A stretch of DNA of 63,322 bases, counting the filler, from Olpidium bornovanus S191 (taxonomy: Eukaryota > Fungi > Olpidiomycota), in assembly GCA_017911155.1 (NCBI GenBank). It is 27 parts of 27 records of this genome, joined end to end, with 100 filler letters (N's around TTAATTAATTAA, not from the genome) between each part and the next. Parts side by side here need not be neighbours in the genome. Positions count along the whole stretch, not along the records: positions 56,648 to 62,139 come from JAEFCI010011990.1; 26 more parts are not named here. One strand, 5' to 3'. Of the stretch, positions 1 through 63,322 are shown in pieces. The notes under the pieces are model-generated. The model was not told the origin of the DNA, did not search any database, and saw only the letters and a list, made by a program, of their open reading frames with translations. The position numbers and the translations under genes were made by a program. Positions within the stretch are counted from its first letter, which is position 1. The number at the start of each line of letters is the position of its first letter.

Positions 1-91
1 CATGTCCTCGTTTTCCATTTCCGTTCTTCCTTCGCTTCCGTCCACCCAGTCGTGGCACGAAAGAAGTCCGAACCGCGGGCCGGCGGCATCC

Positions 92-152
92 CCCGAGAGG
101 AGAGGAGAGAGGACAGGAGAGAAAGAGAGAGAGAAGAGAGAGAGGCTGAGAG
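92..152. repeat. (GA)-rich microsatellite
   Basis: gagaggagaggagagaggacaggagagaaagagagaga... Confidence 0.8.
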
Positions 153-214
153 AAACGCGTCAAATCGATCACATTCCGCCTCCTCCACTCGGCCCCCCGC
201 ACTTCCCCCCCCCC

Positions 215-272
215 TGCACTCCCCTTCCCCGCACTCCCCTTCCCCGCACTCCCCTTCCCCGCACTCCCCCCC
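215..272 (+). repeat. 15-bp minisatellite (GCACTCCCCTTCCCC) x ~3.5
   Basis: Tandem units are directly visible. Confidence 0.85.
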
Positions 273-398
273 ACCCCCTTTGTCGCTGTCTCTCCGCTTC
301 CTCGCGCGCCTCGAGCTCCTCCGTCCCCGTCGCCACCCTTCCCCACCTCCACCCCCACCCCCCCACCGCCGCTCCTTCGGCCGCCCAGAACTACACGC

Positions 399-3300
399 AT
401 GCCGGTCGCAACCGGCGGCCGGCCGCGAGATCACTTCGAGCGGCTGCGCGATGATCAGCGGGAGTCGGCAGCCGTCGCGCTCCCGGCCGAGGCCGCCTGC
501 GCTTACGACGCCGGCCGCGTGCGCCGGCTCGTCGCGCAGCTGAACAGGGTCGTGGCGCTGAAGATTCCCAGCCGCTCGGGCGCCCTGGGGAAGGGCGGCG
601 GCGGCGGCGGATCGGGCCCGGCCTTCGCCGTCGCCGAAACCGCCGGCGGGGGAGGCGACGAGGTCGGGGTCGAAGAGGTTGGGGACGAGGAGGCCGGGGA
701 CGAAGAGGTCGGGGACGAGGAGGCCGTGGACGAGGAGACCGAGGACGACGAAGCCAAGGCAGAACGGGGGCCCGGCGGCGGCGGGGGGCCGTTCCGCGGT
801 ACGGACGGCGCGCGGCAGCGCCGGCGGGCCGGCTCCAGCGCCGCCGCAGCCGCCGTTGCCCGGAAGAGGCTGGCGGCCGTCCGGAGGGAATGCGCCGAGG
901 TCAGGTCCGAGGTGGGCGACCTGCGCGGCCGGGTGTCGGATGTCCTGCTCAAGTTCTCGTCGAACCTCGCCGAGGCGCAGCGGATCTTCGCGCGGGTTAC
1001 CCGCGAGGTCGCGCGCAAGACGTCCGAGACCGTGGCCGCCCAGCTGCGGGAGCAATACCGGGCGGCCAACGCCGAGCTCGAGGCCCGCCTGGCCCAGGCG
1101 AAGCGGGACCTCGAGGCCGCGGAGAGAAGGGCGGAGGAGGCGGGGCCCCCTCCGACCGATGACGACGGCGGCCCGGGCGACAGGGCCGCCGCCGAGCGGG
1201 AGCGCCACCGCGAGTCGCGCCTGCGCCGGGAGGCGGAGAGGGAGCTCCGCGACCGGCGTCAAGAGTGGGACGCCGAGCGGGCCGACCTCGAGGCCCGCCT
1301 GGAGCAGGCGCGGGAGGCGCTGGAGGCGGAGCGGCAGGAATCGAAGGCCAGGACCCGCTCGCTGAGGCAGGAGATGGCTCGCGACCAGGACGAGTTCCTG
1401 CGCCGCTGCGCCGAGTTCCAGGCCGAGGTCGACGGGCTCCGCGGTCAGCTGCGGGACAGAGCCGACCGGTGGGAGGACCTGCAGAAGCAGGAGCGCGCGA
1501 ACAGGGCCGTCGTCGACGAATTGTGCCGGCTGCGGAAGGACTCGGCGGCGGCGGGCGACGACGGCGGCGGCAGCGGCGAACCGACGCCGAGGCCCTACCA
1601 AGCGGTCGAGGCGGAGGAGCTCGCGCGGGTCCGGAGGGAGCTCGAGCGGTCGCGGGCGGACGGGGAGGAGAAAACCCGCAGGCTCCAAAAGCAGCTGGAC
1701 GACTGCCGGCGGGAGCTCGGCCGCCGCGCGCACGACGTCGCGGACCTGCGCGCGGAGCTGCAGAGCCGCGGGGCCCCCAGGGTCCGCTTCGCCCCCTCGC
1801 CGGAGGGCTCCCGTGGGGAAATCGCCGCCGGCGTGAGGAAGCAGCAGCGGGGCGCCGAAGAGCTGGACCGCCTGCGGGAGGACGTCGCCGCAACGAAGCA
1901 GCGGGAAGCGGAGGCGGTCGCCGCCTGCCGGGACCTGGAGGCCAGCCTGCGGCACACCGAGCAGGTGCTGGAAACGAACCTCACGGAGTTCGCCGCGGAG
2001 CGGGAAAATCTCAGAGAGAAGAACCGGTCGCTGTACCATGACCTGAAGGAGAAGCAACGGGCGGTGGATGTTCGAGAAGAAGAAGCCGGGGCGGAGATCG
2101 AATCGCTCCGCACCTGGGTCCACAAGTTGCGCCACGCGGAAAAGGCGGCGAGAACGGCGCAGGCCGCGCAGGAGGCGGCAGAAAACGAGGCGGCGAGGCT
2201 GAGGGAGGCGCTGCAGAACCTTCGTAACGAGCTCAAGACCGCCGAAGCAGCCCGGGCAGCGAGAGAGGACGCCGAAGTCGGACGCGCTAAACTCCAAGAG
2301 ACGATCCACCAGCTCCGCGAAGCGCAGGCCGACGCGAACGCCGCGCGCCAGAGGGCCGAGTCCGAGCTGGAAAATGCCCGGAGGGACTTCGGCCTGAGTG
2401 AGAAAATCTTCCTCGCCGAAGCGGACCGGCTCCGCGCCCGGGTTTCGGCGCTGGAGGCTTCCCTCGCGAATTTCGCCCGCCACTCGCGGGCTTCCGACGC
2501 CGACCGGCTGCGGGGCCAGGAGTCGGAAAACTCGGCGAACGTGCGGCGCACCGCGCAGCTCGAGAGGGCGCTCGGTTCAGCAAAGCGGGAACTGGAGAGG
2601 GTCAAACGCGACGCCCGGGTTCAGGCCGACAGGCTGAACGACGAGCTGGTTGCGGCCAAGGCCGCGGGCGACGAGGTCCGGCGGCTGCGAACCGAGGTAA
2701 AAGCGTTGAGACAATCGAGGTACCCGTCGCCAAATTCGGACGATTTCGTACCACATGCCGGCAGCGACGACGGTGGCGGCGAGGGGACCGCCGATGGTAT
2801 CAATCCAAGGGACGCCGACGAACTCGGTCGCCTCCGCGGGCGGGTGCGCCTCCTGAAGACGACGCTAGAGGAGGCACGGCGTGAACAGAAGGCCAAGACG
2901 GCCGGCGCGCGGTCCCAGCTGTCGGAAAAGGTGCGTGCGGACCTGGCGCGGATCCCGGGGCTCGAGGCGGAGGTCGAGAGGTTGCGCCACGAGCTGGCCG
3001 ACGGGTTGGAGCTCGAGTCCAAGCTGAGCGCGGCGGAGGCCCGGGTCCACCAGCTGGAGGGCGAAGCCGTCGCCAGAGACTCCAAGTTTGCCGACGCCCT
3101 CGCGGAACTCCGGCTTCGGGAGGCGGAACTCGCCGTCGCGGAGGAGAGGTGCGGGTCCCTGAGGCGGACGGAGCAAGAACGTTCGGCGGAGCGCGCATCG
3201 TTCGAGGAGGAGGCGAGGCGGCTGCGCGAAGCCGCTGAAGTGGAAATTGAGATTATCAGAGAAGAAAGGGAGACGCTGCGTGACCAGCTGCAAGCTTGCC

Positions 3301-4742
3301 GGAAGTCGCTCGAGGCGGTGGAAGACTCATTGGCAGAGACGAAGGTCTCACACACGGACGAGATACGTGCAATGCAGACGGGACACGAAGAAATTGTCGC
3401 CCAAAAAGCGGAACAGTGGACAGAGAGACGCGTCGAACTCGAACGGCGAGTCGTTATGCTCCAGGAAGAGTGCGGCCTGTTGCGGCAAGAGCTCGACGAA
3501 ACCACTCGCGCAGCCAGGCATAACGTGCGTTGTCGCGGGGCGCCCTCCGTCGTAAAGGGGAGGAAAAAAAAACAAAAAAAAAACAGGAACGTCGCAAAAA
3601 ACTGAGCGCGCCTCGGATTAATTTTCTAGGAGCGGTCGGCGTCGTCGCCGGACTTGGACCCGCGAACACGGCCCCCGGACAGCCGCGTTCGCGGGCCACG
3701 AGACCAATACGACGTCCGGCCGCCGGAAGGAGACGCAAGTCCCGGTCGTAGCACGGACGGGCAGGCGCCGCCGCCGCGGGCAGACGAGTTGCCTTCGCCG
3801 AGCCAACTTTCGGACGCGTGCCCCACAAGCACAGTCCGCCTGGCGGCGGCCGGACAGGACGAGAAGAAAACCGCTGCGGACTCAAAAGAAGAAGCCCCCC
3901 CTGGCGATCTTCGGCCGCGACTTCCCGTCGGAGGCCACCGGAGGCGGCGGTCCGGCCTCGGGAGGCAAATTTCCGAACCTCCTCCCCCTCCCGCTCCTCC
4001 GAACGGCCTCGTCCCCGACGCTCGTGGCGACGAGCGCGACGTCTACGACGACGACAACGACGACCACGACGACGACCACGACGACGACCACGACGACGAC
4101 CACGACGACGACCACGACGACGGTCACGACGACGGCTGCAAACAGGCGGCGCTCCTCTCCCACCTGAGGCGCCAGGCTGGCGCTCTGCAGCGAAAGTGCG
4201 CGTCGCTTGCGGGCGAGATCGAGCTCACAAGGCAGCTGGAGGCGGACGCGGCGTCAGCGTCGTCGTCGTCGGTGTCGTCGTCGTCGGTGTCGTCGTCGTC
4301 GATGACGTCGTCGTCCAGGTCGCTGTCGAGCGCGCTCGCGGTGGCGGGAAGCAGCGACGGCGGGGGCGCTTCCGAGCCCGGCGACGGCGGCGGCCGCGCG
4401 GCGAAGGCGCGGGCGCTAGTCGAGGGGCTGGACGAGGACCACGCGCGGCACGTCGCGGCGCTCAGGTCCAAGGCCAAAGAGCTGCGGCAGTCGCTCCTGA
4501 ATGCTGCGCGGGCGGGGCGGGGCGCCGGCGCGGGCCGCGCGCCGCGGCGGCGGGACCAGCGGCAACGGCAGGTGCAGGAGGAGGCGGACGGTCTGATCGC
4601 GGAAGTCGACGCCGTCTTGGGACGGTGCGGGGCGCTCGAGCGGCGCCTTCGGCCCGCCGCCCCCGAGAGCCGGCGCCACCGCCACGCGCTCCCGCGCGCG
4701 GGCGCCGCGGTCCGCGGGAACGGCGTGGACGGGCGGCGGTGA
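399..4742 (+). CDS. Large coiled-coil protein of unknown family (~1410 aa, two exons 399-3524 and 3630-4742)
   Basis: The 1068-aa E/R/A/L heptad-rich ORF joins the 3654 ORF in frame through a phase-0 intron (AAC|GTGCGT at 3525 ... TTTTCTAG|GAG at 3629). No catalytic motif seen; the start codon is uncertain. Confidence 0.75.
4040..4135 (+). repeat. Coding 12-bp tandem repeat (GACCACGACGAC)n encoding (HDDD)n
   Basis: Directly visible; translates as DDDNDDHDDDHDDDHDDD in the 3654 ORF. Confidence 0.9.
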
Positions 4743-4819
4743 CGCGCGCGCGGTCCTTCCTCCTCCTCCAGTCCGTCACGCCGCGGCGGGGAGGCAGGCG
4801 GGGGGAGGGGAGGAGGGGG

Positions 4820-4919
4820 NNNNNNNNNNNNNNNNNNNNNNNNNNNNNNNNNNNNNNNNNNNNTTAATTAATTAANNNNNNNNNNNNNNNNNNNNNNNNN
4901 NNNNNNNNNNNNNNNNNNN
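4820..4919. other. Artificial 100-nt contig linker (N-run + TTAATTAATTAA six-frame stop + N-run); 26 such linkers separate 27 contigs
   Basis: The same cassette recurs at 7118-7217, 10602-10701, 13176-13275 and onward to 62140-62239. Confidence 0.99.
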
Positions 4920-5333
4920 TCATGTGTTTCTTAAAGACACTTTTTAAAAAAAATCTACACAAAAAATACACTCAAAAGTAGCGGAAAATAGCAAAATTTT
5001 AACGCCCGTATTCTTAACCCTTTGGGATTTCTGTCTGGGGGGGGAGGAGGGGTGGTGGAAGTTGGCCACATTCACACTTCCGCGCGCAATGGACACTATG
5101 GTTGCGACGACTTCCCCTTTGAATATGGCAGCGTGCTTTGGACATTGCTGCGCTTTCTTTCTTCAGCGATGACGGTAGAGCTTCGCAGAGTCCGGGAAAG
5201 GCGTTCTTGGCGAGGGTGGGGTTAGGTGAGGGGAGGGAATGGCAGGGGGCGAGGGGGCGAGGGGGATGGTGCAAGTTCGGTGACAGCAGTTACCCTCCAC
5301 CAACGCTTTTCTCCCGCCAGAAACAAAAACTCC

Positions 5334-7117
5334 ATGGTGCGTGCCTCCACTGTCGGAACATGCTGCCTTGCTGACGCTCTTGGGCCGAGGAAAGCTGCTC
5401 TCCGTTCGTCCCGAGGACGCGCGGATTGGAAGCTCTCCGAAAGTGCATGAGCTGGGCGCACGGAAAGGAACGAATGCGAATGAAATCAACGTGTGCACCC
5501 TTGATGGCCGGCGGAGAGCGCAGACACGGTAGCCCCGAGGCGCTCACCACAGCGTGCCGCGCGAGGGGGCCGCGCGCGCTGGCCACCGCAAGTGGATTCC
5601 CACGCGCAACATTACTTTGCACCGGTGCGCACAGCGCCGGGAAACGCGAAGTTCGTGGTTTTGGCGGACAGCAAAAGCGGCCCCGCAAAGAGACCGCGTA
5701 CTCGCGGCCGGAACACCAGTCGCGCGCCCTTGGCGCCTGAGAACGAAGAGCTGGAGTTTGATGTCGCTCGCCGGCTGACTGTTGGTCCCGCGCATCTTAT
5801 GAACGCTGCGTTTCTGCCGGCTCACCTCGATTCGCAGTCTCACGTAGAACTATTGACTCCAGAAGGTAGTGTCCACTATTCCCACACCAGTTAACGGCGG
5901 CAGTGGTTATTCCGGACGATGGGCGAAATGTTTACGGCGTTCTTCTCGGAAATCGAAGGCCTCCGCATTGACGGTAGGCGGGCCGGCGAGATTCGCAAGC
6001 TCACCTGCCGGACGGGCGTGATGGCGCAGGCGGACGGCTCCTCGTATGTGGAGTTCGGGAACACCAAAGTTCTTGCGACGGTTTACGGGCCGAGGGAGGG
6101 GTGTGTGACCGTTGCCGGCGGTTCGGCGTATTTGGTCGTCACGGTTTATGCGCGTTCATGACCTCAGACTTTGCTCGTCAACAGGCGCGGCACCGAAGCC
6201 TCGTTCAGCACGATAGGGCACTGATCAACGTTGAGTACAACGTCGCGCCGTTCAGTATGAACGAGAGAAAGAAAAGGTCCAAGGGTGACAAGTACGTGGG
6301 AACTCCTTTGTGGAATTGCGGAGGCTTCACTTGTCGGTCGTGGTTGGCAAAGGAAATGGTGTGCTGGTCCGAATGCGCGGGGCGGATGTGTGGTCTTTGC
6401 TGCTGACGGGCGATTTGTGCTACTGTGAACAGGCGGTCATTGGAAGTAGCGTCATCCGTGAAGCAAACGTTCGAGCCGGTGATTTTGACCAACCTGTATC
6501 CGAAGTCGCAAATAGATATATATCTCCAATTGCTGCAACACGACGGAGGCAAGTTGATCATAAGCCCAGCGCGTGAGCCGAGGCCTACTTGCAGTTCGTA
6601 GAATTTACGCCAGATTTTTCTTTTTTTTTTCTCCGTGCCGTAATAGGTACGCTTCAGGCGTGCATCAACGCGAGCACGCTTGCTTTGATCGACGCTGGCA
6701 TACCAATGCTGGATTACGTCTGCGCAACGACAGCTGGGTGCGTTGGAGGGACACCAATTCTTGGTCAGTGTGTTGATGCTGTCGCAGATTTCTTTCTCAC
6801 TGGCCTCCTGCGAGATTCTGCTGTTTGTGGAAGCGGTGTTGGTTGCCCTCGCAATCCGCCGTATTTACCAACGAACTTGAAATTGTGTGCCCTTTTTATT
6901 TGTAGATCTGAATCAGATAGAAGAGTCATCGGAAAGCCCAGAGCTGACGGTGGCGTTGCTTGCTCGGAGCGAAAAAATAACTCTGCTTCAGGTACGCATG
7001 AATCCGCTCTTGTTTGTGGTCATTTGCTGCATCCCACGTCGGCACAATTACCCACTGTTTTCGCTGCGCGCTTGGCGAATGACGGCCCGGAATCTGTGGT
7101 GGCTGAAGATGGAGTCA
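5334..7117 (+). CDS. RRP41: Exosome complex component Rrp41/Ski6 (RNase PH fold), multi-exon, 3'-partial
   Basis: Exons read [10 protein letters not shown] / [14 protein letters not shown]...[23 protein letters not shown] / [19 protein letters not shown] / [20 protein letters not shown] / [24 protein letters not shown] / [16 protein letters not shown] / MES. The start at 5334 is inferred, and one junction near 6100-6185 was not resolved. Confidence 0.92.
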
Positions 7118-7217
7118 NNNNNNNNNNNNNNNNNNNNNNNNNNNNNNNNNNNNNNNNNNNNTTAATTAATTAANNNNNNNNNNNNNNNNNNNNNNNNNNN
7201 NNNNNNNNNNNNNNNNN

Positions 7218-10200
7218 CATGGAGGTCCTCACAGCACTCCTGTACAAGGCCTGTGCGCGGCGGTCCTATAAATGTATTGCGTACCTGCTGGGACGCGGCG
7301 CGTCCATTAGCCCGCGGGATGACATCAGTGGAAGGACGTTACTGCACTGTCTGGCAATTTCAGGTGGTGCCCTCCCTTCTCGAGAACGCGGATCAACCGC
7401 CTGGCGAATGGAATTTCCGCTCACGAGCAAGGGGTCAGAGAACAAGCTATTCGGGACTGATACGGTCAGAACTCTCCCGATTCTCAGGTTTTGAGTCGTC
7501 ACGTTACGCGCCCTTCTCTTATTCTTCAACTTTGTTCCGGCAAGGTAGAGGGAAGAGGAGACGAGACTGCAAGCAGGGCAGGATGACCCAACGCTCATTT
7601 CTTTTATCTTGGACAATATTCCCACGAAGCGTGGCTGGTCTCTTCCAGACCTGCGCGGTAGGCGGCCGCTTCATTATGCGGCGCTGAACGGTTACGCGAA
7701 CATCGCCAAAGTGCTCGTTAAGGCCCACATGGAAGGAGTCGCCGCTGCCGAGAGTTTCATGAGCGCTAGCAAGGGGAATTGCTCTCCATTCACCCCCCCT
7801 TGCTGGTGCGATAATGACGGGTACACGCCGTTATTCTACGCCGTCCTCCAAGGGCACACCGAGGTGGTTAAAGTTTTTATCGAGGATGGAGGTCAACGCG
7901 ATGTTGACGTTATTGTGAGCGGTAAGTCGAAGCGTTCTAGACGTATAGGCAGGAGCACCGCAAGCTGACATCGTTTCCAGATACTGCCGATCCACTGCCG
8001 AGTCCTTCGGTGGGCGGTGTACCCCAGGTCCCAAACACTGGCACGTCTGGGGAAGGGTTAATCCGTTCGGGTATACTGAGCAACCCAGTCCAAGTTCACC
8101 TGCGGAGCTCGCATACCCCTCTTGCGATAGCCTGCAAGCTTGGTCACTTTGAGATTGTGTCGTTGCTGACGCGCAATGGCGCCAACGTGAACCACAGGGA
8201 CGATGAGGGCGAGACGCCGCTCCATGCTGCGGCGAAGGGCGGCTTCTGGAGATGTGTGGCAGTGCTGACGGGACAATTCGGGTGCTTTCACTCGTCCGGT
8301 GACGATGATAGTAATGTCGGCGAGACGAACGAAGACTTCTCAGTCTTAAGTCAGGACACCTCTAACAGTCCCAAGGCCCAAATAGACGCCAGGGAAAGTG
8401 TGTTCTCTTGGACGCCTCTTTTCTTTGCAGGTGGGATCCCGCGAGAACCGCTTCTGTTATGCGTCGTATGCTAGTTGCATCCCTTATGCTCTTCGCTTCG
8501 CCGTTGCTCGAACAGCTGTCGAAGGGCACCTCAAGTGCATACGGATACTGCTGCTTGCCGGTGCAAACCCTTCGTTGACGGATATCAGCGGTTGGAACCC
8601 TCACGAGCACGCTGTTTTTCGCGGACACATGCGAATAGCGTCGCTGTTGAAACCGTTTATTATGGGGCACCCGGAAATCCCATCACGCGTGACCACGTTA
8701 TCTCCTACGTCGTCGGTAGAGGAGGCCGAGCCAGTGTTCGGCAAGGTGGCTGCGAAAGCAGACTACGGGCAGGATAAGGAGACTGACCGCAGAGCTACCC
8801 CGACGAGCCCGAGATCGCCAATGTCTCAAAGCCGGACGAACAGCGATGCGCAGCGTGCCTACGGACACCGTTACCTTGACAAACAGTCCATGGTGATTGT
8901 AACCCTGGGTACGACGGACTCACGCCACCCAGTCGCTCCAGTGGAACTGTATAATACGCGAATGCCTATGGCATCGTTTATGCCCGCTACATCAGTCTCT
9001 CTGGTCATCTCGGCGTCTAACGCCACGGGCGAGCCCGTTATCATCGACCTTCCCGTCCGCGAGCACTCAACCGAACCGGCCGTGTTCTACACCGATGCGG
9101 TCGAGAACGTGGTCCTCAGATTTGATGTCTTGCCAACGTATGGCACCAGGAAGCAGCTTATTGGCCGAGCCGTGGCCCTCCTTACATCCGTGAAAACTCC
9201 ACTCGGCAAGGACCGCACACCTCTCGCCGGTTCCGTCACAGTCCCGATTATCGCTTCCGACAGTCTTGAGGTCATCGGAACGGCGGTTTTTGAATTTCTT
9301 GTCATCAAGCCGTTTTCGCATCCACTGGCTGTTGCCAGCTCCGGGACGTACTGGAAATCGGTGACCACTAAGGTGAACAATAAAAAGGAGGACGCGAAGG
9401 CCTCTGACGAACTTTTGCTGCCTTTCAGCGGCAGTTGGTAACCCGGCCTTCCCATCCAGGTGATCGGACACCGAGGATTCGGAGCAAATCGCTTGGGCAC
9501 CAGAACATTGCAGGTCGGAGAAAACACTCTGCTATCTTTTATTACCGCGGCATCGCTGGGAGCTGAGTACGTGGAGTTTGGTAGGTCGAGAATCCTTGCT
9601 TTTCCTGAGCTTACCAGTGGAGGTGCACAGGTGATTCACGCAACGGTTCTCGCATATTCCACGAGGCCAGACGTTCAGCTCACAAAAGACAAAGTCCCGA
9701 TTATTTACCATGATTGGAACGTCAGTGAGACTGGGGTCCAGGTCCCGGTCAGCGCGATAACACTTGAGGAGTTTTTGAATTTGAGGGCTGAAAGGAGAAA
9801 GTCGACGGTGGATGATACGGAAAGAAGAGCCAGGGCGGGTTCCGATGCGGGGACAATAGAGGCGGGCCCTGCCAAGAACGGTCCCGCCGGGGCCCCAACG
9901 GACTCTGCCGGAGATCTCGCGCGCGGCGCGAAGCCGAAATCTTCGGCGCCTTTTGAAACCCGCGCATCGCGATCCGTAAGCTTGCACATACCATTAGAAC
10001 GTGGGAAAGCGGAAAAAAAAGAGAAAAGAAGGGTGAATGGTAATCTGCCGGGAACCGTGCAAGCTCCTTTCGTCACGCTGCGGGAGACACTGCAGGTGAG
10101 ATCGTTTTAGATGAGTTTCGAGGGTAGATCCCCCTGCGTTATCGGCGAGTACCAGGGGGGCTTGAACTTGGACGCCAGTACCTTTTGCAAAGCTCTGAGG

Positions 10201-10601
10201 TTAACCTGCCTATTTGGCCCTTATGAAAACCAGAAAGTTCCCATGGACACCGGGTTTAACATTGAGCTGAAGTACCCTATGGTCGACGAGGCGGAGGCTT
10301 ACGACATTCGGGAGGCGTACGAACTAAACGTTTTTGTCGACGCCGTTCTACTATGCGTCTATCAGCACGCGGGGGCCCGAAGCATCATCTTCAGCAGTTT
10401 TCACCCGGATGTGTGCATGATGCTTAGCTGCAAACAACCCAATTACCCTGTCTTCTTCCTCACCGACGCCGGGACGAGTCCCATGGCCGACGTGCGGTGC
10501 CAAAGCATTCGAGAGGCCGTTTGCTTCGCCAAGACGGCCAACCTCCTCGGGATCGTTTCAGCCAGCGATCCTATCATCGAGGCACCAAAGCTTGTCCAGA
10601 C
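7218..10601 (+). CDS. GDE1: Glycerophosphocholine phosphodiesterase Gde1 (ankyrin repeats + GDPD domain), partial at both ends
   Basis: Ankyrin motifs GRTLLH, GRRPLHYAA, GYTPLFYA, GETPLHAAA, WTPLFFA and GWNPHEHA are followed by GDPD motifs IGHRG..N...ENT, EFD (split by an intron), VQLTKD.VPIIYHD, NIELKYP and IIFSSFHPD. Confidence 0.93.
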
Positions 10602-10830
10602 NNNNNNNNNNNNNNNNNNNNNNNNNNNNNNNNNNNNNNNNNNNNTTAATTAATTAANNNNNNNNNNNNNNNNNNNNNNNNNNNNNNNNNNNNNNNNNNN
10701 NAAAAAAAAAAAAAATAATACGTCGTGAGACGGATGAGACGCGCGCCGAGTTCAGCGGCGACCCCCCGAGAGGGGCTTCTTGTCGAGCGCCGGCGAGGGG
10801 CAGAAAAGAAGGAAAGCAGTATTATCGTAC

Positions 10831-13100
10831 CTTCTCGTCGTACTGCTCCATTGGCTTTTGCGGGACGGCGGGCCGCGCGTAATGCGGGTCCAAATAAAAC
10901 AATTGGTCACCTGTATATCAAACGAAAAAGGAATCGTCATTCACATCTCTCTCGCGTCCCCCCTCCCACCCCCCCTCCCCACTCTTCCCCACAAACCGCG
11001 ACGCGATGGTCGTTCTGGACAGCGTACCTTCGTAACCCACAAAATACAGCGATGAACACGGCCGGCCGCTAGGTGCCGTAGACAAAAACGTGGCCCGAGG
11101 CGCCTCAAGTAAGATGGTACATACCAAATCGCGGCACGCCTTCCGTTGCTTCATCAACCCACCCGAAATCTACGAACGTGCTGACTCACCCGGCGATGCC
11201 AACGCTCTGTGGAAAGGTAAAATAGGCCTTCAGAGCCGGGTAGTACACGGGGTTGAGGTTATCCGTCCCCAGCCGGATAGGTATAAGAATTAGTATTGGT
11301 TGGAAACTTCTTTCGAGCTCGTCCCCTGCTCGCTGTCCGGTCTCCGAGTCCCCGGGGATTTTCTGCTGAAGCTGCTGCTCCTGCTGCCGCTGTCGCTGCT
11401 CCTGCTCCTGCTGCTGCTGCTGCTGCACGCGAGATGCGTAGCCCTCGCAGGCTCTAATAACTTCGTCGCGGTAGACGACGCCATCGTTTGCCACGTGGAC
11501 GACCAAGCCAATTTCAGTTTGGCCGGAGACCAGTACCCTTTCAGTTATATCAAGTATCAGCGCAATTCTTTAAGTGCCGACGGCAAACGCAACTCAGTTG
11601 GCCCCCCCGGAGCATTGGGATCCCGAACGATCACCTGATAACTTGCGAAATCGTGGACGGCCCGAACCATTGGCCGATATCTTTGTCAAACTGTTTCCCG
11701 AGCAGAGCGATCTTGTGGATCGAGAACGGACTCCTGGCCGAGAACTCGTCGAGCATCGAGATGACGATGCGCGCGTACTTCCGCCATTGATCGTCCTCTG
11801 ACTTGGCCACCCGTCTCCACCCTCGGCCCAGGAAGTGGAACAGCAGTGCCTGTGCCAGCAGAGACTGGCCTGACCGGAGCATGCAGCCCCACCCGACGTC
11901 GGACGTGTACACTGCCGGCCGGATTGGCGGATAGCCGGTCCGGTAGGTGAACCAAAGCCGGGAGTGAAAGTCCAGGTAGAACGTTTCCGGCAGAGGGCGG
12001 TTCGGACGTCTCTGCGGCTGCGGTGCGGTGGTGTCGGTGGGATCATGGGGCGCCAGCCTCCCACGTTTTTGCTGCTCCGCCATGGAGTCCTGGGCCGCGC
12101 CCTGCTGGTCGGCAACGTTCGATCTACCGTTCCCTCCCGCGCCAGCTTTCGCCGTGTCCTCTGAGTGCGAGCCAGCAGGCGCGGCAGCGGCAGGCCAAGA
12201 GACAGACGTCGGCTGCAACTCGCCTTCCTCTGCACTGAACGCGGTCTGGGCATCTCCGGCGACAGCTCCTGGAACCGGGCCAGTGGGCAAGGACCGATTA
12301 GACGCGGGAATCTGTCCAGTTTCCGCCCTTTCCGGCTCTCGGGATAGTTTTCCTGCCGTCCCGTTCCCCTCGTCCTCCGACTCCTCCTTCGCACAGCGGA
12401 TTTCGCCGCCGGGCGGCCGTTTGTTGTTCCCCGAGGCGAGCGGTGCGTACGGGACGCCCAGCAGCCACGCCAGCCCGGACGCGGTGCCGACAAGCGGAGA
12501 CTTCGCGGCGACTGCGGCGGCGGCGGCGGTGGTGGCGTCGGCGTTCCTGGCGCTGGTGGCCGCGGTCCAGATGGAGCTGAACCACCCTACAAGCTTCGTC
12601 TGCAGGTCGTTTGCTTCGCTGGCCGTTTCGTCCAGGACAGCCACGGGGGACTGTTGTTTGCCGCCCGCGCCGTCGTTCCAGCCCTGCGGCGCGTCGGCGT
12701 TCCCCACGTCAGGCGGAGCCGGCGACGGCGCAGAGACCGACGTGGCGCCGCGTTCCTTGCCCGGCCGACGCCCCTTCGTCGCGGCATCGGCCGCGGTGGT
12801 GTCGGCGCAACCGGTATCGGAGCGCGGAGGCATCGGCCCGGCACCGGCGCTCTGCGGGCCGTCGCCCGCTGCAGCTTCCGGAGGGGCCAGCGGAGGCCGA
12901 GCGCCGGGCAGTCGGTCAGCACCCGGTGCGACCGGATCGTCGGTTTCGGAACCGGGCGGCGGCTGCGGCGGCGGCGGAGAGCAGGGCGGGCGACGAGACC
13001 CGCAGCGGGTGGAAGAAGAAGACCCGGCGGCGGGGGAGCCGGGGCAAGTCACCGAGGACGGCATCAGGGCGGTTCCGTGCGTCAGCGACGCTTGCGCCAT
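10831..13100 (-). CDS. ATG4: Autophagy cysteine protease Atg4 (peptidase C54) with long N-terminal extension, 3'-partial
   Basis: [27 protein letters not shown] (catalytic Cys), PFSIH, GQWFGPS, LIPIRLG..NLNPVY, QSVGIAGGRP.SSLYFVG, and exon 10831-10908 [10 protein letters not shown] (catalytic Asp/His). Confidence 0.95.
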
Positions 13101-24318: not shown

Positions 24319-26005
24319 CTGCGCGGCGGCGGCGCGCGGCGGTGTCCGAGCCCGCGCGGCGGCCGGCGAAAATGTCGGAAAAAATTAAGGCTTTTGACTC
24401 AGCCGTCAACGCCGAGACTTTCGCGGGGACTACCGAAAAGACANNNNNNNNNNNNNNNNNNNNNNNNNNNNNNNNNNNNNNNNNNNNTTAATTAATTAAN
24501 NNNNNNNNNNNNNNNNNNNNNNNNNNNNNNNNNNNNNNNNNNNCATGTCAGTCGTTACGCACCATAATCCCGCGCGCTGGCTGTGACGGCCTTCGTTTTC
24601 TGTGGAAACTCTGGTGGAATGTTTTCAGACAATGCCGTGTTGAAAAGGGTGTTGAGGAACGTGGTCTTGCCCGTGCCAGTTTCGCCTGCGAGCCGGTCGA
24701 CAAAAGGAGAGTAAGTGGGTTGGCCTTCCTTTCGCCCGTGATATCTGTATATTCCGGGCCAGAGGATGCGAGCATCCCATTACGGGAGCGCCGAACATGG
24801 CGCAGGCATAATTCTTCCTTTTCCCGAGGCAAGCGAGAATGCAAGCTGGTTCTCACCAACAACAAGGATGTTGAACGCATAGCTTCTTCGTTTTGCTTTC
24901 TCCAGAACGCGGCGCGGTATGCTGTTCAGGCCAAGGGGCTTCTTCAAGGGAAGTGAAACCGCCGGCGGCTGCTTCCATTGATCGGCTTTCGGAAACAGGT
25001 CTTTGTGCTGTAGCGCGTACTCCTGTGAGTCGAGGAGGGGCGAACACCCGCTGCTGTCAGTGTAGATTCTCGGATTCTAGCAGTGCTTTCGGAGACGGCA
25101 TTCCCATGTAGCTATCCCGGAGTTCGTCGCGACGAGCGTCCCGAAGGAGGTCTGAAAAGTTTGATCTCCGACGCGTGTCTCGGCCGGCCAGCCAAACGAG
25201 CGTCAACTGGCCCCCGATTTAGACGACCGCAGCGCGCCACCGCCATTCGCCGCCGTACCAGGGGCATTTTCGCGAGCCTTTCGTCTCCGCCCGGTTTGAT
25301 CTTCCCGGCGCCGTGGTCGCCTTGTCCTCGTTTCCCAGAAACTTTTTTTTCCCAGAGCTGTGAGGTCGGCGGGAGGGGGTGGGGGTGGGGGGGGGGAAGG
25401 CCCGGCTCGGCCGCAGAGCGATCTCTGCTCTCCAAATGCGGAACGTCACGTGATATTTGCGCAAAGTCCTACCGTGTATTTTCGATGGTCACCTTTCTGG
25501 CGGCGCAACATTCCACTGGCTGTATATGTTACCTGCGCGCAAGCCGACACTTCGCCGCCGTGCCACCGCGCAAACCAGCGCCGAAATTGAACGACATCGC
25601 AAGCAGCCCATCAAACGTCGTCACTTTTGCCCGTTCGCACTTCGCCCAAGCCATAAGTTGGATTTCTGTCAATTTGTTGAACGGTCGCACTTTGCCGCAG
25701 CCGCAACATTCCCGCTTAGAACTCCATCGAACGTCGTCACTCTGCCAGCGGCCGCAAACCCGCTAAGTGGTATTTAAGGATAACGGACCCAGGATTAAAC
25801 CAGGAACTGGTTTCGACATATCTCTGTTTAGTAGAATGTAGAATAAAGTGCCCTTGAGGTAAGCTGCACTATCGGAAACCGCCAAGACAGGGGTGTGGCT
25901 GCGCCGGTTGACGTAGGACATATAAACTCAGGTGACCCGACCGTCAACGAGGCATAACCGCGCTCCGAGGACAACCGCGGCGCCGCCTCGCCACGCACAT
26001 CGGTT

Positions 26006-26135
26006 TCACCGGCGCACCACACACATTGATGTCAAGTGGCACTACATCCGACAGCAAGTGGCAGCAGGTGGAATCGTTAGCAAATTTATTCGGACGAATC
26101 AGATGGTGCCTGGCATCTTCACCAAAAGCCAGAGC
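26006..26135 (+). mobile_element. Ty1/copia RNase H C-terminal remnant
   Basis: HRRTTHIDVKWHYIRQQV..G.I..FIRTNQM..GIFTK matches the copia H.RTKHID..H..R...AD..TK block in degenerate form. Confidence 0.85.
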
Positions 26136-28075
26136 CTCGAAAGGCCAAAGGATAACAGGTGCGCACACGCAATGGGACTGAGTCAATGACGATGAGCCCG
26201 TTGGACTGGGGAGATGGGCGCATCGAGGGGGGGGGGGGTGGGCGGCTAGCGGCGTTGAGCCGGCCAGACCATTTCTGCCCATTTCAAAAGTTTTTCTCAG
26301 GAACATCACCCCCTATCAGCCAAAATGGCCTGGATTAAACGAAGCCCTAAATTTTCGTCTTCCAGTCCGGTCGTTTTCACCTGGTTTTTTGACGGTTTTA
26401 GAGTTTTTGGAGAAATTTTCTGACAGTGTCTCAGACACAATGCCAGTAACTTTTTCACCAAGTGTCCCGCCGGGCAGGAAAGAGTACCCAATTGAGCAAA
26501 TCTGAGCGTACCCAAAAAAATCTACCGCTGTTGCGTTTGAAACACTATCCAAAAATATTTCCAAAAATGCGTTTGAATGCACGAAAACGATCGAAAGTGT
26601 TCCAGAATAGATGAGCAAAAATTCGAGGTTTTGCCGAAAAAGACAGATTTGCTTGCTACGGACTTTTTTTCTCGAAAAAGACGCCCCTAGGGTGAACAAA
26701 AAGAGTTTCAAACTCAACAGCGGGGGGGGGGGCGNNNNNNNNNNNNNNNNNNNNNNNNNNNNNNNNNNNNNNNNNNNNTTAATTAATTAANNNNNNNNNN
26801 NNNNNNNNNNNNNNNNNNNNNNNNNNNNNNNNNNCCTTTTTTTTTTTGTTCAAGGCCCGCACCTTTCTAGATTCCCGCCCCCCGCAAGCAAATTTGCATA
26901 CACGCACATATTATGTATTTACCCTGTGATCATTTACGCAGGCCACCACCAATTGCCAATGCCGTCGCATTTTTGATTCGGCCTCCTGCCGCGATTCAAA
27001 CGCCTTCGATGAACCACGAGTCGGAGAAGCCGGAAGCGGGAAGAGGGTTTCCAGATGTTGGAGTTTGGCAGCTTGACCGCACCGGACGGTAGCTCCTTGG
27101 TCGAAGTCCATTCCCCCAGCGGCGCTACGTACCGCCCTCTTTGAATGCTTACAACTACCGTATTCCCACTGGTTTTCCCCTACACCAATTCCAAAGTTGT
27201 GGCGACAAATACCTCACGTACGAGATGCGGTAATCATTTTTATCGACACTCCATCTTCCGCAGGAATCTGGTTCGCACGTCGGGACCTTATTTGGAATTT
27301 GCAGGAACTGGCTCGAACGTCTGAACCCCATTCTGGAAGTCCGGCTACGACCGCGCTGGATTTGCGAGGGGGAAAAAAGCCGGATTTTCCGCGACGGGAG
27401 AAGGGTGCCGGGGGGCGGTGGGAAGCGTGGGCGGGGACTCACTCAGTTCGCACGCGCTTTCGTCCAAAGCGGGACACCAGGGGCCGCTCGATGGGCCGTG
27501 CGTATCACGCTGTTGCCGCTGGGCAGCTGATTCTTGAGGCGGCGCCTATTCTCAAGGTTCTCACCGCGCGCGGGGAAAAACGTCTCTGGCATATGCAAAC
27601 GACCGGGGTTGCCGCCGTGGTGAGGACGTCTCGGCCGAAGGAAAACGGCGTTGTCCCGGCCGCGAATCCGATTCCATTCATCATCCACGTCCGTCCCTGG
27701 GGCCCCGAAATTTCCAATACGCGAAAAGTTCGTTTGTTTTCGGGGTGATTCCAAATTTCGCGTTTTCGCGGCGCACGCCCTGATGATGTCGATCTTTCTC
27801 TCCGTGCAGTCCAATATGAGAAGCGAAAGGAAGGGTATCGCTCTTAACCAGGACAAGGACTCTAAGGACCCCTCGTTGTGAATGCCAAAGTCCGTGTTCA
27901 AAGGCTCGTACAGGCGCAACTTCACCCGGAAACGGGTGAAGCGGTTTCGGGAGAAGTACCTGCCAACGCCATGGANNNNNNNNNNNNNNNNNNNNNNNNN
28001 NNNNNNNNNNNNNNNNNNNTTAATTAATTAANNNNNNNNNNNNNNNNNNNNNNNNNNNNNNNNNNNNNNNNNNNN

Positions 28076-31000
28076 ACATGGTTGCACATTGGTGACTTAT
28101 GGTTCGAGAGTATATGTCCTCGGTGGCAGTGATACTGAAGCGCACCCGTCTGTGGTTTCGTGCCTTGAAACTGGTGAGTAGAAAGCCTCTGTCATCATAG
28201 GCGATGGTGCACCATTTGTACTTGCATTCAACCAGACAATTGTGTGCCATTAGCCAAGATCCGATACCCACCACAGCGCGCGGGTAGCAGCGACTCTACC
28301 GCAAACACCACGTCGGCTGCAGCTCCGCCGGCACCCCGTCCGCCCAAGCCTCCGGATTCTCCGGGTCCAGACCTGCAACAAGGCGGGGTTCGCCGCGAGA
28401 GTTCGGCGGACACGATGCGGACGCCGCTTGTTAACCAGGAAGCAAGCAATCTAGCAGGCGTCGGCTTCGTTCCGCCTCCGCCGCCCAAAATGCCTCCTCC
28501 TTCGCAGGTGATGACTTCAGGCGGCCTCAGCACGTCGTCTGCAGCGGGCATGCAGGTATCCGACCGGCAGAAGGCCATGATGGAGGGAGGTCCGCAGCCG
28601 CCCCAGCAACCTTTTCTGGGACGCAAAACTTTGTCGCATATGGGGGTCGAGGCGAGATCGCGAACGGATTCGCTGCTTTTTCCAAAGGGAAGTCCGCCGC
28701 CGGCCGGTGCGCCGCCGAATCCGCAGCAGGTGGGGCAGGTCCAGATGCAACAGCAGTCACAAGCGTCGACGCCGCAGACGACGCAGTTTTCGACCATCCA
28801 GCAGCACTCCGTAGTGCTGCAGCAAGTGCTCTGGTCGTCTATCACAGGCTCGCCCTCTCCGCAACCTCCGGGCCCGGTCCCCCCCTCAGCGCAGGCGCAC
28901 CCTGACCAGCGCCCGCAAAACCAAGAGTCAAATATCCCGCAGACACATGGCCAGAAAGCACCCGTCCCTTTTCAGGCGGCTCAAGGACCCGCGGGGCGGT
29001 TGCCACCAAACTCACCACGAAAGGATGCAGAGGCGAAATCGCCGGCCATCTCCCAGGTGTCGGCAAAATATTTGGCGTCACCCTTTCCAAGGGAGCCATC
29101 CGTGTCGCCGGAAATCGCTCCCTCTGCCAAAGAACTTCCCCTACAGCCGGCGAAAGAACTCCCCGTACAGCCGCCCAAAGACGCTGACCTGCTCCGAGCG
29201 GAACTCACGGCACGCGAGACCGAGGTCGCTGCGTTGAAAAACAAACTTAACTGGCTGTCCGCCGAGCTGCACGTGGGCGGTAGGGCTATGGACAGCAAAT
29301 TCGAAGAGAAGGCTTTGGGTGCCGGCCTGCTTCAGGACGTGGCAAAGGCCGACAAGGACAGCGAGCAAGGGAGATTCCTTGGGGAGCTGCTGAAGCTAAG
29401 GAGGGAGCTGCGACAAGCCAAGGTGAGTGCGACGTAGTCGCGACGTCCACCCAATTGTGCGAATAAAACGCCGCGGTCATCTCGCAAACCTCTCCCGTCT
29501 TGCAGATTTCTATTTCGCACACGGAACGCAGGCTTGCGAGCAGTCTCGCCGAGTCTGAACAAATGAGATTGGCAGCCCTCTGCGAAGCCGCATACCACAA
29601 GTCCAGGTTTGCCGCCCTTGCAGAGGAAAGGAGAGATGTGTTGGAATCCGTCGACTCGCGGCGCGCCGATGAACTGGAGCGGCACTTGGCGGGCGTACTC
29701 AACAAGTGTGAAGCGCAGCTGCAGGAAATAGACAGCCTGCGCTCCAACCTGGAGCGGCAGACGCTTGCCACGCAGCTCACGAAGGAGGCCCGCCGGGCTG
29801 ACGAGGAGCGGGCGCGGGAAGCAGAGAGCTTGAAGCACGACCTTGCGGAGCGGTTGGCGAAAACCGAGGGGCGGTTGCAGGACGTCGAGGCGGCTAATGT
29901 GCAGATACAGGCAAAGTACGCGATGCTGCGAGAAAAGCCAAACGTCGCCGACCTCAGCGAGCAGGTCGTCGCCCTCGAAACGGAGCTGGCGCAGCATCAG
30001 AAAGCGGTCCTTACGGCAGGCGAGGCGCTGGTCGCCGCTACCGCAAGGGCCGACAGTTCGGAGAAGAAAATTTTGCAGCTGGTGAAGGACGCCGAACACC
30101 TCAACGTTCGCATAGGAAAGCTCGAGGTGACCAACGAGGTGCTCACGAACCGAGCCGAAGAGGCGGAAGCGGCGCTCGAGAAAGCGAGGGCGGAGTCTGC
30201 GGGCGTCATGGGAGAAGCGCTGGCCGCCATGAAGCAGGCGAGATCTTCCAACCTCGCGGCACGCGCCGCGCTACGGGACACGGAAAAGGGCGAAACTGTT
30301 GCAGAACTCGAGGCGCAGGTCGCGCTCGGTCGCGAGCAGTGCGTCGCCGCGGAGAAGGCCCGAGCGGAGGAATTCGTGCTCCGGCGGTCGGCAGAGGAAC
30401 GCGCCAAACAGCTAGACGCGATGTACGACCGCGCGCGCGACGAGATTCAAACACTCCGCGATGACTTGAGCTCCTGTGCCCTGGACGCGGATGCTGCGAA
30501 GCAGCAGGCGAGGCAGACGTCGAGGCAGCTGGATGAAGCAATGAAGGAGTTGGACATGGCGAAGATCCGGATCATGTCGCTCACCGGTCAAGGAGGCGAG
30601 AGACAGGCGACCGCTGGCAGGGAGGACGACTGGCAGGCGAGGCTTCAGGCCGCAGACAAGAGAACGGCAGAAGCGCGGGAAGAGTGCCGGGAGCTCGAAG
30701 CTCTTCACGCAGAGTCTCACGAGGAGGTGAGCGAGGTTCCTCCCTCCGTCTTGCCTGATATCCCCTTAGGGGAAAACATCTTCTTTGGTTTCCGGCCGCC
30801 AAAGCCGACCGAAGAACTTCCCCCTCCCTTTCGCTAGATTCGAATCCTGTCCGAGCGAAACAAGCATTTCGAGCAACAGGTTCAGATTCTAGAGCAGGAA
30901 CTCGCTTCGTTCAAGCGTTCTTTGCCCGGCGCTTCCCACGAGCAACAAGCCCGGGGTCATACCGAGGACCCCACGGAAAAAGCAAACGCCCAGGCTAAGA

Positions 31001-32011
31001 TGGCGTTGCTGGAAAGCGAGGCGGCCAAGGCGGTCAAGCTGGCACGTGATGCGGGCTTTACGATATCTTCGATGCGGGAACGGATTAACGAGCTGACTGC
31101 GGCGGCGTCGAGCAGCCGGGAGAATGCGAGAAAATCCTCGGTAGAGCTCGACGAGATCCGGCGGAAGGGCGGGGCGAGGGATGCCGTGCAGGAAAGCCGC
31201 GTCCGCGAGCTGGAAGAACACGTCCAGTCGCTGGCGAGCAGCTTGAGGCAGAAAGAGGAGATGCTCAAGCAGAAGGAGGCCGATCTGCTCGACGTTCGGC
31301 GCCGGATAGAGAACCTGGAAAGCCGGTTAATTGACGAGCAGCGATCCAGGCAGCAGGAAGCAGAAAGTCACTCGAAAGCTCTTAAGCAGAAAGTTGCCGA
31401 GCTCGAGCTGGCGTTGGTCGAATTGCGAACAGCGCAGCAGTATGCCTCGCAGCGAGCGGGAGAATCGCAACAGGCCGTCGGCGACATGGCCGCGCGGATT
31501 GCCGAGTTGGCGCAGCGGTCGGCAGACCTGGAGGAAGACCTTTCGGTTGCCGTTCGGGAGCGGGACGGTGCCATTGAGCAGTGCCAGGAGCTTTTCCGCG
31601 CTGTCGAGGAGGCCACCGCGCACGCCGCGCAGCTGGAGGAGGCGGCGAAGGAGCATGAGACCCGGCGGGCGGAGCTGGAGAAGAGCCTGGCTGATTCCGA
31701 GCGGTTTGCCGGCGATTCGCTGATGCTCCAGGCCGAACTGGCGCATCTCAGGGAGGAAGTCGGGGCGGCGTGCCGTGCCAAGGAGACTGCGATTGAGGAG
31801 AGCGCAGACCGAGAGGGAAAACTGAAGATGCAGCTGGAGACGTTCCAGGCGGAAAGCGTGAAGCGAGAACAGGAGCTTAAGAAGGAGCTCGACATGGCGC
31901 GGGACGAGAGCGAGAAGCGGGAGGAGGAGCTGGCAGCGCTGCTGGAGACCGCACAAGCGGAGAACGCTAGTCTGGAGGAGTCGCTTAAGGGAGAACTCAA
32001 CGCTGCCCGGG
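28076..32011 (+). CDS. KEL1: Kel1/Tea1-like Kelch-repeat + coiled-coil cell polarity protein, partial at both ends
   Basis: An exon not in the ORF track (28076-28173) reads HGCTLVTYGSRVYVLGG...CLET and splices (GTGAGT...TAG) to AKIRYPPQ, resembling the Kel1/Tea1 LDT.KIRYP motif. A P/Q-rich linker and more than 800 aa of coiled coil follow in three further exons. Confidence 0.7.
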
Positions 32012-32330
32012 NNNNNNNNNNNNNNNNNNNNNNNNNNNNNNNNNNNNNNNNNNNNTTAATTAATTAANNNNNNNNNNNNNNNNNNNNNNNNNNNNNNNNN
32101 NNNNNNNNNNNGGGGGGGGGCTGCGGGCCCGCCGCAGAGCTAGCCTTCCAGGGCGGCGGCGGCGGCGTGGAGAGCGACGGAAGACAGAGAGAGAGAGAGA
32201 GAGAGGGGGGAGGGGAGGGGGGGGGGGGGGGGGGGGGGTGGGGGGCGTTTGATACCGGCGGAAACCTCATCTTTCTTCGATCCGGCGCCAGCGCAAAGAT
32301 CGCGGCGGCTTTTTCTTTTAAAGAAAAAAG

Positions 32331-34603
32331 ATGGCCAAGAAGGGCAAAGCCAAAAGCGAACCGGCGCAGGCCGCGGAAGGACAGGCCAAGCCAGAGTCGA
32401 TCGAGGACGTCCGCCTCGCCCTGAGTCTAGAGGCCGGCCGGTTAAGAGCGTGGTAAGCATTTTCTTTTTTTTCCGTTTACGACGCCGAAGGAGGACGGTG
32501 GGGTATCGTCTTCGGGAAAGGCGAAGTCCCCCGCTGCGGGGTTGTGATGGCCGCGGCGGCGGTGCCGCCACCGTCGTCATCGTTCGTTTCCCCGCGAATC
32601 GGAAAAGCGGGTAAAGGGCTGACCCTTTGCGGAGCCCATGCCGCCGCGGCCCTCGCGCATCAGCAAAGAACAGTCACTGAAGCTGGCGGCCGAAGCCGAC
32701 CGGCTGAGACAGGCGGAGGCGAACGCGGTCCAGGACAAGGTGCGGCGCGATCTCCCCCAACCCTCTCTTTTTCCTACCACCCGCAACCCCCCCGCGGCGC
32801 AGGCGACACCCCTCCGCCTTATGACGTCCCCGGATTTTTTTTGTGCCCGTTTTGCGCGCAACGGGATATTTCCCCCTCGTCCCCAACCCGTCTTTCACGA
32901 CGGGAAAAAAAAAAGAAAGACGTGGTCGACTTCCTGCGTGCAGAGCTCGCCAACATGGAAGCCAAGGTCGGCGCGCTGGAGAACACGGTTTCAACCATGC
33001 GGCAGGAAATCGAGGTCTTGATCCGCGAGCGCCAGAGCGCCGCGGAAGACGCGGCGAAGGCGGCGGCAGGGATGACGGCCGCTTACGAAAAAAGGATCAG
33101 CGGCCTCGCTCGGGACCTCGAGCGGTTGGAAGAGTTCAAGGGAAAGAGGGTAAATAACAAAATAAAAAAAGTTCGTTTTATTGCCGACACAAATTCGCGG
33201 GGAATCTTCTAGGCCTCAGCAAAGACGATCCCCACACACACAAGGAACCCATGGAGCAGGAAATCGCCGAGCTGCGGCGGCAGCTGGAGGCGCAGCAGGA
33301 CGCTTTCGCGGCGAGCACTCGCAATTCAGAGATGGACAAGCTGAAAAAATTGGTGAGCGCGTACCCCCAATACCGCTTACCACAACCGCACTTCCTGGAT
33401 TCCACAGTTGGCCACTCCCTGTATCCACCTCGTGCAATAAAAAGATCCCCTTCTCGCTTACTTCGCAAATCGTGAACAGCACCAAATCCGCGTCGAGATG
33501 GACGAGCGGGTCACCGATGCGGTCGGACGTTTCCAGAGGTTGTCCAACGAGCAAATGGCAGACGTGAGATCCATTTCACATAGTCATCTTGGCGCTCCCT
33601 TTATCTCAAGCGGGTGAAATGAACCAGTTGTTCACGACTGCGGCCTTCTTCTTGTGGATAAGGAAAGACGACGAAGCGAGCCATATTTGAGAACGAAAAC
33701 TTGACGGCGCAGATTTCATATCTTTCGGGCAAAACCGTGGAGCTCATCGAACACAACCGCGAATTGCGGGCTCGAAACGTCAACATCGCCCGCGAAAACA
33801 AACTGCTGCAGGTGGAGGCGGCCGAGAGCGCCCGCCGTGTAAAGAAGGCCGAGGCGTTCGCGGCGCTGCAAATCCTCCGCGCCACCAGGGCCGAAGAAGA
33901 ACTCGACACGCTACGCAGGGAGCTGGTAAAGCAGACGTCGGCGGCGGCGGCGCCTACGGAGCAAGACGAGTGCCGGGAGCAGAGCACCGAGCGTCCGCAG
34001 ACTGTCCCGAGATCTCCCCTGGCCAACGCGGGCGTGGACTTCAAAGTCGGGACGGCACCGCCGTGGAAATCGTTGACAAGCGTCGCTGACCGCCACAGCG
34101 CTCGGGTTCCCGGCCGTCCGTCAGGAGCCGGGCATGAAGGAAACGCGCTCTCGCCAGGCGACGACGCAGCGCCGCCGGCATCTACCGGGGTCGCCCGGTC
34201 GCCCCCCGGGGTCTCCCAGCCGGTTTCGCCCGCGCAACCGCCGGAGGCGGCCAACCCGTCGCACCACGCAGTCGTCGCGCAGGAGAGGATCGCCAAGCTC
34301 ATCGCAACCACGAGGAACACCAAAATTGGCGGCCTGCGGCACCCGCGGCCGGCGGTGGCGGTCGACCGCAGCAGGCCGGGGCTACCGCAGTCTTCGTTCC
34401 TCCACCACGGCCGCAGCCGCGAAGGGGCGCCCGGAGGCTCGCGGGGCGGCAGCGGTGGGCACGGTCTGGTACCGTCCCCACGCAGCCCGCGCGCCGGCTG
34501 GCGCACGGCGGAACTGAAAGACCGAGTGGAGACGGAAGCGGCGCGGCTGATCACGGGCGCCTTGTCGCAGGCGGCAGGGCTGTCCGCTGACAGCGCCGCG
34601 TGA
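32331..34603 (+). CDS. CFAP157: CFAP157-like (DUF4515/BBOF1 family) cilia/flagella-associated coiled-coil protein, multi-exon
   Basis: MAKKGKAK start; exons KDVVDFLRAEL, LERLEEFKGKR, MEQEIAELRRQL..DKLKKL, HQIRVEMDERVTDAVGRFQRLSNEQMAD and ENENLTAQISYLSGKTVELIEHNRELR are colinear with recalled CFAP157 blocks (KDIV.FLK, LAALEEFR, RLRKEIIQRV, ENNGITLQ). Confidence 0.65.
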
Positions 34604-34889
34604 AGGGGACGCCGGCGGTCGTTTTCTTTTTATCTTTCGTTTATTTTGGTTTTCCTGACGCCGTCAACAAAGCGGTTTGTGGTTCACGAAAAAACGTGTG
34701 CAGCGCGGAATGAAAGGTGGTGAAGGGCCCGCCGGCAGTGACAACGGGAGGGAGCGTGAGGGGAAGCGGCCGGCTCAGAGAGCGAACCTGGATTGTTCCT
34801 CTGTCTGCCTCGGTCTTCCGCCGGTCACATTCTTTTTCTTGTTCTCTCTGTCTTTCACAAGGGCCGGCGGGGGCGGGTTTCCCTACTTT

Positions 34890-34929
<40 letters not shown>

Positions 34930-34937
34930 CCCCCCCC

Positions 34938-34971
<34 letters not shown>

Positions 34972-35330
34972 AGGGCANNNNNNNNNNNNNNNNNNNNNNN
35001 NNNNNNNNNNNNNNNNNNNNNTTAATTAATTAANNNNNNNNNNNNNNNNNNNNNNNNNNNNNNNNNNNNNNNNNNNNACATGCCTTGATTGTTACTAACT
35101 TCTGCAATTCTTCCGCGCGCCCATTCAAAAAAAACGCCCTCCACGCTGGAACTTCCCCTCCACACTCCAAACCTCCATTCCCGAACAATGAAATCACCTC
35201 CCTCTACCAAACGTTTACCAATCGTCAAGTGCGGAAAATGTTCCGACGTGGGCCACCTACCCGGGTCAAGCCTGAATCGGAACGCTCCCGAGTTCCCTGA
35301 CGCGGCCTGGTGTCGGGAAAACCCCGCTAT

Positions 35331-35566
35331 GCTCCTAGTACCTTCGGGGAACGGCATATCGTTGCTCCTAGTACCTTCGGGGAACGGCTTCTCGTTGCTC
35401 CAAGTACCTTCGGGGAACGGCAGAATTCCGACTGCGCGGAATTGCGAGGAACAGGGGCAGTACACTCGCGACCGCGTTGGATTTTTGAAAGTTTTATCTT
35501 AGTCTAGTACCTTCTGGGAATGGCCTAGTACCTTTGGGGAATGGCCAAGTACCTTTGGGGAATGGC
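35331..35566 (+). repeat. Two three-unit clusters sharing the 21-bp core CTAGTACCTTCGGGGAACGGC (33-bp period at 35331-35421; 21-bp period at 35504-35566)
   Basis: Units are directly visible. Confidence 0.92.
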
Positions 35567-36375
35567 TTAGGAAAGCCCGAGCGGGGTATCACGGCGGGCT
35601 CCCACCTCCGCACTGGGCTGTTCGGGGCACACTTCGTGTCCCGGCTGTTCCGGTCATCGGCTTTGTACGATGATTCGGAAGGGGAGGGTGTCCGCCGGGT
35701 CTCGGGAAATCCGCAGCCGGCTTCGGCTCCGTGCGATGCACATTGCACCGCCCGGCATCGCACGTAACCGGGAATGACACCCAGGGGCATTCTCCGGTCC
35801 GGGACGAACCGGGATCTGCCTGGGCAGGGTTTTTTTCGTTTTCGTCGTCCGTCGCGGGGAGGTAAGCGCCCCCGCGACTAGGGTAGCTACGCACCGTTTG
35901 CTTGGACGGCGCGGGAGTACCGATTCGACTCAAGGCCCCTGCTGCCAGGGCGGAGGAATCCCGGGAAGATCGGCGCGATAATGGCTTGGGGGGTGAGGTT
36001 TTTCCTTACCCTTCTTGCCAAATCCGTGCACCTCCGTGTGGACGGGTCCGAGGAACCTCAAGCACCCGAGGCCCGGCGGGAGCGACACCCGCGGTTGCTC
36101 TGCTTATTACTAACAGGAGGGGAAGGGGGGGAGCGTCGTTTTTTTTTTCTTCTTTTTTATCCCTCCTTTCCTTTGTTTTCGACGATTAGGGGCCACCAAA
36201 AAATTTCTCGCTCGATCGTGTCCAAATCTCTGGCGTGCAACGCCGAGAAGGCGGGCGGGCCGCTTTGGAAGCATGNNNNNNNNNNNNNNNNNNNNNNNNN
36301 NNNNNNNNNNNNNNNNNNNTTAATTAATTAANNNNNNNNNNNNNNNNNNNNNNNNNNNNNNNNNNNNNNNNNNNN

Positions 36376-37098
36376 CATGTGCAGGAAGTCAATCTCACGT
36401 TCAACGCGGCTATAATATGCTCTGGAGAAATTGTCTTTTTAGAATCCTTTTCGCATATCTCATTGGCTTCAGATGATACCAGATGAATAAATTCTACAGA
36501 AACGACAGAGCACGGCAATCGTAGACACCAGAACTCAGCACACTCGCGACCTGTTCTTGGTCACAGTGGCGCCTTGAAAGGCAGGCTCGCAGGACGTCGA
36601 GCTTGCACACCACCCAATGCCAAAAGCAGATGAGCTCCATACCAACACAGCATTCCACGATCAGGTCTCTTGTCTCTTTCGGACACGTGATGTCACTCGG
36701 TAGGAACTCTTGGATAAGTTTCTGCGTGGTGGCTTCAATCGTGGGGCGCGCGGCAACGCATTTCCCGGACCATGCAGGATTTTCAGTCAGCGACGTTCTG
36801 ATTTGTAGCAGATCAACAGCCGCCGAGGCGCGGCGCGCGGCACGGGCCACAACCACGCGGAGACAACAGGGACAGGCCGGATCCGGCCCGGTTTTCAGAT
36901 TAGCGGCCGGGCGAAAAGAAAAATCCGTGCCGGGGATACCTTTGGGTAGCGAAAGCTCGTCGTCGCCCGCACCGCCTTGGGTAATTTGCGTGGGGGACAT
37001 CGTCAGGGGTGCGCCGTGGGTGTCCCCCGCGGGGGGAAGCGCGCGGAGGACGGCAGCGGTCGAGCTGCGTGCGGTAACCCACGTTCTGAGTCGCTCAT
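36376..37098 (-). CDS. NCB2: Negative cofactor 2 beta subunit (Ncb2/Dr1, histone fold), 3'-partial, four exons
   Basis: MSDSE|RGAGDDELSLPK|ATTQKLIQEFLPSDITCPKETRDLIVECCV|EFIHLVSSEANEICEKDSKKTISPEHIIAAL. Confidence 0.95.
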
Positions 37099-37818
37099 GG
37101 CCGCAGGCCTCCTTCTGCCCCTCTTCTCGTACGCGGCCGAGCGGCGGGGCGTCCGGCTGGTCCGAGTTCGCCCTGCTCCTCGGGCGGCCCTGGGCTCCCC
37201 CTCCTCCCCTCCGGCGCGCGCGCGGACGGGCCCGGCGGCTCAGGGAACCGCCGCCGCGGAGGAAGGCGCGGGCCATGCGCGCGGGCGGGGAACGAAGCCT
37301 GCAGCCCGGAACCCGGAGGTGGTCACGTGCTTGCCCATATGCCTCGTCACATACGACTCCTCACTCCGTCGCCCTGGTGATTGCATAGCTGCCGTCGCTT
37401 ACCTGACATCACGTCCATACATATCATTTTTACCTTTCTTTGCCTTTTCTGACTCGTTTCTCCGTCTTTGCATCCCGCTCCTGCAACATCCGTCCCATTT
37501 CTCTTTTGTTAATCACACCGGTGAACGGTGCCCGTCGCTCAGCAAAGTTAAGGTGCGGGAGTGCTGTAAGCGCAGGCAGTTAATGTGGCAGGGCTACGAG
37601 TGGTGATCCCGATACCCCTGCTTGTACTTCCAAACCGGAAGCCTCCAACGCGAACCGCTGCCCCGTCTGCCTCCCGGACCGTCAGCTCGGAATGACCAAA
37701 CACAGGCTGCCGCCCGCCNNNNNNNNNNNNNNNNNNNNNNNNNNNNNNNNNNNNNNNNNNNNTTAATTAATTAANNNNNNNNNNNNNNNNNNNNNNNNNN
37801 NNNNNNNNNNNNNNNNNN

Positions 37819-38372
37819 GGTCCGCGTGCGTCTCATTGCCGCAGCGAAGGCGACGTCGAACCTCGCCGCCGCGTCGAACCAGTCCAGGTAGAGGAAGTCG
37901 ATGGCTTTTCCCCGCTCGACCGGCGGCGGTTCCGACATGTTCCCCACCGACAGCTGCTCCGTGACATCGAGTTTCTTGAGCCATGGTGTGCGTGCGTGTG
38001 TGTGTGTGTGGGGGGGGGGGGGCCGTGAAAGGACGGGTGGAAGGCGGGGGGGGGGGGGAGGGGGGGTGAGGGGGGGGGGGGGGGGGGAAATGGGATGTAA
38101 GCGGGAACAGCGGGCGGGGTCGGGGGTGGGAAGGGTTCGGCCGGATCGGGGGAGTTTTTTTTTTTTGCTTTTTTCCCCGCAAGGTGTGTCCGCGGGCGCG
38201 GGGCGGACACGGATGGAGAGAGAAACAGCGTACCGGGCCGACCACGTCCGTGCCGCTGTCCCAGCTGACGATCGCCCTGGTCGAGGCGGGCGGCCCGCCG
38301 CGGCCGGCGGGACCGGTCCGAGAGGCGACGATGACGGTCACATCGGCCGCTCTTTCCCCTGCGGGTGCCGCC
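37819..38372 (-). CDS. Hypothetical protein, two probable exons, 3'-partial
   Basis: MQAAAP..DVTVIVAS..TRAIVSWDSGTDVVGP|gtacgc...ag|KLDVTEQLSVGNM...IDFLYLDWFDAAARFDVAF has GC3-biased codons. No family recognised. Confidence 0.4.
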
Positions 38373-40080
38373 GCCTGCATCTTCTCCCTGGCTAAGAAAA
38401 TTTTCCCTTTTTTTAATTTTCCTGCGTCTTTTTTCCGCCGGTGAGTGTCTCCGCCGCCCCGTTCCCCGCTTCGCCCACCCCCCCCCCCTTCTCCCCGTGT
38501 GCGGGGGACAGGCAAACAAAAAGAGCCAAAGGGGCGAGAGCGGGGGGAGGGATGGACACCGGGCGTTTCCTATCACATAAAAAAAAACGGGGATCTCGGG
38601 GGGTCGAGGGTGGAGAGGGGTTAGGGTTAGCTCGCTCCCGCTCTCGGCGTCCAATAAAACAGGCGATTAGGAGGAGCTTTTTTTTTTCGGAGAACCCGAC
38701 TGCATTTTGATGAGCTGTGCGTTGCGCGGTGGTGTTTTTTTCTCCGGACGACGCACGGGTGCGTGGCCCCCTGAGCTTTCCCTTTTTTTTTTTTTTTTTT
38801 TTTTGTTTTTTCTTTTCCTGCCGAACAGGCCTGTTCGTGCGGGACGCTTTGATCAGCCATTCCGGAAAAAAAATACACTTGGGGTCGGGCCGTCGACACG
38901 GAGGGACGACATGAAAAGGTCGCCGGGTCACGTGCTCGGCGTGTCGGCGGAATCGGCCCGGTCTTTGAAAAGCTTGCAGCTCCTCACGAAAGCACCAGAC
39001 CAAAACGGGACACAGGTTTGTTCAAATTGCCCCCCGGTTCGAGGCCGACGGAACGAATTCAAAACCGGGCGGGAATCTGGCGTACCCCTCGCTGAGCCAC
39101 AAAGCACCGCTGGGCTACAAAGCACAGCCGGTCGGCGGCTTTGATCGCGGGTGTAACGTGCTGCTGCCGTGGCCATTTGCCGCGCACGACAACGGCGACA
39201 CGACAACGGCGGCGGCATCGAGCGAATTTGCGGGATTCGCGGAATTCGCGGGATTTCGCAGGGATTCGCAGGGATCCCGCGGGGTCAGCAGGGATCAGCA
39301 GGGGGTTTTGACGGTGGAATTTCGACGAAAAATTTTTGATTCCGGCGGAGAGTTTTGACGGTGATTTCGACGGGAGTTCAACGAAGACTGTCTCAAAGGA
39401 GACAGTGTTACGTTCGGAACTGCCAGTTCTCGGTTTTCTTCAGAGAAGCCGCGGCGGCTCGCCGTCGTCCGCGGCGCGGGACCGGCGACGACCTCCCCGT
39501 CGACGAAACAAAAAAAAAAAAGAAAAAAAAAAAAAAAAAAAGGCCTTCGACGATCCCGGCCCGCACCGAAGCGGCCGGGGCGCCTATCGGCGCCGCCGCC
39601 CGCGCGGAAAGGGGCTGCGCCCCGGGAAAGGCGCCGCGGGCCGCGCGGGCCGCGGAACGTCCGAGTCAAACCCGGCAGGACCAGAGCCGCTACGGCGAAA
39701 TAAGTTCGGGCAACAAAAGCGGTTCTTTTTTTTTTTGTTTTTTTTTTTTTTTTCCGGCAATCCTTTCCCGTAAAACCGCCTTCCCCACCGCCCCCCATGA
39801 TAACCCGCGCGGACGACGGGTTTGCGTGGCCCCGCAATTTCTGTCGGCGCGCGCACCCGGCGAAAGCCAAAGGAAAAAGACAGGAAGAAAAAAAAAGATA
39901 TCAAAAACAAAAAAACAAACAACCAAACGTGATCATTTTTAATTGCATTTCTGAGAAACTTTCCGGGTGGATCTTGCTTCCGGTTTTTTTTTTTCGTGAA
40001 CCCTTTTTCCCCCCTATTTTTGGGAAAACGCAGAAATCGCGTTTGGGGAAAGTTGGAAAACGTGCTGACCGCAGAATGTG

Positions 40081-40101
40081 AGAGAGAGAGAGAGAGAAAG
40101 A

Positions 40102-40145
<44 letters not shown>
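40081..40145. repeat. (GA)n microsatellite at contig end
   Basis: Directly visible. Confidence 0.95.
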
Positions 40146-40246
40146 NNNNNNNNNNNNNNNNNNNNNNNNNNNNNNNNNNNNNNNNNNNNTTAATTAATTA
40201 ANNNNNNNNNNNNNNNNNNNNNNNNNNNNNNNNNNNNNNNNNNNNG

Positions 40247-41238
40247 CATGCAGAAGTGCTTGATCTCGGGGTACCACTGAAATCGGGAAGAGCGGGGAGG
40301 GGGTGAGGAAGGGAGGGGAAAAGTAGGAAAACGCACACCCCCGCGCCGGATATGTTGGTTAGAAATTACACCCGCCCGGCCCTCTCCCCCGCCCCCCACC
40401 CATCCACGACGTTATTTCCTTCTTATTTTTTTGCCCGGAGAAAACCAAAATGAAAAATCACAATCTGTCTTCCTCTTCCCCCACACGCCGGCAAAAGAGC
40501 TCCTCTCTCCCTCTCTCCCTCGCCGATTCTCTTCCCCCGTCACCCCCCTCAATGTACCTTGTCCATAAGATTGATGTACATCATTCGGTCGTTCAGCGCG
40601 AAGCAAATCAGGATGATGTCCGCGTTCGGGTACGCCAGAGGCCGCAGCCTGTCGTAGTCGGGCTGCCCGGCGGTATCCCAGAGTGCCACCTCCACGATCT
40701 TCTTCTCGTACTTCATGTTGAATGTGTAATTCTCGAAAACAGTGGGAACGTACTCCTTTGCAAAAATAAAAAAAGGAATTAAGGAAAAGGAAATTGCAGC
40801 GCCGCTGTAGGAAGACGCTTAAAAACCAAAACAAAATCGACGTTTTTTTTTTTCATTCCCGGTAAAAGGATGCAAAGAGGCGTCCGGTCGCCTCTCTCGG
40901 AGGAAACGTGCGCAGCCGCAGGCATACGCCGGCCGCTTCTTCTTTTCATTTTTGTTATTTTATTGTTTTTTTTTTACCTCTGGAAAAACCCCCGTGGTAT
41001 AGCTGAGCAGGAGGCAGCTTTTCCCGGAACCGCCGTCGCCGACGAAGACCACCTTTTTCTGCTCGCCGGGGACGTCGCAAGCGGAAGCCTGCGAATCATG
41101 GAGATAATTTTTGATTTTTTTTTTTGTGCGCGCGTGTGTTGTGAATTGCTTTCCCCTCGCGGCAGGGCGGAGCCGCCCCGCTGGACCGACGATGCGCGAC
41201 GCCGCAGACGCACGAGCACAAACCTCAACGATGGACAT
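40247..41238 (-). CDS. Rho-family small GTPase (Rho4-like), 3'-partial
   Basis: KKVVFVGDGGSGKSCLL..YTTGVFPE|EYVPTVFENY...LWDTAGQPDYDRLRPLAYP...MDK|WYPEIKHFC. The probable first exon is MSIVE at 41238. Confidence 0.93.
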
Positions 41239-42129
41239 GGTTCCCCGAGATTCTTCTATTATTCCCCGGTCTTCCGTGCGTAATTCCCGCCGGCTGGTCC
41301 TGCTGTGAGACGCCGGGGTGTCAGCGAACGGTCGGCTTTGTTCCTCTTCCGCTCTTTCCCCACCGCCCCAGGGCCGAGCCGCTGTTCTCGCATCACAACA
41401 AATGTCCCAACCGGCCGGCGCATTGCGCCGCCCCGCACCAACCCCCGGTCAAAAAGAGCCGTCGACGTTTGTCGGATGGCCCGCGCGGCGGCTCTAGCTA
41501 CGGCGGCGGCCCGCGGGTGGGGTTGGGGGGGGAATGGGGGCCGGGGTGAATGGGCTGGGGGCGGTCACGTCTTTGGTTTGTTCTTCGTGTGCGGAGTTGT
41601 TCCTGACCGTCACCGGTTTTTTTATATTAGCACTCCCTCACCCCCCCGCCGCCCCACCTTCTTCCCCCCTCCGTTCCGTTTATTTTCTTTTGCAGGGGAC
41701 ATCGGGCCGATCCATCTCCCCTCCTCCTATCTCCTCGTGAAATGGCACGCTCTTTGCGGTGCGATGTGTGCCTTTAGGCAGGAAGTCAGGCGGAGTCGTC
41801 CGCGACGGCGAGGAGAAATCCGTCGTCTGCTGGCTGATTACGGAGCGTCTGATCTATCCCCAACATGCAGCTTACGCAGGCGAGCCTACGCACTCGCACA
41901 ATACCCTCGGATGCTCCGTAGTCGAAGAACCCTTAAAAAAACAACAATCTTCACCATCTGTGTCCCCTCTCTCCCCTTCTCCCCNNNNNNNNNNNNNNNN
42001 NNNNNNNNNNNNNNNNNNNNNNNNNNNNTTAATTAATTAANNNNNNNNNNNNNNNNNNNNNNNNNNNNNNNNNNNNNNNNNNNNATATTTTTTTTTTTTT
42101 TTTTGTTTGTACAAAAATGTGGTTGGGGG

Positions 42130-42172
<43 letters not shown>

Positions 42173-42304
42173 GGCAGGGAAAAGAAAAGTCAGGCGCAAC
42201 GCGCGACCGGCAGGTCGTTTCGAACGCGGTCGGCGTCATTTCGCCGCCGAAGAAGGAAATAAAATATCCACCCGACGTCCCGCCGCCCGAAACGGGCTTA
42301 ATCC

Positions 42305-44152
42305 TCACCTCCACGAAACTGGCCTGAAGCTCGACCACTTTGCGCTGTTCACTCGCCTGTTTCGCGCCGTCGTTTACCAAGGCGACGACCTGCTCCATTT
42401 TGAGCAGAGCCAGGCTGAGGTTTGCATATTCTGCACCGGTCCTGTCCGTCTCTTTCAGCACGGCCTGCCCTCGCGCAAACCGTTTTGGAGAGATCAGGCG
42501 CACCATTTTAAGTGAGAAAGGTCTCGGCAAGCGCCGTTGCCGGCCCGGCTACAAAAGCGTCGAAGGCAGGCGATATTCTTTCCACCACCCCTTTTTTTGC
42601 TTTGCTCACCTTGAACAGCAAGGGATACTTGCACAAGCGCTGGATCGGCTTGATCAGGTATCCGCCCAAATCCAGTTTCCGCGTGCGAGGGTTTTTGAAC
42701 GCCTCCTCCATGAACGTTCGCAGCCCTTTGTTCGACTGCAGGAGGCCGCGAAGCCGCTCCAGCGCCGCGGAAGTGTTCGCGCAGTAAACGCTGTACACGA
42801 GAAACTGGTCCATCTGCAAGAGCGGGCGCGCGCGGGGCGTGCAAAAATGTTTTCGGCCGGGCCTCAGGCCCCCCCGCGATTCGGGAAAAAAAAAAAAAAA
42901 AAAAAAAGAAAACGTCGCCGCCCGCTTACCGTCTGCAAAAACGCGTCTCCGACGTCCTGGACGGTGGGATGGCTTTTTCCTTCCAGCATTCTGACGAGCG
43001 CCTGGGCCACGCGGGGTGAACGAGCGGCATCAGGAAAAAAGCCCCCGCAGCCGCCCCCGGTTGGCACGAGAATTTCGTTTTTTTTCTTTTTTTTTGTCTT
43101 TTTCTTTTTTTTCTTGGCCTGACCTTGTTCACTGTCGCGACGTCATCAATATTCGAGAACAGGGCCTCCGTGGTCTTCGGCGGAAGGAGCTTCCGTTCGA
43201 CGATCGGATTGCGGAACACCTGCGACCCCGTCCGGTCAGTGCAAATGCGGCTCGGATAATTCGCCGACACGAAAAGGGGATTATTAATTTTTTTTTCTTT
43301 TAAAGAAGAAAACGTTGTATTGCGCCTACTTCGATAATGATCTGAAGGTCGCGGACGTAGTCGCATTCGGTCGTGATTATCTCTTGCACGACCATCTTCC
43401 GCTTGTTCCCTTTCCGATCCGCAGACTCCGCCCCGGACGGTCCCGAAGGCGCGCCTTTCCCGGTTTCCTCGGCTTTCTGAATCACCGCGGGAAACTTGGC
43501 TTCCGGTTTGCATTCCGCGGCAACAGCCGCCACGTCTCCCCAGGGTGCTTCAGGGACGGATTCCGGCGCGACGCCGCGTTCACCGGCGGCCGCAACTCCC
43601 TGGGGGTCAGACTGCCAGGGACGGGAGGGACCCGCCGACTCCGCACCGTGTTGGGCCTGCGCGCTCAACGCACGAAGCGCCGTGTCGTCGGCCTGAGGAA
43701 CCCGGCCGCCGTCTGCAATTTCCTCGGTCGCATTGACATCCGCCGCCACGGGGACGAGATCGCGCTGGGCGTCGTTGACGGCCGCAGCGATGCAGGTCGC
43801 CCCATCGGCGAAATCTTGAGGTGCGCTCTCGCCGGTCGGCATTGCGTCCGTCGCCGCATCGACCGGGGGCATGTTCTCGCAGGGCGGCCCAAGCTCTCCC
43901 GACACGCATGCAGCCTGGACGGGAGGGGCACCCTCACGCAGAGGGATATCACTACTTTTGGGAATTTCTGACGGACTTCCCTTCGAGACCGAGCCGTCGG
44001 GTTCGGAACGGCACGCGTTGGCAAGGGACTCGGGCACGTCACGGGCAATCGCGTCAGGCGGCGTTTCGGCATTCTCAGCATTCTCCGCGAGCAAGCCGTC
44101 AGTAAAGCTTTCCTTTGCCGGCGAACCCTGTTGCTGTAACACTTCGAACATG
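42305..44152 (-). CDS. Dbl-homology (DH) RhoGEF, multi-exon, partial
   Basis: KRKMVVQEIITTECDYVRDL / LFSNID / VGDAFL / YSVYCAN..AA...L / LDLGGYLIKPIQRLCKYPLLFK / LALLKMEQVVALVND. Confidence 0.93.
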
Positions 44153-44253
44153 NNNNNNNNNNNNNNNNNNNNNNNNNNNNNNNNNNNNNNNNNNNNTTAA
44201 TTAATTAANNNNNNNNNNNNNNNNNNNNNNNNNNNNNNNNNNNNNNNNNNNNC

Positions 44254-45021
44254 ACGCCGGAGCCGACGTCCTTTGCTGACCGGTCCGCGCCGTTCGCTTC
44301 TGTTACCCCGGATTTCCGCGGCAAGTTCGACACGGTTGATTTCGAGTTCGACCCGAAATTCGACGCCGGCATGACCTTTTCTTCGACGGCGAATAAGGCG
44401 GCGCCATCTGCTTCGACAACGGCCCTGCCGCCCAGCCGGTCTAATTTCAGCTTCGACGACCCGTTTTCGTCGTCCCGTCCGCCCGCGCCCGACGGCGGAA
44501 TGGCCGCGACTAACTTCGACGACGTGTTCAGCGCACCTGCGTCTGGCGGAGCTCCGTTCGCCGGCGCCGGCGGCATGGACTCGCCGTTCGCAGCTTCGGA
44601 CCCGTTCGGTTTCTCGGGCCCGGACCCCTTCTTCCCCGCTTCTCTTCCTGCCGCCTCTGGAAGAGGGAACGGCGGCTTCTTGGCGACGCACGCGGTTCCG
44701 CAGCGGGAGCCTTCTCAGCCGGCTGAAGGCACGGGTGGGTTTTCGTTCGACGACGCCTTCGGCCCCGCGGCCCCGTTTCCTCCGGCGGATGCGGCGGGGT
44801 CAACGCTTAGAGGGATGCCGACCAAGGTTACGGGGGGCGCGGTCACAACGGCCTCGTCGTCCAGCGCGCTCGACCTGGCGGAAGACATCGAGAGCGTCAA
44901 AAACCTGCTCAACCTCGGTTTTCCGCGGCACCGCGTGCTCGAGGCTCTCGAGAAGTTTGGCTACGACGAGGCCCGGGCGACGGAGTATCTGCTCGAGCGT
45001 CAGGAGCCGAAAGGAAAATGA
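44254..45021 (+). CDS. EDE1: Ede1/Eps15-like endocytic adaptor C-terminus (DPF and FDDxF motifs + UBA domain), 5'-partial
   Basis: FDDPF, FDDVF, DPF x2 and FDDAF are followed by a terminal UBA domain VKNLLNLGFPRHRVLEALEKFGYDEARATEYLL. Confidence 0.7.
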   Translation, partial: TPEPTSFADRSAPFASVTPDFRGKFDTVDFEFDPKFDAGMTFSSTANKAAPSASTTALPPSRSNFSFDDPFSSSRPPAPDGGMAATNFDDVFSAPASGGAPFAGAGGMDSPFAASDPFGFSGPDPFFPASLPAASGRGNGGFLATHAVPQREPSQPAEGTGGFSFDDAFGPAAPFPPADAAGSTLRGMPTKVTGGAVTTASSSSALDLAEDIESVKNLLNLGFPRHRVLEALEKFGYDEARATEYLLERQEPKGK

Positions 45022-45876
45022 GGTTTCTGTTTGTATCACGGCAAATAGGCATCCCCCCCCTCCCCCCCCCGTTCCCTTCCCTCCCCCCCCCGGGGGGCTC
45101 GATGTAACGTAGCCCGTACCCTCACTGCCCCATCCCATCCCCCCTCGCTTTTTTATTTTGCATCGTCGGCATCCTGGTGCTGGTTTTTTTTCTTTTTCAC
45201 GTCTGAAATTCTTTTCCCCCACTTCCCCGCCCTTTCTTCCCCATCACACGGTGCGCGCAAACCATGCTTTTCCCCACCCAGCGAAAGCACCCTGCGTCCT
45301 TTCCTCCAAGACTCGAATTGAAATGTGTAGATCACGCCGGTGGAATTCCGCCCTCTCGCCCAACCCTCACCCCACCAAGAGAANNNNNNNNNNNNNNNNN
45401 NNNNNNNNNNNNNNNNNNNNNNNNNNNTTAATTAATTAANNNNNNNNNNNNNNNNNNNNNNNNNNNNNNNNNNNNNNNNNNNNCATGACAAGACGAGGAC
45501 GACCGGACCTTGGGACCGACAAAATGGGAGATCTCGGCGTAATATCTGGTGATTACCAACCTGGCGGAAGGGCTGCGGGCCTGCTGCTGTCACCGGCAGA
45601 CCGCAGAGCAAAGAAGAACAAAACAATGCAACACTTCTGTACCGAAAGCTGTATTTTCATTCAGCCTGGAATCGACAGTATACATTTCTAATCAACGTTT
45701 AAAGGTTTTCTTTCTTGGGGTGTTCTAGGTATCTAAGGGGAGGAGAGTTGGGGGAAGGAAGAATAAAAATAGAAAACCGGTATGGGAAAGGGAAGTAAAC
45801 GTGGCGGCAGGAACCTGGGGCGCTGATAGGAACATACGGAGAGGTGGAAGGAATGTATTGCAAAAAGCAACCGGCT

Positions 45877-47043
45877 CTACGGTCTTCCGCCTCTCCCGGT
45901 AATAATCCTGGCGTGCATCTCCAACATCGACTCGAGTTCCGCCAACTTGATGGGCTTCGCCAGGAAACCGTCCATGCCGGCGTCCATGCACGTCTGCCTG
46001 TCCGCGTCCATCGCGTTTGCGGTGAGGGCAAGAATAACGGGCTGGTCGATCGACGCGTCCCCGCGGATGGTCATCGTCGCCGTGACGCCGGACATGATCG
46101 GCATCTGCATGTCCATCAGCACGAGGTCGACGCGGCCTCCCGCCCGCGGGCCCTCGGGCGGCGGCGCCAGGCCGCCGCTCCCCGGCCCCCCGCCGGCGCG
46201 CGGCCCGGCCGCGGAATTCCGGGCCCTCACCGCCGCAACCGCCTGCTCGCCGTTCTGGACGACGGAAACGTCGGTGAACCGCAGCTTCGCCAGCATGCCG
46301 GTCGCGACCATGACGTTCGTGGCGTTGTCCTCCGCCAGCAGGATCCGGACCGGGAACTTCTCCCCCGGGGCGCGCTTGTCGTCAACCCCGCCGGCGCCGG
46401 CCGGGGCGGGCCCGCCGCCGTCGGAAGGGTCGCGAGAACGGTCGCTCCCCGGAGACTGCCGCGGCGGCTTCTCCAGCGGCAGCGTGAACGAGAACGTGCT
46501 GCCGATCCCGGGCACGGACGAGACGCGGATGCTCCCCCCCATGAGCTCGACAAGCAGATTACAGATGCTCAGCCCGAGACCCGTGCCGCCGTATTTCCTG
46601 GTGGTGCTGAATCCGCGCGCGAAGGTAGACGGGAACAGAAAGTCAGAAGAAAAAAAAAATAAAAATCTGTCAGGCAGGAGTTTTTTTTTTTTTTTCTTCT
46701 TCTTTTTCTTTTTTTTTTTTTTTTGTGACCGTGGACGTCCGCGGATAATTCGATCGGTTGACCTTGAGTCCACTTGCGTGAAGCTCCGGAAAAGTTTCCC
46801 TCTGGCGTCCTTCGGAATTCCGATCCCGGAGTCCCGCACGCTGAAGGCGAGCATGATCTTCCCCGGGTCCTCCCGCAGGTCCCCGGGCTGATTTTGGTCA
46901 GCTTGCGCGGCCGCGCAGTCCGGCGCGCAGAAAACGCTCGTCTCAACGCTCGTGTCGTCCTGGGACGCGGCCACGGTCCGACTGGAACCAGCGCGCGGCG
47001 CAGCGGTCGCGACCAGGACTTCTACACTTCCGCACAAAGTGAA
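45877..47043 (-). CDS. Hybrid sensor histidine kinase C-terminal part (HATPase_c + receiver), 5'-partial; intron 46607-46762
   Basis: FT..G.V.V; VRDSGIGIP (G1); LFRSFTQVDS|STTRKYGGTGLGLSIC..LVELMGG (F, G2); receiver ILLAEDN..N, DLVLMDMQMPIMSG, ALTANA, FLAKP. Confidence 0.96.
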   Translation of the reverse strand, partial: FTLCGSVEVLVATAAPRAGSSRTVAASQDDTSVETSVFCAPDCAAAQADQNQPGDLREDPGKIMLAFSVRDSGIGIPKDARGKLFRSFTQVDSRSTDRIIRGRPRSQKKKKKKKKKKKKKKLLPDRFLFFFSSDFLFPSTFARGFSTTRKYGGTGLGLSICNLLVELMGGSIRVSSVPGIGSTFSFTLPLEKPPRQSPGSDRSRDPSDGGGPAPAGAGGVDDKRAPGEKFPVRILLAEDNATNVMVATGMLAKLRFTDVSVVQNGEQAVAAVRARNSAAGPRAGGGPGSGGLAPPPEGPRAGGRVDLVLMDMQMPIMSGVTATMTIRGDASIDQPVILALTANAMDADRQTCMDAGMDGFLAKPIKLAELESMLEMHARIITGRGGRP

Positions 47044-47176
47044 CTGCGGGGCGAGAGACCGAGCGGGGTTAGCATGNNNNNNNNNNNNNNNNNNNNNNNN
47101 NNNNNNNNNNNNNNNNNNNNTTAATTAATTAANNNNNNNNNNNNNNNNNNNNNNNNNNNNNNNNNNNNNNNNNNNN

Positions 47177-47420
47177 CATGTGGTCTGTGGCGCCCGAGTC
47201 AATGATGATTTCTGGGGGCATATGAAGTGCCGGGAAGTCAGTGCCAAGATGCGAAACGCTGCAGAAAGCGCGAGAGCAGGTGGAATACATCTGCGCCTGG
47301 TGCGGTTGGCAACCGCTATGCAAAGCGCGAGCATTGGAGGTAGTGGTACGTCCGGATGGGTTACTTGAATTGCGGGGAGTAGACCCTGAGTTTGCCTTCA
47401 TGCATTCAACATTTGCGGAT
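47177..47420 (-). mobile_element. Ty1/copia gag-protease remnant
   Basis: IIIDSGATDHM aspartic-protease motif at the contig edge, with a decayed Cys/His knuckle-like stretch upstream. Confidence 0.7.
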
Positions 47421-47633
47421 GCGTGAGCATGAAGATCAGCTGGAATAAGTGGGCAATCGCTCGGAAAATGTGCAGGAGAAGAGCAAATTTGCATGGGTTA
47501 CGGGGGTGGTTGCGCTTCCGCGAGGCGGTTCCAATCAGATCAGAGGTTTGCGAGGAGCGCATATCTCAAGAGCGAGTATTGCGGGCATCGTGCATACGAG
47601 GTGCCACGGTATGCCCGTGATGGGCGGAAGGCG

Positions 47634-48533
47634 TCAGCGCATCATGGTGAACAGGTTGGTGAACAGGTGGCCGTCGCGCATCCATGGCGGAGCAATCTGG
47701 TGGCACCTCTGCTGGTCGGGCCGGTGCTGGCAATTAGACCGATCTCGGTGACCATACCGAGTTTGTCGGGTGGCGGCGTCAAACTGTAGTGTCGCGAGTT
47801 GACAAACGCCGAGGTCATCCAGATTCCCTGGAACTGCGGCAATGGCCTGTCTGACATAATCTGCCAGATTATCAAAGTATTGTGTTGTCAACGCCCTTGA
47901 GCTCAAAGCACCTTCGAGAAGGGAACTTAATTCGTTGAACTGGGCGGTATACTCCATGACAGAACCGGTTTGCGTCAATCTTTGCAGTCTCCTGGATGTT
48001 TCCATGAACTCGTTGTCGTTGCCGTAATGCATTTGTAGCAAATCTTTCATATCCGCTCATGTCGCATCATCCTCATCTTGGAAAGTCTTGAGGTGGTTGA
48101 ACCAAAGAGTGGCGGGCGTACCGTCAAGCTTGGTTGCAGCGATATCTGCTTGTGTGGTAACACCTGTGCAACTGAGTTTAAAGAACCTTTCCATTTTGGT
48201 GACGAACAAGCGTAAATCTGTGGCAATGGTCAGTCCCCTGCCATTGAACTTATTAATTTCGGCAAAGACCAACTTGAGAGAATCATTGCTAAGCAGCCCC
48301 TGCATGGGGTTTTGATAACTGTGGGTGCGTTGCCGGCGCTCTTGGCGTCTAAGTTGATTCTGGGCTTCTTGCAAAGCGGCACGCAGTTCTTCTACTTCAT
48401 TCAGGCCGGCAGGAGGTTGTACCTGATAGGTGGGAGTCTCGGTGAAGGGATCTCCAAGGCGCGGGGCTTGCGGGAAGATAGCGCTTTTATCCGGCTTTGA
48501 GGCACTAGCCTGTTCGCCTTTATCAAATGGCAT
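47634..48533 (-). mobile_element. Ty3/gypsy-type gag (capsid) pseudogene
   Basis: KFNG..DLRLFVTKMERFF...A.LWF...AT*ADMKDLL..HYG...RRLQRLTQTGSVMEYTAQFNEL. The two track ORFs share a frame and are split by TGA at 48057-48059. Confidence 0.85.
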
Positions 48534-48588
48534 GGCGACGTTAATGTCAGTTGTGGCACAGTGAAGACGCGGGAAAATTCTTGCGGGT

Positions 48589-48640
48589 GTCTAAGCGAAT
48601 CCTGCAGGTGCTTAAGCGAATCCTGCAGGTGCCTAAGCAA
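48589..48640 (+). repeat. 21-bp tandem repeat (CTAAGCGAATCCTGCAGGTGC) x ~2.3, upstream of gag
   Basis: Directly visible. Confidence 0.85.
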
Positions 48641-49646
48641 AGCCGAAACGGCCGCGGCAGCGAACGCGGCGGCAACGAACGCGGCGATGTCGGAAAAGGT
48701 TTCGCTCTGTCGCCCGCGGCCGAGCAGTGGGCGAGCCCTGCCGTAGACAAAAACCCCCCCTAACAACCACAGCAGCACTCCGTCGCTTTTCCTTGCGCAT
48801 AAACCTCCCGGAAGAATAATAAACAAACGGTTTGAGCCCACCCGCCTTCGGCTGCCTTGCGACCACGGCGCCTACGAACGGCGTCGGCGCGCTGTTGGCG
48901 GTAAAGCCGACGCCGCAGCGGATCGAGTTCGAGCGGCAGAGAAGGCAGGGTCGGCTTCGGGCCCGCAGGGGGCTCTGGGCGATCCGGTCGATAAGTGGGC
49001 GGCGTGTCGCACTCGGACCGACGTCGATAGCTCTACGACGCGGCCTCGAACTTCCCCACAGCCGGCGCTGCGCGAAAGTGAGAGAAAAACGAAAAACAGA
49101 GAGCAGCCGACGCTGCTTGACCCGTAGCGGCGGCCGGCGCCTCCGCTCGAACGGGACCGAAAGGGAATACGGCGCTCGAGCAAGCCCGATGGCTTTGGTT
49201 TATTTCGAAGCGGCTATGGTGGAGTTTGTTTTTCTTTTTTTTGGGGTGGTCCGTGCTACGTCTGACGCCGAGGTCTTTGCGTTGAGCGGAAAAAAAAAGG
49301 GGGTGGCAAAACCAAAACACTTCGATCAAACGGGCGGTGTCGCCGCACATGACCCCTGTAAGCAAAAGCAAAAGGCGGGCGCAAGCAAGCAAAATAATGC
49401 AAGAGAGCAACGGTGCAAAAGGGCGAAAAGATGCAAAGGAGTCGAAATCGAAGGGAAATCGAGGGGAAGTGGGGTTCGAAGCTAAGATAACCGAAGGCGG
49501 GGTCGATGTCCGCCGAGGCCATTTTGGGCGCCGACAACCGCCCCCTTCGCGCCAGAGCGCCGCCTAGGGCGAGGCGCGAATTAACCGTAGCCCCAAAATG
49601 GTGGCCCTTCTTCGCCCAGCGTCTCGCAGAGCCCTCGTGTCCTCCT

Positions 49647-49839
49647 TCACGCCCCACTTGACATGCCCCCTCTTCGGCGCTTTTTTTGGAGGCCCCCGTA
49701 GTCGCCGTCGTCGTCGCACGAGTCCGGTTGCGCTGCTGCTCCGCGGTCCCTCAGCTCCTTCGCCCGCTTCTCCTTCTTTGCTTTGGGCATTGCCGCTTTG
49801 TTCCCCCTTCGGACGCCGACGTTCTCTTCTTCCTTCTCT

Positions 49840-49875
<36 letters not shown>

Positions 49876-50144
49876 CCCTTTCTTTCGACGTGGTTCGGTC
49901 GATCCTCTTCAACACGTCGCCCAGAAATGGCGCCCGGAATCGGCAGGGTGATTCGCCCGCCCGGCGTCCTTGTACGGCTCTTCGGCGTCATTCCACGCTG
50001 TCGCCGGCTCGGCAGCCGAGTCTTTCGCTCCTTTGAGCTCCGGGTCGCCGCGCAGTTTGTTGACGAGGATGATTAGGTCGCGTCGATGCTGAAGCGCCGT
50101 CCGTCGCGTTCCCGGCGCAAGGTATTCGCGGTATCGGAACACCA
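49647..50144 (-). CDS. C-terminal exons of an unidentified protein with a basic tail
   Basis: VFRYREYLAPGTRRTALQHRRDLIILVNKLRGDPELK... followed by a K/R-rich NLS-like terminal stretch; 5'-partial. Confidence 0.4.
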
Positions 50145-50244
50145 NNNNNNNNNNNNNNNNNNNNNNNNNNNNNNNNNNNNNNNNNNNNTTAATTAATTAA
50201 NNNNNNNNNNNNNNNNNNNNNNNNNNNNNNNNNNNNNNNNNNNN

Positions 50245-52143
50245 CATGCCTCTGGCGGCGAAGCGCTTCCTTATCAATGCGTCAAGGACTAATTACTTTT
50301 TGTACCGTTGTTTTCCCGCTGCATTCGATGCGCGGACTTTTCTCTTTCCAGATCCTTCGACGTGCCACGACATCGGCTTCGTGCGCACTCTTTTTCCGGA
50401 TCTTCACGCTGAATGGGACGTTCAGCCAGAAGTCAGCCTCCCGCTTCACACCATTTCCCGCTTCCTGCTGGGCTGGCCATCATACTCCTTACCCCCGTTG
50501 AATGCAGGTACAGTGTCCGATGTGGCCAATGTTCAGTCGGTATTTGACTCGGTGCTGGACGTGCTTGTCGCCATGCCGGAATCGAAGGAGTTTGTGAAAA
50601 GGGGTGGTAGGATGGCGAAGAGGGACCAAAACGTCCGACCTAGGATACTGGTGTTCAATGACGTCGAGAGAATGACGGGTGCTGCAGAGGACACCACTCT
50701 TGTTGAAGCGCTTGTTCGTGCGGTGAAGCGGCAGAGGGCGTGAGTGCATCGAGTTATTTGGGGTCTTTCTGGAGTTTGAAATTCCTGCTCTTTGCTTACT
50801 TTATGATCCGGAATTACCAGACAAGGCGTTCCGGTCTGCATGGTAGCTCTTTACGCACCCTTTTCCAGTGATAATGCTACTGGCCAGCACGCGTTCCGAG
50901 GGTCCCCCTCCGCGGAACTGAACCGCAACAGCACCGTCAACAACAACTCTGTGGCGCTGAACCTCGTGGCGATGGAGGATTTAGACTTTCTCAGAGAGCG
51001 TCTTGTGTTCGGGACACACTTTTCGGCTCCAGTGGTTCTTCTTTCGCCAGCGACAAGTCTGACCCGGTATGGCTTCGAGGTTTCCGGCCAGCGGCTCTTG
51101 GCGCTTTGGGACGAGTGCACCGAAATGCGGCTGCGCCAAAGAAACTATGAGGTCAATGTCGCAAATCTGAGAGCGGCATGTCGCGCTCAGGGCGCCGACT
51201 TCATTTTGGAGGAAGTTGAGAAAAACTGGGTGAAGGAGGATGCAGCAAAAGTCGGGCCGAAGTCCGCCGCGCCTGCCGGCAATCCGCCGCCGGGCTCGGT
51301 GGAAGCAATGAAGAACAGGAAGTACGTCATCTATTCCATGTCAACGTGGGATGATGACGTTTCCCTATCACGAGTGAAGGCGCTCAAGTGGTTGGACGAC
51401 GTTATCCGGCACACGGGGGTACCACCCGAGGAGGTGACGCGGTGCCTGCACCTGCACATTCCGTTTCCGCACCGTGAGCAATCGACGGGCCAGCCGCAGA
51501 ATCTGGGCTACTCTTCCGGAGACAGATCGTTGTACTATGTTCAGGACTCACGCGACGCGCGCAAGCCGCAGCTTTTCGACCCGGCGACCACGGCGGAAAT
51601 CCGCGTACGAAAGAGCGCCCCCCAGTGGATTGCGGCCCGTTCTCTAGTGTCAACAGTTCGCGGGGAGTTCATAAAGTTTCTGTCAGAACACTTGCTCACC
51701 CCGTCGCAGACCCAGAAGCTCGCGGCCACAGCGGCGGGGATGGCATCCAAGCCCGCCATCGATGCGCTTGTTGAGGAGCTGTACGGCAAGGGAAACTCGA
51801 TGGCCGCTTCGACGACGGCTTTTGGGCAGAAAGCCGTGCGCCTCCCGCACCTCATCCACGCCTTCAAGCTGGTGCAAATCACGAGTCTCTCCCCTCTGCA
51901 ACTCCGCGCCGATGTCGAGGATGAGATGGCCCAATCTTCTGGAGGTGTGGACCCCGATGAGGAAGAGTTTTACGCGAACGGCGGGCATTCAACTTCGAAA
52001 GACCACGTATCCCCGGACGAGGACGCGCCTGGCGAGAGGAAACCCAAAGGCAGGGGGTCCTGGAAGGAGTACGCGGAATCCTCAGCGCGAGGTGGCATTG
52101 CCGGAGCCAGCAACAATGCGGACAAAATGGAAGCTATCATGGC
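50245..52143 (+). CDS. Conserved hypothetical protein, possibly the N-terminal half of a large fungal Msp1/ATAD1-related AAA ATPase; partial
   Basis: Two long protein-like ORFs joined by a GTGAGT...AG intron. PRILVFNDV and RQRNYEVNVANLR loosely resemble the pre-AAA region; no Walker A within the contig. Confidence 0.4.
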
Positions 52144-52311
52144 NNNNNNNNNNNNNNNNNNNNNNNNNNNNNNNNNNNNNNNNNNNNTTAATTAATTAAN
52201 NNNNNNNNNNNNNNNNNNNNNNNNNNNNNNNNNNNNNNNNNNNATCGGCGTGTTCTTCTTTTTTTGCTCCCCCCTCTTTCCCCAAAACCCCCCCCCCCCC
52301 CCCCACCCCCC

Positions 52312-52354
<43 letters not shown>

Positions 52355-54787
52355 GCGCGGGAGAGGGTGCCGTGTGTTTTTTTCCCAGTGTTTCGTCGCA
52401 AGCCGCGCTAAACAGCCGAAAGCGGCGCGGGCGACGAAGCAACAAGGCCCCCCCCCCCCCTCCCTCTTCCTGCCAGGGCGCGTGACCGAACCTTGGATCA
52501 CAACGGACTGCGCCATGCCTCCTTTTCCGCCGTTCGTTTCGCTGCTCCGTTTGCGGGCGGCGGCGGGGCCTGCGCGCGGGGAAAGGTGCGGCGGGGGGTG
52601 CGTTTGGTCCGGCCCGGGCACTGACCGCGCTGCCTGCGGCTGCAGCCGTCAGTCTGGGCTGCTGCTGGCCGTGGGTGGGTGAGCGGGGGGTTGTGGCGCG
52701 GTGCTTGCGCGGGGGAATCGGGGCGGTCGGGTCCGCGGGAGGAGGGGACGGGAAAAAGGCGTGCTTGAGTGTGGTTCTGGCGGCGAGCCATTCTCTCAAT
52801 TGGCAATATTCTCAATTGTAGAGCATCCCATTCTCTCCGGACAGGGAAATAACGTCCCGAGGTCGACCCTCTCGGTCGAACCCGCTGTCAGTTCTAACAG
52901 GTTCTGAGCCCAAACGTCCAACTCCCCGTCAAAGCAGATGGAGAACTTCGTGTGTCTCTCCTGTCCGCCGCAGAACCATGGAATGGAACTATGGAAGGTT
53001 CCCACGTACCTGTAGCGGAACACGCGCGATAGCGACATGGTCGACCGTGTTTCGTCGAGCCCGGGGCTCTGCCTGCCGCCGTCAACCCGCCCGTCACATT
53101 TGATTGCAATGCACGGGGCCTCGAGGCCAGTGTCCACGCCCCTGCGGCTTCAAACTGCCGCCGCGCTCACTTCCTGATCAACGACATGATCGTCCGGTTT
53201 GTCTGAGGTGTTTATCGAGGTCTGGAGGATGCTGCGGTACGATTGATGGACCTGCGAACCGCTGATCCGGCATTCTTCCGGGGTCTCGCGTCGTCATTTC
53301 ACGACATGCGCCGCGACTGTTCGCGCGCGTGGACCTGCCCGGAGGAGCATATGCTTCAAAGGGCGGTGGATATTGGTCCGTATCAAGGACAGCCGGCAAA
53401 CTACGCCGATGCCGCTCGTTGACCGGCAGCTCCTCGGCCAACCGCGCCGCAGCCGTCACAGGCGCCGGTAGCTCGTCGCCCGGCTGCTGATCCGGCTCAT
53501 GTGCCTGCACAGCTTCGCTCGTCGCGAACGATCGCGACCTGCGCCGCCGACGACGCCCGCATAGATCCGCGATGCATGTTGTGGCACACGCGTTCCCGGC
53601 GCGCCCCACTCGGCGATGAAGCCAATCGCGCAAGCCCCGGCCGTCGCTCGCACACCGCCGCCACGGCCCGCCCTGCGCTTCCGGCACAACCGACTGCCGC
53701 CCCTGCCCGCGCCCAACGCAACCATTGCGGCCGCATGGTCACGCCGCCGCGCTTTGTTGGCGCGTCCACCCCGAGCTCTGCCCCGTCGCTTCCCCTACCA
53801 TTCTTCCCCCTCCCCCCTCTTCCCCACCTCGCCTGCCAACGTGCGCCCCGCCGTTTGACATCGCGGTCGGCGCCGGTCAACTCGTTGTTCAATAGTTGCC
53901 TCTTTTAATAAAAACCTGCTTTTTAACGAAAATAATGCTCTTATTTCGTCCGCCGGCATCGAGCAAACCGGCCTTGCTCCGCTGGCTGATCTCTTTTCCA
54001 TCCATGGTAACTTCTTCAAAACGCTGAGCCCTCTGCCGACGATAAAGCGGATTGCTCCGTTACACCGCTTTCTTCGTCGTCGCCTGCCCTTCGGTGCCGC
54101 CGTCTTACATCAACCGTTCCGTCGATCATCGCTGGGCGCCATGGCCGAATTTTTCGTCGTACAAAAGGGTAGCCGCACCACGATGTTGCAAGAACGTGCC
54201 TCTCATACGTTCCAACCTACCGTATGGTCCCCCTCCGAAGGCAGCGGGTTGCACGCGCGGGAAAGGGTTTCTGTTTACGGTTGGTTTTGGTCTGGTGTGT
54301 GTAACAGTGTGGGGGAGAGAGGGGCATATTCTTGTATTACAACAACGACACTTCGATCCGATACCGCCCTCGACAGAGTGCTGGTCTTGGGACTGCCCGA
54401 AAGCGACAACGCAGTTGTCTCCTTGCCGCCTCGCCTCCGTTGTTCGCGCGTTTGTGCCAAGCCACGCTTCCATCGATTGCGCATACCGCGAATGCTTACG
54501 CATACAGCTTACCGTTTGCTAACAGTGGCGGACTCAAGGGCCGAACACGTTCCTTGTTCTCCGCTACCGATCAAAAATCACCTCTCGCATGNNNNNNNNN
54601 NNNNNNNNNNNNNNNNNNNNNNNNNNNNNNNNNNNTTAATTAATTAANNNNNNNNNNNNNNNNNNNNNNNNNNNNNNNNNNNNNNNNNNNNCATGATCAG
54701 GTGATCATTTGGGCTGACTGGAGCGATGTCGACTGTAACAAGATCGAGCCGGCATCTGGCTTACGAAGAATAGGTTCCGCTACCTTC

Positions 54788-54923
54788 TCGTTTCCTTCTC
54801 GTATGGCGAGTTTAAATTCAGCAGGGTTCTGCAAGGCTTCAACTTGTTTGCCTACTCGTTTCCTTCTCGTATGGCGAGTTTAAATTTAGCAGGGTTCTGC
54901 AAGGCTTCAACTTGTTTGCCTAC
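54788..54923. repeat. 68-bp tandem duplication (one mismatch)
   Basis: TCGTTTCCTTCTCGTATGGCG...TTTGCCTAC occurs at 54788 and 54856. Confidence 0.95.
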
Positions 54924-55212
54924 ATATTTGATACCTCAAGTCTGCCACAAAGGACTTCCCTTCAAGAGTATTCCTTCCTTGTGCAGTTTATGTGACCCGA
55001 GATCGTCTGCGGCGCGCGTTGCTTCGCAAGGTTAGGCGCTGACGTGTACTTCAAAGAGCGCGATTTGTTAGTGAATTGGCTCTCTCCGGTACTACTCCCC
55101 GTTGTTTGTCTATTTGCACAAGTTTCTACGACGTAAAAAAATATGTACACTATAAATGATCGCGTACCTTGTCTAATAAAAAGAAAATAAAAAAGGAATT
55201 CCGGGGATGGTG

Positions 55213-56547
55213 TTACGCCTTTCCGCCGGCCTCCAAGTTCCTCCATTCCGCAGGGTAGAACTCGTCGTTCAGGATGCTGATGTCCATCGCGCCTTCCGGG
55301 TCGGCCCCGCGCTCGGCGTCGAAGACGCCGTTGTTCCACTCGCAGGAAAACCCGTTTAGCCTCATAATTATGGTGAGGGCCGCCTGGTCCTGGCGATGGT
55401 TGGCGCGGCTGGACCCCTCGGGCGCAATGCACGCCTTCTTGAACGCGCAGGCACGCCAGCGACGCGCGACGGTCGCGACGGCCCGCGCGTGGTTGCCGTT
55501 GAAGCCCACCATGGCGCCGTTGCAGTTTCCGGCGCCCAGTAGGCCCGCAGGCACCTTGAGGTATTCGAGGGTGCCCGCGTGCGTCCAACTGAAGACGAAA
55601 ACGGAAACCGTTCATTGTCGTCAGCAAACACACTCGCGCCCACGCACACGCACACACCAATAAAGGAGACAAAAACCAAAAAAAAACCAAAAAAGCGAGG
55701 TGCCCTGGAACAGAAAAGAGCGCGGGAAACGAAGGGACAGAAACGTAAGATAAAAAAAAAACAAAACGCACGTTCTGATTTCTCCCGGGGTCCGCGAAGA
55801 ATAAGCGCCTGCCGCCGCGATGTCGTTCCACGTCCGGTCGAGCGGCCTCCTGATCAGGTTGCCGGAATCGAGCCAAAGCACGAGGCCGCCGAATTCCTGG
55901 AGAACGTTAAAAACAATGACCGGCTTCCAGGCGTACTCGCCACGGGTGTCTCCAGCGAGACGGAAGTAATCCGGGAAATCAGCGAAATTGAAGGTCCTGC
56001 GGGGCGCGGGTTGCAGAAATACATTGGGGAAGATGGAAAGTAAGCCTTCGGCAAAGAAAACGCGTGGCGAGTTTCGCGGCAACAAGCACCGTTAGTGCTC
56101 AAAATTTACCTGAGCTGCACGTTCTGCCAGGAAGTAATGTTCTGCCGAAGTCTTTCGGTGAGGCCCAGGTCGTAGACAACAACTTGGGTTTTTGGCTCGT
56201 GCGTCTTGATGCGATTGAGGAGCTGCAATAGCGCAACGAAGTGGTTTTTGCTGACGGCGCTGACAATTGTCTTATTTCCGCGGAAATCCCGCGGGAGGTC
56301 AACTTTTCGGTCGGCGCCCGCCGGCTTCCGGCGGTCGCTGATATAGTTTTCGTAACGGATAACCAAGCGCTGGTAGGCGAGAGCGTCCTCGGAGGTCGCC
56401 TTCTCGGAAGGCAACGGGACGATCCGCCGAGAGGACACCGGGTAGTGCCCGCACTTGTAACCTGCGGTGACGGCTCCGCGCAAGCAGAGCTCGGGAACGT
56501 CCCAGGAGGTGGGCGTCGGGTAGACGTCGTCGAAGGCGTACTCCATG
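55213..56547 (-). CDS. DUF1647-like putative glycosyltransferase, three exons, probably 5'-partial
   Basis: IVSAVSKNHF..LLQLL..IK..EP...VVYDLGL / YAWKPVIV..VLQEFG..VLWLDSG / NCNGAMVGF...WRACA....CIAPEGS...NHRQDQAALTII. Confidence 0.75.
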
Positions 56548-56850
56548 NNNNNNNNNNNNNNNNNNNNNNNNNNNNNNNNNNNNNNNNNNNNTTAATTAAT
56601 TAANNNNNNNNNNNNNNNNNNNNNNNNNNNNNNNNNNNNNNNNNNNNCCACCCCGCCCCAGTCCCCAGACCCCAGTACCCACACACACACGCACACACGC
56701 ACACCGGCCGTGGCCTCAAAAAGGTGAATTGCGCGCGGCCCCCTGACAGGATTTTCTTGCGCGCAAAAAAACAAAAAGACGGCGAGGGATGGGGAGGAAT
56801 GGGGGCCGCGGATTTGGCAAAATCCAAAACAAAAAAAAACATCCATTTAC

Positions 56851-58484
56851 CACGGTTATCCACAATAGCGCGATGGCGAGCGCCAAAGAGGGCGCAAAGG
56901 TGACAGGCAGCACGTTTTTCGAGGCGCATTTCGCGGTCCACGTCTGGTCCGCGACGGACAGCGGGAGTAGTGTAGTAGGCGCATGGGTGGGCCACTCGCC
57001 GTCTTCCCTTCCAATCAGGACGGTCCCGTCCGGCGCCACGATCTGCATTGCCGCTCCAGCTTCCCGCAAGTACGGTTCCATGTAGCCGATAATTCTTTTC
57101 AACGGAACAATTCCTTTAAAAAAATCCCCCAAAGAAAAGACGCAATGTGAAAAATCCTGTCGCAGGCGCGCGCGCGGCGCGGCCCTTCCCTCTAACCTTC
57201 TACGATGCCATCGGCGAGGCGAGAGTCGCTTGCGGCGGAGGAGGAGGAAGAGGCGGAGGCGGAGGAGGAAGGGGCTTCGCCGTCGCTGTCGCCGCCGTAA
57301 TAGCGGACGATCGCGCTAACGTTTGAAAAGTAAACCGGCATCACGATCGACAATGCGGTCTTCTCCTTGGCGAACGAGGTCGCCACCGGCCTGATGACAG
57401 CGGCCGTCGTGACGCTTTTCAGGACGGCTTTGCGGACAGTGCCGTTTCGGGTTTCGTGGTTCCACGTGTCGCCGTCTGCTTTTTATTTATTATTATTATT
57501 TTGTTTTTTGGTGGTTTTGGTTTTTTTGGTTTTTTTTTTGTTAAAAAAAATCGCGAAACAAGGGGGAAAGGAAGGAGACGCGGATCTTGTCACTCAAAAC
57601 AAAAAAAGGGGGCGAGGCCAGGGAGAAAGAAGTTGGAAGGCCCCGAACTGAGCCGCGGGTGCGCGATCGCGCAAAATCGTACACGCAAAAATAAAGTGTT
57701 GGGTCGCGGGGAGGGGTGCGGCGGGGTCCCACGTACTCAAGACGGCTTTGTTCACCGCGGGGTAGGCGTACTGGATCGGATAGTAGAACAATCCGGGCCC
57801 CGCGCTTGTCTGGTTCGCTGGGCTCTGGTGGATGGCGCCGAACTGCTGTTCGTAGGCGGACCTGTCCCGCGCGTTCACCCTCGGGGCGAAAAGGACGTGG
57901 ACGAAGTCGTGGCGGCGGTCGTCGGCGGCCCTGGCCCAATTTTCAAACGCGGAGGCCGTCGGGCCGGTCCCCACCCCGCCGCCGCCGTCTATGAACAGGA
58001 CCGTCGACGACCACAGGTTGTCGAGGACTTCCTGTATCTTGCACTGGAACTGGAACTGGAGTTGGCCGCACACCCGCTCGATCCTGGCCTCGTCGGCCTG
58101 CACCTCGACGTGCAGGACCGCGAAGAAGACGGCCGCGGCGACGGCGATCCCCACGGCCGCGAGGGCCGCGGCGATCTTCGACAGCCTGCTGCCGTCCTTG
58201 CTGTTGTTGCAGTTACTGCCGCTGTTGCTGTTGCGCTGCTGCTCGTGCTGCCCCGTCGCCGGCTCCGCCGCCGCCGAGGGCCGGCCCCACCGGCGGCGGC
58301 GGCAGCACCAGAAACGGCAGCAACGGCGCCGATTGTGCTTCGAGCGCGCCGCCAACGGCTGTGCCGACGACGACGAGCCGACGCCGCCGCCGACGACGCT
58401 CGGGAGCAGCAGCGCTGTCTTCGCCGTCGTCCCGATCAGCAAGCCTGCGCAGTCGGCGGCGGTTGCGAGGGCCCACCCCTCCAT
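56851..58484 (-). CDS. TM-CHASE-TM sensor protein (N-terminal part of a CHASE histidine kinase or cyclase), three exons, 3'-partial
   Basis: TM1 IAAALAAVGIAVAAAVFFAVL; CHASE-like FENWA..., APRVNARDRSAYEQQ, YYPIQYAYP...N.AVL|NGD.....R...VRKAV......RPV......ALSIVMPVY; ...VADQTWTAKC; TM2 LALAIALLWITV. Exons 57737-58484, ~57197-57476 and 56851-57113 have canonical GT-AG junctions. Confidence 0.75.
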
Positions 58485-59055
58485 TGAGACGGAGGCGGCG
58501 GCGGGCGAATGAAATGGGGCGGCTGCGGCGGCGGCGAGCGAGCCTTCCGGGAGAGAGAGAAATAAAAGAGAGAGAGAGAGAGAAAGAGAAGTGCGCGCAA
58601 CATGCGGTAGCCCACAGCGGGGATGTAAGGTGTGGATACGTGTTCATTTGCCAGTTCGTGCCGGGGGGTGGAAAGAGAGGAGAGATAATTGAGAATAATT
58701 TTCTTTTTCATCACGCCCCTCTCGCGCGTTGTGTGTGCTGTGATAAATGTGCGAATTAGCAAGTGCGGTGTGCGTGTACACCAACCTGTAGAATAAAGGG
58801 GGGGCGCTCAGCCGTAGACGCACTGTGCACACCAGCCCGCGTTACCCCTGCGTAGATTCCTTAGTCGCCGCCATTAAAATAGGGTCAAGGGAAACTAGTA
58901 AACAAACGCCCCGAATACATTTCTTCCCTTCCCGTTTCTTACGGACTCGTGGCGTTCTCTGCGTCTGCGCATCTTTTGGCTTGAGGTTATGAGCCCAAGG
59001 GGACTGCCCTGACCACGAACGCAGAGCTTACCGCCAAAGAAGAAAAGCAGAAGAG

Positions 59056-59135
59056 CCCTTGCCGTCCGTCGGCAACTGCGCGAAAACCCTTTGCCGTCTG
59101 TCGGCAACTGCGCGAAAAGCCCTCACCTTCCGCCA
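59056..59135 (+). repeat. 31-32-bp direct repeats, each with a TTGCCG-N5-CGGCAA hairpin
   Basis: CCCTTGCCGTCCGTCGGCAACTGCGCGAAAA x2 plus a partial third copy. Confidence 0.85.
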
Positions 59136-59601
59136 TCTGTTGGTGTCCACGATAGGCAAGGCACCGTGAGTGCAAATCGCGATTTCTTCCTGGTCCGCAG
59201 AACCGGGAGAAGAGAAGAGAAGGAACGACCGACGCGGCCGCAGCAACCGTGGTTTGGCCGAATTGCTATGGCCGGTGAACTTGGGGGCACGCCATAGGAA
59301 GGTAAAGCCTTCTTCACCCCCGAACGTGAAAGGGGAATGTTCCGTGATGCCACCAAACCCGGTGCGCTAAGCCCCTCAAGAGAGTCCATATTGTCCAACG
59401 CATCCCGAATGACGGGACTGTCGGAGAAGTTGAGAAGAATAGTTGACTCCGTTCTGCTATGATGAGAACAAGCAAAGGAAGATAAGTAGCAGCGGGAGCG
59501 TGAAAACGCTGACGCGGCAATGGCCGCCTTACGTGACAGGGTGGCCTCCCTCCAAAGGGAAAAGATCCTGTAATTATATCTGACAGAACTTTAGCTTTTG
59601 C

Positions 59602-59793
59602 TTAGTCGCTTTCATCGAGTACTATAAGTGTGCTAAATTTCAAAATCTTCCCACATTGATCCGTTTTGCTGGTGGCAAGTGATCAGGTTTGGGGTCATTA
59701 GTCGCTTTCATCGAGTACTATAAGTGTGCTAAATTTCAAAATCTTCCCACATTGATCCGTTTTGCTGGTGGCAAGTGATCAGGTTTGGGGTCA
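59602..59793. repeat. Perfect 96-bp tandem duplication, nested in a divergent ~195-bp duplication extending to ~60058
   Basis: TTAGTCGCTTTC...GGGGTCA occurs at 59602 and 59698, with a diverged copy from ~59900. Confidence 0.93.
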
Positions 59794-60060
59794 AGTGAAT
59801 ACTATTAGTACTATTTTCGTGTTTTTCTTTTTCGGGTGCTGCGTTCTCATCATCCTGTGATCGGATCTGGCAGTGCTTTGGCTCATTGGAAAGCCCGCGT
59901 TGAGTACTATAATTGTGCCAAGTTTTAAAATTTTACGTTTTGGTCTTGCTTGCTGGTGGCAAGCGATCAGGTTTGAGTAGTAGTGAATACTATTGGTACT
60001 GCACTCACGTTTTGTTAGGGAATGCGTTCTCAGCATCCTGTGATCAGATCTGGCAGCGTG

Positions 60061-60440
60061 GGGCCGGCGGCCACGCCCGGTGTGCCCGGCGTGCCCGGCG
60101 GCGGCGCCCGGTGTGCCCGGCGGCGGCGCCCTGTGTGCCCGGCGGCGGCGCCCTGTGTGCCCGGCGGCGGCGCCCGGTGTGCCCGGCCCCACCGGGCGCG
60201 ACCATGCCACAAAGTTGCTCGCCTTCAGTTCTCCGGCCCCCCCCCCCAACAAATCCAAAAAAACAAACACCTCGGAAACCCCGAAAACCCCGAAAACCCC
60301 GCCCCGGCCGGCTGCACCCCGGTGCCCGCCCGCTGCGGCCCGGTGACCACCCGTCGCCCGTCGCGCCCGGTGACCGCCCGTCGCGGCCCGGTGACCGCCC
60401 GTCGCGGCCCGGTGACCGCCCGTCGCGCCGCCTTCGGCCG
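60061..60440 (+). repeat. GC-rich 21-22-bp minisatellite arrays (CCCGGTGTGCCCGGCGGCGGCG)n and (CCCGGTGACCGCCCGTCGCGG)n
   Basis: Two arrays (60061-60200 and 60335-60430) flank a spacer containing (CCCCGAAAA)n. Confidence 0.9.
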
Positions 60441-60532
60441 CCCCGCCGCGCCCTGGTGCCCGCCCGTCGCGCCCCCTCCGGCCGCCCAGCTCCCGCCGAA
60501 GCGCCATCCGAGCTGTGGACTTTACCACAGGT

Positions 60533-61360
60533 TCAATTCAGGGAAGTGGACTAAAACTACAGGGGCAAGGGCGTGTCAGAACGGTGAGCAACGGCTTGAG
60601 GGACTGGCTGCAAAAAACAGAACCAGGATAGCTTTCATGGATGCCTGCTAATCAGGTTTTTCACCGCTTAGTACATGTACAGTCTCAATTCAGGACTTGA
60701 ATTGAACCCCCCCAGTGAAGTGGACCAAAGCTGCAGGGGCAAGGGCGTGCCAGAACGGTGAGCAACGGCATGAGGGACTGGCTGCAAAAAGCAGAACCAG
60801 GATAGCCCGTTCAAGTGCTACGGAGGCACAACTCGTCGTGGTGCTTTCCAGCTGCACGTCCAACTGCACTGGGAGAGCCAATTGCTTCGGCACGACCAGT
60901 GTTCGCACCTGGGCCAACAGTCTCTCAGCGAGAGTCGAGACAGCCTGTTTCCTCTACCTGTCACTGTGAAAGCATGTCACTGTGAAAGCATGTTAACGTG
61001 AGAACGTGTGAATGTGAGAACGTGAAAGCGTGTGAATGTGAGAACAAGTCACTGTGAAAGCATGTCACTGTGAAAGCATGTTAACGTGAGAACGTGTGAA
61101 TGCGAGAAAATGTCACTGTGAAAGCATGTTAACGTGAAAAACCAGGATAGCTTTCATGGATGCCTGCTAACCGGGTTTTCCACCGCTTAGTACTTGTTCA
61201 GGCTCAATTGAGGACTTGAATTGAACCACCCAGCGAAGTGGACCAAAGGTGCAGGGGCAAGAGCGTGTTAGAAAGGTGAGCAACCGTTTGAGGGACTGGC
61301 CATAAAACCCAGAGCCAGGATAGCTTTCATGAAAGCCGAGCTAACCAGGTTTTCTACCGT
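60533..61360. repeat. Diverged ~150-175-bp satellite, three units (starting ~60533, 60685, 61204); the second unit is interrupted
   Basis: Shared blocks TCAATT(C/G)AGG, AAGTGGAC, CAGGGGCAAG, GGTGAGCAAC, GAGGGACTGGC and CCAGGATAGCTTTCATG. Confidence 0.92.
60807..61139 (+). mobile_element. 333-bp insertion with 16-bp-repeat tail, flanked by a 12-bp target-site-like duplication AACCAGGATAGC
   Basis: The 12-mer lies at 60795-60806 and 61140-61151, whereas uninterrupted satellite unit 1 has it once. Confidence 0.65.
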
Positions 61361-62671
61361 TGGCGGCAGCCTTGGTGACCATGGCGGCATGGTGACCATG
61401 GCGAACTGACAATTCTTTCTTCTCTCCTTTCTTCTCTCTTTCCTCTCTCCTTCCTTCTTCTGTGCACGCGCAGCTTTTCAGGTTTTTACTGTTCTGGTTT
61501 TATGTTCCGGGTTTCCGGCTTCGGGTTCCCGGTTTCGAGTTTCGCGTTTTGGGGTTCAGGGTGCGTGTTTCGGTCGCTTGTTTGGTGACGTGCAAATTTG
61601 TTTTTTGCACGTGGAATCTTCTTTTTTTTTGCGGCGTGCGAATCTTCTTTTTTCTTGCGACGTGCGCTCTTACCGTTATGCTGAAATTATGTATTTCCCA
61701 GATTTTCCGCATAACGGTGCGAGGAAACCCCTTCAAAATTAATGAATCTCCCAAATTTTCGGCATAACGGTACGAGCCTTTTTTGCTATGTGCGAATTTT
61801 CCTTTTTTGCGACGTGCGAAATTAATGTAAATTCCTAAATTTTCAGCATAACCTGGAGGGATGATCCAAGCGCCAGGGTGCCAAGTCCCACCTAGGATCA
61901 GCCAAGGAAGAGGTCTTACGAGCAAAGGGACTTCGTGAGTGGCAGCCATTAAACATACTTTTTTGGGTTTTAGTTTATGCGACACTGATATTTCTGATGT
62001 AACCAGGATGCAGCACTGCATTACGGGTGGGCAGTGCCTGCCGGGGGAAACACCCTGTTGGGGGAACGTGCAGTCCCACAACAGTACATGGAAATCAAGA
62101 AGTATGTCCGGGAAGTGTTGTTTATTGTTTCGCGGCGGGNNNNNNNNNNNNNNNNNNNNNNNNNNNNNNNNNNNNNNNNNNNNTTAATTAATTAANNNNN
62201 NNNNNNNNNNNNNNNNNNNNNNNNNNNNNNNNNNNNNNNCATGACTAAATTGGGGAGGAGGGGGACTGTGCGGACCCGCGGCAGGGCCGCCGTACTGATA
62301 CGCGAAGGCAACTCCCCTCCGCCCTGCCGGCGCCACCCATCCCCTCCGTTCGGAGGTCCGCCCGCGCTCCCGCGGGTCCCTTCCTCCACAGCGTGTGCCC
62401 AAGGCGCGCCCGGCCGCAGGTCACGTCTATGTTGAACAACCCTGGATTCTTCTCTACAACTCTCGTAAAACCCTTTCAGACTCCAGATCTAGAGCCAGCC
62501 AAAATCCAGAGCTAGAACCCGTGAATACAAATCTCCAGATTGCGCTGAGCGCAGATTGAATGCTTCACTTGTTACAGGCCCCTCTCCGAAGAAAACCGAT
62601 TCCCAGCGCTCGCGTCTGTTTTGATCGTCTTTTCAGCGAGGACAGGGGGGTTTTTTTGACCTTGACGCGGC

Positions 62672-62760
62672 TTAACCGCGTGTTTTCGACGGTCCTAATG
62701 ACGAGGACCAGCGGGCATCAGGGATCATATGTCTTGTTGCTCCGCTGTCCGTGGTTAATT
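62672..62760 (-). mobile_element. Ty1/copia protease remnant
   Basis: DSGATRHMIPDARWSSSLGP matches the copia DSGA..HM...(W/F)..L.P block and is followed by a stop. Confidence 0.7.
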
Positions 62761-63322
62761 GTTCCCGCCTTTCTTCGACTTTTGCGGCCCCATTAAAAGG
62801 TTCCTCGCCACCTTCCATGACACGAATTGCGCAGGCAGCTTGGAAGCCCGACTCCATTGGTTTCTCCGGCGGTTGCGCCCGGTGCGGCGGCGCCGTTCCT
62901 TCTTGCCCGTCTCCCTCTTCGGGAGGGCGACGGTTGCGGGCCACATGTCCTTTCGTGGCCACAATTTTTTGAATTTTCAGTTTTGCATTTGCGGTTGTCC
63001 TCCCTCCACAGTCGACCCCGGGTAAATTCACGGAAAGAAGAGGGAACACAATAAAAAAAAATTGGCGGGCGCAGAGAGAAGGTGTGCGTTTCCCCGCCCG
63101 GGGCTCTTTTTCCGGACCCGGACCCTTTTTACTTTTTTTTGGCCCCGCTTCTTTTCCGTCACGCCGCCGCCCTCTTTCCTTTCCACCCATCAGGGGCGTG
63201 GCATGCCACACACGCACACGCTTACACGCTTACACGCACACCCCCTGTCTGGTTTCGAGCCGGACGCTACCCGCGGCTCCCCGTGACCTCCGCGTGGACG
63301 GATCCGCGACGGTGGGCCGCTC

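Follow-up and report, generated by a model that had tools for sequence, protein, structure and literature searches.

Introduction

CHASE receptors are known from plants, amoebae, stramenopiles and early-diverging fungi. Plants perceive cytokinin through them, and in early fungi and other microbial eukaryotes they have been proposed as plant sensors. Two of them are found in Dictyostelium: DhkA is a CHASE histidine kinase sensing the peptide SDF-2, and ACG is a CHASE-adenylyl cyclase. In the solved fold of the CHASE domain of Arabidopsis AHK4, a long stalk helix is followed by two PAS-like subdomains.

In AHK4 (CRE1; structure 3T4J) a disulfide joins the stalk helix to the last strand before the second transmembrane helix (PMC3491891, the source also of AHK4 residue names such as Asp262). 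The CHASE domain of the hybrid histidine kinases of early-diverging fungi, group XIX, has been called highly degenerate (Herivaux 2017, Kabbara 2018; PMC5285503). Among bacterial CHASE sensors, PcrK of Xanthomonas campestris (6K62) senses cytokinin by a recognition mechanism unlike that of AHK4, to go by the citation of Chen 2019 in PMC7804937.

The gene described here lies on the minus strand of the window (the whole stretch of DNA that was analysed, 63,322 nucleotides, along which all positions below are counted). We consider it very probable that the gene is expressed and that the portion shown encodes a TM-CHASE-TM sensor module. That layout is shared with the bacterial sensors, PcrK for example, as is the order of their elements, which is identical here: stalk helix, x-P-R-V..R..fE, YYPIxYxxP, an Asn, the CHASE-wide Asp, PVY and a GRxW-like block. 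There are also differences: the gene is spliced and eukaryotic, the identity of exon 1 to the bacterial profile is only about 21%, the Glu of YYPIxYxEP is replaced by Tyr, and two low-complexity loop insertions are present. Like the group XIX kinases, the protein would be a eukaryotic microbial CHASE receptor with two flanking transmembrane helices and a highly degenerate CHASE domain, but a search of 1.84 billion representative proteins with exon 1 found no such kinase at E 0.001. With ACG and DhkA of Dictyostelium it has in common a CHASE ectodomain on a eukaryotic receptor.

Results

Gene structure and transcripts

The three exons (Table 1) add up to 1290 nt, or 430 codons, and the codons formed at their junctions are AAC (Asn) and GGA (Gly). 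Exon 1 encodes a basic, Cys-rich tail, the first transmembrane helix (TM1) and the stalk helix, and it goes on into the CHASE domain as far as YYPIQYAYPAVNKAVL. Both internal junctions are carried exactly by two transcript contigs from different studies, one of 2341 nt (run X1) and one of 635 nt (run X5), which match all three exons with 0 differences; the splicing of the gene is thus observed, not merely predicted. The three-exon model put forward in the sequence-only reading proves exact, the transcripts keeping its exon joins. This is a transcribed, spliced eukaryotic gene. GC3 in its exons is 0.71-0.91, against a total G+C of 0.47-0.56 in introns and flanks.

Table 1. Features of the gene, in the order of transcription.
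Feature	Position	Strand	Evidence
5' UTR, as far as the transcript contig reaches	58485..58622	-	X1 contig on 57737-58622, 0 differences
Upstream ORF, ATG at 58606, 56 codons	58436..58606	-	part of ORF 58436..58762; inside transcript contig
Exon 1, coding part, 249 codons + 1 nt, ATG at 58484	57737..58484	-	translation; Pfam; hhalign; transcript contigs
TM1, exon 1 residues 104-124, IAAALAAVGIAVAAAVFFAVL	58113..58175	-	Kyte-Doolittle 19-mer peak 2.65
GGGGV insertion, loop after stalk helix	57972..57986	-	hmmalign insertion relative to 57-member CHASE profile
YYPIQYAYP, most conserved CHASE motif	57759..57785	-	sequence; aligns to profile YYPIxYxEP
Intron 1, 261 nt, GTACGT..AG, 47% G+C with T and A runs	57476..57736	-	missing from X1 and X5 contigs
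Exon 2: CHASE-wide Asp, RPV..IVMPVY strand block, Ser/Ala-rich loop	57197..57475	-	translation; profile match
Expanded Ser/Ala-rich loop after PVY strand, 40 residues against 17 in profile	57210..57329	-	unaligned hmmalign insertion
Intron 2, 83 nt, GTTAGA..AG	57114..57196	-	joint skipping 83 nt in X1 and X5
Exon 3: membrane-proximal CHASE part (block SVADQTWTAKC) and TM2	56851..57113	-	hhalign; hmmsearch
TM2, last 21 residues of exon 3, VLPVTFAPSLALAIALLWITV	56851..56913	-	Kyte-Doolittle 19-mer peak 2.15
Intron 3, first 203 nt, donor GTAAAT at 56850; genomic piece stops within	56648..56850	-	departure point of X1 contig

The X1 contig departs from the genome at the third donor (56849-56851), and ~909-911 nt of it then lie off the genomic piece. 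A further X5 contig, covering 56820-57067, crosses the boundary of exon 3 and intron 3 without splicing, at a depth of 4 compared with 30 for the spliced X1 contig; the form retaining intron 3, if read through, would reach a stop after 45 further codons. The upstream ORF is in a different frame from the main ORF and overlaps its start codon, and it may have a regulatory role. In a 6% sample of two 2026 RNA runs, no raw reads fell on the gene. The gene adjoins 3.5 kb of repeats, and its contig is short.

Membrane topology, motifs and loops

Between TM1 and TM2 lie about 285 residues. The 30 letters at the loose end of the X1 contig supply the roughly ten residues known past exon 3 (VVCGTRITWIA), and the first of these, VVCGT, continue TM2 in the next exon. 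In the CHASE family (PF03924) an extracytosolic domain of about 200-300 residues is set between two transmembrane helices, and the same layout is found here. Ahead of TM1 the N-terminal tail is strongly basic, so that by the positive-inside rule it would be cytosolic. The TM1-CHASE-TM2 receptor module recognised in the sequence-only reading is supported by the hydropathy peaks and the CHASE profile matches described below.

Exon 1 contains the motifs FAPRVNARDRSAYE and YYPIQYAYP, and exon 2 contains RNGTVRKAVLKSVTTAAVIRPVATSFAKEKTALSIVMPVY; all the motifs quoted earlier were found on the minus strand where they had been placed. The Gly-rich and Ser-rich loops, which had been read as insertions, are indeed insertions relative to the CHASE profile when aligned with hmmalign. 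The Ser/Ala-rich loop amounts to an insertion of about 23 residues; part of its coding sequence is a 21-nt tandem repeat (57232-57275).

Assignment to the CHASE family

All CHASE scores reported here are for single exons, the ectodomain exons never having been scored as one joined sequence. Pfam PF03924 matches the exon 1 ectodomain at 24.3 bits (E 3e-5) over profile positions 6-75 of 189, or 37% of the model, and exon 1 alone is therefore 0.7 bits under the Pfam gathering threshold of 25 bits. Of the extracellular region, exon 1 gives a Pfam CHASE match just short of the cut-off, and exons 2 and 3 give none. Searched singly against Pfam, PDB sequences and the ESM Atlas, these two exons gave no CHASE match, the ESM Atlas being uninformative for exon 2.

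More was learned from a profile (A1) built from 57 bacterial regions, all of which score as Pfam CHASE. The profile recovers the solved CHASE domains of PcrK (6K62, E 6e-37) and AHK4 (3T4J, E 3e-24). Its members were fetched with the query protein's own motif, YYPIxYxEP, and the hhalign score of exon 1 is consequently inflated at those 7 residues; exons 2 and 3 played no part in the choice, and each was tested separately. The hhalign alignment of exon 1 with A1 has 96.4% probability (E 1.1e-9), and its 115 columns take in the stalk helix as well as the W/F-x-P-R-V..R..fE block; in hmmsearch the exon scores 29.2 bits against the profile, a value equalled by none of 500 shuffles. In the ESM Atlas feature search with exon 1, 20 of the 30 nearest clusters are CHASE, with a score of 0.97. 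The PVY block of exon 2 falls on the expected diagonal, at profile positions 169-188, and 14 of 3000 shuffles equal it (p ~0.005). Exon 3 aligns in hhalign with positions 248-289 (E 7.6e-4), and hmmsearch places its GRxW block at positions 263-283 with a score reached by 3 of 3000 shuffles, none of them in that region (p <0.001). The YYPI, PVY and GRxW blocks are collinear, in CHASE order across exons 1-3, and in a MAFFT alignment exon 2 begins one column past the end of exon 1. An AlphaFold2 single-sequence model of the exon 1 ectodomain has a mean pLDDT of 40 and is unusable for fold. Taken exon by exon, the profile evidence supports assignment of the ectodomain as a very divergent, putative CHASE sensor domain.

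Searches for relatives

No relative of exon 1 was found with phmmer among the 1.84 billion representative proteins, and there is in consequence no conservation evidence for this exon; annotated fungal or plant CHASE kinases gave no match to it at E 0.001 in the same set. Nor did a homologue search with region 95-249 of the 296-residue ORF return anything. PDB sequence searches with each exon produced only artefacts, in the form of summed repeats of designed 'Cake' proteins, and no direct match of any exon to 3T4J. Metagenome contigs showed no match to exon 1 in a protein scan, and none to the 30-letter start of exon 4 in an exact-DNA scan. Exact-product searches for three genomic ORFs, tblastn against plasmids, and Pfam on the N-terminal tail and the remaining ORFs of the genomic piece were likewise without match, and Rfam on the whole piece gave one sub-threshold miRNA match only. 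What we describe is a new, divergent and apparently unannotated CHASE receptor; CHASE receptors as such are already known.

The ligand pocket

The protein belongs with AHK4 in one domain family by way of the shared A1 profile. Asp262 of AHK4 is chain residue 137 of 3T4J and falls at A1 profile position 147 (57 CHASE domains). In that column MAFFT fragment placement puts an Arg (Arg9 of exon 2), a low-confidence placement in that HMMER leaves the stretch unaligned; Arg also occupies the column in most bacterial CHASE domains and in PcrK. A plant adenine derivative had been suggested as the possible ligand, with the cytokinin-binding Asp of AHK4 as the residue to look for. Because the column is apparently Arg here, in distinction from AHK4, an AHK4-like adenine pocket is not favoured, a result to be taken as indicative, not firm.

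The second residue of exon 2 is an Asp, at profile position 140, which is CHASE-wide: no fewer than 90% of the bacterial set have it. This Asp was considered as the counterpart of AHK4 Asp262 and rejected, since in the 3T4J profile alignment it precedes Asp262 by seven residues; it is uninformative about cytokinin.

Discussion

The part of the gene shown would hold the 5' end and no less than 59% of the coding sequence for a two-pass membrane receptor. The protein would start with some 100 residues of basic, Cys-rich cytosolic tail; TM1 follows, then the extracellular sensor, some 285 residues long, and then TM2. If it works as the solved CHASE receptors do, its dimer would take up a small ligand in the membrane-distal PAS-like pocket, and the stalk helix and TM2 would relay the change to an output domain in the cytosol, presumably encoded in exons past the edge of the genomic piece. 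In the X1 contig, the one transcript contig that bears on this, TM2 can be followed by about 303 residues at most. A class III nucleotide cyclase of the kind found in Dictyostelium ACG would fit into this length, and so would the core of a non-hybrid histidine kinase; a complete hybrid histidine kinase, plant or fungal, would not, unless the contig is truncated. Our estimate of the output domain is tentative: a histidine kinase has a somewhat less than even chance, a cyclase is possible if rather doubtful, and some other domain, or none, is unlikely.

The cyclase alternative in its specific form is an ACG-like receptor, with TM2 linking the CHASE ectodomain to a single cyclase domain of class III, adenylyl or guanylyl. 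The room after TM2, with a 3' UTR allowed for, fits a linker and a cyclase domain of about 190 residues, matching the size of the cytosolic part of ACG, and a CHASE-TM-cyclase architecture is known from the Dictyostelid ACG, to which the domain owes its name (PMC4399386). On the other hand there is equal room for a non-hybrid kinase core, the X1 contig may be truncated, the cyclase domain would be in exons outside the genomic piece, and ACG is reported not to be conserved outside Dictyostelia among the Amoebozoa examined (PMC4399386); we see this architecture as possible but doubtful. Unlikely too is the broader proposal of an orphan lineage of eukaryotic CHASE receptors whose short cytosolic part (at most about 300 residues) carries a cyclase or other non-hybrid-kinase output, ACG-like outside Dictyostelia and with a ligand other than cytokinin.

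A homologue of the cytokinin receptors, built as a CHASE hybrid histidine kinase like those of plants or early-diverging fungi and responding to adenine-type cytokinins from plants, would have just such a TM-CHASE-TM module, typical as it is of AHK2-4 and of the fungal group XIX CHASE kinases (PMC5285503, PMC6324907), and the A1 profile ties the family to AHK4. At the wol site, Thr278 in AHK4, fragment placement moreover gives Ala or Val, both small residues, and absence of the Asp is in itself compatible with cytokinin, because the recognition mechanism of PcrK differs from that of AHK4, so far as the citation of Chen 2019 (in PMC7804937) conveys it. Against this stand the apparent Arg in the Asp262 column (profile position 147), the lack of any annotated fungal or plant CHASE kinase matching exon 1 at E 0.001, and the limit of about 303 residues past TM2 in the X1 contig, too few for HisKA, HATPase_c and a receiver, so that a hybrid kinase output like that of AHK4 exceeds the room in the observed transcript. 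Sensing of a peptide by a CHASE domain, moreover, has a precedent in Dictyostelium DhkA (PMC6324907). A cytokinin receptor of this type is, in our judgement, improbable.

We give slightly less weight still to a truncated product, or one that is sensor only, whose short tail carries no enzymatic output; it could arise, for example, from an intron-3-retaining isoform or from a decaying copy of the gene. The unspliced X5 contig, with its stop 45 codons on, would suit such a product, as would the shortness of the contig and the 3.5 kb of repeats next to the gene, and the overlapping upstream ORF may hold translation low. The unspliced piece is most simply pre-mRNA, however: the much deeper X1 contig is spliced from the third donor to another 909 nt, and the frame is open, with high GC3, in all three exons. 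Finally, that the ectodomain is not CHASE at all, being another extracellular double-PAS domain (PDC or Cache-like) or an unrelated one with CHASE-like motifs by chance, would agree with the sub-threshold Pfam score, the blank PDB search, the missing homologues and the unusable fold prediction, but it is very improbable, given that three separately scored exons match one and the same CHASE profile, part after part, correctly ordered and spaced, that Pfam reports no Cache or other sensor family for the exon pieces, and that the ESM Atlas neighbours are CHASE clusters.

Read as a TM-CHASE-TM receptor, the gene would add a further expressed, highly divergent and apparently unannotated member to the CHASE family. 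Split by introns, under the Pfam threshold and lacking a database homologue, it suggests that surveys of annotated proteomes may under-count receptors of this kind. Were its output a cyclase, or its host of a lineage without known CHASE proteins, the range of CHASE signalling would be widened; one more hybrid kinase in a chytrid or blastoclad would be ordinary. A smaller likeness to AHK4 concerns the cysteines: both proteins have a Cys in the stalk helix and another in the last strand before TM2, and by analogy these positions may allow an AHK4-type disulfide here.

Transcription and splicing of the receptor gene

A single recognisable gene, on the minus strand, emerges from sequence reading and frame translation of the genome part at 56648-62139. 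Its three coding stretches total 1290 nt (430 codons), with junction codons AAC (Asn) and GGA (Gly), and they confirm the position (56851-58484) and the motifs that the sequence-only reading had given for a membrane receptor. GC3 is 0.91, 0.78 and 0.71 in exons 1, 2 and 3, and the total G+C of introns and flanks is 0.47-0.56.

Features of the receptor gene and its upstream region (window positions)
Feature	Position	Strand	Details
Upstream ORF	58436-58606	-	56 codons; ATG at 58606
Exon 1	58484-57737	-	translation; ATG at 58484
Polybasic Cys cluster	58283-58327	-	RRRCCRFWCCRRRRW; exon 1 residues about 53-67
Intron 1	57736-57476	-	261 nt; donor GTACGT, acceptor ends AG
Exon 2	57475-57197	-	translation
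Loop repeat	57232-57275		21-nt tandem repeat; GCGGAGGAGGAGGAGGAAGAG on + strand
Intron 2	57196-57114	-	83 nt; donor GTTAGA, acceptor ends AG
Exon 3	57113-56851	-	translation
Third donor GTAAAT	56850	-	directly after exon 3
Perfect 96-nt duplication	59602-59793
GC-rich arrays	60084-60187, 60355-60475		22-nt and 21-nt periods
Three copies of a unit	60539, 60713, 61231		~107-200 nt
16-nt array	60959-61129

Public sequencing runs were compared with window positions 56648-59000. Contigs from two runs of different studies, one of 2341 nt (run X1) and one of 635 nt (run X5), show zero differences on the three exons and lack both introns; the joint across the 83-nt intron is listed for both runs, and that between exons 1 and 2 was deduced from the record coordinates. 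As a spliced form can come only from RNA, the receptor gene is transcribed, and spliced as the three-exon reading had predicted. The X1 contig begins 138 nt ahead of the ATG, at 58622, and parts from the genome at the third donor, to continue for ~909 nt absent from the genome part; its first letters past the donor read VVCGTRITWIA in frame, extending the second transmembrane helix (TM2). The genome part therefore ends inside intron 3, with the signalling half of the gene outside it. A low-depth X5 contig of 248 nt (56820-57067) carries exon 3 unspliced into intron 3: most simply this is pre-mRNA, the alternative being a retained-intron form whose protein would end 45 codons after TM2. Two deeply sequenced RNA runs of 2026, read at 6% sampling, gave no reads, a sampling too thin to test expression. 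The upstream ORF starts inside the transcript contig and overlaps the main ATG out of frame; it could limit translation of the receptor.

Assignment of the ectodomain to the CHASE family

All CHASE tests were scored on single exon pieces, each exon separately. With exon 1, Pfam returned CHASE (PF03924) as the sole credible family. The whole exon scores 22.4 bits; its ectodomain part alone scores 24.3 (E 3e-5), slightly short of the gathering score (25), but with a match that spans only 37% of the model (profile positions 6-75 of 189). An ESM Atlas feature search with the first transmembrane helix (TM1) and the exon 1 ectodomain gave CHASE clusters as 20 of 30 neighbours (score 0.97, 197 of 256 features shared). 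AlphaFold2 on the single exon 1 ectodomain sequence reached a pLDDT of 40, too low to show the fold; homologues for an alignment were lacking.

The comparison profile, A1, was drawn from a collection of bacterial and archaeal genomes scanned for the back-translated motif YYPIxYxEP. Regions of 310 residues were cut around 120 matches; 97 were long enough for use, 77 of these formed one BLAST family, and its 57 non-redundant members were aligned. Every one of the 57 passes Pfam CHASE (best E-value 1e-74), and the profile recovers the solved CHASE domains of Xanthomonas PcrK (6K62, PMC7804937; E 6e-37) and AHK4 (3T4J; E 3e-24). Against A1, hhalign gives the exon 1 ectodomain a probability of 96.4% (E 1.1e-9); the alignment spans 115 columns and runs from the stalk helix to YYPIQYAYPA. 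In hmmsearch this ectodomain scores 29.2 bits, a level attained by 0 of 500 shuffles. As the query's own motif served to pick A1, seven of the aligned columns carry no independent weight, unlike those of the stalk helix and of the FAPRV..R..YE block.

Exons 2 and 3 had no role in the selection of A1. The best match of exon 2, EKTALSIVMPVY, lies on the PVY block (profile positions 169-188), one residue off the position expected if its residue 2 (Asp) is the CHASE-wide Asp; the score on the expected diagonal was equalled by 14 of 3000 shuffles. That of exon 3, PLSVADQTWTAKCAS, lies on the GRxW block (positions 263-283; hhalign E 7.6e-4), and its hmmsearch score was attained by 3 of 3000 shuffles, none of them in the GRxW part of the profile. 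When MAFFT added the exons as separate fragments, exon 2 began exactly one column past the end of exon 1. The three exons thus match successive parts of A1, ordered and in register, as expected of a split CHASE domain; the CHASE assignment first made from motifs holds, and on these profile comparisons is well supported and very probably correct.

The two low-complexity stretches singled out earlier are indeed insertions relative to the A1 profile: GGGGV sits after the stalk helix, and ~23 extra Ser/Ala-rich residues lie in the loop past the PVY strand. The latter are encoded by a 21-nt tandem repeat, which resembles a microsatellite expanded within a surface loop.

Topology and output domain

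Hydropathy, computed exon by exon, places TM1 at exon 1 residues 104-124 (peak 2.65) and TM2 at the end of exon 3 (its final 21 residues, peak 2.15), with ~285 residues between. The 100 residues preceding TM1 are strongly basic and Cys-rich, so by the positive-inside rule the N-terminus would lie in the cytosol and the inter-helix region outside the cell. The polybasic Cys cluster of this tail, ~40 residues ahead of TM1, has no Pfam match and may serve for acylation or membrane association.

The sensor module is the only part of the mechanism that the data establish directly. By analogy with solved CHASE sensors, a dimer would bind ligand in its membrane-distal PAS-like subdomain and relay the signal via the stalk helix and TM2 to a cytosolic output. 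Ten residues of post-TM2 sequence are known, and the X1 sequence past the third donor could encode ~303 at most. This accommodates a linker and a class III cyclase domain, the architecture of the CHASE receptor ACG (PMC4399386); a non-hybrid kinase core fits as well. The HisKA, HATPase_c and receiver domains found together in plant and fungal CHASE kinases would not fit, unless the X1 contig is truncated, as it may be.

Comparison with the AHK4 cytokinin pocket

The AHK4 residues Tyr250, Asp262, Thr278, Leu284 and Thr286 (PMC3491891) fall on the right residue types in 3T4J with a chain-to-protein offset of 125, and Asp262 (chain residue 137) occupies profile position 147 in the A1-3T4J alignment. 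Across the bacterial profile position 147 is usually Arg, which is the consensus residue, and it is Arg in PcrK too. The gene's conserved Asp, exon 2 residue 2, is at position 140, where at least 90% of the bacterial regions have Asp and the AHK4 chain has D130: it is a family-wide residue, no cytokinin marker. As this near-invariant Asp, seven positions upstream of the Asp262 column, is a different residue, "the conserved Asp" of a CHASE domain is no evidence of cytokinin binding. An ungapped count from it puts Arg9 of exon 2 at position 147 and Ala16 on the conserved Ala154, a placement of modest confidence because HMMER leaves the stretch unaligned. The AHK4 Asp, put forward in the sequence-only reading as a check on a host-plant adenine derivative as ligand, would on this placement be Arg, and the pocket looks, as far as the comparison goes, bacterial-type and not AHK4-type. 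This Arg does not exclude cytokinin, since PcrK recognition differs from that of AHK4 according to its structure paper, as cited in PMC7804937; nor does the result lend cytokinin support, since Dictyostelium DhkA uses its CHASE domain for a peptide (PMC6324907).

Relatives and genomic surroundings

Exon 1 had no match in a word-indexed search of 5.8 billion proteins or in a HMMER read of 1.84 billion representatives, and neither metagenome contigs nor exact-product look-ups yielded a match; the gene is thus absent from annotated protein collections, with no close paralogue or orthologue there. CHASE receptors of bacteria, plants and Dictyostelia are known; Chytridiomycota, Blastocladiomycota, Glomeromycotina and others were reported to have them in 2017 (PMC5285503), and brown algae and diatoms in 2018 (PMC6324907). 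What is new is a divergent CHASE receptor; CHASE receptors as a kind are already well known. The upstream 3.5 kb (58623-62139) contain no Pfam-recognisable ORF and are dense in repeats, which is probably why the assembly contig is short.
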